The position numbers were made by a program, and so were the translations under genes. From Oopsacas minuta (lineage: Eukaryota > Animalia > Porifera): a stretch of 64,000 nucleotides of DNA. The stretch lies in NCBI GenBank assembly GCA_024704765.1, contig JAKMXF010000365.1, positions 310,001-374,000 of the forward strand. Direction: 5' to 3'. This document shows, in pieces, positions 1 through 64,000 of this stretch. The notes under the pieces are model-generated. The model was given only the letters and a program-made list of their open reading frames with translations. It had not been told where the DNA came from and did no database searches. Each line of letters starts with the position of its first letter. Within the stretch, counting starts at the first letter, position 1.

Positions 1-31
1 CTATGAAATATGATTAAAGATTGGAATCATA

Positions 32-385
32 TCACACATATATTATCATTACCTGGACAATAGTAGCAGCTATAGACCCGAATAATCTCTTTATCATCTG
101 CTGATAGGAATTAGCTCTAGATAGCTCTGTAGCATAAGCTATTACTACTAGATTAATAGCCATAAGGATAGCTAGACAGACCTCTAGTACAAGACCTCTT
201 ATTACTCCTCCAGCGAACACGAATGCTTGTGGGAAGCTAAGCAGTCCTGCTCCTAGCGCAGCATTAACTATAATGAATACAGATCCTATAGGAGATGATC
301 CCTTATCTTGTTTAACAGGTATTACCTTATCTTCTTCATCACTCGTTGAGTAATTAATAGAGCTATTGCTAACCATTACTGTCAT
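32..385 (-). CDS. SLC38A7: SLC38A7/8-like amino-acid transporter, first coding exon; the gene continues off the left edge
   Basis: SVFIIVNAALGAGLLSFPQAFVFAGG matches the SLC38A7 TM1 motif. The ORF ends in a GTGTGA donor-like site near base 37. Confidence 0.85.
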   Translation of the reverse strand: MTVMVSNSSINYSTSDEEDKVIPVKQDKGSSPIGSVFIIVNAALGAGLLSFPQAFVFAGGVIRGLVLEVCLAILMAINLVVIAYATELSRANSYQQMIKRLFGSIAATIVQVMIIYV

Positions 386-547
386 AATAATCTCAGTAAA
401 ATACAGTGGAATCTCGAAGATACGAACACCAACAGACGGTCAAAACTTCTTAGCTTTAAACGAGGTTCACTATTCTCAATAGAAAGTTAATTATTAAATT
501 TTACACTCAATGACATCCTACAAATTTAAATGTGTCTTTATGTAGAG

Positions 548-2800
548 TTATGAGATGTCTATAGTAAATCCTTCAAGAGCTTCCTTAACCAACTCAGATA
601 GAGGTTTATTATTAGTATATTTCGGATCAGATAGTCTCTGCAGAGCTGTCCTAATACCAGACCCCTCTAGCTGAGCTTGTCTGTCTACAAATCCGTGATG
701 ATCCTTATCTACCAGATTAGCTATAATAGATATTACTGAGAATTGGAGATCAGCTGGTCCGTCTGTTATAATTTCTTTCAAATAGTCTCGGATTTTATCG
801 TCCTCACACATCTACAGAAATAAAATTTCATGTTATACGGTGTAGCCTCCATGAACGGGGTATCAGGGACGCCGAATTATGCTACCCCGGTTGTACTAGG
901 AATTCGCTCTATTTATTTTTCACTCTGTTTCCAGAAGTTCCCCATTTCCACATGCTTATATTATCGCTTATTTGGTATATACCTTTTTCTTCGTGACATT
1001 AGAGCCACTACTGATGTTAGCTAATACACACAGAGCTTGCTCTTTGACCTCATAACTCATATCATTATTCTGAGTAACTGTAAACACTATATCCAATCCG
1101 CTCTCCTCTTCTAGCTGTAAGAACTCTTCAATCTCAGAATCTGTTGACAATATATTCCTGAGTATACCTAGGCTACGTAGAGTGAGTCCATGGGATGTAG
1201 GATTACTGAGATGGGTAAATAGAAATTGTGGATAAGACGGGAGAGACTTAATAGCTGTCCTTACAGTAGCTAGACACATGAATGTACTATTCATTAACCC
1301 CCAATAACAGAGCTCTGTTAATTCATCATTGCTACTAACGATACCTGCATGAAACTTTGTTATGACGTCAGATTTAATTAGGTCCTCTTTAACCGGAGAG
1401 AATTCTAACACGAGATTAACCAGCAGTGCATATGAAGCTATAACTACATCCATACTCTGTGTGGATGAATCAGCTGTTTTCAATACGTGTCTCCACACAG
1501 GGTAGTCTACAAATGAAGTTCTCAGCTGTCTTACAGATCTAGACAGAGACAGGAGACATTTTAGACTGCTCAGCTTAATGGATTGGTTCTCATACACCAG
1601 ACCTCTGACCAGCTGTTCCATCACGTAACCCTTTTTATCGGTTACACATCTTCTGAGGGATTCATCTTCTGAGCAGAAACGGGATAGAATATAGAATATC
1701 GCGGATTTTAACGCTGTCTTCTCTGGAGTTAATTCAGGTGGAGTTTCTACGAACACATCTACATCCATAGCCTCTCCTTCCCTGCTATCAGCTTCTAGCT
1801 CACTAGCAGCCTTCAAATAATCTGTGAGTGTATTCAGGAACTGATCAGTAATCGCTAATACCTGTTGTAACTCTAAATCTCTTCCGATAGCTATTGATAT
1901 GATCTTAACAGCTTCACACTGTATGTTATAAGTACTATCTGATTCAGGTCTAGCTAGAGCTACTAGTCTAGGTAATATTTTGTATTTTAGAATAGAATTG
2001 TTAATATCTGTGTCACAAACCTGAGAGAGGAATATACTGACTATACATCTTGAGGCTGATAGCTTAATGTAAGGATCTACCTGTTGTATTATCATTTCAG
2101 TAAGATATTCTGGTATGGAAATTCCGTTAGAATATCTGTACTGACTCGCGATTAATGAACCCTCAGAGTTATTATTCAGTAAACAAGCCAAAAGCTCTAG
2201 GAAAGGTTGTCTCACTGCATTTATTTGGTACAATTTGCTAGCTATTTTAGGAATTACTCCTAGGTTTAATAGTTTAAGTTGTTGTGAATGAGTTGTACAG
2301 GTTATCTGTAAAATAACAGCTATCTGTTGACTGGGCTTAACTACATCGTCAAGATGAGATACAAGAGTTGCTAGATTGTCTTCTTTGTAGAATATATCAG
2401 CATCTAAATGTTCTGGAAAGTTCTTACAATAAGACATTAGTGCGTATATAGCGTGGTGTATTGTGCGTTGAGATGATTGACATCCTAGTTTTGATAGGAA
2501 GATAGAGGGGAGATCGTGGTATTTGAAGAAGGTCCTCGCTTCTATAGGGAGGTAACAATAGCTAGCTAAAACTACCAGGCATTCAGAAAGGAGAGGATCA
2601 CTTATAGTAGGATCTTCTGTAACGGATATTAATCGAGGAAGAATAGACAGAGAATGGATTTTACGAGATTTATTACCAATAATGGTATGTTTTAGCTCAG
2701 TGACGTAAGATATTCTAGAGGCATCATCATCAGAGGCTAGAATATCAATAGGATCTGTTGGTGATGCCTGACTCAATGCTGGTTCAATTTCCATTGCCAT
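548..2800 (-). CDS. ARMC8: Armadillo repeat-containing protein 8 (CTLH/GID complex); exons 2800-983 and 811-548
   Basis: N-terminal LKHTIIGNKSRK, ARM-like helices and a C-terminal GFVDRQAQLEGSGI segment resemble ARMC8. GT-AG intron 982-812 joins AAG|ATG in frame. Confidence 0.85.
812..982 (-). ncRNA. Possible intron-encoded structured RNA (snoRNA-like) in the ARMC8 intron
   Basis: The 171-bp intron is unusually GC-rich. It has a CGGGGTA/TACCCCG stem, a TTCTG-GAAA-CAGAG hairpin, an AAATAA box, an ATTCCTAG motif and an ACA near the 3' end. Confidence 0.3.
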
Positions 2801-3063
2801 TCATGTGTGTTATGTTTGTTACAATTTCTAAATTATCAACACTGTACAAACTCATTACAGTCTGAAGTCATCCCAAACATTCACTGATTAATCCAAATAT
2901 ATTTATTATAAAAATCACATTTGCAATGAAAGGTACACTCTTATCATATGTATACAGCAAGTTCTAAAATGAGTAGCAAAAGACAATAATCATAAAGTCC
3001 AAGCAATTAACAATATTTTAACTAATAATTCAGTAAACACTAATTAAGTTTATTCACATAATA

Positions 3064-6000
3064 TTAACTGAAAACTCGTGCGAGATCCAAATAGCGGGAA
3101 TCTGGGTAGAAAACAGAAACAACCTTCATAAAAACAAGTGGACAGTCAACAAAGCAGTAGCCTATATCATTCACCATACTAATAGCAGGTAATGCACTGG
3201 TGTATAGAGGGCTGTAAGCTTTATTGTTTGCGAGGGAAGTGAGATTAAGCAGAAATTGTTCCGCCTCTTTTGACGCGAATAGAGCCCCGGGGACATCTCG
3301 AGAGGGTGCATTAGGATCTTTAGGGTGTCCGGGAGCACGAGGGACTATTCGTAGATGTATAACGGAATTACAGTCTACGGGCAGCTGTAGTGTAACAAAA
3401 CTCTGTAGTATCCTACAAGCCAAACGGAATTTCACAGACAAGTCTGATTTCCTTCCAAGCCCGATAGCTCCTAATAATCCTTCACTACTCTTATCCTCTG
3501 TGTATTTAGCTAGAGTAGTTGCAAAGCTTGAAATAACTGACAGAAGCTCAACAGGTGGAGTACCGAACCTAACTTGTCTTGTTATTAGTTTAAAGAACTG
3601 TACTATTAACAGAATTAGCTTGCTCTCTACTACAGGAGACGGTTTAATACTAGCACACCATTTAGCTATAGTTTTAGCTCTGATTAGCTCCTCTTCTAAT
3701 GACTTACAGTTAGGTAGATCGAGTAGGATTTTAGAGAATAGAGTTAGACAACAGCCTAGCTCTAAAGAATTAGATATGTATTCATCTTCAGACATTTCTG
3801 GTATAGTTAATGAATCACAGATTTGTTTCCATCCATATCCGTTCTCTTTAGGTAGTAGCATTACACCGTCTGTACCAGTTATTTCCTCCTGAGTGGGGGG
3901 TGGTAGTCCTGTGAAATGAGTCTCAATACACGTCTCTATAACCTCCACCATGTGTGACATAGCTGCTAGAGATCTACAAGCTGCGGACAGAGCTGGTAAA
4001 CAGAGAACCTGTGAGCTAACGGTACTATCACCAGGAGACGGACTGAGAGAATTTATTATATTTATAAAAGTTGTCCTTAACACTAAACTTGAGGGAGCTG
4101 AGTTATTAAGAATATTCAATAGTTCAGAGATTAGTAGAGTTATGTGTGTAGAGGAATTATCCATAACATTATCCTGATTATTCGCACGATTCTCTAGACT
4201 CATAGAACTAACACACACAGATGTTATTAGAGAAATTAGAGTAGTGACAGCACGCTTTGCAGGAAGATCTGTAGACTCTGGTAACAGTGAGTATTTAGAT
4301 AGACTATCTACTAAGAAGCTAATGTATAAAGCTTGTTTGTTCTGAGTATTCTTATTGTGTGAGTAGGATGGGTAACCAGATGCAGCTTGTAAGAACTTAT
4401 TTATGTGAGAAGATGAAGCTAGCAGGAATACTTCAGGAGATTTGTTATCTCTTAGCCATTGATAAATTGGTTCAAACGATTTAACAGATACATCTTCCCA
4501 GTTATAGTGCTCAGCTCCGTGCTCTGACAGAGAGTATATACTAACTCCATGTTCTGTCTGTTTTAGAACGTACTCATCAGTGAGAAGGGTAATAGAGAGG
4601 GATAGATAGAAGGAGAGAGGAGATTGATCCCTGAGAGCAGGATAAGATGAAGACGTCAGAATATTATCCCATTTAATTTTAACAAATACTCCAGCAATGA
4701 ATACAAGAGTATGTTTAGAACTTCTAAGCTCTAACATACTCTCTAAATCTGTAAGGGAGGGAAGGAATAAGTCCCAGTGTAAGCTCAAGAATCCGCTCTG
4801 TAATCTCTCAAGTATAGATTCCGGGGTAGTGGGGGCAGCTAACTGTGACGTATATACATTCCAGAACAGGTTAAGGACGTTAGGCTGTCCCTTACGAGTA
4901 GGCAGTTTCTGCTGCATATGCACTATACAGTTAACGAACTTAAGAATTAGTATAGAAGAGCTTTCACACTCTGAAAGATGCCATGGAATGTTAAAACTAC
5001 CATCTGCGTTTTGAGCGGGGAATAACCAAGGTAAATACGCATCACATAGAATATCCCATACTTCTTTAAGATCAGTTGAACTAGCAAAACCATCATCATC
5101 AATAGCACACTTCTCAGCTCTATTAGTTATCACCATTTCTATTAATGAGGTAATAACAGCCCCCAAGTATTGCTGGTATCCATCCCATAGAGTGTACAGG
5201 GTCTGCTGACTAGCTATTCGTTGTTCCATCATCTGTTTGCTAATGAAGGTTAGCTCAGCTAGCAGGAAATCTTCCTGAATACGACCTCTCTCCTGCTCAA
5301 CTGCATTCAATCTGTCTAGAAAACATTTCCAAGGATGACTAGACAGATCTCCACTCTCACTGCTCCCTAATAGCTGGTGTAGAACAGCTGAGAAAACAGC
5401 TGGGAAATCGTGCTTGAGAATATTCTCAAGATGTGATAAATATATTAACAGAAGTGTATCGTCCTGTTTAACTTCCTTCATTCCAAATCCTTCAAAAATG
5501 AGTTCAATTAACCGGAACATTTCCAATGAATCTTTGTACTGCTTTTTCAACCAAGCATTAACATCAAACTTACTCATAAGGGTAGCTCCTATGGTCGAAT
5601 CGTGCTGAGATATCAATCTATTAATCTTAGAATACATATCTATGAATTCTAGTGTTGTAGCTTGATCTGGTCTGAATAATGAAACTACAAAACTTGTAAG
5701 GAATATTCTTTCTTGGATAAGTTCGATTAGTTTCACAGCCTCTCCAGGTTGTGAGGCTATGAACTTAATCCCTAAATCTTGACAGCAGTTATAATAGAAC
5801 TCTCTACTGGTAGGAAATTCATTAGATCTCTGAGTAAGCGAGGATAGAAGTTCATAGAACATGACTCGAGCCGATTCTTCTAATTTATTCCTCTCATCTC
5901 CATCTGTTATATTATCAGATACTTCCTTAAGATCGTGTATAGTAGCAGATATACGTAGACAAGCATTAGAGAATTCTACTGGTACATCTGTTTTAGCTTC

Positions 6001-9000
6001 AGTTATAAGCGTTTTAGTGTTCAATATGTTTGTATCAATTAGTTGTGCTATACTATCATTTTTACGGGCCTGATTATATCTGAATTGGAGCTGACAAGCA
6101 CCAGTACATGCGGTCTTACAAGTAGCATATAGTGTGGTTGTCTGAGGAACATTTTGATGCAAGTCAGGTACGAGTGATACAAGCGTACTGTGCATCTGAT
6201 TCAAATCACGAGCCTTCAATTGGGAGCTATCAAAGAAATTTGTAATACAACGTAGGTCTTTTTTGATCTCTGTGAGTAATAACTGTGGGTCTGACAAGCA
6301 GGAGCGGAGGACAGGAACGAATGGGACATCAACAGGCACCAGAGGGGGGATAGGGGAAGGAGTATCAGTAAGAGAAATCCTATTCAATATCCTCTTCTCT
6401 ACAGATTTGACTGGCAGGTTCCTAGGAGAGTTAGGCTTCTTAACTTCAAAACTAGATATCCAATCTTTGCAAGATTTGTTTATGGAATCTTGTATTGCCT
6501 CCAAGTTTACTAGTTCTAACCATAGAGTGAGTTGGTTAGAGACTAGCTGGGATAGTCTCTGTGTGTCGTACTGCGGAGGTAAGGCAGGGAGATATAGGTC
6601 TGCTTCGTGTATCCTTGGTTCTTCAATCCATAACTCCAAGGTTAAGAACATTTGTTTGAGAGTTCGAGTGAGATCTTTCTCAACAACAGAGCAGGTAGTA
6701 TCAGTTTGCTGTGATATGCTAAGCTCTTTGAAGTGTTGGTGACAAGCTTGTAAATTCTTGCGCATAACTTTAAGCTGTGTAAAGTAAGGGTAATTTTCAA
6801 AGAATATATAACCCAAACTGGGCTGAGCTGCTGTACCAGATGGAGCTGGCCTCTGTAGATAGTAGAACATGAATCTCTGCCAGCAGAGAGGAAGCAAAGG
6901 ATGTGTATGAGGTAGTTCGTTACTCAGCTTACCCCATCTATAAATACAGAGATAGGAGAGAGGATAATTCTGTAGTTTTAGTTCAGAAGTACATGATTTC
7001 ATTGCTGCTTCGAATGACTGTCTAGGGTCAGGTCTGAGGACTGTTAGCAGAGCTTTCCAGACTCCTGTCTCCTTCTCCAATTTCTCTTCGGCCTGCATCG
7101 CGAAATAAGCATACCATCCGTGTTCCTGCGGTACGAAGTAGTCCAGGAGGGAGGGAGGATCTTGATCCCCTATAACCATTGACACCACACTCTGCATACG
7201 ACTGCCCTTCTTGGGGTGACGAGGTAGAGATTGGACACACAAATAAAGATTGTCTACCATCACTTTCTCCATCTCAGGCTTATTGAATGCTAGCAAACAC
7301 AGAGCATTTACGATAGACAGCAGCTTTTTATCACGATACCAATCTGGATATGTTATCATGGTAGCTGTCCAGAATTTAAGTGCCTTCAGACCAGCTGATT
7401 TCTCTCTCTCCCATCTCTCAGATATCTGCTGATGTAGAAGAGAGCAAAAACATTTATTGAACTTACTTCCCTCCCCTAGTATCCACTTCTCAGTGAGAGA
7501 GGCAGTGCTGACGTCAGCTTGGCTCAGCTGATATATAATCTTGAGTAGGTTAGGAGGGGCTGTGTCCGGTTTCATCTCAAAGAATCTGGGAGATACGTTC
7601 TTGAGTATTCTCATTGCTGGTATATACTGTTTGTTATCCATGAGTACTTGTAGTAGTTCTATACCCTCGTGACAGAATAGATCTGTTTCATGACCTATCA
7701 TAGATACACATAGAGCTACGTAGCAAGCAAGCGGACCGTTTGTCTTCACTGCTTGAGATAGACTAACTAAACTGACATCATGATGTAGATCAAGAGGAAA
7801 TACATGAGGAGTCCAGGCTTCCTCTGTCTCAGCAGGAGAGTTATAATCATCTTCATTGTCTGGTGGATTAACCTCTGAAGAGTGTAAACTTAATAGTAAA
7901 GTAACCTAGAAATGATATTATCCTAAAATCATAGATATAATATATAAATAATATTTACCTTCCATGACCATGATAAGACCTTTTGCTGATCCTCTGAGAG
8001 CATAGGTAGGTATGATTGTATAACCTCTCTAAATCCCTTAGCCTGACCTGCCCCCTCTTGGCCTATATTCCCTGGTATCTTTGGAATCTGTCTTCCACAA
8101 GCCTCTACAATAGCAATAGCAACCTCTCTGTGTAGAGACCCAGGGAGGAATAGGGTACCATCATCTTTATGACCCCAATTCATTCTACCGAGTACTAATT
8201 GAGAGAGATTGTTCTCATTAGTACCCAGATCAGTCCGTATCAACCAGTTAGTCAGAACCTGTATATCCCTAGGAGCAGGTAACCAATCTGAGAATGAAAA
8301 AGAGTTAAATAGGAATAGAGAATTGTCTCCCATCATGAATAGAGCCTCTGACGTAATCTGTACTAGTATAGATATAACCTGAGGATGTTTTAACACGATA
8401 GTATCCAGCAGATCTCTACCAGTTCTTGAGTATGTATCTCTTGATACAGGATTCAAAAATGATACCTCCATCAACTCAAATACCACTATCTCTATAAACT
8501 CGTAATCCTTAGGTCGTGAATATTCGCGAGCACGTGCCATATTCGCGAATGTTGTGAATAAGAAGATCGCTTCAGATAACGGAATACGCATAATATTATC
8601 TATGAATTGTTCTCTGTAGTCTGGATCTTTCAATATATCCTTAAGGCCAGATACTCTACCTAGACCTCTTGATATTAACTCTTCTGCGGTTATTGGGAGA
8701 TGATTAGAGTGTATTAACCAGAAAACTTTCCATACAGCTTCAAGAGAGACGGTCTCAAATGGCATATCAGCTAGAAATTGCCAAGCTCCTAATTTGTGTG
8801 AAGATAGAATCCATCTAGTAGCTCTAATCACAAAGCTATCCATCTCTACCTGTATCCTCTGTAGAGAATGTACACTCTGTCCTGGCATAGAAGGGCCTGT
8901 AGTCTCTGTCCAGGTGTCTCCTATCTCCTCTCTGTAGTGCCGATACGCTAACCAATGGTCAGATACCAGATGTACTACATAACGAACTGTTCTACCTAGT

Positions 9001-10775
9001 CTCTTAACAAACCCTCTATATCTAGCTAGCTTAAACGTAGAGAATCCAGCTCCCAATAGCTCCACTAGCCTAGAGCAGAATGCTACTAGTGTCATCATAC
9101 CGTGACTACTAACTTTATCTACTGAGTATCCACTAACATAGATTTGTTGATCAACTCCCTCTAATAGTAAGTATTGGAAGAGAGCAGTGAATGGGAATTG
9201 ATCGAACACAGATACAAGATCCTCTTCAACCAAGTACTTCTTATTAACAGCCTCCTCATCATCTTCTACTACATCCTCTGCTACAAATACCCAAGCCTCA
9301 CCTCTGCCATTACCCGGAGTATTAGCTTCTATCTCCAAATGTTTTAAGAATACTTCCCTCTCCTTAACTGGTAACAAGAGGGTAGCTAACATAGTCAGGA
9401 AGTGATCTGATAAAGGACTGAGATTGTATCCCTGGTTGTATGGCATTGTCTGTCCTGATTTAGCTTGCTGAGTGAGTTCTAAAAGAGGTTGGAATTGTAG
9501 ATAAGCAGCTCCCCATGATCCTACTCCAGGAGGACATCTGAGGAAATGATTTAGTATAAACAGATGATCTGAGTAAGTAGCTGTTCTAATCAAATGAGAA
9601 AGGAGAGCTGTAACCCAGTGACGTACAAGCTGTTGGAACACTACGTCACTCTTTGGACGTCGTTCAAATATAAATAGGACTGATAGACAGTCACGTAGAC
9701 TTGAATTCTGTGTCTCTGTTATGAAGTGTAGGACAGCTGGGTCTGTAGCTCTCACTGGTTTATCAGACGTCAAATTCCTGAATTCTTCACAGGACTGCAG
9801 CAAGTTAGAGAGATACGATACTATTTCTATTCTATCATATTCACAATGTGATGCTTTGAGAGATACTTCTCTCAAGAGATGATTTCTCAATTCAATAGAT
9901 ATTATTTCTAGATTCTGTAATTCTTCTCTATTCATCTCAGCTGATTCGTACTCATGAGTTCTCACAACTCTATTATGGTCTCTACACCGTCCTGTAGACT
10001 TAACTTCCTTCTTGCTAACAGACCATATTCTTGAGAAAGTATTAGCAGCTCTCTTCTCCATCATCTCACCCTCTTCTTGACTAGCGATATGTTCTAATCT
10101 AGAGGTTTGGAACTTGACGAGTAGCACGTATAGAGGATGTCCTGTCAGGTCGGTAGGATTAGCTCTACGTACGAAACTATCTACATATACTTGGTTACCA
10201 TCCAGTAGAGGAGTAGGACAGAATGAGTAGAGCTCCATCTCTGTTAAGGGACGGAGAGTACCTACTAGACTATCTGGATGTGTGACGGATTCTTCTCGCT
10301 CCCTATGTGAGAATCTAGCCGGCATCTCTGGAGTGAGTAGGTCAGGTATAACTCTTGTAGGATCTTCTTCTAGAGTTGATACTGTCGGGTATATAGGCTT
10401 AACTTCTTTCTGTAACAATAGAGGAGGAGTTATGTCCAGGAGTTGTGCTTGTTGTGGTGGAGCTGATACAACAGCTGGCTTCTCAATATTCAGGTTTGTC
10501 AGGACAGGTTCAGCGAGGGGTAAGGGATCTAAGTTAGGTGTAGACTCTCGCACTATATCATCAGTATATAGCTCTACAGGATCTAAAGTACCATTAAGTA
10601 TTATGTTAGTATTATCTATTTTAGACTTCACTTCATCTTCCTCAATTATCACTGGGGAGTCTCGGGTGGAGCTGATGATCTCTTCTTCTGGTTGTTTTTG
10701 TATTACTGGGGCTATTGCCTCGCGTTTTTGTGCTCTCTGTTTCTTCTGCTTAACAGGTCGAACTGCTGTTGCCAT
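3064..10775 (-). CDS. EPG5: Ectopic P granules protein 5 (autophagy tether), about 2550 aa; exons 10775-7959 and 7905-3064
   Basis: The two long ORFs join in frame through a 53-bp GT-AG intron (7958-7906), reading WK|VTLLLSLH...VKTNG. Length and motifs (HLFILNHFLRCPPGV, IYRWG, HPLLPLCWQRF) fit EPG5. Confidence 0.9.
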
Positions 10776-11152
10776 ATGGATAACGGATAATTAACTGATA
10801 ACTAATTGCATCTAATTGTGTATTATTAGCTATATATTCAGGCAAATATGGAGAGTAGAGATGGCTTAGTTTATGTATTCAATTATACATAAGGTTTCAA
10901 CAACAATACAAAATGGATGGGATAATGAAATGCAATTTTCAAGTCGACAATTTTATGATTCGAATCTGATAAAGAGCATACTTAAATACATATTGTGTGT
11001 TGTACGTAATTATATGTGAGCAAATGTAAATGTAGTTATGCCTCTGTTAATTAGAAACATATCCACCCATATAACTACCCCACACAATAATTTTAGATAT
11101 CATGCAAATACAATAATAAATTCACCAAATAATAAGTGATAACCAGCAGTAG

Positions 11153-11593
11153 CTAAGTAAACTCATCACTATCTTCTTCATATCTCACTAGCTGTAAGGG
11201 AATATGCCAAGCATTAAGCATTCGGACAGTTGTAGCTTCAGAGTCTCTTAGTTTAAATCTTGATAAAAGAATAGGGATAATTCTCTGTGTAGCTGTTCTC
11301 CATTTGTTTATTAGTTCACTAATATCGCCGTATTCTGATGATTTTAACCTCTCATTAAATATTCTTATACGTTCTAATTTTGATAACCGAGTATTGAAAT
11401 TTTTAATCTCCACCTTCAGTTTATCTCTCTCTTCCAGAAGAATATTTATTTCATCATTTCCTTTGTCTGTTTTAGAAAAACTCTTACTTAGAGGGGATTC
11501 AAATGATGTGGTCAATTTCATAGTCCTGTTAGTCACAGGAGAGACAAATGGTTTATTTAGAGATTTACCTGCGTCACCTGCCCTTTTCAACAT
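11153..11593 (-). CDS. SFR1: Swi5-dependent recombination repair protein SFR1/Mei5-like, 146 aa
   Basis: A coiled coil followed by LINKWRTATQ and a C-terminal YEEDSDEF, typical of the Mei5/SFR1 domain. Confidence 0.75.
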   Translation of the reverse strand: MLKRAGDAGKSLNKPFVSPVTNRTMKLTTSFESPLSKSFSKTDKGNDEINILLEERDKLKVEIKNFNTRLSKLERIRIFNERLKSSEYGDISELINKWRTATQRIIPILLSRFKLRDSEATTVRMLNAWHIPLQLVRYEEDSDEFT

Positions 11594-11768
11594 GGAGATT
11601 ATATAGCAAATAAACTGAAATATTGGGCTTAAAATTAAAGTCGAATTTGCAGGAATTTTCGTATTTTTACACAGCTCATTTGTATGATAGAATGAAGCAA
11701 TATATGAAATGATAAAACAATAGATTATATACGATGAATTAAGATAAGACAGACTAGCGTAACAAGGC

Positions 11769-14700
11769 TCATATCGAATTAGCTTTTTGGAAAGAGAAAA
11801 AAGTGTCTAGCTTTTCTTTAAAATCTCTTGGAAGTTCCTCCTCTGGGGGCAGTCTAGGACCCATATGCGTATCCAGATAGGTAACCAATTCGCAGTGAGT
11901 CTGGAATTTAGCTAGCTTATCTTTGTATTTCTGTCTTATATAATCAGGACTACGAGGATTGAATGCTTTCAAGTGTAGAGCTAGGAATATTTGAGCTGAA
12001 ACAGCTAGAGACACGAATGGAAATTTTGGCTTGAATTCGCCGACAGCAGTCAGAGATTTGTGTAGAGTTATGGATACAGTTTGTTCTAAGTATCCCAGCA
12101 TCGGCAACCTGTTCAGAGGTAGCTTGACTATAGCAGGAGGTAGCTTAGCTGGTAGTGTGACGTAAGCAAATTTAGCTGGATAACGCATGAATATATCTCT
12201 CTTTTCCTCAGTTTGCATTGCATAGAGTTTATTCTTATACTCTCCTGTATACTCGAGATCTCCTTCTACTAGTCCCTCATAACATTGTCCACTATCTATG
12301 TAAGAAACAGGACAATAACCTTTGAACTCTATTCGTTGTGGAAATTTAGACTTTACTTCAGAACGTGTTAACTTTCGCGGTCTATCTTCAGGGAATAATG
12401 CAAGTGATTCAGGTGTCAGGAATCTATCAGGATCTGTGATAAATTCAGTTATTTGTCTTCCCCCAGCAAACAGATAATGCTTGTCTCTATACTCTGCTCC
12501 AAACTTGTACACAATATCCTCCTTACAATCAACTAATGCGTTTTCTAGCACTAAACTAACTGGACAGTAGAATAGGAACTCTCCTACCTTTTTCTCAAAA
12601 TCCTCCTTCGTAATACACAGACCACATAATCTAGCTGGATTATCTCTTGAATGAGATTCTATGTAGGATTGTATTTGCATGAAATTCTGATCAATTTCCT
12701 CCTTTACATTACTCCAAACGTTCCAAGTAGATTTCTCTCCATCAATACTATTGCAGTTGTGATACTTGCCTGAGTAGAAGGAACGAATTCCAGCAATATT
12801 TTCGTTGTAGGAATTAATGCCATCTTTGAGGGCTTCAAGACTCTCATGGAAAGGAAAGGGACTCTCGATTTTAGCACCCTTAGGGTATTTCTTAGCTCTA
12901 GACACACACTCAGTGAGTGAGCACTCCAACTCAAACACCTTGATCGGGAGTATGTGATGTTTTGCTAGTTGATCAACCTGGGATAAAGTGACCGGGAAGC
13001 TATCTAATACGAATCCTCTCCTCACAACACTAGACTGTAGCAGATTAGACTCAATAGCCTTTACTATGTACTCGACAGGGAGATCTTCTCCAGCCTTTAA
13101 CTTGGTTTCTAAGGCCTGAGCGAGTGCTGACCAATGCTGGTCTCTCAGGACCCTTCTTATGGAAGCCCCAGCTGATATAGACATACATCCGTACTCCTTA
13201 CAAATCCTCTCAGAGAGTACGGTCTTACCAGATGAGGGGGGACCTAATACAGCTACCTGTATAGGGACAAGAGGACCAGGAGAGGGGGCAGCCAGGAAAG
13301 AGAAAGGATCCGATCTGAACCTAGTACGCGCTTTGATAGATGAAAAGAATAGAACATAACTCCTGTAGATTACAGCAGACGTAATATTGAGAGGAGGAGT
13401 ATTGATACCATCATACAGCTGTACAGGACACCACCAACCGAATCTTGTCAATTGCTTATACCTTGATTTAACCAACATATGAGCTAACGCTAGATCAATA
13501 GGGATTACCTTAGTTAGCATTGCTTTACGATACTTTACATACGGTCTCATGAAGCTCTCAATACTGTTAAATACAGATTGTGGTTTCTTGTTACCTTCTA
13601 CAGTGAATAACGTCACGTTAGCTTCACCCATTAACTCTTGTACATCTTTATATTCATCCATTTCTGCTTCATATTTCTCTATTATAGTTGTACGCATACG
13701 TTCTTGTGCATCATCATACGGTTCTTGTTCCAAATCCTCAGTATCAGACTGTGCACCCTCTTCCTCCTCTCTGCTCTCCTGTAGCTTCTCATTCAGCTCG
13801 TCCTCTAGTCCATCTAGTTCTGTTTGTAAGTCATCCTCATCTGTCTCTTCATCTGTCCCTTTCTTAGCCTTGTGTTCATACATAACTTGTTCCTTCCTCA
13901 GAGAGAACTCCTCTCTCAAATTCTTCTCTCTAGTTTCTATATTATTCTTCAACTTATCAGCTTTCTTCTTAATCTTTTCTTCATAGAGCGCCTTCTCTTT
14001 CTGCTGCTTCCTTTTTAGAATCTCAAGCTTACCAGGGAGTACCCTCTTAATGACGTCATCATCACTTATTGATATCATAACTATGCTATCTGGGAATAGA
14101 CAGTTATTGATGAGGAACTGAGCCTCTTCGTTTGTACGTGGAAATCCTTCTAGAACAAATCCAGTAGATTTGAATGGATCATCTAGCCAGAATTGCTTCA
14201 CCCATTCTAAGATATCGTCGGTAAGAGGAGCTTTATCTACAAGATTATTACGAATACTTTCCTCTGTAGCGTCTAACTCCATAGTAGACTCACTAGTACT
14301 CTCAACAGCTGGTTCAACAGGTTCCTCTGGTACACACGTCTCCAAATCCTCCTCATCTATTAGCGGGGGTTTAGTATACAATTTATGCATTACTTTCTCT
14401 TGAAGCCATTCATGGAATGAAATGAAGAATAGACCTAGGTTATCAGCCAATTTAGCTCCTACAGTAGTCTTACCAGCGTAACGAGGGCCTAATAATAACA
14501 CACGTATAGGAGGAGGCTGGAGAGGTTGATTAACTGCCATGTAACTCTCTGGAGATATACAGAATGCATCTTTAGCTTCTTGACTAATAAATGCATACAT
14601 TCTGTCTCTGTACCTAGCTCCAATATCTTCTCTACCAGGAGCAAGAGTGTTGTTCTGCTTAAGAGATACAGGACAGTATTGCTTCGTGTCTCCCCATGGC

Positions 14701-17018
14701 TTAGCTTCTAGAATATTCTTCTCCTCCATTGATTCCTCTAACTCTGTCTCATCAGTTTGGAGTATACCTAGTTCTTCTGGTAACAGCTGGGGGTCTACAG
14801 GATCTGAGTCTCCTTCTTCTACATTATGAGTAGGATAGTCATAAAGTTTGTAACAGAAAACTTGTTCCAGCTGTTTCATGCATTCCATCCGCATGGTTTC
14901 AGTAGATAAGTGAGAATTAATATTAAGTATTGGTAGATTAGCTCCTTTTAGAGCTACAGTTAGTTTTAACCAATTCTTATCATAAGCATGTCTTCTCTCT
15001 TGAAACTCTTCTAGAACAGAGGGAAGTACAAATTCTGGAGTTTTGTCAGCCTTTTCCTTCTCAGCTAGTATCTGCTCAATGCTCTGCTCCTTCGGAATAG
15101 GTTCTGGACTTGTCTCCTTCCCTCCTACTTGCTGGTAAGGATCCTGTATACCGAGTAGAGCTGCCTGTCTCAGCATTAAGTATTTGCCATCCTCACTGGA
15201 GTCTGTTAGGTTGATCACATGCTCAGGGAGAATGCCTGCATCAGAGAGTAGACCCCATTGCTCTGAGTCAGATGGGATACCTTCCAGGATCCATCCTCCC
15301 TCTGGGGCATGTCCCTCCCCTATCCGAGCCTCTCTCAGTTTAGAGAGTACCTCTGTGATAGCAGATACGTACATCTTATTAGAAGCCTGTAGATCTGTAC
15401 TCAGTGCTTGCTGCCTAGCGTCTGATCCTGCTTTACTAACCTCAGGATGAGTACTGTCAATAGCTAGCAGTTCCTTATCAATATCTTCCTGGGGGATATT
15501 ATCTGCTCTAAGCTTCTCAATCAGTTGATTACGTAATGTAGCTATTGTAGATGATGCAGCTTGCTCATCAGCTGATTCAGCTCGCTTAATCTTCTCTTGC
15601 TCTAAGAGAGGTTTAACCAGCTGTTTGGGGTCTATAACAACAGCATCTGTATGTTTAGAGAGCTCAGCAGCTAGGCTACTGACGCCTGACTTAGCAGGGC
15701 CTACTATAGCTAGTTTACAGGGAAGCATAGGCTGGGGAGGTAGCAAGAATTTCCTGGGACATCGGAAGAATAGGTCGACAGCTTTTTGAGAAGACAAACA
15801 GTACACTTTATCCAGAAATGCTAGGGAGAACTTCTGCTTCCCGGGAATCATTTTACCAGATTTGAGAGCTACTGGACAGAACCTTCCCCAGCGAGATATC
15901 TTCCATCTACAATTGGGGTGAAGCGGATTTGTAGCTCTTAGCTGTGTGAGGAATTCCTCGTCATCCATGGTGTCTAGGTCATCTGCATCATCATCTGGAG
16001 AGAATAGCATCTGAGGGACCATGGATGGTTGTATGTTGAAACAAGCAAGTTGATTCATAACAGATTGCAGCATTTGTTCTGGAGAAGTCAGAGCATCAAC
16101 TTCAATTATTTTATTCTTACCGAATAGAGCTAACAGATCTTCTAAAGATGAGAGACTAGTGTCTTTGAAAGTAGACACGATATGTTCAGGATCTGTGTCC
16201 TCAGGTCTGAATACAAGCCCGCCTTTTCCCTCATCGGGGTCCAGATTGAGGAATGAGAAATCAAAGATAACAGATCTGTCAGCTTCTTGAGAACCATCTA
16301 TACTAATCTCATCTAACCCCTCATCACTCTCTGAGTCCTTACTACTCGTGTCAGAATCTGACAATCTGTCAGTCACGAGTGGGGGTTGTTTCTTAACAGT
16401 GTAATAAGATGGAGAGTGATAGCGTCGCGAGTAAGTTTGTCCTGAAACTGGGGATACTCTAAGATTCGTATAGACAGACTTAGCATCATCGTTATGGATC
16501 TTAACGTGTATAATAAAGTCAGGTTTAATAGGAAGATCCAGTATAGCATTGATTTGATCGGATATAGACCTCCAGGAGACATTACTCCAACTAGGGAGAC
16601 CATCTAATACATACCCATAATGTGACACCTCTTCAGAAGTCAGCTGTTTGAACAGGAGATCGTACACAGCTTGTTCCCCTACACAGCCCCCTTCCAGCAG
16701 GGTAGACAAGTAGCTGTTAGCAAGTTCAACTCTATCTTTCTGAATATTAGACTCAAACCGAAATATTTCTAGAGTACTATCTTCTTCTGTTTCGTATTCT
16801 TCAGCATCCATGGTCCTATCCTTTGTATCAGCAACAGATAATAATTCAGTTAGAAGAGATTGTGGTTCTATCAACTTATTATACCAGATGCCAGATATGG
16901 CACGGGCTAGAGTTGTCTTTCCTATACAAGGCTTGCCAATAACCATGAATGAGATAGGAGGTTGTAAGAGGGTTACTCTCTCTGCTTCATCTTCATCAAA
17001 TATAAATCCAGTATCCAT
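11769..17018 (-). CDS. AK9: Adenylate kinase 9, single exon, about 1750 aa
   Basis: Repeated NMP-kinase P-loops (GKPCIGKTT, degenerate GPAKSGVSS, GPRYAGKTT, GPPSSGKT) and five (F/Y/W)CPV YHS-like motifs. The first ATG is at 17018; the ORF track uses a TTG start. Confidence 0.9.
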   Translation of the reverse strand: MDTGFIFDEDEAERVTLLQPPISFMVIGKPCIGKTTLARAISGIWYNKLIEPQSLLTELLSVADTKDRTMDAEEYETEEDSTLEIFRFESNIQKDRVELANSYLSTLLEGGCVGEQAVYDLLFKQLTSEEVSHYGYVLDGLPSWSNVSWRSISDQINAILDLPIKPDFIIHVKIHNDDAKSVYTNLRVSPVSGQTYSRRYHSPSYYTVKKQPPLVTDRLSDSDTSSKDSESDEGLDEISIDGSQEADRSVIFDFSFLNLDPDEGKGGLVFRPEDTDPEHIVSTFKDTSLSSLEDLLALFGKNKIIEVDALTSPEQMLQSVMNQLACFNIQPSMVPQMLFSPDDDADDLDTMDDEEFLTQLRATNPLHPNCRWKISRWGRFCPVALKSGKMIPGKQKFSLAFLDKVYCLSSQKAVDLFFRCPRKFLLPPQPMLPCKLAIVGPAKSGVSSLAAELSKHTDAVVIDPKQLVKPLLEQEKIKRAESADEQAASSTIATLRNQLIEKLRADNIPQEDIDKELLAIDSTHPEVSKAGSDARQQALSTDLQASNKMYVSAITEVLSKLREARIGEGHAPEGGWILEGIPSDSEQWGLLSDAGILPEHVINLTDSSEDGKYLMLRQAALLGIQDPYQQVGGKETSPEPIPKEQSIEQILAEKEKADKTPEFVLPSVLEEFQERRHAYDKNWLKLTVALKGANLPILNINSHLSTETMRMECMKQLEQVFCYKLYDYPTHNVEEGDSDPVDPQLLPEELGILQTDETELEESMEEKNILEAKPWGDTKQYCPVSLKQNNTLAPGREDIGARYRDRMYAFISQEAKDAFCISPESYMAVNQPLQPPPIRVLLLGPRYAGKTTVGAKLADNLGLFFISFHEWLQEKVMHKLYTKPPLIDEEDLETCVPEEPVEPAVESTSESTMELDATEESIRNNLVDKAPLTDDILEWVKQFWLDDPFKSTGFVLEGFPRTNEEAQFLINNCLFPDSIVMISISDDDVIKRVLPGKLEILKRKQQKEKALYEEKIKKKADKLKNNIETREKNLREEFSLRKEQVMYEHKAKKGTDEETDEDDLQTELDGLEDELNEKLQESREEEEGAQSDTEDLEQEPYDDAQERMRTTIIEKYEAEMDEYKDVQELMGEANVTLFTVEGNKKPQSVFNSIESFMRPYVKYRKAMLTKVIPIDLALAHMLVKSRYKQLTRFGWWCPVQLYDGINTPPLNITSAVIYRSYVLFFSSIKARTRFRSDPFSFLAAPSPGPLVPIQVAVLGPPSSGKTVLSERICKEYGCMSISAGASIRRVLRDQHWSALAQALETKLKAGEDLPVEYIVKAIESNLLQSSVVRRGFVLDSFPVTLSQVDQLAKHHILPIKVFELECSLTECVSRAKKYPKGAKIESPFPFHESLEALKDGINSYNENIAGIRSFYSGKYHNCNSIDGEKSTWNVWSNVKEEIDQNFMQIQSYIESHSRDNPARLCGLCITKEDFEKKVGEFLFYCPVSLVLENALVDCKEDIVYKFGAEYRDKHYLFAGGRQITEFITDPDRFLTPESLALFPEDRPRKLTRSEVKSKFPQRIEFKGYCPVSYIDSGQCYEGLVEGDLEYTGEYKNKLYAMQTEEKRDIFMRYPAKFAYVTLPAKLPPAIVKLPLNRLPMLGYLEQTVSITLHKSLTAVGEFKPKFPFVSLAVSAQIFLALHLKAFNPRSPDYIRQKYKDKLAKFQTHCELVTYLDTHMGPRLPPEEELPRDFKEKLDTFFSFQKANSI

Positions 17019-17122
17019 TCGTAAACTCAAATAACTAACTCGAAATTTGTTAAGAGTATAAAAGAAGTAGTTTGTTCTTAAATATTAAACAGTATTAATC
17101 AAATGCGATACAATAGTTACTC

Positions 17123-17142
17123 AATAATAATAATAATAATAA
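17123..17142. repeat. (AAT)6 microsatellite
   Basis: aataataataataataataa between AK9 and STRAD. Confidence 0.9.
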
Positions 17143-17153
17143 CAATATTATAG

Positions 17154-18206
17154 TTATGATTTTACTTGAAAATTCCAAAGATGGTTATTGGTAGTGTAGT
17201 TTGAATTGATTAGTTTTTTAGGCTCTGAAATATTATCAATACCTTTTGGTAGTGTATCTGTACTAATCTTGTCAATACGTGGTAAGACGGGTCGTAGGAG
17301 TTTAGGTAGTTGAGTTCTGGAAAACTTTTTCTTTAGTTTGAAGAATGGAATACATAATAATTCTGAAGGTTTAGGTCTTTTGTGTGGATTATGATGAATA
17401 CAGAGATCCACGAGTTGAGAGAAAACAGTAGAAAAAGCAAAATCGTGTGGTAGTTCTGGAGAGAGAGGAGGGCTAGCTCCTTTCAACTTCAATAGCATAA
17501 TCTCAGTGACGGGTAGTCCAGCAAATGGTGCTTCACCTGTAGCTAATTCTAACGCTGTAATGCCTATTGAGTATATATCAGCTGAGTAGGAATATCCGAG
17601 TGAATCCTGGGCCAGAACCTCAGGTGCCATCCAACACACAATATCCAATGTCTGATCTGGTAAAAAGAATGCGTGACTAGTGTTAGTTTTATAGAATAAA
17701 TTTGTAGAGCTACGTATACCAGATAATTTAACCATTCCGTCTCTCTGTATAAGAATATGCCTAGCACAAATGCTCCGGTGTATTATCTTAATCCCATGTA
17801 AGTAGTTTAGAGCTAAGAGTACGTCACGTAGAATATAAAAAATTACCTCTTCCCTGAATCCGTTGTTGAAAAATGATTTCATTAGATCTGTACAAGAACC
17901 GAAATGTTGGAAGGGTAAAACTACCCATATTGAGGGACCAACGATCATATTTGTTATGTAGTGCTGGATATGTGGGTGTCTGATGTTTGACATGTTTGAC
18001 AGTTCATTGTTAATCAGGTCATAATCTTCATTTGTGAATAATTCTAAATTAATAACACGGACCACAATAAAATCTGAACTGATTCGTTTATTCATCGCTA
18101 AGTAGACTGTTGATTTTTCACTGTTACTACGGCCTATGATCTCAGAAAAGTGGAAATCTTTTGAGAGGTAAAGCGATTGACTAGCAGGCCGAGAGACAGT
18201 AGCCAT
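17154..18206 (-). CDS. STRADA: STE20-related adaptor pseudokinase (LKB1 activator), about 350 aa
   Basis: Kinase fold with HRS instead of HRD and LSG instead of DFG, plus WMAPEVL. Likely start is MATVSRP at 18206; the upstream ORF extension overlaps the next gene and looks non-coding. Confidence 0.9.
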   Translation of the reverse strand: MATVSRPASQSLYLSKDFHFSEIIGRSNSEKSTVYLAMNKRISSDFIVVRVINLELFTNEDYDLINNELSNMSNIRHPHIQHYITNMIVGPSIWVVLPFQHFGSCTDLMKSFFNNGFREEVIFYILRDVLLALNYLHGIKIIHRSICARHILIQRDGMVKLSGIRSSTNLFYKTNTSHAFFLPDQTLDIVCWMAPEVLAQDSLGYSYSADIYSIGITALELATGEAPFAGLPVTEIMLLKLKGASPPLSPELPHDFAFSTVFSQLVDLCIHHNPHKRPKPSELLCIPFFKLKKKFSRTQLPKLLRPVLPRIDKISTDTLPKGIDNISEPKKLINSNYTTNNHLWNFQVKS

Positions 18207-18303
18207 TTGTTTGAATTTAAAGTCTAGAAATCTATAGAAATAACACGTAAATATTCCAGTAATAAAAGTATAAAAAATGGTCAAATATTGTACATTAAAA
18301 TAC

Positions 18304-19248
18304 TCAAAATATATAGATAGTATATGAAGAAATACTTTTGTGCTTACACAAACAAATAATCCTATCTTGTGTATCAATTATTATCCTAACAATATTTTCC
18401 CGAAATTCTCTCCCTAACAGTTTAACTCTATAATTACACTCTCGTATGAAGAATAATTCATTGTAATCTTTTTCGAAGTAAGTACTGTGAAACTGATAGT
18501 TACGATCTTCATAGATACAGCGATAAACTATGTTACCAACTGTATCCATGTCAAAATGCTTTTCATGATAATACTCGTAATCTTCTTCAATGAAAGTTGA
18601 TGTTTGAGATATGAAATCTCCATGCAGGGAGTAAATATATATTTTCACTTCCCCTAGTGCATAGGTAGCTTGAGAATAGGTTAAAATGAAAACAACATCA
18701 AATTTGATAGTTATATTAACATTATATGTGTTTCCTGGAAATTCAACTTCGAAAATAGTTTGTAAATCTTGATCTAATACAATCATCTTTCTTTGTTGAA
18801 TTGAATAAACTTTGTCTTTAAAGGAACAAAAAGCTTCAATATTTCCTGTTCTCTTTTCTACTAAGATATTTCCTTTGTTAGAAAGTTTAGAAATTCTATA
18901 TTGAATATCTAGGCCGTGATCCCATTCGTCCTCACGATACCTATTCTGTTGACACACATACATATAGTGGTTTGACACTATAAAATCTTGTATCAAATAT
19001 TCTAAACGTTCCATCAGCACTGTTCTTACAAGTTGGTTACCTTGGAATACAAATAACCTGCCTGGAGATGATTTGTCTTTACATGTCAAAATATACAACT
19101 CATTGCTTTCTGGATGAATACAAATTCGTAAAGAATAACATTTCTGCCATTCTAAGGTATATTTAATTGGAATCTTTAAAACAGCTGTTGGTATCCTCAT
19201 CTGTGCGTCATACAAAATGGGTGATGGTCTGTCTTGTGGAAAATCCAT
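18304..19248 (-). CDS. Uncharacterised 314-aa protein, probably an NHL-like beta-propeller
   Basis: Intronless ORF rich in short beta-strand patterns (ICIHPESNELYIL, FDMDTVGNIVY, IIIDTQDRIICLC). No recognisable orthologue. Confidence 0.6.
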   Translation of the reverse strand: MDFPQDRPSPILYDAQMRIPTAVLKIPIKYTLEWQKCYSLRICIHPESNELYILTCKDKSSPGRLFVFQGNQLVRTVLMERLEYLIQDFIVSNHYMYVCQQNRYREDEWDHGLDIQYRISKLSNKGNILVEKRTGNIEAFCSFKDKVYSIQQRKMIVLDQDLQTIFEVEFPGNTYNVNITIKFDVVFILTYSQATYALGEVKIYIYSLHGDFISQTSTFIEEDYEYYHEKHFDMDTVGNIVYRCIYEDRNYQFHSTYFEKDYNELFFIRECNYRVKLLGREFRENIVRIIIDTQDRIICLCKHKSISSYTIYIF

Positions 19249-19421
19249 AAATAACTATCACTAATATACATGTATAAATTTGTAAATAAGTACGGTTATA
19301 TCGAAAGCAATATTTCATAATATAGGCGGGAGCCCTAAACACCTGAAAATTCGAAGTTTTGGGATTTGATTGAATAAAATTAATATTTATCGAAGATAAC
19401 AGTGAAGTTTAACAAACTCAT

Positions 19422-20681
19422 TCAACTATTGTTTGTAACACAATAATCAGTAAACTTTTCTCTGGATAAATAAGCTCGTATCATGTCTGTAACGAAGAAG
19501 AGGTGAGCTAAACTGTAAACGAGAGATAATGCAAAGAAGAAATTAGCATTTCCAAATCCAGAATACATCCACAGGAAGTAGAATCCTGGTAGTAGTGTGC
19601 ATGTAGCTATAAACAATCCAAGTACTATTAGGACTTGTTTCAAACAAGGGAACACGTGACTCCAAGAAAACGCGAGGAGGAGAGGGATTATAGCATCTCC
19701 GAGAGATGGATATGATTTGAAAATACAAATAATAGAGACAGTAGTGTAGAGTAAGAAACAAGGGTCCTTATGGAATCTACAGGTTAGCAAAATTAGGAGA
19801 GATGGGATTATAAGTTGGAACACAACAATGAAGAATAAATTGAAATGAAGGAATGTTAGCATGAAGAAATACCAAAATAGACCTAGATTAGGAGTATAGT
19901 CTGATACTGTAAGCAGACAGCCATACACACTATTCACAAAGCTCCAGTCTCCACATACAGCATTTGATACTAACAACAAGCAAATCAGGGATATGCTATA
20001 GAGACTCAAGAATAGAATTACAGAGCCTTTTCTCCATGCTCTATGAATTAGAATAAAGGGCATAGTCAGGAAAATAGAATACAAATTAAGATATGTAGCT
20101 ATTGCCAGGTAGATAGGAGTTGTTGGAGAGCGTTTGAGAGATGAATGGAAAGCGAGAGCAAAAATAAAATTATGAAATATAACAGAACTCTGTGTAGCAG
20201 ATACTAATAGGGTGAGAGGATTGAGGAAGTATAGAGATATATACTTATCACTCTCCCAACTCTCATCCGGTTGAAGTTGCAACATTTTCCAAATTTCTTC
20301 AATAGTACTGTCGCTGTCAGTATTTACAATTTTCTTCTCCTGCTTCTTTTGGAGTTCTCTCTGTAACTCAATTCCTCTAACCAATATCAATCCAGTAAGA
20401 ATATCCAACATTAGGAAAAGTATAAACATTCCATACTTATCACTGAGGTTAGTGAAAAATGTCAACAAAGCAATTACAATCGGAGTTTCGTGTAGTATAT
20501 CAGCATCATAAGGAGATTGTCCTCTCTGTATAAGTGAGAGAGCTTCACGTATCCTCAGTTGGCTTGTTAGAGGAGTGGATAAGATCTGCTGATGCACTAA
20601 GTATTCTGAAATTCCAGAAAATTGTAGTAGAATACGTAACGTAATGAATACTGTTATTACTGTTGCTCTATACAAAAACAT
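19422..20681 (-). CDS. PIGU: GPI transamidase subunit PIG-U
   Basis: HETPI, YFLNPL, TPNLGLFWYFF, FKSYPSLGD and GNANFF motifs; multi-pass hydrophobic protein. Confidence 0.92.
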   Translation of the reverse strand: MFLYRATVITVFITLRILLQFSGISEYLVHQQILSTPLTSQLRIREALSLIQRGQSPYDADILHETPIVIALLTFFTNLSDKYGMFILFLMLDILTGLILVRGIELQRELQKKQEKKIVNTDSDSTIEEIWKMLQLQPDESWESDKYISLYFLNPLTLLVSATQSSVIFHNFIFALAFHSSLKRSPTTPIYLAIATYLNLYSIFLTMPFILIHRAWRKGSVILFLSLYSISLICLLLVSNAVCGDWSFVNSVYGCLLTVSDYTPNLGLFWYFFMLTFLHFNLFFIVVFQLIIPSLLILLTCRFHKDPCFLLYTTVSIICIFKSYPSLGDAIIPLLLAFSWSHVFPCLKQVLIVLGLFIATCTLLPGFYFLWMYSGFGNANFFFALSLVYSLAHLFFVTDMIRAYLSREKFTDYCVTNNS

Positions 20682-20998
20682 ATCTTTCCCACACGCAATA
20701 TTAAAATATACTGTAGATACCGGTTATAAGAACATGTCATGCTACTCGCAAGGGTGCTCTTATAACAGATATCCACTGGATCAACAATGATAGTACTAGA
20801 TTACCCTACAGACATGAATCTAATCATATAGTATATTATTCAATATATTAGTGTGAGTATAAAAGTAATAAATTGAAGTATAGAGATAGAGGAAATATCC
20901 TAGAAATCAAAACACAATAATATTCAATAACCAACAGTCTCAGCATATACAGAAGTGAGTTAATAGTGAACTCGTTGTTAAGTGAGTACAACATTGTG

Positions 20999-22103
20999 TT
21001 AAAAGAAATTCCGGTAAGGATTTATCTCTGGGTTACGACAGTGTCTGTAACGATACACCATATAAATACCTAGAATCTAAAAGACCAAATAAATAATAAA
21101 TAATTTGATTTACTTTACTTTGAGTTACTGACCTGAGTAAGACTGAATATGAATCCAATACTTCCTGCAGCATACAGTGCATTAGCTATAGCATGCTCCC
21201 ATAAGGGGTAACAAGGCTTGCACTTCGGACAATAATCTCCAGTCAATACCAATTGTTCATTATCGTTACTAGGTGAATTAGGTAGACTTTCTGTTGAGTT
21301 ATCTTGACAACATACCTACAAGTACCATGTTAATAGCTACGTATTTGATAACCAAACAAATATATGTATAAACAACTAACTGGTCCTGTGTTATCACTAG
21401 CATAACAAGATGAATAACCAGTTATTCTGGAATTATTACTAGCATCAAATCCACAGCAATCTAACGTTATCTGTATGCTAGACTTTCCTACTGTTCCCAT
21501 AGTGAACCACATGTCTTGTAGTAGTGCATGTTGTCCATAAGCTGGCAGAGCCATACACGCGATCGATAGAGCAAAACAGATTCCTGTCGTGAAGCCGAGA
21601 GTTATCATGTACTGAACAAGTTAAGGAAATATACGTGGGTATAAGCATTTGTGTTAACAGTAGTTATATGATTAATTAAGTATATCTAGTGAGGATACAA
21701 AGAATAGAGTGATCTGGTGCTGCTTGACAACAGCTATTAGTCCTATAATAGCCACTAGAAAGAGAATAGCTGCTGTTGCTGCCACCCCTCCAAGCACTGG
21801 AGTACCGTTAAGATACATTATAGCCTTGGCCAGTATAGTTAACATCAACAGCGAGACTGATATCAGCTGTAGGGTAAGTACAATTATAAATATAGCAATA
21901 AAATAGTTAGCTAGTATAGTTACCAGATATAGAACGTTGAGAGATATAAGGAAGTTCCTGTAAAAGTAGAATCCAAATCTAAATACCTTCTTGCTAGATA
22001 CTGTCTTTACATTAAGAGTTAACTTCTTTGTAGGTTGTACTCTTGAAGGTGTTGATGGTATTTCTTCTTTGATGTCTTCTTGGATAAACCTCTCTTTATC
22101 CAT
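20999..22103 (-). CDS. Tetraspanin-13/31-like, about 5 exons
   Basis: Assembled exons give SLNVLYL, HQITLFF|YMI, LDCCGF, CKPCYP and a tail ILGIYMVYRYRHCRNPEINPYRNFF resembling TSPAN13/31. Introns at 21923-21867, 21698-21612 and 21380-21316, plus one before the last exon. Confidence 0.85.
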
Positions 22104-22410
22104 GCTAATATTTGAGTAACAAATGTAAGGATCCAAAACGGAATGGATTATAGGCATATGCGGCAGGTATTACACAATTGAATCGTGTGCGATTCCAAAA
22201 TGAACAGCACAGATAAATAGCTCGGTTGAGACTTGCATAGACCAACACTCACTGGGATATGAAAATTTTGCCCATAATTGTCGTGTTATACAAGTGAATT
22301 TGTATTGTCCGAAGCTATTTCAGAGAAGAAACACTGTCGGATTATAAAGGTGTTTGTTTATGCGGGTTCCACTGTATCAATACAAGGCCCGATGAAAGCA
22401 AATTAAAAGT

Positions 22411-22430
22411 GGTCAGGCAATTGCCTGACC
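22411..22430. repeat. Perfect 20-bp palindrome GGTCAGGCAATTGCCTGACC
   Basis: The sequence equals its own reverse complement; it lies in the divergent TSPAN/BTB intergenic region. Confidence 0.9.
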
Positions 22431-22563
22431 TGTTCCGACCCTGATTCGTGATGCAATTGTATCTAAAAAAACTATTACAATTTAGAAGAGAAGTGAGGTT
22501 TGGAATTCTGCCTTGAATTATTGTCTAACTTGGTTGGCCTGATGGCCCAATTCAGAGACCCCC

Positions 22564-22585
22564 TGGTCAAATGGAAGTTTGACCA
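22564..22585. repeat. Inverted repeat TGGTCAAA-tggaag-TTTGACCA
   Basis: 8-bp perfect arms with a 6-bp spacer. Confidence 0.8.
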
Positions 22586-22760
22586 ATTTGCTCTATTTAA
22601 CTCCTACTTAAATGCTGCGCGTGTATGCTTAGTAATTTTACATTCCTCGCATAGGTATGCAATAAGATCTGTTCAGCCAAGGTTTCTACTTGAACAAATA
22701 AGAACGCATTGCTAATAACTCCTTTAGATTTTAGATTTATCAGTTAACATTCGGATAAGA

Positions 22761-24098
22761 ATGTCCGACAAGCCTACAAACTCTCTCTCTAATGACCTGA
22801 CGGATCCATCCGATACAGCTGACTCTACTCCCTCCTACCTACTAGCAGCTAATGCTATACATCACCTTAGATTATTCCATGAGAGTATGAGGGAGCTGGG
22901 GAAATATTCTAAACTGAATATTATGCTAAATGACAATCCTCTGGTATCTGATACTACCTCAACTGATGACGTATTGGAGAGAGAATCCACATTCTCTATG
23001 CAGATATCTCCTTCAGGGATCACGTTATCATTACCAGATGCTAATGTACTCTCATTAGAGCCTAGTCCTGAACAGCTAGCTTCCTTACGTCCTATCCTAT
23101 TCAATAATCCTTTCTTGTCTGACTGTCTAATCTCTATCAAAGATGAGTCTATGACCTATTATTGTCATAGAGTTTATCTAAGCGAGGAGAGTGAATACTT
23201 CAGCGCAATGTTCCGTCCCTCCTACTCTGAGAGTGGGAAGAAAGAGGTAGAGATATCTCTCGAGCATCCTGAGATGTTTGAAGAAGCCTTATGCTACTTT
23301 TATAAAGGTAGTATCTCAGATAAACTCGTGTGTACAGGGAGATGGAGAGGATCAATTGATTCATATTTCCAACTAATCTGGGTAGCTAACTATCTGCAAG
23401 CATCTAAACTATTAACATCTCTCACTAACTTATTCGAAGTAAAATTCTCTAGCTCTCCTCTATTCAATTCAGAGTACATGACATTCTCTCTCTTCCAATC
23501 AGTTATAACATCATGTCGTCACAGAATGGGCCCCAGGATTCATACAATAGGATCTCGTGTAGATCCACAATGCTGGTTACGTAGCAAATATAGCTCCAAC
23601 AGAACAGGCTCTAGGTTCGAATACGCTAAGCGAATGCGTCGTATTATGAGCCGTAGCACTAGTAGCAGTCTAAGTAGTATGAGTCGTAGCCCAGACTGGA
23701 GGTTACCCTTTCATTCTAATGACAGCCCTCTCAGAAGTCGGAGTCGCTCTGTCAGTACAGACCCAAACAGATATATACCCACGATAGCATCTGAATTAGA
23801 CAGCAGTATGTTAGATAGCTCAGAAATATTTGAGGACAGTTCTCACTCTGTATATTCAAACTCTAGCATTCTACAGACTACATTCTCTTATGCTGAGAAT
23901 AGTAATAGGAATAACTCAAGGCTTGGGGGAGGAGCGGATGAATGTAAGGAGGTATTAGAGTGGGCTAGTGCAGAGAATATTACAGGAGAACTATTGGATT
24001 CTGATGTAGTTAATGTTATCAAGAGCTTCCCAGGAGCTGTGCAGAGAGCCGTAGACCCTTACGGACTGTTGAGCAAGACCAAGGGGAAGTATAATTAA
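22761..24098 (+). CDS. BTB/POZ domain protein with a Ser/Arg-rich insert, 445 aa
   Basis: SDCLISIK...YYCHRVYLSEESEYFSAMF...EISLEHPEMFEEALCYFY is a canonical BTB core. Confidence 0.85.
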   Translation: MSDKPTNSLSNDLTDPSDTADSTPSYLLAANAIHHLRLFHESMRELGKYSKLNIMLNDNPLVSDTTSTDDVLERESTFSMQISPSGITLSLPDANVLSLEPSPEQLASLRPILFNNPFLSDCLISIKDESMTYYCHRVYLSEESEYFSAMFRPSYSESGKKEVEISLEHPEMFEEALCYFYKGSISDKLVCTGRWRGSIDSYFQLIWVANYLQASKLLTSLTNLFEVKFSSSPLFNSEYMTFSLFQSVITSCRHRMGPRIHTIGSRVDPQCWLRSKYSSNRTGSRFEYAKRMRRIMSRSTSSSLSSMSRSPDWRLPFHSNDSPLRSRSRSVSTDPNRYIPTIASELDSSMLDSSEIFEDSSHSVYSNSSILQTTFSYAENSNRNNSRLGGGADECKEVLEWASAENITGELLDSDVVNVIKSFPGAVQRAVDPYGLLSKTKGKYN

Positions 24099-24223
24099 TG
24101 AGATTGTAGTAGTATACAACATTTCTCTTATTTGAGCTTTCTTATTCTTGATTATTCTTGTGTCTTAGTTCTCATAATATTATTAATAATAAATTATATG
24201 AAATATTATTTGATTATTTTAGA

Positions 24224-25362
24224 ATGTTCGGTCTAAGAAGATTATCACAAGGACAGATATTCACCCCCAGACTTACTCTATGCACCCTGAGAGCTCAACA
24301 CACACTCCCAGATCTCCCTTACCCCTACGAGTCTCTAGAGCCTCATATCAGTGCTGAAATAATGAGGATACATCACACTAAGCACCATGCTACCTATGTT
24401 AAGAACCTCAATGCAGCAGAGCAGAAGATCAATACTGCTGTAGATGCTGGTATATACTACAATATCCATAGTTACATAGTACATACGTTAGTACATAAAC
24501 TGATGTAATAGGACCTAACAATACATACTTGGTGTTGCTAATAATAGTTGATTATGTTGCTATCTATTTAGGAGATCTTTCAGGCATAATAGCTCTACAA
24601 GGAGCAGTCAAATTCAATGGAGGAGGACACATAAATCACTCTATATTCTGGAGTAACCTCTCTCCTAATGGAGGAGGAGAGCCTCAGGGTAATCTATAAT
24701 TAAATAAAAGTATAACCAATAAATTTTTTTTGTAACTTCTAAGGTGATTTGAGAGATGCTATAAACAAGGAATTTGGTTCATTCTCAGACTTCCAATCTA
24801 AATTTGTTGCAGCAGCTACTGGTGTACAGGGATCAGGATGGAGCTGGCTAGTTAGTGATAATTATAATCTGTATTATTACAATCCTTTAAGCTTTATAAT
24901 TATAATCAAACATTAATAAGCCAGTGAACAATTCGTGTATTAGCATGGCTAGGATTCTGTTGATAGTTATTCTATCACCAGCCAGATTCCATGCTATAGT
25001 ACAAATATCTCTGCAAACTAACATTATTTCCTTTGAAATGGTGTTCTGATGCTTTGATAAATTAAATAAAAAATATAAACCTTTCGTAGGGATATAATCG
25101 TGATCAGAAGAGGCTACAAATTGCCAGCTGTCCTAATCAAGATCCTCTTCAAGCTACAACAGGTATAGCATGTCTTGATATATCCTATAATTCAATGGAT
25201 TATATTTATACTTCTCCAGGTCTCATTCCGTTACTAGGGATAGATGTATGGGAACATGCGTACTACTTACAGTACAAGAACGTACGTCCTGGCTACCTCA
25301 AGGCTATATGGAATGTGATTAATTGGAACAATATATCTGAGAGATTACTTCAAGTGAAATAG
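24224..25362 (+). CDS. SOD2: Mitochondrial Mn superoxide dismutase, 221 aa; exons 24224-24449, 24572-24688, 24744-24850, 25090-25162, 25220-25362
   Basis: [31 protein letters not shown] and [11 protein letters not shown], plus an Arg-rich presequence. All introns are GT-AG and the exons sum to 666 nt. Confidence 0.97.
24942..25068 (+). ncRNA. Candidate box H/ACA snoRNA in SOD2 intron 3
   Basis: Hairpin 1: AGCATGG/CCATGCT lower stem, 8+7-nt pocket, 10-bp upper stem with one mismatch, and an ANANNA box (ATAGTA, 24996-25001) 14 nt from the pocket top. Hairpin 2: 11-bp AACATTATTTC/GAAATGGTGTT stem. No canonical terminal ACA (only ATA/AAA). Confidence 0.55.
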
Positions 25363-25867
25363 CTCTAATATCTACAAGCGATTCTCAGAATAGATTTCCT
25401 ATTAGTAAATAACAAATCATCTTAATTAGCGTATTTTGTACGAAGTTTGTGACCCAATGATAACACAAATAATATCACTTTTAGTAAACCGCTTTCCAAT
25501 CTATACATTTAATACACTGCCCCACTATCTCTTGTATACCTATAGTCGGGATATTAATGAACATTTTCAAAATTATCGCTCCGTGTCATACATGTCCTGC
25601 TTATTATACAAATAATACAAGTCACAAGAAGTGTAACAACAATCTCCTCACATAACAATTGAATGTAATTTATAAACAATCTACAAAGTAAAAGATGGAA
25701 ATTTAAAAACTAAAATTTGATTATACCAGATAATAACACCACCTGACTGAACACCATAACAATCTATGTATGTACAACTTGTTAGTTAACAGCAGAATGT
25801 GTACAATCACTAAACTATACCATGCAAGGTGTGAGTACGATTAAACTAAAAGCTTTCAATGAGAATA

Positions 25868-27954
25868 TCAAACAACGTATTTTCCGTGTATTTTAGGCTG
25901 AAAAGTTGGTTGAGGTTGGGGTTGAGGTTGAGGTTGAGTAGGAGGTGCCCGATTAGGGGCTGAGTGTAATAGTCCGGGTCTAGGAGCATTGGAGGTACGG
26001 GGGAGAGGGACTGGGCCTTGGGAGGAGGAAGGAGAATATGTGGGCGTAGTAGATACAGCTGGATATGCCTGTGGCTGTGGGGGAACGTAGGTGTAAGGAG
26101 TGTCAGGGGGTATTCTATCAGGTTTAGCTTTAACCTTTGGTTTAGCTACGATAGGTACTGGAGGTTTGTTAGCAGAATGTTCTGAGAATGTCTGATCATC
26201 GTTATTATATGAATCTCCGTTAGATGGAACTACATGTGAAAGAGGAGGAGATCGACGAGGGCTCTTTGGTGGTTTAACCTTCTTAATTTCTGCGTATTGT
26301 GTGTTCTTAGTTTCAGAAATATCTGGACTGCTTACTGACCAGTTAGAAGTATTGAAATATTGCTGGTAGTTCTCAATAAAGCTCTCTACAATACGAGAGG
26401 CTAGACTGGTATGAGTTGGATTAGCTCCTCCCTCTCCAGCAGGCCATAGAATATTTGGTGCTATAACAATAGCTATATTGGAAGAAGTCATCTTATTCTG
26501 TTCAGAGTACTTCTTTAATTCACTCAGGAAATCTATAAGAAATCTAAAGTTAGAGAAGTTAGCAGGAGGTAGTTGATCGAGTACATTGAATAGAGCTTGT
26601 TGTCTATCAGTTGGCTTATCAATCTGTGCTGCTCGCATCCATTCATTAAAGAAATCATAAGTTAACAGAGGTTCAGGTAACTCTCGTAGATACGTTTTGA
26701 GGAGAGAAGCTATGGTATGTGGGTCAGCTTGATGAGTACAAAAGTACGCACAAGTACCTACCCCAGCGTCCAGTGATGCCTTAAGATGTTTGGTCTTAGC
26801 AGTACCTCCTGTCTTCCTGAGAAGACCCTCAGTGTCTAAGAAATCATAAGTCCGTAGATACGTCACACACTCGTCTAGTACTACTGATATTTTACGATTA
26901 GTTACTCTCAAATGCTCCTCTAGCGGTGTACCAAATACAGGTCGGATAGGAAAGTTATCAATGTTCTTGTTAAGACATGGCATAACACTCTCAATACTCT
27001 CTAGACATTTCCTATGATATTCTAACTGTCTCTCCATCATAGATCTGTATATGTTAGCGTGTTCTGTCTGTTTGCTAAGGAATATTAGTAGAGTACATGC
27101 ATATTCATCTTGAGTTTGCTCAAACTTCGTACAGGTTTCATCAAACTCAAATGTAGCTGAATCTAGTTTGCCTAAGTTAGTCGCTGATCCGTTTTGCAGT
27201 TGTAACTTCTCCATAGACATCAACTTATTACGAGCAGCATCCATGTCTAATCGAGAATTTCGCAATTTCTTCCGAGACTTCTCCAGTAAGTGAACATCTC
27301 TTTCAAGCAGATCGTTACAAGGCTTCACTACCTGTTGGAATGAAAGAATAAGTTCTGAACTAAGAAATGAAAGAATCAATTCTTTTGATAAGCTATTAAT
27401 TATCTAACAGAGCTTCAATGTAATATGCCATATGAGTATTGAATGAAGCCCGGACGCTATACCTAATTCGGAAATATATAGAGATTCTAAGCATTCGAAG
27501 TGGCAATTGAAATATAATTGTTGGATTATTCCTGAATACTTACTTGTACATCTAGACCCAGCTCATAATCTGCCTGGTTAGTAGCCAGAGTATGCTGGAC
27601 ATTAGAACAAATATCAAGAGTTTTGGATACAATTGATCCTTTAGTTTGAGGATACAGCCTCTCTATGTCATCAAACTCTCCGTGAATTCGAGCTGCACAT
27701 TCTTGCATGTTATTAGCCAGTGATGTAGCAGGGAGTTTATTCCTTCTCTTCTCGTGAGTAGAACCACTGCCTTGATAGAGAGAAGGTACTTTAGATGACG
27801 TCATCTGGAAAGCTTTCTTTATCCCATCAACACTGTTACCTAACGTCTCAATATCATTATGTAGCTCATCAGTCTTGTTACGTAATCCTATATTTTCATT
27901 AGCGGCCTGTTGTATGCGGCGGAATTGTTTGGAAACAGAGCTAACGCTAGACAT
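25868..27954 (-). CDS. BAR-RhoGAP (ARHGAP17/ARHGAP44/SH3BP1 family) with a Pro-rich tail; intron 27543-27332
   Basis: KQFRRIQQAANE start, RLDMDAAR BAR segment, VFGTPLEEHL, EGLLRKTG, LKTYLRELPEPLLT and NKMTSSNIAIVIAPNILW RhoGAP motifs; QPQPQP tail. Confidence 0.9.
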
Positions 27955-28669
27955 CTAGATATTCAATCAAAGCAAAATTAACTTATTGGAATTATAAGTA
28001 GTGAGCTATTATAAATACTGATCTGCAGCCCTCATAACAAGCCATACATGCAGATGAACCAAGTGCAGTGGCGCCAGGCTTCAGGATAACAAAGCTATAT
28101 CTTGATGCCTAATTTAGACAAGTATAACTATGAACTCATCAATAATTGCTAATTATTGCTCCAATTTATTGTACGTAATACAACTCAGATTTATGCAATT
28201 TCCTAATTATGTTCCCGAAAGGACAAATTGTAATCTGAAAATATACATTTGATGTTTTATACTATTCCTTGCTGAAGGCGACTCGTGATTACAGCATAAA
28301 TGGTTGAATGGTAACGGTCAAATCTCCATTAACTGTCGTAGAAGTATAATTATACTCCATTCGTCACAATTCGACAGATTAAGTAAGACTTTATACAAAT
28401 CAATAACCAAGTCTATTTATAGAAATTATCGAAAGTAATTATGATTAATGGGACACAAATCATGATAATAGCTATAAGCTCGTGAGTTAAGTTAGTGATA
28501 TTCTGCGTACTTACAGATTAATTAATGCTACACAGAGCGTTTATTATATTGTCTTGAGACTAATTCAAACTTCCATAAGCTTTGTATCCGGTGCTTCTAG
28601 TTAATATACAAATAAGGTAAAACATATATCAAAACATTAAACTGAGACTTCCATACACATACACATCAT

Positions 28670-29959
28670 CTATATATTTGGTGTTGCAATAATTACGATA
28701 TTCTCAACAGTGACATTCTGTGGTACATAAGCTAGTATATCAGTATTCATTCCATTTTCACGTAGCCACCAAACTCTACCCATATCAATCAACCTCTTAC
28801 ATTTGTAGCCAATATCCTCCTTGTAAGGAGCAGGTAAATCTCTGAGGGACAAGAGGGAGGGGTCACAATTTAGAATTTCTGAGTTACTGTCCTGCTTCAT
28901 CCCACAGACTTTCCAGCTGCTTAGTAAAGAAATCGCATGAAAGTCTATAGAATTAAATTTTAGTTGCATTTCAAAGAATTTCCTACCAACATATGCAGGC
29001 CACGTGCATTGATGATGACAGCATGTAGCCATGACAATAATAGGACGTTTAGGAGCAGATAATGTATTCATTAAACATGATAGAGCTAAATCAGTTGCTG
29101 CACCGCACAAATGTTTGCAGTACCCCACTATAGAACGTTCCGGTGTTATACCATCTACTTTAGAAAGATAAAGATGTTCTATATCAATGAAAAGTCTGTG
29201 AAATATGGGTCCATCTGATTTATGATAGCTGTCATACTTGTAGCGACAAGCAGCCCTGTCTACAACTATAAATTCAGGATTCACAGCTGATTCAGGAAGT
29301 GACCTTTGTACCCAGTGAGAAAGCTTTCCTCTACCAGCTCCAAATTCTATAAAAGTTACATCTGTATAACAAGTCAATGTCTTATGAATATAACCTATGA
29401 TAGAAGCTTGTTGTAGCAAATGCTTACGAGCAGTTTCTCCATTCTTTGAGTCTGTTAACTCAGCTTTCATACTTAAATGTGTAATATAGCAATCATTGAT
29501 AGATTTAACAAAGCTCTCATAAGCGATTTCAACACGATGAATTAATTTTAATATGTAATCTTCAGGAAATGCGGCTAGATTACATGTATCCTCTGGGCAA
29601 GGGACAGTACCAGTCAGGCCACTGTTAACTCCATCTACATAATATATAGGATGTGGCTTGGGTCTAGCGTTACACTTAAGAATATGTTTATCTAGGTTAG
29701 CAGGGTATACAGTGTGTTTAGGATCTAATGGACAAGGTATTCTCTTGTAATCTAGATTAATATCACCACCAGATAGAGCTAGATGCAGACCACAGAATTG
29801 AGCGTTATGGATAGCTAACATCCTACACATTCTCTTCTTTTGAGGGAGATAGTACTGACATTTGACAGTTGATGGCTTTTCTGTAAGTGCAGTGTCTTCA
29901 GTAACGATACTATTAGCGGAAGTTAATTCAGATTTTAGATCTACTGAATTCGTTGCCAT
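28670..29959 (-). CDS. TRMT13: tRNA:m(4)X 2'-O-methyltransferase TRM13
   Basis: CCCH finger (CQYYLPQKKRMC), CHHC finger (RIPCPLDPKHTV), FIEFGAGRGKLS, KHLCGAATDL and ATCCHH. Confidence 0.95.
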   Translation of the reverse strand: MATNSVDLKSELTSANSIVTEDTALTEKPSTVKCQYYLPQKKRMCRMLAIHNAQFCGLHLALSGGDINLDYKRIPCPLDPKHTVYPANLDKHILKCNARPKPHPIYYVDGVNSGLTGTVPCPEDTCNLAAFPEDYILKLIHRVEIAYESFVKSINDCYITHLSMKAELTDSKNGETARKHLLQQASIIGYIHKTLTCYTDVTFIEFGAGRGKLSHWVQRSLPESAVNPEFIVVDRAACRYKYDSYHKSDGPIFHRLFIDIEHLYLSKVDGITPERSIVGYCKHLCGAATDLALSCLMNTLSAPKRPIIVMATCCHHQCTWPAYVGRKFFEMQLKFNSIDFHAISLLSSWKVCGMKQDSNSEILNCDPSLLSLRDLPAPYKEDIGYKCKRLIDMGRVWWLRENGMNTDILAYVPQNVTVENIVIIATPNI

Positions 29960-30230
29960 ATAATTCTACTGAACGGATACCGGCAATTGTAAAATGATTG
30001 TAAGTGCAGATCGGGAGCCTTTGTTCCACCCAATCAAGTTATTAGCCAACCGAACTTATCTCTAAGATCATTTTGAGTGCTCCCCAAGGTGTAAAAAGAA
30101 TTAATCATATGATAAAATTGTATATAGATTTTTTGCGTTTGTTTGTATTATTTACATAAATAAACCTCAATTTCATACATATACTCGTAATATAGAACAA
30201 TGAATTTAAAAGTTTTATTCTTGTATGTAC

Positions 30231-32171
30231 TTAACCTTCTATAAGATTGGGATCAGCTATATGATCATAGTAATCCACTCCAACAATGTTATGCTTCTTA
30301 TAATTGTAATATCTATAATGACTGAATATTCCGAATATCACGATAATTATGACATACAATACTATGAAAACACCCCAAACTATCGAAGCATATTCGAAAT
30401 CTTCTTGAGAACAGGAATCGCTGTATATTAAACAGAGAGAGCATTTACTATTTGTACATATTAGGTCAAGACCCGTGTAGACCGTATTAGAAATGATCAT
30501 ACCAAAGCACAAATAGAAATAGTATAGACTCAGGAAAAAACTATTGAAACAGCCCTTGAATGTTGTATAAGATTGGAAATATAGGAATTGTTGTATCCCA
30601 ATGAATATCAGTACTTCTAAAATACCACCAAAGCAATACTGTGGCACTTGGCTGAATACGCTAATTGTTGATATCTTATATGTGTGATTGAAATTATACA
30701 TACTGCAGTTAATATGTTGACTGTTATTCCGGATAGTACTGATTCTTGCTACCTCAAGGAACAAAGCACAAAGTATGCATGAAAATCCACACAATAAGCC
30801 CCAGAACATTTTCTTTAAAATTGGATCTATCGGATGGAAATAATCTCTCACAATATTTTCTATTGTTTTGATACACTTTCTAATCCCTGTAACGTTTCGT
30901 TCTCTGTTAATATCTACATAGAAACTCACATTCCAGAAGAAGTATTCAATCAAGGGTGTTGCTATGATCACAGAAATGTAGTTGATAAAAGATATATTGT
31001 TTATGTAAACTTCTTCCTGGGATTTATTACAATAAACGTTCTGTAAACTTATATCAGTGAAATACAGTGTGCTAAGCATATATCCTTGGTTTGGAAACCC
31101 CGTTTCTAGCATCTGAGAAGCGATGAATGTCACGAATAAGATTAACAATAGAAAGTTTATTCGTAAAAATGAGGACACAATCTGCACTTGTTGGTGTGGA
31201 AACTTCCCATAATACTTTTCAGATGCTAATTGTATAAACCAATGACCTTCTGGTGATTTAAAATTAAAAATGCGTTCTCTGAGTGCATAGCAGATTATTT
31301 TAATAGATTTTCCTGTTGTAATACCTACTGCTATTGTTTGTTCACTATCAGACATAAATTTACAGCTGCGACCTATGATGAATAGGATCCATGCCAGCAG
31401 GACAAAAACAAAGTTAACACAACAATTGTATAACAGATAATTGTCCGGTGTATCTAGATACCTTAGATAGCTACACAGTGAACTAACATTATTTGAGAAA
31501 TACATGAGTGGGAAATAGAGGTAGATCACTTTCCAGTTTGTACCTTTGAGTATATCCAGTCCATATGCCAGTGAGGCAGGTAAGTAGATAGCTAATCCGA
31601 TACAGAATGAAATCAAACCAAGGATGCCCAGCACTTTATGCAAAATAAATTTCTCCTCGATATCGGGATTAACATAACCATCGGGTTGTAATATATAACC
31701 ACAAATAGCGATTACAAATGCTGAAAAGCAGGAAATACCCAAACTGTAGTTGATTAGATTAGCTCTCTGGAATCTGTAATAGTCAGCTGTGAAGGCGAAT
31801 ACTATCGACAACATTCCTGGAATTGCGAATTGAAACGATTCAAACAAATAATTTATGTAAGGATGGTCGAATACGAAAGGATCACCAGAATTTTTAGATT
31901 CATCACTCCCATTGGGAAAAAACGAAGTTTTCATAATAGTTGTCATTAAAATACCGCCATTTTGATAATATATACGGAAAATCATAAAGATAAATACGAA
32001 GTAGTACAATTTAAGGATTCGTTTGATTTTAAGTTTGGGACCTATGAATATGAATATTGGTATATTACCTTCATCCGGTGGATCTACCACATCTTCTATG
32101 TTATCATAGCTAGCTATAATGCTACCATAGGTAGTGTTCATTGGGGTAGCTGCTTGAGAGATCTCTGCCAT
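30231..32171 (-). CDS. Divergent SLC15/POT-family transporter, copy 1
   Basis: Multi-TM protein with QVPQYCFGGILEV (TM10 motif), a YGLDI equivalent of FGADQ and a FTADYY PTR2-like motif. Confidence 0.7.
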   Translation of the reverse strand: MAEISQAATPMNTTYGSIIASYDNIEDVVDPPDEGNIPIFIFIGPKLKIKRILKLYYFVFIFMIFRIYYQNGGILMTTIMKTSFFPNGSDESKNSGDPFVFDHPYINYLFESFQFAIPGMLSIVFAFTADYYRFQRANLINYSLGISCFSAFVIAICGYILQPDGYVNPDIEEKFILHKVLGILGLISFCIGLAIYLPASLAYGLDILKGTNWKVIYLYFPLMYFSNNVSSLCSYLRYLDTPDNYLLYNCCVNFVFVLLAWILFIIGRSCKFMSDSEQTIAVGITTGKSIKIICYALRERIFNFKSPEGHWFIQLASEKYYGKFPHQQVQIVSSFLRINFLLLILFVTFIASQMLETGFPNQGYMLSTLYFTDISLQNVYCNKSQEEVYINNISFINYISVIIATPLIEYFFWNVSFYVDINRERNVTGIRKCIKTIENIVRDYFHPIDPILKKMFWGLLCGFSCILCALFLEVARISTIRNNSQHINCSMYNFNHTYKISTISVFSQVPQYCFGGILEVLIFIGIQQFLYFQSYTTFKGCFNSFFLSLYYFYLCFGMIISNTVYTGLDLICTNSKCSLCLIYSDSCSQEDFEYASIVWGVFIVLYVIIIVIFGIFSHYRYYNYKKHNIVGVDYYDHIADPNLIEG

Positions 32172-32634
32172 TTACATTGAGCAGTATTGTATGGTCTTGA
32201 ATATAGCTTAGTTAGGATTTAATAGATTTATTCTTATCTTATTCCTAGCCTAACTATCTGGAAACTATATCCTCTAACACTTATGTAGATACCAGAGGAT
32301 TATTTTACATATTTCATTTCAAGGATTTTCTCACTATTATATTCTTGCTTTAAATATTATTTACCCTAGTCCTGTATTTTACATGTCTAAATATTGTTAT
32401 TATTTATTATAATATGATAATTAGTGATGTATTAAGCAAGAGCCAGGAGTAGAAGGAGATAATTACGATTGATGATAAAACGGGCGTAATTAAAGTTTTC
32501 TCTATAAAAATATAACAAACAATTAAAAGAATCTCATAAATACAATAACAATAAAAATAGATAACAAAAATATTCGATAATTATGATAAACAATCTCCAA
32601 ATTATCAAATATTGGACAATATCATCCAAAAATG

Positions 32635-34539
32635 CTAATGATTAACAATGATATGAAAATATTGGCCTTCAAATTCAACATCATTCTTCTCCAGTCTCCA
32701 TTGCCTCGAATGTGCGAATATAAATAGAGGAATAAAATTACAAAACAGACAAAGAAAGAAAGCAACTACCCAAGGTACCCATGTGAGATACAATTCTCCC
32801 TCAATACAATGAGACGTATACGCCATACAGTAGTTACAGCCATATGATATACAAACTTTATTCAAAATTAAATAGAATACATTAGGAAACAGAGTTCCTA
32901 GACCAAGGTAGAAATAGTATAAGCCAAAGAAGAACCCCTTCATAGAGTTACCGAAATGTTTACTACATTGATAGTAAACAAATTGTAGAGATCCTATTAT
33001 TGTAATTACTTCTAGAAATCCCATACACATGTACTGGGGGATCTGAGCAAATATTGAGATATTCGAGAAAGTTATGGTTCTATTTTGATCTGAACAAGCT
33101 ACTTGCTCCGTATTAGATTTTACTCTACTAACGTCAACTGCTAGAGTGACCAATATACCAAGAAGACTTAACACAATGCCATATAATATTCTCTTCAGTA
33201 AGCACTCTACGAAGAGATATCGACTCAGATAATCACGTATTTGATGCGCTAACCTTCTCAGAAATCCGATGCGAATGCATCTGACGAACCAAGGGAGACG
33301 ATTAGAGTTACCCTCAAATCCGAAAGTTAGATTAAAGAAAATATATTCGAAAACAGGCGCAAATAATATCACAGATAAATCATCTACAAAAGAAATATTA
33401 CTGAAGTGAACGTACCTTTCCTTATGACAATAATATTTGGTTTTATTATTCCTTAACTCGGGCCAGTTGAAGAAATCTGATTGAGTAGGGAACATTTGCT
33501 GTACTGTCTGATACACACCAAACACTAACAAGAGAAGGAGAAGAGCAAAATTTATCTTAATTAAGGAACTGGTGCCCCTAACTGCATTCAAGCGATAAGA
33601 ACCTCCATGATCTCTAAGAGCGTATTTAAGAATAGAAACATCTCCTAATGTCTTTCCTTCTAGAATTCTCCTCTTAATAGCCTGACACAAAACTCCTAAT
33701 CCTTCCTTAAAGGAGTATGCGCTATTTATAACGGGGGATACAGGTAGGATATTCAAGAACCTTCCTCCTACAAACAATAGCCAGGTGACTAGGATAACGA
33801 ATGTACTAGCAGCTGAGTGATATACCAGCTGATTGTGAGGGAAATGTAGATACCTGAAGTAAGCTAGTAGTGATCCTATGTTATCTGCTATGTAGAACAT
33901 TGAGAAGTACAGGATAAGAGTAGCTATCTTGTTCTCTTGTAAAATATCTAAACCGTACGGACAAGAAAGGGGGAGAAAAAGCGCGAATCCAAGAATAAAC
34001 GCGACTAAACTAATAACAGACAGTATCTGTATGATTACATGAGGTATAGAAGGCAGGTTATGGAATGGATAATCAAAATCAGTGAATGAGATCTGCAGAA
34101 CTACATAGCAAACTAACAATAATATACTAGAGAACAGCGAGATGAATAGACTAGCATTCAAAAGTCTTTGTCTAGAATACTTGGGTGAATCTGACAGATA
34201 CCCGAATATAGGAGATAAGAGAACAGGAATAGATAGCAGTAATATTGATAGTATGTAAGTACCATCATTACTGAATACCTTAAAGCAATTAGAGAGGACC
34301 TCACTTAACAAGAAAGAACTGTTGTAATAATAAATACGTTGCAATACAAGAATAAACAGGAAGAAATATAGCCTGTTTCTATCTAACATCGGTATCATAG
34401 GGCCTGTGATGAAGCAGAGGTTACGGAAGACATTCCCCTCACGCTCCGCGGGCCCTGTTGGAGATATGAGATTTGAATTCTCTGAAAGAGGGTTGGGACT
34501 CACTCGTAAGTGATTTAAATTTGATGTGGAGAGAGACAT
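32635..34539 (-). CDS. Divergent SLC15/POT-family transporter, copy 2
   Basis: PIFGYLSDSPKYSR, YGLDI and QIPQYMCMGFLEV; same architecture as copy 1 but strongly diverged from it. Confidence 0.75.
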   Translation of the reverse strand: MSLSTSNLNHLRVSPNPLSENSNLISPTGPAEREGNVFRNLCFITGPMIPMLDRNRLYFFLFILVLQRIYYYNSSFLLSEVLSNCFKVFSNDGTYILSILLLSIPVLLSPIFGYLSDSPKYSRQRLLNASLFISLFSSILLLVCYVVLQISFTDFDYPFHNLPSIPHVIIQILSVISLVAFILGFALFLPLSCPYGLDILQENKIATLILYFSMFYIADNIGSLLAYFRYLHFPHNQLVYHSAASTFVILVTWLLFVGGRFLNILPVSPVINSAYSFKEGLGVLCQAIKRRILEGKTLGDVSILKYALRDHGGSYRLNAVRGTSSLIKINFALLLLLLVFGVYQTVQQMFPTQSDFFNWPELRNNKTKYYCHKERYVHFSNISFVDDLSVILFAPVFEYIFFNLTFGFEGNSNRLPWFVRCIRIGFLRRLAHQIRDYLSRYLFVECLLKRILYGIVLSLLGILVTLAVDVSRVKSNTEQVACSDQNRTITFSNISIFAQIPQYMCMGFLEVITIIGSLQFVYYQCSKHFGNSMKGFFFGLYYFYLGLGTLFPNVFYLILNKVCISYGCNYCMAYTSHCIEGELYLTWVPWVVAFFLCLFCNFIPLFIFAHSRQWRLEKNDVEFEGQYFHIIVNH

Positions 34540-34796
34540 GATAACAGATTTAATAAAGTAATTCAGTTATTAATCATTAATAATAGTTTGAGCATAATTA
34601 TCCTAGTAATATGATACAAACCTAGTAGATACTATACCAACACATTACTGAAGGTTGCCCTAATACGTAGTGAATAGTAATAAAGAATTAGATAAGATAT
34701 ATATTTATGATGAATTGTTCACAATATACACATAAATAGTTAAATACAAGTGATAAAATCGGATGTTATTATATTCATATATAAACAACTGTATCA

Positions 34797-35235
34797 TCAG
34801 CTGATTGGTGCATAGAAATATTTGCGTCTATTCTCTCCTATACCCAGCTCTTCTTTCTGAGCCTGCAATGCTTTCTTATATCTCTCCCGTCTAGCCTCTT
34901 TATAGCCAGCTATTTTATCATCTTGCTCAAAATCATCTGTCCAACGGTAGCTGACGTCATGTTCCCGTATTGTAATACTCCAAAAGGAGTCTACTATAGG
35001 GAGGGGTCTCTGTGGACTTAGAGTAGGTGTGGGTAGTTTAGGTTGAATGGGAACACTTAACCTATAGGATATAATTATGAAGAAGGATACATTTGATATT
35101 TATGGTTAATCACAATATTGATGTGTTGTCGAATATAGCAAAGCTTCTCATATTATGTCTGTGTACTTCTGTACGTGTTTAAACCTATTACTTGATGGCA
35201 AAATGATCACACCTGTATTTGAATGAATTACTCAT
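34797..35235 (-). CDS. Hidden two-exon 95-aa gene with a LIAT1-like basic motif; exons 35235-35213 and 35061-34797
   Basis: ATG AGT AAT TCA TTC AAA TAC AG|gt...cctatag|G TTA gives MSNSFKYRLSVPIQPKLPTP...SYRWTDDFEQDDKIAGYKEARRERYKKALQ...YAPIS*. Exon 2 has no Met, so the ORF track misses it. Confidence 0.6.
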
Positions 35236-35260
35236 ATTGATGAAAATTAATTCAACCGAA

Positions 35261-35290
35261 GTATGATAACGTGTGATAACGTGTGATAAC
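35261..35290. repeat. Three tandem 10-bp units GT(A/G)TGATAAC
   Basis: gtatgataac gtgtgataac gtgtgataac; each unit contains a WGATAR motif. Confidence 0.85.
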
Positions 35291-35507
35291 TCAAAATATA
35301 AGGTAAGGGATATTCTGAATAAATCAGTACACTACAAATCATTAATAATAATTCTCAACAGCATCTCATTCAAAAAGAGAAAATCAGCTACGGATAAGTT
35401 GAAACGAACGATCTGCTTCAAGTCCAGGGTAAATACAAGTTGTAGCAGTTGATTGAGGAGGTTAGCAGTATACATGTTTAAATCATACATTCGGTAGATA
35501 AGCGTAA

Positions 35508-38081
35508 TCAAACATCATCATTTAACATTTCATTCATCTTCTCATAAGCTGTCTCAGCTATAGCTACAAGATCAGCATCATCAGAAGAGTGACAATCCTC
35601 GATTAACTCGAATAGATCAGATGAATTCATGTAGTCTCTAACTAGTACACCAATTGATGCCATTTGTGTAATAAGTACCATAGAAGCAACTAACACATCT
35701 CTGCTAGGAAGGCCTACATAGTCTTCATTATTCAGAGCGTCTAGGATAGCTGTAACGATTAGCTTAACGTATGGAATAAGTTTCTCAGCTTGTGTTTGTG
35801 AACCAGATAAACTTATAAATACTCCAGTAAATCCATCAAACAGATTCTCCAGGTATTGGTCATCATAATCCTCAACCATAGCACCCCTGAACTGAACACC
35901 ATGCTCTTTGTAGTGAGTGAATGAATCCAATAAGATGTTCATTGCCTGCGGTAGAAACGGTTCGAATTTCTGGTTCATAATTTGACTTAGTTCACCTACA
36001 ATCTTACAAATCATAGGTCTAACCTCCCATCCATAGTGTGGATATATTAAACAATCACTGAGTGCATTCCATACTTGATGCGAGTACTTATCGATAGTAT
36101 CAGAAGCATGTGCTAGTCTATAGAGTTGTACTGTGAGGTTAAGAGATACCTCTATCATGCTGAAAGGCATATACTCCGGCCATTGACCTTCATTCCTAAA
36201 CGCTTCCTCGAGTATCATGATTATAAGTGGGAGCAAGCTTTCTGCTTTAGCGATAAGAGGGTTTGTATCGATTAGATATTCAACTGAAGCGATCTGAGAT
36301 AAATTGAAGAGTAGCTCTTCGTAGAGGGAGGGGAGGATATCGAAGCTAACTTGAGCTTGATTCAGATGGAAAAGTATTTGCAAGAGCATAACCACTACGT
36401 TACTACAAATAGCGCTATTCAATGATAGAATTAACGCTAGCTTCTGAATACAGCTACCGGATATAGCGAGGTATGCTGAGTAGAACTCGTCGCATTCTTG
36501 TGCCTCTTCTACTGTCATGTCGAATAGTTTCTTGAGGTCTTCTGGAACTACAAGCGTTTTTATTTTCTGCAAACTCTCCACATGTATTTTCTTTACAGTA
36601 TCCACAAGTGTAGCTGGACACATCTCAACTAGAATACATATCGTTTCAGATATTACATCTGCAAAATTTCGCATTTTAGGATTATCAAGTGAGTTCTTGA
36701 GTGCATTGTATATCTGAGGTATGTAAGTTATTAGAGACTTGGTGACTGGAGGTAGGTCATCAGGATCTGTACTGATAAGAGATACGCCAGTCCGTTGCAT
36801 TTCAGCATCATGTACCTTAAGGAGATTCGTGAAAGCGTCGATAACATTTTTGGCTAATGATTCAGTAGTTTTTAGTGTTTCAACAAGAACAGGCACAACA
36901 TGGTCAATGTGATTATATGCATTACTTCTCTTGGACTCAGCTGCTTCGTTACTGAAGTCTATCACTATCTTTGGCATGAATTCATATACACCAGCAAGGA
37001 CCCAACATACAGCATCTTTAACTAACACAATTTCATCTGTTTTGAGGTAGTTAACAAAGGAAGGGAGAGCTAGTTTAAGATATGGCAGAAGGAATTCCTC
37101 GTTATTCTCAAGACAAGATCCGAATGAAACGAGTGCAGCCTCCCTGAACCTAAAATTAGCGTTTTCAATATGCTTCTCTACATAAGGCAGAACGATACGG
37201 ACACAATCATTTTTGTATGTTTTGCAGAACAGGCACAAAGCCTCTGCAGCTGTTCGAGTTACTTCAGTCGTCTCGGTGTTAGGATCCGCGATTAGCTCAG
37301 GAGACTGCTTAGTGAGAAGAGCCAGGAGGAGAGAAATTATTCGCGAGAGGAACGGTTTAAGGATGTCGTACTCTTGGGTGTGTTCAATCCCTCCTTGTTC
37401 CTGTGAACGGATTACAGCTGATACAAATGATATCCAGAAGCGGACTGCTACATCAGCTATCTCACTGCTCTCTACAACTGCTGCCTTGCTGATATTATCA
37501 AAGATAACTTCCAATTGATCCTGTAATAACCCGGCATAGAGCTCAGCTGTTAGACATAATATCTCAAAGGCTATTTGTCTTGCATTCGTATTCTCAGACT
37601 TAATCGAGTTGAGTAGAAGTTTAAACAAGCTCTCACGTTCTCCTTTCTGTGAGAAATATCTTCCGGAATGTGGAACAAGATTCCATAAGCAGTATAGAGA
37701 ACATAGAGATATGCTTTCTTCTATGTGTGAGCTTGATAAACAGGATCTGATAAATGTGTAAATAGGAAGTAGTTGCTCTTGAGATGGAACAGATTCAGAG
37801 ATGAGAAGTGATAGTTTATACATATGGCGGTATATCTTGTCTGCTTGAGACTCTGATAATGAAATCTCTGAGTCTTTGGAACTTTCCGATTCGAGTGAAG
37901 AATCTGGAGAAGAACGTTTCCTCTTGTTTAGTTGAGAGAATTCTTTGTTTAGCAGAGAAATCGTCTTCTCTAAACTGTCATTGGAATGGAGCCGTATCGT
38001 TTCAGCAATCCTGACTTGTTCAGATTTATCTTGTAGCCTGACCAGCTCCAATCTGTTCAGAATATCAGCGACTAATGTCAT
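35508..38081 (-). CDS. Divergent importin-beta-1-like HEAT-repeat protein, intronless, 857 aa
   Basis: NFRFREAALVSFGSCLE and VLVKDAVCWVLAG align with KPNB1 HEAT 9-10; length is similar to KPNB1; the N-terminus and acidic loop are atypical. Confidence 0.75.
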   Translation of the reverse strand: MTLVADILNRLELVRLQDKSEQVRIAETIRLHSNDSLEKTISLLNKEFSQLNKRKRSSPDSSLESESSKDSEISLSESQADKIYRHMYKLSLLISESVPSQEQLLPIYTFIRSCLSSSHIEESISLCSLYCLWNLVPHSGRYFSQKGERESLFKLLLNSIKSENTNARQIAFEILCLTAELYAGLLQDQLEVIFDNISKAAVVESSEIADVAVRFWISFVSAVIRSQEQGGIEHTQEYDILKPFLSRIISLLLALLTKQSPELIADPNTETTEVTRTAAEALCLFCKTYKNDCVRIVLPYVEKHIENANFRFREAALVSFGSCLENNEEFLLPYLKLALPSFVNYLKTDEIVLVKDAVCWVLAGVYEFMPKIVIDFSNEAAESKRSNAYNHIDHVVPVLVETLKTTESLAKNVIDAFTNLLKVHDAEMQRTGVSLISTDPDDLPPVTKSLITYIPQIYNALKNSLDNPKMRNFADVISETICILVEMCPATLVDTVKKIHVESLQKIKTLVVPEDLKKLFDMTVEEAQECDEFYSAYLAISGSCIQKLALILSLNSAICSNVVVMLLQILFHLNQAQVSFDILPSLYEELLFNLSQIASVEYLIDTNPLIAKAESLLPLIIMILEEAFRNEGQWPEYMPFSMIEVSLNLTVQLYRLAHASDTIDKYSHQVWNALSDCLIYPHYGWEVRPMICKIVGELSQIMNQKFEPFLPQAMNILLDSFTHYKEHGVQFRGAMVEDYDDQYLENLFDGFTGVFISLSGSQTQAEKLIPYVKLIVTAILDALNNEDYVGLPSRDVLVASMVLITQMASIGVLVRDYMNSSDLFELIEDCHSSDDADLVAIAETAYEKMNEMLNDDV

Positions 38082-38968
38082 CTTAAATTCAATGATTAAT
38101 AAAGTCTTTTCTAATTGTATCTGAGACTAGCATATCACATCTTTAAATACAAATGCATTATTCTACTGTAGCATATAGCAAGTAAAGTAAAGTAAATGTA
38201 ACGTCCACATAGAGAGATGTGTACAAGGCACAGTAGTAGTAGTAGAAATAATCATTAACGAAAGACACGACTAGATGACCATATGACTTATTGATCTAAC
38301 AGTGGTTACACAAGTGTTAATTAAATTAATTACTGAACGCCTGTACGAGTTTTGCAATGGTAAGAATAATTAAGAAGTTTTGCAATCTCTCTTATAAGTA
38401 ACATAAATGAATATAATTAACAAACCGCTTCCTAAACAGGATCAACAATACAAGACGACAGATTTGTACAAATTATATGTTTATGGATATATACATATTA
38501 TTGTTATTGTAACATAATTCAGCAAACATCGATAAGAATTAACATTTTGGCTTCTGAAAACAGATAAAACAATAAAATTTAGTGTGAATTTTCTAAAAAA
38601 TGGTACAAAATATAAAATATGGTCTCCAGCAGTGAATGAATTAACTAAGACACGAATGAACGCGTAGGAGTAATATTAACATCTTAATGATTGAAGTGTT
38701 TGGTAATAATGCTGTAAGTGTAAGGTACAGAAACACACGATTGCACATTAAAATGTCAGAATTTTTAGTGTACGATACAGGCCGCGAAGTCACCGATTGA
38801 AAGTTCATAATTAACTACAATACAATATATTTTGAATAAACTCTAATAGATAAACCCTAATCTACTGGTGTAGTTAAGGCCAAATTGATAGAATGAATAT
38901 ACGTACAATTTGAGGATTAAATATTATCGACTTCGTATTCAAAATCATGGTTTGAAAAATAAGGTACA

Positions 38969-38971
<3 letters not shown>

Positions 38972-39003
<32 letters not shown>
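38972..39003. repeat. (AT)16 microsatellite
   Basis: Directly visible. Confidence 0.95.
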
Positions 39004-39005
<2 letters not shown>

Positions 39006-39408
39006 GTATTAATGCTCGTGTGTCAGTTTATGAATGCTATAGAGAATAGAACCCAAAGTAATGAATTAATATCTACAATCATTTCCAGCTTAACATTGTG
39101 AGGAAACAATGAACAAACAGCAATATCCTAATTAACCATACGGCAGAACAAAGTATTGAGAAATGAAAGAAATACAGTTTCCATATATGGTATACATTAT
39201 GACTCTGTATCCAATACGTGAGCTGTTGAGGTATGACTACCATAGACTATGTGTCTACAACTGTATTAACAATAAAATATGCATATATTAACTAAACTTA
39301 TCAGTCATCACTGTGGGAGTAACTATGTATGTCATTACTATTGGTATAGTAATGGCCGATTAACAACTCAAGAGGTTATAATATTAGAGTGATAATTACC
39401 ATACATAT

Positions 39409-41508
39409 TCATAAGCTCTGGACTATATTATCAATCTCTAGTCTCGTATTAGTAGCACATTGTACCAATGCCTTACATTCCTCAATAGAATCTATCGCAA
39501 TTAACTCAGTGAGAGCTTTTAGGAATTCTTCAATGTCAATAGCAAGCTGTAGCCGGATCTTGTTGTCATCTGTCATAGCAGGAGACACATTACTTGGCGT
39601 TATAGACTGCTGAGACACAAGACTACCAGTACGTTGCTTGATTCTTAACAGAGAGTCCTCTGTACGTTTGACAGATGTCAATACTTCATTAATAATAACA
39701 ATATACCTAGCACTAGATTGCTCTATTACTCCTGTCATTATAATTAGTGATCTATCAGAATTCAGCATAGAAGAGAAAGATTTATAGAATGTGTAGAGAG
39801 GTTGTACAGATATTGAGACATAGGAGGAGGAACGGGAGGGCTGTTCCTTATTCGTCTTCCTGTAGAGTCTCGGTATGGAGTGAGCTTGTTCTAACGGCTG
39901 AATACAATGCTGTGCTAATTGTAATACGATAGCATTGATAGGATATGTTACAGCTTCAGAGAATTCTCTCTGAGATAATGTAATTGCATCATCTAATATA
40001 GATTCAGTGAATTGAGGCAATATAGTGAGTTTAGGCTTGATGGTAGTAACACAGAAAGAAGCTATTTCATCTACAACTATATCAAAGTCATGTACAAGTA
40101 GTGTGAGCGTATCTACAGTGAGATCTGTAATCTGATTCAGAGTATGTGACCAAGATGCAGTTCTAGATAACAGCTGGAGGGTAAGTTTCCAGAACCGATG
40201 TGAGAGAGGAAGGAGGAAGATGTTATCAGCCCAGCAGTTGGAGAGACAAGTCCAAAGAGTAGAGAATATCTGAAGTTTGAAGATGTTCTCTTCAGGAGGC
40301 GGTGATGTAAATGGTGCATCTAAAGTTTGTTCAAGGAGTCCAGCTATCTCTTTGAAGCAGAGCTGATAGTAAACTCTTAAATCCCATTTCTCCAAGAACT
40401 CAACATAACTCTCGTGATCATGTAGTTCATTTACATTATGCTTTGTTTCACACAGAATTTCAAACTGCTCTATAAACCTAAGTGTAAGCGAGTAGTTATT
40501 GTGGAAAGTATGGACATCTGATACCAGAAATGTATCAGATATATTTTGAATGAATTCTTGTGTAATCGCTGGCCACACAGCTCTTGCAAGGAAGTTGTAC
40601 CCGTGTACGAATGGTGAATCAAATCCCACCCCCATTTTAAGAAGGGTAGGGTCATATCCAGAGGATTTCTCACTCGTGAGTCTAAGAACGTTAGCACAGC
40701 GTGAGGGTATAAATTCTAAAATAGATGTGTAGAGCTGTTCTAGACCTAATTCCTGTAATGTATCAGGGGTAATTAGTTCTGACATAAAACCATGTACAAT
40801 TTGTTTACAAAACAGATCCTCAGCTTCTCTCTGTAAGCCTAGACTCGTGTATAATTTCAAACATTTCCTAATGGACTCCTTTTCATTGTTATGAATACTA
40901 CCCAAGAATGCAGAACCCAGTTGAGAGGATAAGCTCTCCCTCAGCTCTGTAACTCTCCCTTCATATACTCCAGCTATGCTAGGATGTACTCTAGACAACA
41001 AATGCTGGAGGGTTGATATGTCAATGGAAGCTTTTTCAAGTCCAGGCAACTGTTCGCCACAGAAACGCTGTCCAAAATCAAAGTTCTTCACAAGTTCAGA
41101 TATTTGCATCAAATATTGCAGATTTTTTCTCTTTTCCATCAATTCCTGATGACGTAAAAGCTTCCTATGAATTTCATCCAGATGAATACCTACTTTGTAT
41201 TTTATTTTTATTATTTTATCCTGTACTTGTTGTATATGTCCAGTTGTTTGTATGATGTGTACATCTAAACCGACCATACTCTGTGAAACTTGTATATACT
41301 CTGAATAATCCGTGTTTATCATATCGATAAGAGAGTTCTTCAATACCCTGAAGTAGATGTCCAGATCGTCTCTCAGCTGTTCCAGGGAGGCGCCACGAGA
41401 TTTGCATTGAGAAATAAAAGTTTCAACAGTAAAATCTTTTGATAAGAACTCATCACCCGAGAAACAGATCATGTCAGGTGGACGAGGTAACCCGACAGGT
41501 AAATCCAT
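39409..41508 (-). CDS. COG2: Conserved oligomeric Golgi complex subunit 2
   Basis: ICFSGDEFLSKDFTVETFI, LEQLRDDLDIY, MINTDYSEY, PRLYRKTNK and DDNKIRLQLAIDI match COG2. Confidence 0.93.
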   Translation of the reverse strand: MDLPVGLPRPPDMICFSGDEFLSKDFTVETFISQCKSRGASLEQLRDDLDIYFRVLKNSLIDMINTDYSEYIQVSQSMVGLDVHIIQTTGHIQQVQDKIIKIKYKVGIHLDEIHRKLLRHQELMEKRKNLQYLMQISELVKNFDFGQRFCGEQLPGLEKASIDISTLQHLLSRVHPSIAGVYEGRVTELRESLSSQLGSAFLGSIHNNEKESIRKCLKLYTSLGLQREAEDLFCKQIVHGFMSELITPDTLQELGLEQLYTSILEFIPSRCANVLRLTSEKSSGYDPTLLKMGVGFDSPFVHGYNFLARAVWPAITQEFIQNISDTFLVSDVHTFHNNYSLTLRFIEQFEILCETKHNVNELHDHESYVEFLEKWDLRVYYQLCFKEIAGLLEQTLDAPFTSPPPEENIFKLQIFSTLWTCLSNCWADNIFLLPLSHRFWKLTLQLLSRTASWSHTLNQITDLTVDTLTLLVHDFDIVVDEIASFCVTTIKPKLTILPQFTESILDDAITLSQREFSEAVTYPINAIVLQLAQHCIQPLEQAHSIPRLYRKTNKEQPSRSSSYVSISVQPLYTFYKSFSSMLNSDRSLIIMTGVIEQSSARYIVIINEVLTSVKRTEDSLLRIKQRTGSLVSQQSITPSNVSPAMTDDNKIRLQLAIDIEEFLKALTELIAIDSIEECKALVQCATNTRLEIDNIVQSL

Positions 41509-42213
41509 TCTTATATGATTACTTATAGCATGTGTTTTATAAGGAAAATAAAATTATTCGTAATGAATCTATCTCAGTATTGAATAGAACCTCAATTGCT
41601 TCTGGTTATATTACATTAATGGATAAACTCAAATAGATTCTTGATGGTCCACTAATTCACAATTCAGACACTTTATGAACATATTCTAACCGATAGATTG
41701 TACTATTTTCTAACAGAATAGTCAAAGAAAAAATTTCTTATGAAAAGCAATATAAACTGAGATCACTACTGGGTCTTATACAATAGTATAGGCGGTACTC
41801 TAATAACTCATTTTTAAGTTGTAACATCCTGACTTAAATTTGATATGCCCTTTGTCATAAGCAGTAAATTATCATAAAAACTTGCACAACTAGATAAGAT
41901 CCATTTTCAACCCCTTTAGACTTAAAATTAGTTTCAAGTAAGGTAATGGTGGGAAATGATGGTATACGGGTATGTGGGTACCACTACCGGACTCGTAAGA
42001 TAAGTAATTGAGGGCTGTGATACAATAATAGGGAAGAATACAATTGTCTTAAATGGATAATTATTATTATAAGAGAAATCACGAACTTCTCTATGTAATG
42101 ACCTAGATAAAACTTCCCACAACAGAAGTAGTAGATCAAATGTCCTCGATTCAAACAATGAGTTATAATGAAGTGATAATGGGTCGTGTTGTTACTTAAT
42201 TAGCTGATAATTA

Positions 42214-42576
42214 TTAAGCTGGAATTATCAAAGGTAAGTTATAATAAAATACGTACCTTGTAGAAGTATATTTTGCAGGAATGTCCTTCGTTCCTTTGGA
42301 GGTAGCTATACTATCCGACTTTGCACTCTCTTTTCTTTCTTCTTTTGTAGTAATATTTGCATATGAATCAGAGAGATTGCCATTAGTACGGCTACTAGGC
42401 TGTTTAGAAACTTCGTTTACCACTTGAGGTTTAGAGATAAAAGATTTCTTCTTTGTCTGTGGCTGTTGTTTCTTATTGCTGTTAGTTTGACTTAGTTTAG
42501 ACTTCATTACACCATTGTTTGCCTGTTTCTGTTGTTTAATTGCAGGTGTTGGAGATGTAGATTTATCAGATATCAT
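42214..42576 (-). CDS. Putative low-complexity Lys/Gln/Ser-rich protein, about 110-120 aa, probably spliced near its end
   Basis: Open for 120 codons with a disordered composition; AG|GTACGT donor at 42256 and a TTCCAG acceptor at 42219. No family recognised. Confidence 0.4.
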   Translation of the reverse strand: MISDKSTSPTPAIKQQKQANNGVMKSKLSQTNSNKKQQPQTKKKSFISKPQVVNEVSKQPSSRTNGNLSDSYANITTKEERKESAKSDSIATSKGTKDIPAKYTSTRYVFYYNLPLIIPA

Positions 42577-42898
42577 TGCTAACCATCTAGCAATTGAAAG
42601 GGTATTAAAATTATAGAAATGAAAGTTTAACAGTTAGGGAATCGTAACGAAATCATCCTAGTAAATTTCCTATCCACACTCCAGTCCATACACCTGTTAT
42701 AGGAAAAATAATCGTTAGCTATTTCACATTATAATTCTAATTAAACGCGTTCTCTACAGATGGTATATAGATGTACATTTTGTTATTGCAATACATCTCA
42801 TTTATTCACGAATCAGTACACATCTGTGTTTGCATAATTAAGCTATTCTGTGTGCTTCCTACATGCCAAATATACCTGTTATAGCGTTATAATGCCAG

Positions 42899-44278
42899 AT
42901 GGAGAATATCGAGGAAAATAGGAGTGAAGACACAGAGAATTCAGATGAAGAGATCGAGTACAGGGAAGCAGATTTTCCTAAGAACAGAGGCTATTTCAAT
43001 AAAGTAGAACTTGTAAGGTTAGCACTGTGTATCGGATTCAATACAGACCTATTCACAGTACACTTCTCACATATAGACAGTGATATTATAGATGAAGAGG
43101 GAGTTACAAGGGAACAAGTACTAGATCTGCTATACACATATGATTTTAATATTAGTATCCACAAGACAATGAACATACACTCACAAGAATATAACGAAAG
43201 GTTGATACGAAAGGTAGTGCATTTGTTGGAAGAAGGGAAAATAGGGTTTTCAGAACTGAAACAAATATCACGGGTATACAGTTTCTATGAGTGCAAAGAT
43301 GGAGATGGAATGTCAGTAGACAGTCTTACAATCTTGAGTGCTCTCAAAATGTGTAACAGAGTTATGGGACTATTACAGCTTAAGAATGAGATAGCCAGAC
43401 GAGCAGACATATTTGAGATACCCAAACGTCTTACGATGTATGAGCTAATAGATTTCTATCTTGTATCTCAGTCATTGTCTTATTGGGAACAGCTGATAGA
43501 AGTTCCAGAACTCCCGGAAGGAAAAGATGAAGGTGAAGAAACGTATACTCTAACTTCACCACACCAACTAGAAGGTCTCCAATATGAGCGTATACTAACC
43601 AGCTTGGATGATGAGTATAGGAAACTGCTGTATCAACCTGTACAGACAAAACAGGAAAAAATTGACGTTACTAATCTGGTTAATCCTAGAAAACGTTTGC
43701 AATTATACGAAAAGTCTCGATCAGATCTAGCGAAGGATTACAAGAATTATATAAAGTCTGAGAAGAGGATCTGGAGAGCAAGAGCAGGATATTGTCCGGA
43801 TCCTCTAAGAACACAAACAGCTGAGAAGAAGAGGAAGAAAGGAACAGTAGGGGTTATAGACTATAGCAAGCTAGATATGAGTAGACACATAGATGCTAGA
43901 TACCGTCATGATGTTATGAAATACGGGTTACATACTGAAGAGATTACTGAGAGAGATGAAGAGGTTGTTGATTTGAAATGGAAGATGATTCGTAGTGAAA
44001 CGAAGTTGGAAAATAAGCTGAAAGAGATAAGACAAGGGAAATCAAAAAGAAGTGATGAGAGTAATGCTAATGATCTTATTCCTAGCATCATGTCTTCCTT
44101 AAACCTAACATTAAAGTCAATCCAGGGCGAAATCAATTCTCCGAGAAAGAAAGGAAACACACCTAATCTTTCTGCGAAAAGATTGAATCAAATCACAAAG
44201 AGATTTGAAAATCTAGATAGCAGATTTGTGGAAGAGATCGTGAAAGATTGGATCACTACATCGTCCTCAAAATTGTAA
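42899..44278 (+). CDS. Uncharacterised 459-aa protein with degenerate EF-hand-like motifs and a basic coiled-coil C-terminal half
   Basis: Intronless ORF with loop-like segments FPKNRGYFNKVEL, FYECKDGDGMSVD and RLTMYELIDFY. Confidence 0.7.
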   Translation: MENIEENRSEDTENSDEEIEYREADFPKNRGYFNKVELVRLALCIGFNTDLFTVHFSHIDSDIIDEEGVTREQVLDLLYTYDFNISIHKTMNIHSQEYNERLIRKVVHLLEEGKIGFSELKQISRVYSFYECKDGDGMSVDSLTILSALKMCNRVMGLLQLKNEIARRADIFEIPKRLTMYELIDFYLVSQSLSYWEQLIEVPELPEGKDEGEETYTLTSPHQLEGLQYERILTSLDDEYRKLLYQPVQTKQEKIDVTNLVNPRKRLQLYEKSRSDLAKDYKNYIKSEKRIWRARAGYCPDPLRTQTAEKKRKKGTVGVIDYSKLDMSRHIDARYRHDVMKYGLHTEEITERDEEVVDLKWKMIRSETKLENKLKEIRQGKSKRSDESNANDLIPSIMSSLNLTLKSIQGEINSPRKKGNTPNLSAKRLNQITKRFENLDSRFVEEIVKDWITTSSSKL

Positions 44279-44313
44279 CATTACTTACCACTTTTATACA
44301 ATTTCTATATATT

Positions 44314-44319
44314 TTTATT
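44314..44319 (-). terminator. AATAAA polyadenylation signal of SEPHS2
   Basis: tttatt on the + strand, 47 nt downstream of the SECIS. Confidence 0.6.
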
Positions 44320-44365
44320 CTATTTATGCAATAAATAAAATAAACAAATCTAACAATGTGTAGCT

Positions 44366-44429
44366 CAGAGAATAAGTAGATCAGTTAGAGCTGAGGTTTG
44401 ACAACAATAACTTCATAGTGTATTCTCTG
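44366..44429 (-). promoter_or_regulatory. Type I SECIS element in the SEPHS2 3'UTR
   Basis: Minus strand reads CAGAGAATA cact ATGAA gttattgttgtc AAA cctcagctctaac TGAT ctact TATTCTCTG: perfect 9-bp helix I, AUGA/GA core, helix II, and unpaired AAA 12 nt above the core. Confidence 0.9.
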
Positions 44430-44472
44430 TGTAAGATATTATGGTTAATATATTAATTTAACAATCATTATA

Positions 44473-45857
44473 TTAAGAGAAACAGTGAACTTCAATAACT
44501 TTAACGTCACCAGCTATTCTAGCCTGTTTATTCCCAGAAATAACCCTCCCAACTATCCAAGATTCAAACCCATCCGCTAATATATCCTTACATAATCTAT
44601 CAGCATTATCGGGCCTCAAACACATCAATAAGCCCCCTGATGTTTCAGCACTATATCCATCTAATAGCTTGAAGTCTTGCCCGTGATCTTTAGCGGTACT
44701 AGCTACTCTACTCATGTTAGCGATTATTGGCAGAGTATCTAATACGAAATCAACATTAGCTTTCTGATGGCTTACAAGGTTCTGTGCATGACCGATTATA
44801 CCGAATCCAGTCACGTCTGTTGCCGCGTGTACTTCTAAACCGGGTTAATAAAAAGATTGACATATACTATAATTTGTATAATAATATCACTTACCGTGTT
44901 TATGCATTAAGCTAGCTGCTGTTCTGTTTAATCTAACCATTGAAAACATAGCAGCTAGATAAGCAGTTTTAACTTCATCTACAGTAATAATATCTTTAAT
45001 CTTATCCCACCATTGTGATTTATCTAACCACTGATGAGCATTAACTGCTATCTGTGTTCCTAACGGTTTGGTGAGTACAATAACATCACCTTCCAGGGCT
45101 CCGTCAGGAATAATAAACTCATCTCTAGTGCAAACTCCGCTAGCTACTCCTCCGATTATGTACCAAGGATTTAGTACAGTTTGTCCTCCATTAATACTGG
45201 TACCTAGAAGGAATTGGCTAATACAGTTCTATAGGTTATAAATAGTTTTAACTTACCAGCTAGTTTAGCTTGATCATTGAATCCTTGTATCATAAGAGGG
45301 TTAACTACAGCACCTTGCTGCTTGCTGAGCTCTGTACTCACACCAAGTAGCATTAACATATTATCACACTCTGATACTCCCATAGCATACAAGTCACTCA
45401 ATACATTAGCACATCCAATCATTCCCTATAGGAAATGTATTATGCAATGTACTGGAATTCCTTCCACAAGTATATGACGTCATATATACCTGCATATAAG
45501 GATCTTCAACAAGAGGATAGAAGAAGTCTGTTGTCTGTACGATAGAAATACCCTTATGTCTGGTAGGTAGGACACAGCTGTCTAGTCCTACCCCCACTTG
45601 TTCTCCTGTCCTCTTCTCGATCCCCTCCAGCATGTTGAGCAGCTCATGCTGAGGGATCTAAGAACAAAGTATAATAAAGTAATGAAGTAATTGCTATTAG
45701 CTAATGAATAACATGCCTTACAACCTCATCCTTTCAGCTTAGTGAAGCTAGTCAGTCTGAAGCTAGCATCTAATCCGTGCTGTACAGGATCAAATTCTTT
45801 ATACTTATCTCTCATCTTTGTATACCCATTACCAGCTATGGGATGTTCAATAGCCAT
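44473..45857 (-). CDS. SEPHS2: Selenophosphate synthetase 2 (selenoprotein, Sec44), 382 aa; exons 45857-45717, 45657-45490, 45425-45257, 45203-44895, 44834-44473
   Basis: Exon 1 reads [16 protein letters not shown] (TGA at 45728-45726), matching the SPS KG-U-GCK motif. Also [39 protein letters not shown] and ETSGGLL. The CDS sums to 1149 nt and has a SECIS downstream. Confidence 0.95.
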
Positions 45858-46001
45858 CCCTTTACTCTATCATTATAGTGATATTATTGCAGTAAATATA
45901 TACTCGATGGACAAATTCAGAGCGTAATTGTTAAGAACCCACACTACCAATTTACATAGAGGGGACAATGTAAATCTAACCCAGTGATATCCTACATAAA
46001 C

Positions 46002-46946
46002 ATGCTAAAAAGTAGGAGCATAATCTTCAGAGGACATTCTAGTATCCGATCCATAAGGAGACCTTACGGTACTAGTAATGTGGCTAAGAATTGGAAATTG
46101 ATTCTAGGGTATACCGTATTCACGACCACATTTACTGGAGCAGCTCTAGTAGTTACTGCTGTAGGAGAATACGAGCTAGTCAGGAGACAAAGAGGATTTA
46201 TGAATAATCCAATGAACTCATATAGAAGGAAAATGTGGTTAGGACCGCCTGGACAAGAAGAGTTTAAGCTACGAGAGAGGATGGGAGACTGGTTCAGGTC
46301 CTTGGTACCTACACAGACGGCATTTCTAGTTATAATAGCAGTCAATATAGGAATACTTCTTGCTTGGAAAAGAGCAGTCTACAACAGAGAACTATCTAAC
46401 AAGATGTTTAAGTGGTTTACACTAAGAAATAGCTCTAAACCAATTACACTACTGACCTCTACCTTTAGTCACAGCTCTGCACTACACTTATTCATCAATA
46501 TGTACTGTTTATGGACATTCTTGCCAACAATGGACAGTAGTTATGGCCTTATAAGAACTTTAGCGATATTCTTCACAGGATGTGTGTGTTCCTCTTACGT
46601 AAATGTGTTATACAAACTGATAAGAGGGAGTACAATACCATCAGTAGGAGCTTCTGGTGGAATTTTGGCTGTAGTAACTGCAATGGCCGAAATCTTCCCA
46701 GATATAAGACTGACATTTATTATTCCAGTAGTAGCATTCGATGCTTCTACTGGAGTTATAGGGATAACAGCTCTTAGCGTGTGTGGGATAATATTCAAAA
46801 AGATATTACCTTCAATTGACCACGTGGCTCATTTAGCAGGAATAGCATATGGATATGTATGGCATAGATATATACACACATTCTATGTAACACACTCTAA
46901 AACAGTCAAAAGCAAATGGAGACAGTTCAGAGAAAGAAAATACTAA
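46002..46946 (+). CDS. PARL: Mitochondrial rhomboid protease PARL-like
   Basis: Arg-rich presequence, STFSHSSALHLFINMYCL, catalytic GASG and HVAHLAG. The ATG is at 46002; the ORF track uses a GTG start. Confidence 0.88.
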   Translation: MLKSRSIIFRGHSSIRSIRRPYGTSNVAKNWKLILGYTVFTTTFTGAALVVTAVGEYELVRRQRGFMNNPMNSYRRKMWLGPPGQEEFKLRERMGDWFRSLVPTQTAFLVIIAVNIGILLAWKRAVYNRELSNKMFKWFTLRNSSKPITLLTSTFSHSSALHLFINMYCLWTFLPTMDSSYGLIRTLAIFFTGCVCSSYVNVLYKLIRGSTIPSVGASGGILAVVTAMAEIFPDIRLTFIIPVVAFDASTGVIGITALSVCGIIFKKILPSIDHVAHLAGIAYGYVWHRYIHTFYVTHSKTVKSKWRQFRERKY

Positions 46947-47161
46947 GTCTTTGATCATTTGACTATTATTTGTATTCTTATATGAAAACTCGTATTATAT
47001 ATTTATCTCATACGTGAATGTACGCGTGCGAGACAGCATTATTGCTTTAGGTTAAAACAAGGAAATAGATTAAGAAGTAACTTGAAGGAATTGAGTTAAT
47101 TAATAAGTCTGATAAGTTTGCCATAATAATTGATAATTGTTAATGTGTTCTAAATTTTAAA

Positions 47162-48355
47162 TTAATAATTCGTTTTCTCAAAACAAAATATTGAAGGATT
47201 TAAAGTGGAGGCTTTTTTGTTTTGAGACAATTTCCTTTTCGTTACATTGTCAAAGGGAGTTGTCTTAGTTAGAGAGAACTTTTTATAGCTAGGCCGCAGG
47301 TTTATAGGTAGGGCTCCTTTATGGATTGTATTGAATTGTGACGATTTCTTTTCTGGACTTGAAATAGAAAGGGTTACAACATTAGAATTTAGAATTTCAG
47401 AGAAAGGATTGGATAGAGGATCAGGATTATCTTCAGCAAATACCTTAGGGCGTTTAGCTTTGGATTTACAATCTTGAGAAGGTGAGCTAGATATTGTAGC
47501 CTTTTCAGGGCATTGTATAGACTGCTTGAGTTTAAGGTGTTTACTTTTAAGATTAAAATATTCTGTGGAATACTGAAGAATTTTAGAGTTAGCTTTAACG
47601 ATGTCTTGTGCTTTCTGTGAATATTTCTTCTCAATTTCTCTCATCTCCTTAATAGCTTTCTCTTTCTCATTACGAATAGTTTGATTCAACTCTTTCAATT
47701 CATCGTAGTTCTTCTTTAAATGGAACAGAGATTGAGCTATAGATCTAACAGCAATAGGACCGTCACCATAACTCGCTACTAGGAATTCTATGTCAGTTTT
47801 ACCATTATCTATAACAGATTGTATGAGCTTGTAAACTTTAGCGGAATTCTCAAGCTCATGACAACGTTTTGCTGTCTGGTCATGTTCATCAGTAATTTTA
47901 TCGAACTGAGAATAAACTGATTTGAGTTCTCTGTTCAATTGAGATACAATTTTATGTTCTTCATGGTATTTCTTCTCGAATTTAGTCCGAGAACACCTGA
48001 GAGATTCGTTTTCATCTTTACAGTGATATAACTCCTCTCGTAAAATAGCGAGATCAGCTTCTTTCTCTGACAAATTATGTTCATATTCACTTATACGAGA
48101 ACGTAGTTTGCGTGGACTACATTCTGTATCAATAGCAGGTCCAGCTTCTTCATAGCCAGCTCCCAGCTCCCCTTCAGAATTCAGATACAGTTTAATAACA
48201 TCTGCTACTTTGGAGCATTTAGCTCTACACTGTGGACAAGTCTTATTCAGCTGCAGCCAATGCTTGAGACATTCAGAGTGGAAGATGTGACCGCATCTAG
48301 GTGCAGAGCAGTCAGACTTTATGTCATCTGTACAGATCAGACATATCAGATTCAT
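47162..48355 (-). CDS. TRAIP: RING-H2 plus coiled-coil E3 ligase, TRAIP-like
   Basis: N-terminal CLIC...CGHIFHSECLKHW...TCPQCR followed by VIKLYL, then a long coiled coil. Confidence 0.8.
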   Translation of the reverse strand: MNLICLICTDDIKSDCSAPRCGHIFHSECLKHWLQLNKTCPQCRAKCSKVADVIKLYLNSEGELGAGYEEAGPAIDTECSPRKLRSRISEYEHNLSEKEADLAILREELYHCKDENESLRCSRTKFEKKYHEEHKIVSQLNRELKSVYSQFDKITDEHDQTAKRCHELENSAKVYKLIQSVIDNGKTDIEFLVASYGDGPIAVRSIAQSLFHLKKNYDELKELNQTIRNEKEKAIKEMREIEKKYSQKAQDIVKANSKILQYSTEYFNLKSKHLKLKQSIQCPEKATISSSPSQDCKSKAKRPKVFAEDNPDPLSNPFSEILNSNVVTLSISSPEKKSSQFNTIHKGALPINLRPSYKKFSLTKTTPFDNVTKRKLSQNKKASTLNPSIFCFEKTNY

Positions 48356-48522
48356 TACTTATCTAATTTACACTATACCATTCAGTAAATATAGCATAAA
48401 ATGATATACACGCATTAGCAAAATTCATAATTGCAATTAAATAAAAAAATAGCTATGATATATGAAGGTAGATAAACCTAATCCAATTTCAAAAACTTAT
48501 ACTTCGTTACCTCTTATAAAGT

Positions 48523-50136
48523 TTACTTCTTCTTGTGGAGATGATTATTGAAAGCAATATCAAACACTTCTAAAACAAAGTCCATATCCTGTTTGGTAGC
48601 AGGGAAGGGAGGCTTGAGTCTGAGAGCTCCGTACATACCTCCCTTAGCTACTAGTACTCCCATGTCACGAAGATCTTCCATTATCTTCGCTAAGTTATCA
48701 GCAGGGAATGTATTTCTAGATTTCTTGTCAGTAGCCAACTCAATTGAAACCATGAATCCAATACCACGTACATCTCCCAAAAACTCATATCTAGAGGATC
48801 AATCAAAATTTACAAAGTAAAGTGACTACCCAAGGAATTCCCCAATCTTACTATGTAATATACAATTTATCAAATACAAACCTTTCTCTTAATTTCAACA
48901 ATCCACTGATTAAGTAGTTCCCCACTTCATGTACATGTGCTTGCATATTCTCTTCATCAATAACATCCAGGGTAGCAGACGCCACAGCACAAGAGAGAGC
49001 GTTCCCACCAAAAGTATTGAAGTGTAACGTTCTAGCTAAACAGCTGGCTATCTCTTTAGTAGTTATAACAGCTGCTATAGGGAATCCACTACCCATACCT
49101 TTTGCTGTTACAACAATATCAGGCATTACTCCCTGATACTCAAATCCCCAATAATGACTACCCAGTCTTCCGAACCCTGTCTGAACCTCATCAGAGATAC
49201 ACAGTCCTCCCCTTTTCCTCGTCATCTCAAACGCCCCCTTCATGTACCCTCTAGGAATGTGTACGCCTCCACCAGAACCCTGTATCGGTTCAATCATCAT
49301 CCCTGCTATCTTTGGTGGTAGTGAGTGTCTGAATGTTTCATCCAGCACCCCTAAGTAGTTCTCACTCGCCATACACTCCCCATCAGCACAATTACAGTCA
49401 CGGACGGTCTGAGCAGGACCATCTCTACAGTTCTTTCCACCCCACATCCCTCTGTACACGTCAGGATTCATAACACTGGTAATTCCAAATCCATTTGGTA
49501 TCTGTGAAATAAAATGTAAAAGTTTGTCCTTTGTCGTATTTTAGGAAATTTGGGAGTCACCTGTGGTTTCCAATGACCCATACCCAACATTCCTAGGTTT
49601 GCATTAGATATTCCATGATATGCATTATTAAGAGTCAGGTATTCCCATGCTCCAGTGTATAGTCTTGCCAAGGAGAGAGCCATTTCAACAGCTTCAGTCC
49701 CACAGTTAACTAGGTAAATGGTATCCAGATGTTTTGGGAGTTTGCTAGTTAGTTTCTCTAACAAACGAGTCATGTTTGGATGCATGTGCATGTTCGTACA
49801 ATGCCAGAGAGTATCAACTGCCTCCTTTAAGTGTTTTGATACTTTAGGATGACAATGTCCCACACTTATGGTAGATACTGAAGCTGTAAGATCAATGTAC
49901 TGCTTACCAGTATGATCCCATAGATACTGTTTATTGCCCTGAGTTATAAGCACAGGCTTTTTGTATAAAGTAAATATAGCTGGATTCAAATGCTTTTCTC
50001 TGATCCTCAAATGATGGTCGTAATCTAAGTTTACCTTCTTAGGAGATATTTCTGCATCTGGTATCTTAGGTACTCGCTGTAAGGGAGTAGTGCTATAGCT
50101 ATAACGAGCTGCATTCACGTAGAAAGAACGCAGCAT
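48523..50136 (-). CDS. AGXT2: Alanine-glyoxylate aminotransferase 2-like, copy A, 487 aa; introns 49560-49502 and 48881-48791
   Basis: Class III PLP aminotransferase: SVGHCHP, EPIQG, ISDEVQTGFGR, AKGMGSG, HFNTFGGN, MNPDVYRG; mitochondrial presequence. Confidence 0.92.
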
Positions 50137-50370
50137 AACTAAGATAGTATAATGAATAGCATATGTAGTTATTTACACTAAATCATAATGCCCACATATG
50201 GAAAAGTATTATTACTAATTACAGTATTAACAAGTCTTATTTGGTTGTAGCCAATGCTTCAGATCATTGATTGCAATGAAATTGAAAAATAGCTAAATAA
50301 ATATAGAGTATATGATATATTTATGTCGATAGACCTACCTATTTTCGAAAACTTATTAGTCGTATATGAT

Positions 50371-51984
50371 TTACTTCTTCCTCTGGAGATGATTATTGAA
50401 AGCAATATCAAACACTTCTAAAACAAAGTCCATATCCTGTTTGGTGGTAGGGAAAGGAGGCTTGATTCTGAGGGATGAGTACATACCTCCCTTAGCTACT
50501 AGTACTCCCATGTCACGACAGTCTTCCATTATCTTCATTAGATCGTTGGCAGGGAATGTATTTCTAGATTTCTTGTCAGTAGCCAACTCAATTGAAACCA
50601 TGAATCCAATACCACGTACATCTCCCAAAAACTCATATCTAGAAGATCAATCAAAATTTACAAAGTAAAGTGACTACCCAAGGAATTCCCCAATCTTACT
50701 ATGTAATATACAATTTATCAAATACAAACCTTTCTCTTAATTTCAACAATCCACTGATTAAGTAGTTCCCCACTTCATGTACATGTGCTTGCATATTCTC
50801 TTCATCAATAACATCCAGGGTAGCAGACGCCACAGCACAAGAGAGAGCGTTCCCACCAAAAGTATTGAAGTGTAACGTTCTAGCTAAACAGCTGGCTATC
50901 TCTTTAGTAGTTATAACAGCTGCTATAGGGAATCCACTACCCATACCTTTTGCTGTTACAACAATATCAGGCATTACTCCCTGATACTCAAATCCCCAAT
51001 AATGACTACCCAGTCTTCCGAACCCTGTCTGAACCTCATCAGAGATGCACAGTCCTCCCCTTTTCCTCGTCATCTCAAACGCCCCCTTCATGTACCCTCT
51101 AGGAATGTGTACGCCTCCACCAGCCCCCTGTATCGGCTCAATCATCATCCCTGCTATTTTTGGTGGTAGTGAGTGTCTGAATGTTTCATCCAGCACCCCT
51201 AAGTAGTTCTCACTCGCCATACACTCCCCATCAGCACAATTACAGTCACGGACGGTCTGAGCAGGACCATCTCTACAGTTCTTTCCACCCCACATCCCTC
51301 TGTACACGTCAGGATTCATAACACTGGTAATTCCAAATCCATTTGGTATCTGTGAAATAAAATGTAAAAGTTTGTCCTTTGTCGTATTTTAGGAAATTTG
51401 GGAGTCACCTGTGGTTTCCAAGGACCCATACCCAACATTCCTAGGTTTGCATTAGATATTCCATGATATGCATTATTAAGAGTCAGGTATTCCCATGCTC
51501 CAGTGTATAGCCTTGCCAAGGAGAGAGCCATCTCATTTGCCTCAGTCCCACTGTTAACTAGGTAGATAGTATCCAGATGTTTTGGGAGTTTGCTAGTTAG
51601 TTTTTCTAGCAAACGAGTCATGTTTGGATGTATATGCATGTTCGTACAATGCCAGAGAGTATCAACTGCCTCCTTTAAGTGTTTTGTAACTTTAGGATGA
51701 CAATGTCCCACACTTATAGTAGATATAGAAGCTGTAAGATCAATGTACTGCTTACCAGTATGATCCCATAGATACTGTTTATTGCCCTGAGTTATAAGCA
51801 GGGGCTTGCTGAACATAGGGAATATAGCTGGATTCAAATGCTTTTCTCTGATCCTCAAATGATGGTCATAATCTAAGTTTACCTTCTTAGGAGATATTTC
51901 TGCATCTGGTATCTTAGGTACTCGCTGTAAGGAAGTAGTGCTATAGCTATAACGAGCTGCATTCACGTAGAAAGAACGCAGCAT
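50371..51984 (-). CDS. AGXT2: Alanine-glyoxylate aminotransferase 2-like, copy B, 487 aa; introns 51408-51350 and 50729-50639
   Basis: Tandem duplicate offset by 1848 bp; it keeps the canonical VNSGTEANE motif. Confidence 0.92.
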
Positions 51985-52237
51985 AACTAGGTACCAGAAT
52001 TCATAGAATATAATTAAAACAATTAAATAATGAGGAAAATACGACGTATTAGAGATCTGAGTATATATGTACTGTTCTATGATGAAATAAACAAGTTATA
52101 AATTAGCATAGGAAAGCATAGGGAACCATGATTGACACCTAGAGGGCAGAGAAAACTGGGGGTTCCTAGATTTGTGTGATTAAAGGCTAGGACAGATTTA
52201 TCTGATGTTTATAAGCCTGATACTATTCTAGAGATTG

Positions 52238-55200
52238 TTATGTCTTGAGGATGCCCAACATGCGTAGCTTCATCCGAATTGAACCTAGTTCTTTCATCAC
52301 CTCCTCAAGTCGGAACTCTATGTCCTCTCTCTTCTGTCTGGACTGACGACTGGTACGTCCTGACCCTCTATTGAGAGCAGATTCTAACAGCTGTTTCTCA
52401 CTTTGAAGGTTGTCATACATTTCTTCTATTTCTGATACTTTGTCTAAACAGCTGGATCTTGAGCTCTTTGTATAAGGCTAATAGATAAGTTAGATTGCTT
52501 AAAGTACAATACTGTGCGTGTAAAGTAAATAATCACAAACCTGTGATTTGTGGAAAGGGTTCTGGTCTAATGACATCAACAATTTGTATTTCTCTTCATC
52601 AGATATACCATTTACTGTCCCTCCCTCATTCTCTTCTGTTATCCAAGTCATCCTCTTACGAGGCTCGGAATGTGGTGTCATCAGTTTGACACGTTCATGC
52701 TGAGCAGATGACATACTCTCCTTAGGGTATGTAATATCAAACGAACAGTTTAGCTTCTCTTCTATAGGAACACAGCTATAAATAGATCCATATATGTTAT
52801 AAAGTTGTACTTACTGTGAGATGAGGAGGTGTGTGGTCTCCTGTCATAATCTCCTCTATAGGGAGTAGTTTCTGACCGTCTAGACAAAGGTTCGGGATAA
52901 TCACTCTCTGAGTCAGAGGGCCAGACGTGAGCTGGGGCTGTTGTTCTAGTGCTGGAGGAAGATGGAGGGTCTGCTAGTATAGAACTCGTTCTAACCTCGT
53001 GAGGAACATCTGGAGATATGTCAGTCCAGTGACGGGAATAGCTAGAGGCAGAGGTACGTGGGTACGTGGATGGCGAGTCGATCTGAGGAGATGGGGGATG
53101 GTATTGGAACTTAGCAACATCTGACTGTCCCTGGAATGTAGTCTGCATTGAGCCGAGATTGTGGAGTCTAAATCAAATAAAAAATTCTCAAAAGTAGAAA
53201 TATAATTCAATCATCAAAACCTCACCTATTGTTAGTATGTTGTAAATGACGGATATCTTCCTCCTGTCGCATAATAGTCCGCTTATAGTTATCTTCCATA
53301 GACTCATACTTACTGACAGCAGCTTTAAGATTACCTAGCTCACTCTGTCTGTCTCGTGACTCCTGTTCTAGCTCTGAAATGAAAGTTTGTTTCCTTCCAA
53401 GTTCTGTCTGAGTCATACGAAATTCTTCTAGCAGGCGATCAAACTTATTTTTCTGATTATCATACTCCTCTCTGAGTCTGTTATACTCATCTTTAAACTT
53501 CTCATTCTCCTGATGGAAAATATGTTGTTATATTATGAATTAATTCAATTAATATCTACTGTATACCTGGATTAGCTGATTCCTTACTCGTAGCATATCC
53601 TGTTCGCGTCTCTGTTTATCAGCTTGTAACTCAGTCTGTATCCTCTGTAGCTCTTGGTTGTATAATTCTCTCTCTCGTATTCTATCCTTACCTAGTACAC
53701 TAGCATCCTGCTGAGACTGTACTAGAGCTGCTTCAGCAGACCTAGCTCTAGTGTCTAAGCTATTGATGAGAGCTTCTTGCTGACTCAGTTGTAGGCGTGA
53801 TGAGTCCAAACGTTCCTATAAAATAATTAGCTGATATGCAGCTGAGAGAGTATACTAGCTCAGTTTACCTGGAATACATTAATCATTTTATCAGCAGCAT
53901 CTAGCTTCTTGTATAGTTCACTAGTCTGGGAATTAGCTTCATCCTTTAGTTTACACTGTTGAGTGAGTCCCTCTACACGTCTCTCCAGCTGAGTTACATG
54001 CTGTCTAGAGCTTTCTAATTGTTGGTGTTGTAATTGGTTGTATTGTTCTAACTGACTATTCTTCTGATCTTGTTCACTTCTTATACGAATCATGCTATTT
54101 AACTCTTGCTCATATCTCTACAGTAGTATAAATTAATAATACAGCTATAAGCCATCATGTATGTAAGAGCTTACATGCTCCTTAGCTCCCATACTGTCCA
54201 CCTTATCCAGTAGAGTAGCGCATTTCTCTTCCAGCTGTATCTTAGCTGTCTGTAACATCTGTTCTCTCTTCTTCAACAGGTCTAACTGTCCGAGTATATC
54301 CTCTGATGGCTGTACAGTATTGTTATGTGTTCTTTGATGGAGTGTAGAGTTAGTGCTCTGATTAACTTGAGGTAGTTGGCAGAGAGAGTAATGTGGGTTG
54401 AGTGTAGGAGTGGGATTATCCTTTATCTATGATGTTATAAAATTAACTATGTATAATGTTGATATCATAGCATAACATACTGTATCTTGCTGGTCATTAT
54501 ATCCTATAGTCTGAGGAGTGGGAGTAGTAGTGAGAGAATGAGGTATTGGGGCTATCACCCCAGGAGGCAGCTGGTTAACTGTTTGAGGACCACACACTAA
54601 GTTAGGAGGATCAGATTGGGTAGATTGAGGGAGGGGGAATGTAGCTACATGTTGAGATGATGTGATCATTGTAGCCTAATAATAATACATGTATAATAGA
54701 TAATTAGTTTAATAGAATTAACTATAATAATTACTTGTGTAGGATAGTTATTCTCTCTAGCATTATAATCAGCTTGATTATCACTAATAGTAGGTTGAGA
54801 AGATAGGTGCATTAGGGAAGGAACAGATAAAGATTTAGAAAGAGATATTCTCTTCTCTTCGTTGTCCCTCCTGTATGGTATGGTGTGCATGTCATCCATC
54901 GTCATGACAGGCTGTTGACTGACAGGTTCTATACTGTATGTATTCAATTTGAAATTCTGCTTTTGAGTCTCATCCTGAGGGATAGCAAGTTGAGACTCAG
55001 AGGGATAAACAGCTGGTTCTTGTGTAATAATCAGCTGATTGAGGAGAGACAGGAACTGATCTGTCGACATGTTCCTGCTAGGAATTGTAGGGACAGGAGT
55101 AGGGGAGATAGGTAAGTGAGCGGGTCGCTCTTCTGTAGGAGAAGTGAGTACCTAATGAATATACTAAAATCCTATATAATACAAATACCCATCAATATAT

Positions 55201-55387
55201 CTACCTGTATTCCTGAGTATGGGTTATTTAATGGTAATTCATTTAGCAATGAATCACAGTTAATAGCAGATTCCTCAGTCAGTTTGTTAGAAGCAGGAAT
55301 AGTAATATTCTCTCTAACAGATATCTTTAGTTCTGTATTCATTACTGTATTGTAAGGACTCATACGAGAGTTGCGCTCACCGTCCAT
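52238..55387 (-). CDS. MPHOSPH9: M-phase phosphoprotein 9-like centriolar coiled-coil protein, multi-exon; internal boundaries approximate
   Basis: The last exon EIEEMYDNLQSEKQLLESALNR...RLEEVMKELGSIRMKLR matches the MPHOSPH9 C-terminus. Intermediate ORFs are coiled-coil exons flanked by GT/AG sites. Confidence 0.8.
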
Positions 55388-55576
55388 TGGAATCCAATAT
55401 AATTATATACCAGCTAATGAAATTTTTATTTGTGGATTTTTGTTGGCATTTATCTGGAGGGATACTAAGCAAATTCAAAAGCAAGACTTATGCGTAATAT
55501 AAATCCATAAATAAAATACACAACAACCTTTGGAAAATCTACGAGCTGTGTAGCATTATAAATTAAGAGAATAAAC

Positions 55577-57684
55577 TCATGGAGCAATAAGGAGAGATGA
55601 GAACTCCCAATATTGAGTAGGGGTATCTTGACAAGTTTCAAGAACCACAAAAGTGTTGTCTGGGGATCTAGTGAAGCATTTGTTACCATTTAGCAGTTTA
55701 ACAGTATGTTCACTCAAATCCCAAGCACACTCAGGTTTATCAGAGCAGAATGTTATCAAGAGATTCGTGAATGTACCATCTGCACAGAGACAAGCATTCT
55801 CATTCTTTATTTCGTGTTTGTCACTTGTCATCCAATTCTGGTTACCACCCTCTCCGTGACAAGGGTAGAGACCAACTGTAGACCCATGACTAGTATGTCC
55901 CAGTGTGTCCAAACAGTAATTATCTGGAAAATAAATTATTTGAATATTTCTATGAATATGCAAAATTCTAAGACCAACCAATATTCTTAATAACTCCTAT
56001 TCTCTGGTCGGTAGACGGCAACATTTCAGGATAAATATTCTCAAGATACCATCTGAATGATTTACAGTTGAGATCAGCTCTGAGTTTCTTGCGTTCAGTT
56101 AAATCTCCGGCTGGAAAACCTCTAGCCCCAGGTCTAGCTGCGTAATAATACTCTTTGTAACTGGAAAATATATAAAGTAGTAGTATTAACTAGCAAAATA
56201 TCATGGAAATATTACAAACCCATCCATCCAGACCTCTGCTGCTCTCTTAGTGTTTTTAGTGTAGGTAGGACCATTACCTTCTGGAAAGGTGTATGGATGT
56301 TTCTTCCTGAACACGTGACCCACACGAGAGCAAGGGATTATCTCTACTGCTCCGTGACATTGCCAGACACGAAACGAAATTTCAAAGTTCTCTCCTCCCC
56401 ATATATCCATATCCTTATCATAAGAACCTATATCGAAAAAATAGTTCCTTTCTACAGAAAATAGCCCTCCAGCGATCATAGGGGTAGAAATAGGATCTAT
56501 TGATGAGAGGCGATTCTGCTTGTCTCTATTTGTCAATGTATCCCACTTAAAATGGAGATTCCAGTCAAATCCGCCCTTCAGTTCAGAAGATGCTGAGATA
56601 TATCTAAATACATGTATAGTCAATGAAATATTATGTAAGGATTGTAAGTTTAAAATATCCTACAATTAGAGCACGAAAATAGTGTATTATTGTAACACGT
56701 ATGTCAGGTTTTTAGGATAACCTCTTCTAGTACTAGAAGAGATATCTCTATCTAATGGATGAATCAGCTATCATTTGCATAACCTTCCTACTATATGACA
56801 CATTATATTGCAATAGCTATTGGAGAATGTAAGATTTTAATGCTTACTTGAAATTATCCATACTAATGATATCAATTATGGGAGATACGATAATATTCCT
56901 CTTCTCCACTATTCTTTGTAGAAGAGGTTGTAACCATACAGGACTACATTCACAGTGACTATCCAGGAATGTAAGAACAGGAGCTGTAGCAGCATTAGCC
57001 CCCATGACTCTAGCACGAACTAAACCTTCCCGTTTCTCAGTTCGGATTAATTGAACCTTTGGAATTGTGAGTAGTAATCTAATTGAATGAAACCGATATT
57101 ATTAAACTCAATTGGTGTGTGTGAATTAGTTTGTCGTTTATAAACTAAATAATATGAACATACCTTCCTGTCTCAATGTCATCAGAGAAATCATCTACCA
57201 GTATAATCTCCTTGATAAGCTCAGGAGGACTTCTATCTAAGATGCTAACTACTGTTCTTAGGAGGGTAGAACGAGCTTCGTTATGATAACATATAACAAC
57301 AGAAGTGGCAGGAAGACCTGCAATTTGATAATTCTGTATTTTACATTGGACCTGCCTCTGGTCAGATATCTGTCTGCCAGCTGGTATATCATCAGATACT
57401 TCTTGATTGAATGCATTCTTACCGTATGGATCTTGTCCTGGTTTTATTCGAGTGCCATCTATATAGCTCTTCTCATCAAAATACATTAAATTACCAAGGT
57501 TAAAAGGGCCTTCTGCTTCTGGAGAGTCAGGGTTTCGTTGTAGTAAAGGGTTTTGCCGGAGATCATCTGGGAAGTGAAGATAAGGGTCTGTAGTAGACGG
57601 AATAAACAGCCATAACGTTAGAGTAGTGAGGAGTAATATTGATATTATTATGCATGATGTCAAAAATCGGAATAATTTCTTCAT
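55577..57684 (-). CDS. Polypeptide N-acetylgalactosaminyltransferase (GALNT2-like) with a ricin-B lectin domain, about 5 exons
   Basis: Type II TM anchor, [28 protein letters not shown] (in exon 2, missed by the track), [25 protein letters not shown] and GNQNW. Confidence 0.93.
56722..56741. repeat. Perfect 20-bp palindrome CTCTTCTAGTACTAGAAGAG in a GALNT intron
   Basis: Self-complementary; it overlaps a second palindrome, AGAGATATCTCT (56738-56749). Confidence 0.9.
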
Positions 57685-57892
57685 AGTTTTACTGTCATAA
57701 GTATCAGAATTGGTTCATTGAACTTATAATATGAATAACTATTTGTGGTGGATCTATAATCTAAATAATAATAATAATATACAAAGCAAATTAACGTAAC
57801 TCGAGACATAATTTTAGTAAAATATTAGATAGTTAGATATAAATAGTAGATAAGACTGTTTAGTTATATTATAGTAATATTTAGCTAAAATA

Positions 57893-60800
57893 ATGGCTGA
57901 GGAAACTAAAAGCATTACGAATGAAAGGTTAACAGAGATACGGAAACTTCCCAAACTCCCTGAGCCGAAAGATAACGAGCTTGATAACATTGATAGAGAT
58001 CAGCCAGAACTACAGAAGCGGGTATACACAGTACTAAAATGGTTAGTAGGATGGTCACTGTTTGTCTGTATGCTCGCAAGCTTGATCTTAAACCAAATGA
58101 CGCTAGCTAAAACAATATCATTATTAAATATAGCAGAAAAGGAAAATCATAAGATGAAGGGATTCGTGATGTTAATGTTCATTATACTGGTTCCTAATCT
58201 ATTCAATGCTGTTCGTTGTTATCTAGTGGGGACATTCTCGAAAACCGCTACAAGCTATCCCTGGCCTAACAGGAATTCTCTAATCATTGGTGTATCTGTT
58301 TCTATCCTAGAAATACTGTGTATTGTGGAGATTCTGTTCTTCTCTGGTCCTCATCTAGAACCTGACATATTCTTGTTGCTATTAGCTGGTACCTTCTCTA
58401 CTACTATACTACTACAATTACGTTATATCTGCAAACAAGACGTGAAGGACAATATGGGTATTCGTGCTGTAAAGAGTTGTATGCTAATTGTATCATTCAT
58501 CGTACATACAATGGCTATATTAGGAATTCTTGCTGTATTGATAGCTGCATGTGTTAAGGGAGTAACAGGCAGTGGAAATGAGGCTGTTAAAATTTCATCT
58601 CATGTATTGCTGATAGCCAGTTTGTTCATTCTCTCAGTATTATGGAGTCCTAATATTCAGAATCTGACAATTCAACCTAATCTCAAGTTCAAAACTCTCA
58701 AAGACGCGTTGTTCCTTGAATTTGTAGAGACAAAGGGTGCTGAGCGGGGCATGCAAGCCAATGCCAGATGGAAAGGAGGAATGATCTACTCGTGCGTTAA
58801 ATTCTTCACATTCCTGTTTATAGCTCCTGTAGCCTTCTTCTTGCTTAATATAAAGGAAACCAGCATTAGTAATTTTTGCACAGATACCTATTGTGCGTTC
58901 GACCTTAAAACTGACCTATCATTTGTACTCGCTGTAAATATCCTTCTTGCATTACTTGTCTACGCTATGGGATATATGGCATGTAGTATCCGTTCACAAC
59001 AAATAGGTTTCTTCATACCGTTAATCCTCAGCACTCCCTTAACTGTATTCTTAATTAACTTAATGCAGTCATGGGAGACCTGGCCAAACATAACTCATAC
59101 CATGCTTTCTAACTATACAAACAGCTTTAATACTGTCAACATGGTCACATATCGTAGTGTAATGAATGTAACCATTATCTTGTTGGGCATAGCACTATTG
59201 GCTACACCGCTTACATACACATACACATTCTTCAAGAATTCTAAAGTAGTAATGGCAACAGATGATCTACTCTTCCACCTCCCATCCTATAACCCTATAT
59301 TCCTAGCTGAATACTTCCTACTGAATAGACGAGTAGAAAGAACAATGTTATCAAAAATTGATGGACCATTTGCAAAGCCTAAAGATTACGATAATGCATA
59401 CATCTTCATCTGTTCAACCATGTACCATGAAAGTGAGAAGGAAATGAGGAATTTGTTGCTCTCTATCAAATCGGTAGCAGATGCAGCGGCGAGCGGTTTC
59501 CTAAAACAAAAATTTGAATCACACATATTCTTTGACGGTGCTAACCAAGGTAATGATCTTAATCTCTATGCTATGAGGTTAATATCCTTGTTGGAGGAAT
59601 GCTTCGATGTAGGACTAGAGGATGGCAGGAAGAGATATACTCCATATGGTATTCAGTTAGCATGGGTAGTGTCCGAACAGTTAAGGTTTGTCATTCATTG
59701 CAAGAATGGAAAGAAAGTAAAGAACAAAAAAAGATGGTCTCAAGTGATGTACATGTATTACACACTATTCTATAGAATACCTAGAGATAACCATGTTGGT
59801 GACCAGGAAGATAATTACGAGAGGACTTTCATATTGACAACTGATGCAGATATAGTGTTTACTCCTGAATCAGTGAAGAGTCTGATAGAAATGCTATCTA
59901 GAGATCGTACAGTGGGAGCAGTATGTGCCAGGACCCATCCCCTAGGTTCAGGTCCTATAGTCTGGTATCAAATATTCGATTATGCAGTAGGTCATTGGTT
60001 CCAAAAGGTAGCTGAAAATATATTAGGATCCGTGTTGTGTTGTCCAGGATGTTTCTCTCTGTTCAGGGCGAGTGCATTGAAAGATGTAGTACAAATATAC
60101 GCGGGTAATGTTTCGCTAGCCAAAGATTTCCTTACAAAAGATATGGGGGAAGATCGTTGGCTGTGTACGCTACTGGTTCAGCATGGATGGAGGCTGGAGT
60201 ATTGTGCAGTGTCTGAGAACTTTACATTCTGTCCTGACCATTTCGAAGAGTTTTATAAACAGAGAAGACGATGGATACCTTCTACACTAGCTAACCTATT
60301 CGAACTGGTGTCTAGTGGTTCTCGTATTGTCAAGAAAAATAACTTTATCAGTTATTTGTTCGTATTCTATCAGATCCTAAACATCATATCGACTATACTC
60401 TCTCCAGGTTCTGTGATCATTGTGCTAGTAGGAGGGTTAGCAGTAGCTTTGCAAATCAATCAGTATATCATACTAGTGGTACAACTGGGTATAGCTGGAG
60501 CATTCATGTTAACGTGTTTGTATACGTCACAGAAAACGCAATTAAATACAGCAAAAATCCTAACAGGAGTATACGCGTTCATGATGGCAGCTGTAGTGAT
60601 AGGGTTATTCGGGCAGGGAGCTGTATCAGTGAAGGAAAGCATTGACCAGTACTATTCGAACAAGAATATTACAGATTACGAGGAAAAATATCTTGAAGGA
60701 ACGCTCACATCATTCACGACCATCTATCTAGTGTTTCTAAGTATAATGTACACGATAGCTGCTATACTACATCCTTTTGAAGCTTATCAGGTTTTGAATT

Positions 60801-62266
60801 TCGTTTGGTACCTCATTTGTTTACCATCAGGATATTTGCTGTTGATTGTCTATTCATTCTGTAATCTTACTGACAGGAGTTGGGGTACACGCGAAGCAAC
60901 TGTTGGCTCAGATACCAAACCATTATCCCATTACTTCAAACTAATGAGAGATTACGTCATACTGCTCTGTACAAAATGTTGTATGAAACCACAAAAAGAA
61001 GAAGTCAAGCCTATCAAAGCTGTACAGGAAAAACCAGAAATACCCATTGAGCCTGTAACAAAGATGGAGGAAGAAGTGAAAGAGAAAGGATATCACTATA
61101 GGAGGGAGGTTGATAATCCATGTCTAGTGAGTGTAATGCCAGGGAAGAAGAATCATTTGTCTGTTGAACAGTTCTTGGACAAATTCGGACTGTCAGAGTA
61201 CGCAAACAACTTCTATGAACACGGTTATGAGAACTTAGCATTAACCACAAAATTGAACAAAAGTGACTTAAATATTATGGGTATAACCAAACGTGGTCAT
61301 GTGCTGAAAATCCTGAAAGCATTAAAGGAAATCTACGTATTCGAGGCTGAGATACCAGCACACATACCAACAGGCATTTATGAATGGTTAAAGATGTTAT
61401 GCGTACCAATAAAATACGGAGAAGTGCTAACTCAAGAAGGTTACGGGTTCAAATGTGATATCGAGAATTTGATAGGAATGGAAGAACAAGAATTGATAAA
61501 TATGGGAATAACAAAACGGGGTCACCTACAGAGATTCAAAGTTGGACTCAAAAAGCTTGAATACCCAACAGCTGATGAATTGCTCTTAAGACATGGACAT
61601 GAGTATTTGGGAAAACTCGACGATATGCCTCAAGGAGATTTCGAGGATGAGGACATTTTCTGGTATAAACTCAGGGATGAAATATTAAAGGTTGATACCT
61701 CAGTGTTTCAAGCAAAACAAGAAGCAAAATTGAAATCAAATCTAGAAGAACTGAGGAACAATTATCTCTTGGTGTTGATTGTAGCAAATTCTATCTGGTT
61801 ATTGGGATTCTTTCTCCTAGACTCAGTGCAGTTTTCAGTTTTGAGAATCGAAGGGAAAGTTAACCTAATAGGAATGATATTTGTATTGATATACGGAGCT
61901 ATCTACTTCATCCAATTCATCTGCTTGCTCCTGCATAGAGTTTACACCCTGATGCATTTCGTAGCAGACGCGCAGTACTTCCCTAGAAAGCGAGTGCAAG
62001 TAAAGAGGAGAGATCCGAGATTTAAGAACCATACAGGAAGCGATCTTAACAAGACAGACAGGACAGAAAGCGTTATGAGTGATGATCAGAACCTGTTTCT
62101 ACAGAGACATAGCAAAATGGTAGAATTCAGTTCTGCAGACAGAACACCATTACTATCACCGTTAACAGAAAGAGGGACCTCCACTAACTTTGGCAGCATA
62201 CCCATAGAACAATCTACAGTCTTGGAAACTAGCTTCATGCCAGGAGCATACCACGTCATCAAGTAG
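57893..62266 (+). CDS. Chitin synthase with two C-terminal SAM domains, single exon, 1457 aa
   Basis: TMYHE, KKRWSQ, TDAD, CCPGCFSLFR, GEDRW, QRRRW and SWGTRE motifs. SAM-like segments are SVEQFLDKFGLSEYANNF...GITKRGH and GIYEWLKML...GITKRGH. Confidence 0.95.
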   Translation: MAEETKSITNERLTEIRKLPKLPEPKDNELDNIDRDQPELQKRVYTVLKWLVGWSLFVCMLASLILNQMTLAKTISLLNIAEKENHKMKGFVMLMFIILVPNLFNAVRCYLVGTFSKTATSYPWPNRNSLIIGVSVSILEILCIVEILFFSGPHLEPDIFLLLLAGTFSTTILLQLRYICKQDVKDNMGIRAVKSCMLIVSFIVHTMAILGILAVLIAACVKGVTGSGNEAVKISSHVLLIASLFILSVLWSPNIQNLTIQPNLKFKTLKDALFLEFVETKGAERGMQANARWKGGMIYSCVKFFTFLFIAPVAFFLLNIKETSISNFCTDTYCAFDLKTDLSFVLAVNILLALLVYAMGYMACSIRSQQIGFFIPLILSTPLTVFLINLMQSWETWPNITHTMLSNYTNSFNTVNMVTYRSVMNVTIILLGIALLATPLTYTYTFFKNSKVVMATDDLLFHLPSYNPIFLAEYFLLNRRVERTMLSKIDGPFAKPKDYDNAYIFICSTMYHESEKEMRNLLLSIKSVADAAASGFLKQKFESHIFFDGANQGNDLNLYAMRLISLLEECFDVGLEDGRKRYTPYGIQLAWVVSEQLRFVIHCKNGKKVKNKKRWSQVMYMYYTLFYRIPRDNHVGDQEDNYERTFILTTDADIVFTPESVKSLIEMLSRDRTVGAVCARTHPLGSGPIVWYQIFDYAVGHWFQKVAENILGSVLCCPGCFSLFRASALKDVVQIYAGNVSLAKDFLTKDMGEDRWLCTLLVQHGWRLEYCAVSENFTFCPDHFEEFYKQRRRWIPSTLANLFELVSSGSRIVKKNNFISYLFVFYQILNIISTILSPGSVIIVLVGGLAVALQINQYIILVVQLGIAGAFMLTCLYTSQKTQLNTAKILTGVYAFMMAAVVIGLFGQGAVSVKESIDQYYSNKNITDYEEKYLEGTLTSFTTIYLVFLSIMYTIAAILHPFEAYQVLNFVWYLICLPSGYLLLIVYSFCNLTDRSWGTREATVGSDTKPLSHYFKLMRDYVILLCTKCCMKPQKEEVKPIKAVQEKPEIPIEPVTKMEEEVKEKGYHYRREVDNPCLVSVMPGKKNHLSVEQFLDKFGLSEYANNFYEHGYENLALTTKLNKSDLNIMGITKRGHVLKILKALKEIYVFEAEIPAHIPTGIYEWLKMLCVPIKYGEVLTQEGYGFKCDIENLIGMEEQELINMGITKRGHLQRFKVGLKKLEYPTADELLLRHGHEYLGKLDDMPQGDFEDEDIFWYKLRDEILKVDTSVFQAKQEAKLKSNLEELRNNYLLVLIVANSIWLLGFFLLDSVQFSVLRIEGKVNLIGMIFVLIYGAIYFIQFICLLLHRVYTLMHFVADAQYFPRKRVQVKRRDPRFKNHTGSDLNKTDRTESVMSDDQNLFLQRHSKMVEFSSADRTPLLSPLTERGTSTNFGSIPIEQSTVLETSFMPGAYHVIK

Positions 62267-62606
62267 TATGTTTAGTAAAAGGAGATGTAATAATAGTTAG
62301 AGAAAGCTGTAATAGGTTTTGAAGAGTTAAAATGTTCGTAAATAGTGTAGATAAGTTGTATTTGTTTTATTAAATATAAATATATTACTGCTATAATACT
62401 TCAGAGCTAACATACGTAAACAGAGTAGAAATGGTACAATCTAACCTCACAAAAGTGGAACGAATTCACAAAATGTATTTATCAGTGAAATCAGAATCTA
62501 ACTATTCAGTGACCAGATACACACTGGCTTCTACATAAAAGAAATTGTGGTTCTTGATAACCCGAGTTTTAGTATAAATTTATAACTATTATCTAAAAAT
62601 GTTACA

Positions 62607-63209
62607 ATGGATTCAATACTATTACAATGGACAGAATATCTAGCCTATCCTTATTATGAAACGGTGGATGATCTAGAAATGTTCAGATCAGGCTGGTTAT
62701 ACAATATAATACTAATGAGGATCACTGATAAAATGTAAGTTAATAACTCACATATATAAATACCCTCTTATAAATATTATAGCGTAGAAGATGAAGTACT
62801 GGCATTACGGAAACAAACCAGTTTAGTCAATATAGAAAAGGTTAGCGAATAAAGTAAAAGTAAGTCTACGAGATATAATACTGAGTTTACTAACTGTAGG
62901 CTATCATAATTGCCAAAGTGTTGACGCTACCTGTCCCATTCAGAAAGGAAGATATCTCTACAGTGAGAATTCAGAAGCTAGAAGCATTTCTACTCATACT
63001 ATATAGCTACCATAAGACAAGTAAGTAGTATGCTAATAGTGGACAAAATATACGTTACGGGTGAGTGTATTTATCTAGATAGATGTCTAACAAGTGATGA
63101 GATTGCCTTGACAGAAGCAGAACAGACAAAGAAGAGGAATATACAGAAAGCAGAGCAAAGACAATTAGGCAGAACTCAACCAGCGGGTAGGACATGCAAC
63201 CTCCAATAA
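62607..63209 (+). CDS. Hidden four-exon 145-aa calponin-homology (CH) domain protein; exons 62607-62734, 62783-62840, 62900-63020, 63079-63209
   Basis: Three GT-AG introns (48, 59 and 58 bp) with matching phases give MDSILLQWTEYL...FRSGWLYNIILMRI...NIEKAIIIAKVLTLPVPFRKEDI...LEAFLLILY, a CH-like pattern. Every exon is below the ORF-track cutoff. Confidence 0.75.
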
Positions 63210-63454
63210 TATCTGTTCGTACAATTTAGTACAATATAATGATATTACAAATGAATTGCAATGCTATGAAATATTAGGGTAGTATTAATTATAATACGTC
63301 TTACGTCACAAACTAAACACAGTAGAATATTAGTTTTGACCCAATTCTGTTCACAAATGCTATCACCAACAAGTTGTATAACAATAATAGTATAGCATGA
63401 TAGTAGGATATATTAGCTAGATAGAGAATATATTAATATATACCTTGTAGTGGA

Positions 63455-64000
63455 TCAGCTGTTCCATTCCATCTGTAACTCATCTGTTAATTGTTCTATT
63501 TCATGAATAAGACGTGTATCATTTAGACCACACTTAAGAGCATATCTATACGTCTGTTCAGCCTCAGCCTGTCTCCCAGTCCTCAGACATACCATACAGA
63601 GATAAGCCCATATTTCAGGCTCTAAGTTATTTAGAATATTAGCTTCAGCCAGAGCCTCTTCTGCTTCCCCTAGCTCCTGCATCCTGTAGCAAGATATACC
63701 TACTCCTAGCCAAGTTAATGCTGAAGGGGAGTGTCTACATCCGTGTAAGAACATCTCTTTAGATTTCGTATAATTATCCTCCTCTAGATAAATAGAAGCT
63801 AGACGTAGATATACAAGATGGGGGTCTAAGAGCTCTCCTGTTGAGGCTAGAGTACGTTCATAACTCTTTATTGCTCCTGCGGTATCTCGCATTAAGTACT
63901 GAGCATGTGAGAATATCTCCCAAGCCTGGACATTCTCTATATCCAGAGCTATAGCTCGTTTGGCGTGTAGTAACAGATCCATAGTGTCACCTTTCGCGAG
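63455..64000 (-). CDS. CFAP70: Cilia- and flagella-associated protein 70 (TPR protein), C-terminal part; the frame stays open to the right edge
   Basis: HLVYLRLASIYLEE, SPSALTWLGVGISCYR and AEEALAEANILNN...IWAYL match the CFAP70/TTC18 C-terminal TPRs. Confidence 0.88.
   Translation of the reverse strand, partial: LAKGDTMDLLLHAKRAIALDIENVQAWEIFSHAQYLMRDTAGAIKSYERTLASTGELLDPHLVYLRLASIYLEEDNYTKSKEMFLHGCRHSPSALTWLGVGISCYRMQELGEAEEALAEANILNNLEPEIWAYLCMVCLRTGRQAEAEQTYRYALKCGLNDTRLIHEIEQLTDELQMEWNS

Follow-up and report, generated by a model that had tools for sequence, protein, structure and literature searches.

Canonical eukaryotic H/ACA RNAs share a hairpin-hinge-hairpin-tail layout, and the spacing from pocket to box is 13–16 nt (PMC5249026). 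For their guide function, the measured minimum of pairing between guide and target is 8 bp (PMC6049503). Box sequence is not the same in all lineages, as AGA boxes are functional in Leishmania and in trypanosomes (PMC5249026). The described guide that is closest to the element reported here is SNORA15 (also ACA15; Rfam family RF00398), which guides position 1367 of 18S rRNA and has CCT6A as its host gene (PMC6466398).

The snoRNAs of sponges are poorly characterized (PMC3412847). The paper on the genome of the glass sponge Oopsacas minuta gave 365 scaffolds, ~61 Mb and 36% G+C, and makes no mention of snoRNAs (PMC10280926). In the assembly used in this study (61.46 Mb, 365 contigs, ~37% G+C) we analyzed a stretch of 64 kb, positions 310,001 to 374,000 of contig JAKMXF010000365.1, which is referred to here as the window. 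An intron in the window holds an element of ~123 nt whose best reading, and in our view the probable one, is a SNORA15-like intronic H/ACA guide for U1439 of the sponge 18S rRNA (the equivalent of human 18S U1367) with an orphan second hairpin.

Host Gene and Genomic Context

The host of the element is a Mn/Fe superoxide dismutase (Mn-SOD) gene on the + strand (Table 1). When its exons were searched singly against Pfam, exons 1 and 2 matched Sod_Fe_N, and exons 3 and 5 matched Sod_Fe_C; exon 4 alone, as a piece of 24 aa, had no Pfam match. Exon 3 was also recovered by tblastn in five relatives, and their orthologous introns (at loci L008–L012) start with GT and end with AG in all cases. Just upstream of the SOD gene is a single-exon BTB gene (22761–24098) with five orthologues in ENA assemblies at 58–72% identity, and the gene order BTB, SOD, RhoGAP is kept at the loci of the same five relatives. 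A sixth relative was reached through a search with SOD exon 1.

During this comparison, two additional features of the relatives' loci were noted. In the five relatives, SOD and RhoGAP are separated by a gene of ~480 aa (L008:9475–10914, L009:9881–11317, L010:8685–10145, L011:9488–10927, and L012:10375–11820), for which faint or weak matches to NHL-repeat Pfam families were found in four, with none on record for L010. The interval between SOD and RhoGAP in the window is only ~500 bp (25366–25867), so this gene is absent there in O. minuta. At L009:9557–9664 there is a near-perfect palindromic hairpin of ~105 nt that matches plant miRNA families on both strands (MIR5565, E 5e-5), and which resembles a small inverted-repeat element more than a miRNA.

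Table 1. Positions in the window of the predicted H/ACA-type RNA, its parts, and the surrounding intron and exons.
Feature	Position	Strand	Details
Mn-SOD exon 3, upstream of host intron	24744..24850	+	translation of 24746-24850 matches Sod_Fe_C positions 5-38, E 6.3e-10
Host intron, SOD exon 3/exon 4	24851..25089	+	239 nt, GT...AG; boundaries read from the sequence
Whole predicted H/ACA-type snoRNA, hairpin-hinge-hairpin-tail	24942..25064	+	~123 nt; from fold, RF00398 match, model R1 and conservation; 3' end placed 3 nt after the box
Hairpin 1 lower stem, 5' side	24942..24948	+	pairs with 24989-24995, 7 pairs
Hairpin 1 pocket, 5' strand CUAGGAUU	24949..24956	+	
Hairpin 1 upper stem and loop	24957..24981	+	stem 24957-24966 / 24972-24981, 10 positions, one mismatch
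Hairpin 1 pocket, 3' strand CCAGAUU	24982..24988	+	
Hairpin 1 lower stem, 3' side	24989..24995	+	pairs with 24942-24948
H box AUAGUA (fits ANANNA)	24996..25001	+	exactly 14 nt after upper stem
Hairpin 2	25008..25057	+	interrupted lower stem 25008-25010 / 25055-25057 and 25013-25014 / 25051-25052
Hairpin 2 pocket strands	25015-25020 and 25045-25050	+	upper stem 25021-25044
ACA-box position	25059..25061	+	reads AAA in the window; 14 nt after hairpin 2 upper stem
Mn-SOD exon 4, downstream of host intron	25090..25162	+	tblastn 79-88% identity in five relatives

Fold and Conservation of the Element

The minimum free energy (MFE) fold of the + strand consists of two hairpins at −38.8 kcal/mol (z = −4.67), and none of 200 shuffled sequences folded as well. 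The hairpin-hinge-hairpin-tail layout that defines the class was found in this MFE fold and in the RNAalifold consensus, which returned the same helices as our named pairs, and it is further borne out by pairing and covariation across species. An RNA from the minus strand was considered and rejected, as its fold is weaker (z = −3.61), it is without boxes, and it would be antisense to the host gene. Taken together with the conservation and box spacing described below, the fold makes the element in our view very probably a genuine H/ACA-type RNA. The initial annotation of the window had described a two-hairpin H/ACA-like element here, with the same two pocket strands in hairpin 1 and an H box 14 nt from the top of the pocket, and all of these features were recovered exactly where it had placed them. 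It had also pointed out two weaknesses, namely that the element has no canonical ACA and that it ends close to the 3′ splice site, and both are real.

The genome has one copy of the element, for which model R1 gives 127 bits. One weaker R1 match of 19.3 bits, on the minus strand in a RhoGAP intron (27399–27499 of the window), was set aside, as its fold was no better than those of shuffled sequences (z = 0.25).

The element was also detected by blastn in six other glass-sponge assemblies (E 1e-15 to 1e-36), and in all five of the relatives whose exons were mapped it resides in the same SOD intron, between exons 3 and 4. It forms an island of conservation: identity to the window is 0.87 in hairpin 1 and 0.77 in hairpin 2, relative to 0.20 in the hinge and 0.46–0.51 in the intron flanks. 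In the six-sequence alignment, 90.9% of the cells at the 33 named pairs are paired, versus 29–47% when the partners were slid, and there are compensatory changes at five pairs, a level that was reached by only 3 of 500 shuffles. The lower stem of hairpin 1 is paired in 100% of cells across species, with one compensatory change from G-C to A-U and three wobble changes, and its upper stem has compensatory changes at two pairs. Helices 3 and 4, which form hairpin 2, are 88–89% paired with one compensatory change each.

The unpaired bases of the hairpin 1 pocket are similarly constrained. Its 5′ strand, CUAGGAUU, is invariant in six of the seven species, the exception being L012 with AAGGAUU. In the 3′ strand CCAGA is invariant, and positions 6–7 vary (UU, GU, GA, or AU).

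No homologue was found outside of the glass sponges, either by model R1 at four SOD loci that are more distant and were reached through the exon-1 search (L031–L034) or by a pattern scan of metagenomes for the core of hairpin 1, with a pattern that excluded a vertebrate-type pocket. The scan produced seven matches, which were rejected as bacterial chance matches since their contigs were all high in G+C (0.57–0.61) and they were without H/ACA features.

Boxes and Their Distance from the Pockets

In all seven species, an invariant U-A-N-A comes right after each hairpin, exactly 14 nt past the upper stem, and the alignment columns are free of gaps. Both hairpins thus have a spacing that falls within the canonical 13–16 nt. 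At the H box, A-N-A is invariant across the seven species, and the sixth A is present in only two (the window and L011). At the ACA position, the sequence is ACA in L008 and L012, AUA in L009, AGA in L010 and L011, and AAA both in L030 and in the window. The two outer A residues of this box do not vary, and neither does the surrounding U-A-N-A-U, so that among the seven glass sponges the middle base takes all four possible values. The lack of an ACA at the 3′ end of the element in the window, where there is AAA and, 2 nt upstream, AUA, is explained by this variation in the aligned box column.

The element has much in common with canonical eukaryotic H/ACA RNAs, including the layout, the pockets, the box spacing, pairing of at least 8 bp, and its location within an intron. 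It differs from them in that its H box is mostly A-N-A only and in the four values of its ACA middle base. The AGA of two of the sponge orthologues (L010 and L011) is shared with the H/ACA-like RNAs of trypanosomatids, although those have a single hairpin and no H box, whereas the sponge RNA has two hairpins.

The degenerate boxes, together with the fact that in the window only ~25 nt separate the element from the 3′ splice site (25089), could be taken to indicate that it is not an RNA gene at all, but rather a conserved intronic structure with a splicing or regulatory role, or a pair of hairpins that looks like an H/ACA RNA. We consider this very improbable. Conservation in seven species includes compensatory changes, the pocket strands are invariant, and the rulers to the two invariant ANA motifs are exactly 14 nt. 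In addition, the match to SNORA15 described below is specific. The position relative to the 3′ splice site also argues against such a role: among species, the element begins 75–91 nt from the 5′ splice site and ends ~24–218 nt from the 3′ splice site, a spread which shows that it is not tied to the latter. Since the spacing ranges up to 218 nt in relatives, its closeness to the 3′ splice site is peculiar to O. minuta.

Relationship to SNORA15

Within the 64-kb window no Rfam family reached its gathering score. When matches were instead judged by E-value across 24400–25500, which follows the Rfam check that the initial annotation had proposed, SNORA15 (RF00398) was the only family to match the element over its full length, at 24943–25062 (model positions 1–137, 29.8 bits, E 0.0034). 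A genome-wide search with RF00398 returned this locus as its only match in 61 Mb (E 0.044). The family was also matched by the most distant orthologue, L012, at 25.1 bits, and by L008 at 15.5 bits with hairpin 1 alone. All of these scores, including that of the window, are below the gathering threshold of 47 bits for RF00398; formal membership of the family is thus not reached, and for that reason we labelled the element “SNORA15-like”.

The resemblance to SNORA15 extends to many details. Both RNAs are intronic and have two hairpins, with the guide pocket in the 5′ hairpin and a second hairpin without a known target. In hairpin 1 they have an identical lower stem of 6 bp (GCAUGG / CCAUGC), the same first 3 bp at the base of the upper stem (CUG / CAG), CCAGA in the 3′ strand of the pocket, and A-N-A right after the stem with the 14-nt spacing. 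The 5′ hairpin pocket of the sponge RNA is, like that of SNORA15, complementary to the 18S site GUCUGG-UU-AAUUC that contains the U1367 equivalent. The identities in the lower stem, in CUG / CAG and in A-N-A are in bases that are not dictated by pairing to the target.

There are also differences between the two besides the low score. The 5′ strand of the sponge pocket is CUAGGAUU, whereas the family consensus is cuGAAUA. The 3′ strand forms 5–6 bp with the target in the sponge, compared to 7 bp in the family, whose consensus CCAGACA is the complement of the UGUCUGG that precedes the target U. Hairpin 2 has no recognizable sequence similarity to that of SNORA15 and was not alignable, the hosts differ (Mn-SOD versus CCT6A), and the box at the ACA position is variable in the sponges (ACA, AUA, AGA, AAA). 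On balance, these sequence comparisons suggest that the element and vertebrate SNORA15 are probably orthologous, or at least equivalent in function.

Candidate Targets of Hairpin 1

The pocket of hairpin 1 was scanned against every U in the host 18S, 5.8S, and 28S rRNAs and in U1, U2, U4, U5, and U6, a total of 1,898 U positions. The geometry required the 3′ strand to pair upstream of the target, the target U and the next base to be unpaired, and the 5′ strand to pair downstream. Two sites tied as the best, 18S U1439 and 18S U8, each with 11 bp of which two are G-U; the next best had 9 bp. Both are above the 8-bp minimum noted for guides. The pairing at U1439 is 6+5 bp (upstream + downstream) with a duplex energy of −9.4 to −10.5 kcal/mol, and 5+5 of these pairs use bases that are conserved in the seven species. 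That at U8 is 4+7 bp with −11.7 kcal/mol, and 4+6 use conserved bases. The U1439 site reads GAUUUGUCUGG-UU-AAUUCCG in the host, with GUCUGG-UU-AAUUCC present in all three 18S copies, and all three rDNA copies that were found begin with UACCUGGUUGAUCCUGCC. One of the 18S copies (L003, C354:55148–57138) is divergent, scoring 1648 bits versus 1688–1705 for the other two (L001 and L002), and has several differences within its first 60 nt. Both candidate target sites are intact in this copy, which is possibly a variant or decaying rDNA unit.

The initial annotation had proposed that hairpin 1 guides the conversion of 18S U8 to pseudouridine, or has a role as a folding chaperone, and several of its premises hold. 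The 5′ end of the host 18S is as it had assumed, and CCAG with CUGG and UAGGAUU with GAUCCUG do pair as described, with two G-U pairs and with U8 and U9 unpaired. The scan over rRNAs and snRNAs that it recommended placed U8 jointly first among the 1,898 positions. It had also said that the proposal would fall if a better target existed elsewhere, and what the scan found was an equal one, U1439. The H/ACA-type guide RNA and its complementarity to U8 are thus supported; that hairpin 1 serves U8, or acts there as a chaperone, is not the reading we prefer, although the tie does not refute it.

The two strands of the pocket differ in the site that they favor. The 3′ strand, CCAGAUU, can form 5–6 bp with (G)UCUGG at U1439 or 4 bp with CUGG at U8, and its invariant fifth base, A, pairs with a U at the former and faces a C at the latter. 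The 5′ strand can form 5 bp with AAUUC at U1439 or 7 bp with GAUCCUG at U8. Considered in detail, its AGGAUU forms five Watson-Crick pairs and one G-U on GAUCCU at U8, and on AAUUCC at U1439 it forms 5 bp, including one G-U, followed by an A-C mismatch. In other words, the 3′ strand suits U1439 better and the 5′ strand suits U8 better.

Pairing of 11 bp is by itself weak evidence for a target. This is because 19% of shuffled pockets had an 11-bp site among the RNAs scanned, and 1.8% had two. Furthermore, the sequences around U8 and U1439 are near-repeats, both following CUGGUU-(A/G)AU-(U/C)C. Of the simulated guides that were built with 5+5 bp on U1439, 36% reached at least 10 bp on U8 and 17% at least 11 bp; in the reverse direction, 33% of guides built on U8 reached at least 10 bp on U1439. 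A match to U8 is thus fairly often expected as a by-product of a U1367-type guide and does not in itself argue for a new target. Any predictor of H/ACA targets will tend to report both of these sites for one guide.

With the scan tied, the choice between the sites is decided by evidence from outside it, namely that the one known family related to the element has the U1439-equivalent site as its target. We therefore favor U1439, which, as judged from the sequence comparisons, is probably the target of hairpin 1. Use of U8 instead of U1439, or in addition to it, appears unlikely to us. It would mean that a SNORA15-derived pocket was retuned in glass sponges to bind the 18S 5′ end (CUGG-UU-GAUCCUG), for pseudouridylation of U8 or for holding the helix-1/central-pseudoknot strand in early assembly. 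There are observations in keeping with that possibility, as the U8 duplex has the slightly better energy (unconstrained), none of the seven species has lost its pairing (4+7, with 4+6 in L012), and two positions of the 5′ strand are Watson-Crick for U8 and wobble or mismatched for U1439. However, the fifth base of the 3′ strand, the invariant A, does not pair at the U8 site, which leaves only 4 bp on that side. To our knowledge, no pseudouridine has been reported in the first ~30 nt of 18S rRNA in the eukaryotes that have been mapped, and we know of no guide or pseudouridine at 18S U8 in any eukaryote. The 5′ segment of 18S is also bound early by U3 snoRNA, which likewise counts against U8. 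Pockets that serve two sites would not be without precedent, since pockets tolerate slightly different substrates (PMC6049503) and dual-capacity loops have been described (PMC8763049).

If U1439 is the target, the general H/ACA mechanism suggests the following sequence of events. The Mn-SOD pre-mRNA would be spliced, and the intron would be trimmed back to the RNA, which would be protected by dyskerin, Nop10, Nhp2, and Gar1. The hairpin 1 pocket would then bind pre-18S rRNA, CCAGA(U) pairing with (G)UCUGG and GGAUU with AAUUC, so that U1439, at a distance of 14 nt from the H box, would be presented to dyskerin and converted to pseudouridine. Expression, processing, protein binding, and modification are in this way inferred for the predicted guide RNA by analogy with known H/ACA RNAs.

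Hairpin 2

The pocket of hairpin 2 is also highly conserved, and its AACUA (25016–25020) and CUGAU (25046–25050), which do not vary in the seven species, are the most invariant unpaired bases of the element. No convincing target for this pocket was found in three pocket registers among the rRNAs, the snRNAs, and the available 5′ ETS, ITS1, and ITS2. Three candidate sites were considered and rejected. Pairing with 28S U4019, which we take to lie in a variable region, is 5+5 bp with two G-U and is partly lost in species that have other bases at the variable positions of the pocket. Pairing with U54 of U2 is one-sided (6+0 bp), and that with U320 of the 5′ ETS (6+4 bp) includes three G-U.

A UGAG that resembles a CAB box was observed near the tip of hairpin 2 (25034–25037) in five of the seven species; the window has UGAA there, and L009 has UGGG. 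A scaRNA reading was nevertheless rejected, as the UGAG falls largely within the stem rather than the loop, and both the window and L009 depart from it.

These observations raise the alternative that the element is a genuine H/ACA RNA whose function is elsewhere, for instance through another target of hairpin 2 (a noncoding RNA, a pre-rRNA spacer, or an mRNA), as a Cajal-body RNA acting on snRNAs, or in a role other than that of a guide. An invariant hairpin 2 pocket without a good match in rRNA or snRNA would fit with this, as would the CAB-like UGAG and the weak statistics of hairpin 1 pairing when these are taken alone. We nonetheless consider it quite unlikely. Hairpin 1 is the most conserved part of the element and matches both a known guide family and the target of that family, no snRNA site exceeded 6 bp, and the best spacer matches of hairpin 2 are G-U rich and in sequence that is not conserved. 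We therefore retain the SNORA15-like reading and treat hairpin 2 as an orphan that is needed for RNP assembly, although another target for it is possible.

Implications

Overall, our data suggest that the element in the O. minuta Mn-SOD intron is most likely an ordinary guide of a known type. The tied predictions that arose from near-repeat rRNA sites are a caution for predicting targets from pairing alone, and the variation of the boxes among seven species is a natural experiment on how much change H/ACA boxes tolerate. If the element is a relative of SNORA15, then this guide, and probably the pseudouridine at the position of human U1367 in 18S rRNA, would date to the base of the animals, and the guide would have moved between host genes, its host being Mn-SOD in this sponge and CCT6A in humans.

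What the first reader, a model, noticed from the sequence alone, without database searches (positions are those of the whole stretch)
48523..51984. AGXT2 tandem pair: homogenised introns, diverged flanks, amino-acid changes at substrate-pocket positions
Seen: intron 1 is identical and intron 2 differs at 1 of 91 bp, yet the flanks diverge right outside the ATG and stop. I count 23 amino-acid differences, in clusters: IFTLYKK/IFPMFSK, ASVS/ASIS, MHMH/MHIH, NCGTEAV/NSGTEAN, IQGS/IQGA, DNLA/NDLM and YGALRL/YSSLRI. Synonymous changes cluster around the same spots, and the IQG change is a small island in long identical sequence. Known: in class III aminotransferases the residue after IQG corresponds to OAT Glu235 (the specificity switch), the LRxxPP Arg to OAT Arg413, and the N-terminal segments line the pocket. 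Inference: neofunctionalisation under ongoing gene conversion; copy A has lost the canonical NSGxEAN.
Basis: partly seen in the sequence, partly recalled or inferred. Interest (0 to 1): 0.75.

Follow-up and report, generated by a model that had tools for sequence, protein, structure and literature searches.

The report
Sponge AGXT2 tandem duplicate, partly homogenised
A glass-sponge genome carries a real, lineage-specific side-by-side duplicate of the mitochondrial aminotransferase gene AGXT2 whose middle is kept nearly identical by gene conversion while one copy changes amino acids about ten times faster, partly at substrate-pocket positions: a clean but ordinary kind of gene-family evolution.

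Summary
Two head-to-tail, three-exon class III aminotransferase genes lie 1848 bp apart on the minus strand. Intron 1 (59 nt) is identical and intron 2 differs at 1 of 91 nt. There are 56 coding differences and 23 amino-acid differences.

- **Origin.** Three related sponge contigs have one copy in the same synteny, so the duplication is lineage-specific. It ran from about 7 nt upstream of the ATG into the downstream RING gene, whose decayed relic sits in the 234-bp spacer.
- **Gene conversion: well supported.** Silent divergence is 0.19 at the gene ends and about 0.21 in the flank relics, against 0.02 in the centre plus introns (P=1e-9). Identical tracts of 402 and 263 nt exist.
- **Asymmetry.** 17 changes are derived in downstream copy A and 4 in B. 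Omega is about 0.08 for B and the background, and about 1 for A (lower bound about 0.25).
- **Pocket positions.** Three of the five positions that delimit the ornithine aminotransferase substrate site differ between the copies (P about 9e-4).

Adaptive neofunctionalisation is plausible but not shown, because relaxed constraint fits almost as well. No structure model was made, since the protein is spliced. The scan has already reported similar gene-conversion pairs elsewhere in this genome.

The parts
48523..50136 (-). Copy A (downstream copy). It has three exons (49561-50136, 48882-49501, 48523-48790) and two introns (49502-49560, 48791-48881). It encodes 487 aa and is the fast-evolving copy.
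   Evidence: Pfam PF00202 on all three exons, GT..AG introns; 17 of 21 polarisable replacements are derived in A.
50371..51984 (-). Copy B (upstream copy). It has three exons (51409-51984, 50730-51349, 50371-50638) and two introns (51350-51408, 50639-50729). It encodes 487 aa and is the conservative copy that keeps the ancestral 5' flank.
   Evidence: omega on the B branch is 0.08, the same as the background.
50137..50370 (-). The 234-bp spacer between B's stop and A's ATG. It is the decayed copy of the ancestral 3' flank plus the start of the RING gene. Relics lie at 50294-50356 and 50220-50268.
   Evidence: 79% over 62 nt against 48438-48500 (score 47, null 18.4 +/- 2.8). 87% over 38 nt against RING codons at 48236-48273 (score 45, null 16.9 +/- 2.2); repeat family D2.
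48797..49198 (-). The longest tract identical between A and B (402 nt; the B counterpart is +1848). It covers most of intron 2 and the 3' half of exon 2, and is read as a recent gene-conversion tract.
   Evidence: none of 20000 permutations reached 402 (null mean 127, maximum 347).
49311..49573 (-). The second identical tract (263 nt). It covers the 5' part of exon 2, all of intron 1 and the end of exon 1.
49274..49276 (-). Codon 268 (Ser in A, Ala in B and in all outgroups). It aligns to OAT Glu235. It lies in a 35-nt island of 4 differences inside the homogenised centre.
49960..49971 (-). Codons 56-59 (TLYK in A, PMFS in B), in the N-terminal loop. Codon 57 aligns to OAT Tyr55. The loop varies among glass sponges, and A's version equals a motif widespread in the family.
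49876..49878 (-). Codon 87 (Val in A; Ile in B, in the outgroups and in 31 of 34 homologues). It aligns to OAT Tyr85, a specificity determinant.
   Evidence: (ungapped alignment to OAT 56-97)
49687..49704 (-). Codons 145-150 (CGTEAV in A, SGTEAN in B). This is the PLP-phosphate loop region, and G146 aligns to OAT Gly142.
48616..48630 (-). Codons 453-457 around the conserved Arg456 (GALRL in A, SSLRI in B). SS is derived in B and L457 is derived in A.
47162..48355 (-). The downstream intact RING-finger gene (397 aa, single exon). Its 5' part was included in the duplicated unit.
   Evidence: same neighbour in three related species
52166..52184 (-). A conserved non-coding element upstream of copy B only. 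It sits about 180 nt upstream of the ATG.
   Evidence: 18 nt are invariant in B and three outgroups whose silent sites are saturated. It is absent from the spacer upstream of A. Only 3 exact copies of a 15-mer of it occur in the 61-Mb genome.

Best explanation
**Duplication.** In this lineage, after its split from three related sponges, a roughly 2-kb segment was duplicated head to tail. The segment ran from about 7 nt upstream of the AGXT2 start codon to inside the first ~45 codons of the downstream RING gene. The upstream copy B kept the ancestral 5' region. The downstream copy A kept the intact RING neighbour but now has the decayed RING/3'-flank relic as its 5' flank.

**Gene conversion.** Non-allelic gene conversion later copied the middle of the gene (about 0.8 kb: exon 2, both introns, the end of exon 1) from one copy to the other. 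This happened in at least one recent event and probably two. That part shows about 1.5-2% silent divergence, against about 20% at the gene ends and in the flank relics.

**Divergence.** B evolves like the single-copy orthologues (omega about 0.08). A has taken most of the amino-acid changes (omega about 1). Several hit positions that line the substrate and PLP site, yet there is no stop, frameshift or loss of a catalytic residue.

**What is shown and what is inferred.**
- The duplication and the conversion are shown; I hold them at about 0.9.
- That A is still a working enzyme with a loosened or slightly retuned substrate pocket is inferred. I hold that at roughly 0.55.
- The confidence given for this explanation is for the whole statement, including that last step.
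For: **Tandem pair and counts**
-.
- The genome holds only these two copies, plus a paralogue at 37% identity.

**Lineage-specific origin**
- Single copy in conserved synteny (ACBP-like gene, AGXT2, RING, rhomboid) in three related contigs, with identical intron positions.
- Spacer relics of the 3' flank and of RING codons.

**Gene conversion**
- dS is 0.17 at the 5' end and 0.27 at the 3' end, against 0.023 in the centre.
- Silent differences in the ends against centre plus introns give Fisher P=1.3e-9. Identical tracts of 402 and 263 nt give P<5e-5.
- Introns cannot be aligned between species, so their identity between A and B is not due to constraint.

**Asymmetry**
- 17 replacements derived in A against 4 in B, binomial P=0.007.
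- Branch codon model: omega background 0.08, B 0.08, A 0.8-1.8. One-ratio model against a free A branch gives P about 2e-6. The profile lower bound for omega A is about 0.25.

**Signs that A still works**
- The ORF is intact and has no indel over 1614 nt, while the flank relics carry several indels.
- Replacements derived in A are mildly conservative (P about 0.05-0.07).

**Pocket mapping**
- Positions 57, 87 and 268 align to OAT Tyr55, Tyr85 and Glu235.
- These belong to the five residues that delimit the OAT substrate site (PMC13327489).
- 3 of the 5 differ between the copies, hypergeometric P=9e-4.
Against: - Omega on A is not significantly above 1 and not different from 1.
- The test of omega A against omega B reaches only P=0.07, because silent changes cannot be polarised: dS to the outgroups is above 1.5.
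- A lost the conserved upstream element and may be poorly expressed or not expressed.
- A replaced the very conserved S145, N150 and I87, which could be decay rather than tuning.
- Several changes lie in the presequence, in a C-terminal-domain helix and in the tail. These are probably not in the pocket.
- No 3D model was made, so pocket assignment rests on sequence alignment to OAT.
- There is no GC-biased-conversion signal.
Confidence: 0.55

Rival explanations
1. Copy A has acquired a new substrate specificity by positive selection. The small islands of difference, each a replacement with adjacent silent changes, persist because conversion tracts that erase them are selected against.
For: - Silent differences cluster around replacements.
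- The S268 island sits inside the homogenised centre.
- 13 changes derived in A hit sites that are invariant in B and three distant orthologues.
- 3 of 5 OAT substrate-delimiting positions differ.
- In OAT itself, Ser against Ala at position 235 changes catalytic efficiency about 100-fold (PMC13327489).
- A's TLYK at 56-59 matches a motif widespread in the family.
Against: - Omega A is not above 1.
- The islands are only 10-25 nt wide, narrower than typical conversion tracts. Multinucleotide mutation events give the same pattern and are known to mimic positive selection (my own knowledge: Schrider et al. 2011; Venkat et al. 2018).
- The mean silent divergence of the ends (0.19) equals that of the flank relics (about 0.21), so the ends need not have been converted at all.
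- No expression or enzyme data exist.
Confidence: 0.3
2. Copy A is a redundant, weakly expressed or silent duplicate drifting under relaxed constraint. Occasional conversion from B repairs its middle. There is no new function, and the pocket hits are chance plus site variability.
For: - Omega A is about 1.
- A lacks the ancestral 5' flank and the conserved upstream element.
- A lost the highly conserved S145, N150 and I87.
- Positions 18, 56-58, 188 and 433 also vary among the orthologues.
Against: - There is no stop and no indel in 1614 nt, although the neighbouring neutral relics carry several indels.
- Replacements are somewhat conservative.
- Enrichment at substrate-delimiting positions has P about 1e-3, or about 0.01 for the changes derived in A alone (and my arithmetic).
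Confidence: 0.35
3. The duplication is ancient and predates the split from the three related species, which later lost one copy. Pervasive conversion makes the pair look young, and the islands are what remains of the old divergence.
For: - Local divergence in the islands is high: 9 differences in 24 nt at codons 55-62, and silent pS about 0.4 near replacements.
- In the islands B is closer to the outgroups than to A.
Against: - Three independent single-copy loci would need losses that restore exact synteny.
- The spacer relics are still 79-87% identical to their source, whereas intergenic DNA and introns cannot be aligned between species.
- No second AGXT2-type protein from those samples appeared in the word search.
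Confidence: 0.05
4. This is an assembly artefact: two haplotypes of one gene placed in tandem.
For: The published assembly that matches these metrics was scaffolded and gap-filled (PMC10280926).
Against: - There are no N runs in 46000-54000.
- The spacer is a decayed, indel-ridden relic of the downstream flank and RING gene, not a second near-identical haplotype copy.
- Divergence is mosaic, from 0 to about 20%, unlike alleles.
- No further copies or haplotigs exist in the assembly.
Confidence: 0.02

Closest known systems
AGXT2 (alanine-glyoxylate aminotransferase 2 / (R)-3-amino-2-methylpropionate-pyruvate transaminase), class III PLP aminotransferase
   Same: - Pfam PF00202 matches all exons.
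- The nearest named homologues are AGXT2.
- The PLP-lysine and Asp/Gln motifs are conserved.
- The N-terminal presequence is basic and free of acidic residues, as expected for a mitochondrial protein.
- The Cys-rich insert between the two Pfam-matched halves is shared with the sponge orthologues.
   Different: - The gene is duplicated in tandem here, but single-copy in three related sponges.
- Glass-sponge copies lack the family's usual Tyr at the OAT-Tyr55 position.
- Copy A carries C145, V150, V87 and S268 in place of the conserved S, N, I and A.
Ornithine aminotransferase (human OAT, PDB 1OAT/2OAT; Y85I mutant 2BYJ)
   Same: - It has the same fold family.
- There is an ungapped alignment over OAT 56-97 and one of equal length over 220-363.
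- Positions 57, 87, 268 and 456 correspond to OAT Tyr55, Tyr85, Glu235 and Arg413.
   Different: - It is a different subfamily, with about 30-40% identity in the aligned stretches.
- The sponge enzymes have L/M, V/I and S/A where OAT has Tyr, Tyr and Glu, so the OAT 'Glu235 switch' cannot operate.
Ethanolamine-phosphate phospho-lyase (ETNPPL/AGXT2L1, PDB 6TOR)
   Same: It is the best solved-structure match for exons 1 and 2 and the second best for exon 3.
   Different: - It lacks the Cys-rich insert and the presequence.
- The genome has a separate paralogue at 37% identity (contig C221) that matches 6TOR over nearly its full length at E=4e-77.
Concerted evolution of tandem duplicates with unconverted islands (for example human RHD/RHCE, opsins, globins; Innan 2003, Teshima and Innan 2004; cited from my own knowledge)
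   Same: - The identity is mosaic.
- Introns are homogenised.
- The ends and flanks are older.
- Small islands of difference carry the replacements.
   Different: - Only one pair of sequences and no population data are available, so selection against conversion is not demonstrated.
- The islands are very narrow.

Membership tests
Class III aminotransferase (Pfam PF00202) | A profile match above the curated cut-off | tested here: met
   exon 1 scores 90.8 bits, exon 2 scores 150.8 bits and exon 3 scores 31.7 bits (cut-off 30.5). Together they cover profile positions 10-400 of 403.
Class III aminotransferase (Pfam PF00202) | A PLP-binding Lys, and the Asp/Gln that hold the pyridine ring and O3' | tested here: met
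   D296 and Q299 align to OAT Asp263 and Gln266. K326, in the motif VTAKGMGSG, aligns to the lysine of 6TOR (MGKPMGNG). All three are identical in A and B.
AGXT2 orthologue group | The closest named relatives are AGXT2, not another class III subfamily | tested here: met
   The named hits are 'alanine--glyoxylate aminotransferase 2, mitochondrial' (44% identity) and JGI 'alanine-glyoxylate transaminase/(R)-3-amino-2-methylpropionate-pyruvate transaminase'. No full-length phylogeny against ETNPPL/PHYKPL was made.
AGXT2 orthologue group | A mitochondrial presequence | tested here: inconclusive
   The first 26 residues contain no acidic residue and are rich in Arg, Ser, Tyr and Thr. No targeting predictor was available.
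AGXT2 orthologue group | Alanine:glyoxylate, BAIB:pyruvate or ADMA transaminase activity | not testable with these tools
   This needs a recombinant enzyme assay.
Non-allelic gene conversion between tandem duplicates | Silent-site divergence that is strongly heterogeneous along the pair, with identical tracts longer than chance allows | tested here: met
   dS is 0.19 in the ends against 0.023 in the centre. Fisher P=1.3e-9. The 402-nt tract exceeded every one of 20000 permutations.
Non-allelic gene conversion between tandem duplicates | Homogenised sequence that includes unconstrained DNA (introns) | tested here: met
   1 difference in 150 intron nt between A and B, while the same introns cannot be aligned between species.
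Non-allelic gene conversion between tandem duplicates | Independent evidence that the duplication is older than the identical tract | tested here: met
   the flank and RING relics are 79-87% identical and carry indels (JC distance about 0.21).
Non-allelic gene conversion between tandem duplicates | GC-biased signature in the converted tract | tested here: not met
   GC3 is 0.37 in the centre and 0.38-0.40 in the ends. This feature is not obligatory.
Neofunctionalised duplicate | Asymmetric acceleration of one copy | tested here: met
   17 against 4 replacements. Omega is about 1 for A and 0.08 for B.
Neofunctionalised duplicate | Positive selection (omega above 1, or an MK excess) on the fast branch | tested here: inconclusive
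   the profile likelihood is flat from omega 0.5 to 20. Omega=1 is not rejected.
Neofunctionalised duplicate | Changes at specificity-determining positions | tested here: met
   3 of 5 OAT substrate-delimiting positions differ. This rests on sequence alignment only, not on a 3D model.
Neofunctionalised duplicate | Both copies expressed and biochemically distinct | not testable with these tools
   No transcriptome or enzyme data were within reach.

The most novel reading that the evidence does not exclude
Copy A is an expressed aminotransferase with a shifted amine-donor or acceptor range. Its few specificity-determining residues (57, 87, 145/150, 268, 457) are actively protected by selection against erasure by gene conversion from copy B. 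That would make this a natural, minimal map of AGXT2 specificity determinants.
Probability: 0.25. Interest if true: 0.5.

Novelty: new member of a known kind. Interest (0 to 1): 0.3.

Why it matters
AGXT2 is a promiscuous enzyme with no solved structure among the PDB matches here, and its specificity determinants are poorly mapped. A natural pair differing at only 23 residues, three of them at positions that delimit the substrate site in ornithine aminotransferase, would make a convenient swap-mutant system. That holds only if both enzymes are active and differ.

For genome evolution the pair is a clean worked example in a little-studied animal class. The duplication boundaries, a decayed neighbour-gene relic, conversion tracts and asymmetric divergence can all be read from one locus with three outgroups.

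It does not reveal a new kind of system.

Tried and rejected
1. **A third copy as donor of A's odd patches.**
   - A DNA search of the genome finds only A and B.
   - A protein search adds only a paralogue at 37% identity on contig C221 and a weaker one on C33.
   - The 30-nt patch around codons 55-62 is unique in the genome at up to 3 mismatches.
   - C221 carries different residues at the 23 sites.
2. **Homology between the spacer and B's upstream region.** There is none: score 23 against a null of 22.8. So the 5' edge of homology is the duplication breakpoint, not decay.
3. **The last 83 nt of the spacer against the RING gene.** Not significant.
4. **GC-biased conversion signal.** None.
5. 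**Polarising silent changes.** Abandoned, because dS to all outgroups is saturated at above 1.5.
6. **The assembly-artefact and ancient-duplication readings.** Considered and rated low; see the rival explanations.
8. **Structure prediction and fold search.** Not run, because the protein exists only as a spliced model.
Full report
**What is there.** On the minus strand lie two head-to-tail genes: copy A at 48523-50136 and copy B at 50371-51984.
- At a fixed offset of 1848 nt they align without a gap, from about 11 nt past the stop codon to about 7 nt upstream of the ATG. Identity collapses outside that.
- Each has three exons and two GT..AG introns of 59 and 91 nt (phases 0 and 2).
- The CDS is 1464 nt (487 aa).
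- Intron 1 is identical and intron 2 has one difference. The coding sequence has 56 nucleotide and 23 amino-acid differences.
- There are no N runs in the region.

**What the genes are.**
- All three exons match Pfam PF00202, class III aminotransferase.
- The nearest named homologues of exon 1 are AGXT2 proteins.
- Among solved structures, human ETNPPL (6TOR) is the best match for exons 1 and 2 and second for exon 3, followed by OAT, acetylornithine aminotransferases and dialkylglycine decarboxylase.
- The PLP lysine and the Asp/Gln of the cofactor site lie in the part that is identical between the copies.

**Handling of the spliced model.**
- Exons were searched one by one by reference.
- The joined protein was never given to a search or fold tool, so no structure model exists.
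- The joined CDS was built only inside scripts, from the session's files, for counting.

**Whose genome.**
- The assembly has 61.46 Mb in 365 contigs.
- The metrics match the published Oopsacas minuta assembly: 365 scaffolds, about 36% G+C (PMC10280926). This is an inference, not proof.
- It is not human DNA.

**The duplication is lineage-specific and its edges can be read.**
- The word search returned three exon-1 proteins at 72-77% identity.
- Their contigs (L003, L004, L005) show one AGXT2 gene each, in the same neighbourhood: an ACBP-like gene, AGXT2, a RING-finger gene, and a rhomboid gene on the other strand. Intron positions are the same and the CDS has the same ungapped length.
- The window's own genome holds only A and B, plus a paralogue at 37% identity on another contig.
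- Upstream of B, but not of A, lies an 18-nt element that is invariant in B and all three outgroups.
- The 234-bp spacer upstream of A is instead a decayed copy of what lies downstream of A.
  - Spacer 50294-50356 matches 48438-48500 at 79%.
  - Spacer 50230-50268 matches codons about 28-40 of the RING gene at 87%.
  - The two matches are colinear, with a deletion of about 146 nt between them. Both are far above shuffled controls.
- So the duplicated unit ran from just upstream of the ATG into the RING gene. B kept the old promoter side and A kept the intact RING neighbour.

**Gene conversion.**
- Nei-Gojobori silent divergence between A and B is 0.17 in codons 1-158 and 0.27 in codons 429-487. 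It is 0.023 in codons 159-428.
- The flank relics give a distance of about 0.21.
- Silent differences in the ends, against the centre plus introns, give Fisher P=1.3e-9.
- The longest identical tracts are 402 nt (48797-49198) and 263 nt (49311-49573). No permutation out of 20000 reached 402.
- The same introns cannot be aligned between species, and silent sites between species are saturated. Constraint therefore cannot explain the identity.
- A recent transfer of the middle 0.8 kb between the copies is the only reasonable reading. Two tracts separated by the small island at codons 256-268 are likely.
- No GC-bias signature is seen.
- Earlier notes of this scan report conversion between other paralogue pairs in this genome. 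I did not test those.

**Asymmetry.**
- With the three outgroups, 17 of the 23 replacements are derived in A and 4 in B; 2 are ambiguous (binomial P=0.007).
- 13 of the changes derived in A hit sites that are invariant in B and all outgroups.
- My own branch codon model (F3x4, tree ((A,B),(L003,L004),L005)) gave the following.

| Quantity | Result |
|---|---|
| Omega, background | 0.08 |
| Omega, B branch | 0.08 |
| Omega, A branch | 0.8-1.8 |
| One-ratio model against a free A branch | rejected, P about 2e-6 |
| Omega A = omega B | P=0.07 |
| Omega A = 1 | not rejected |
| Profile lower bound for omega A | about 0.25 |

- A has no stop codon or indel, although the adjacent relics carry several indels.
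- A's replacements are slightly more conservative than random (mean BLOSUM62 0.29 against -0.33, P about 0.05-0.07).

**Pocket positions.**
- An ungapped alignment places residues 58-99 on OAT 56-97, so V/I87 corresponds to Tyr85. The best hit for that segment is the OAT Y85I mutant.
- The longer alignment starts at 56 against OAT 54, so L/M57 corresponds to Tyr55.
- Exon 2 aligns with equal length to OAT 220-363, so S/A268 corresponds to Glu235.
- A review of OAT defines the substrate site as delimited by Tyr55, Tyr85, Arg180, Glu235 and Arg413. It reports that Y85I alters specificity, and that E235S and E235A differ about 100-fold in efficiency (PMC13327489).
- Three of these five positions differ between A and B, against 23 of 487 overall (P=9e-4).
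- C/S145 sits next to the glycine that aligns to OAT Gly142 of the phosphate cup.
- G453S, A454S and L457I flank the conserved Arg456.
- Other differences lie in the presequence, a helix of the small domain and the C-terminal tail (residues 18, 430-433, 439, 484-485). These are probably not in the pocket.
- In 34 wider homologues, I87 (31 of 34), S145 (31) and N150 (26) are strongly conserved, so A is the odd one there.
- At 56-59, however, A's TLYK equals a motif widespread in the family, while all other glass-sponge sequences deviate and vary.

**Clustering of silent changes.**
- It fits selection-protected islands in a sea of conversion. It fits multinucleotide mutation events equally well.
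- The islands are very narrow, and the mean silent divergence of the ends already equals that of the flanks, so I cannot decide between the two.

**Verdict.**
- The duplication and the gene conversion are solid.
- The asymmetry and the pocket hits are real.
- Adaptive neofunctionalisation is not demonstrated, and relaxed constraint on a copy that lost its native upstream region is nearly as good an explanation.
- This is a new example of a well-known kind of gene-pair evolution.

Noticed in passing
window 52166-52184 (-); L003 9818-9836, L004 9723-9741, L005 9818-9836: An 18-nt non-coding element (CTTTAATCACACAAATCT) is invariant between the window and three related sponges whose silent sites are saturated. 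It lies 50-90 nt after the upstream gene's stop and 180-280 nt before the AGXT2 ATG. A 15-mer of it occurs only 3 times in the 61-Mb genome. Its function is unknown; it could be a promoter element, a 3'-end signal or a small RNA.
   Followed up: partly
window 48882-49501 (-), codons about 214-235; same in L003-L005: A Cys-rich insert (KNCRDGPAQTVRDCNCADGEC) lies between the two Pfam-matched halves. It is conserved in all glass-sponge AGXT2 genes. It is absent from the bacterial-type homologues P0012 and P0014 and from the genome's own paralogue on contig C221. It could be a metal or disulfide site.
   Followed up: no
G000 contig C221:146348-147841 (L008 757-2250, +): A single-exon, roughly 498-aa AGXT2-family paralogue, 37% identical to exon 2 of A/B. 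It matches human ETNPPL (6TOR) over nearly its full length at E=4e-77. It is probably the sponge's AGXT2-like (phospho-lyase type) gene.
   Followed up: partly
window 48523-51984 against L003-L005: Third-codon-position G+C of this gene is 0.37-0.40 in the window's species but 0.46-0.57 in the three related species. This points to a marked compositional shift in this lineage.
   Followed up: no
window 47162-52420 (-): The ACBP-like gene, AGXT2-B, AGXT2-A and the RING gene are all on the same strand. The gaps between the two AGXT2 copies and between copy A and the RING gene are only 234 and 167 nt. The tight AGXT2-to-RING spacing (124-295 nt) is conserved in the three relatives.
   Followed up: no
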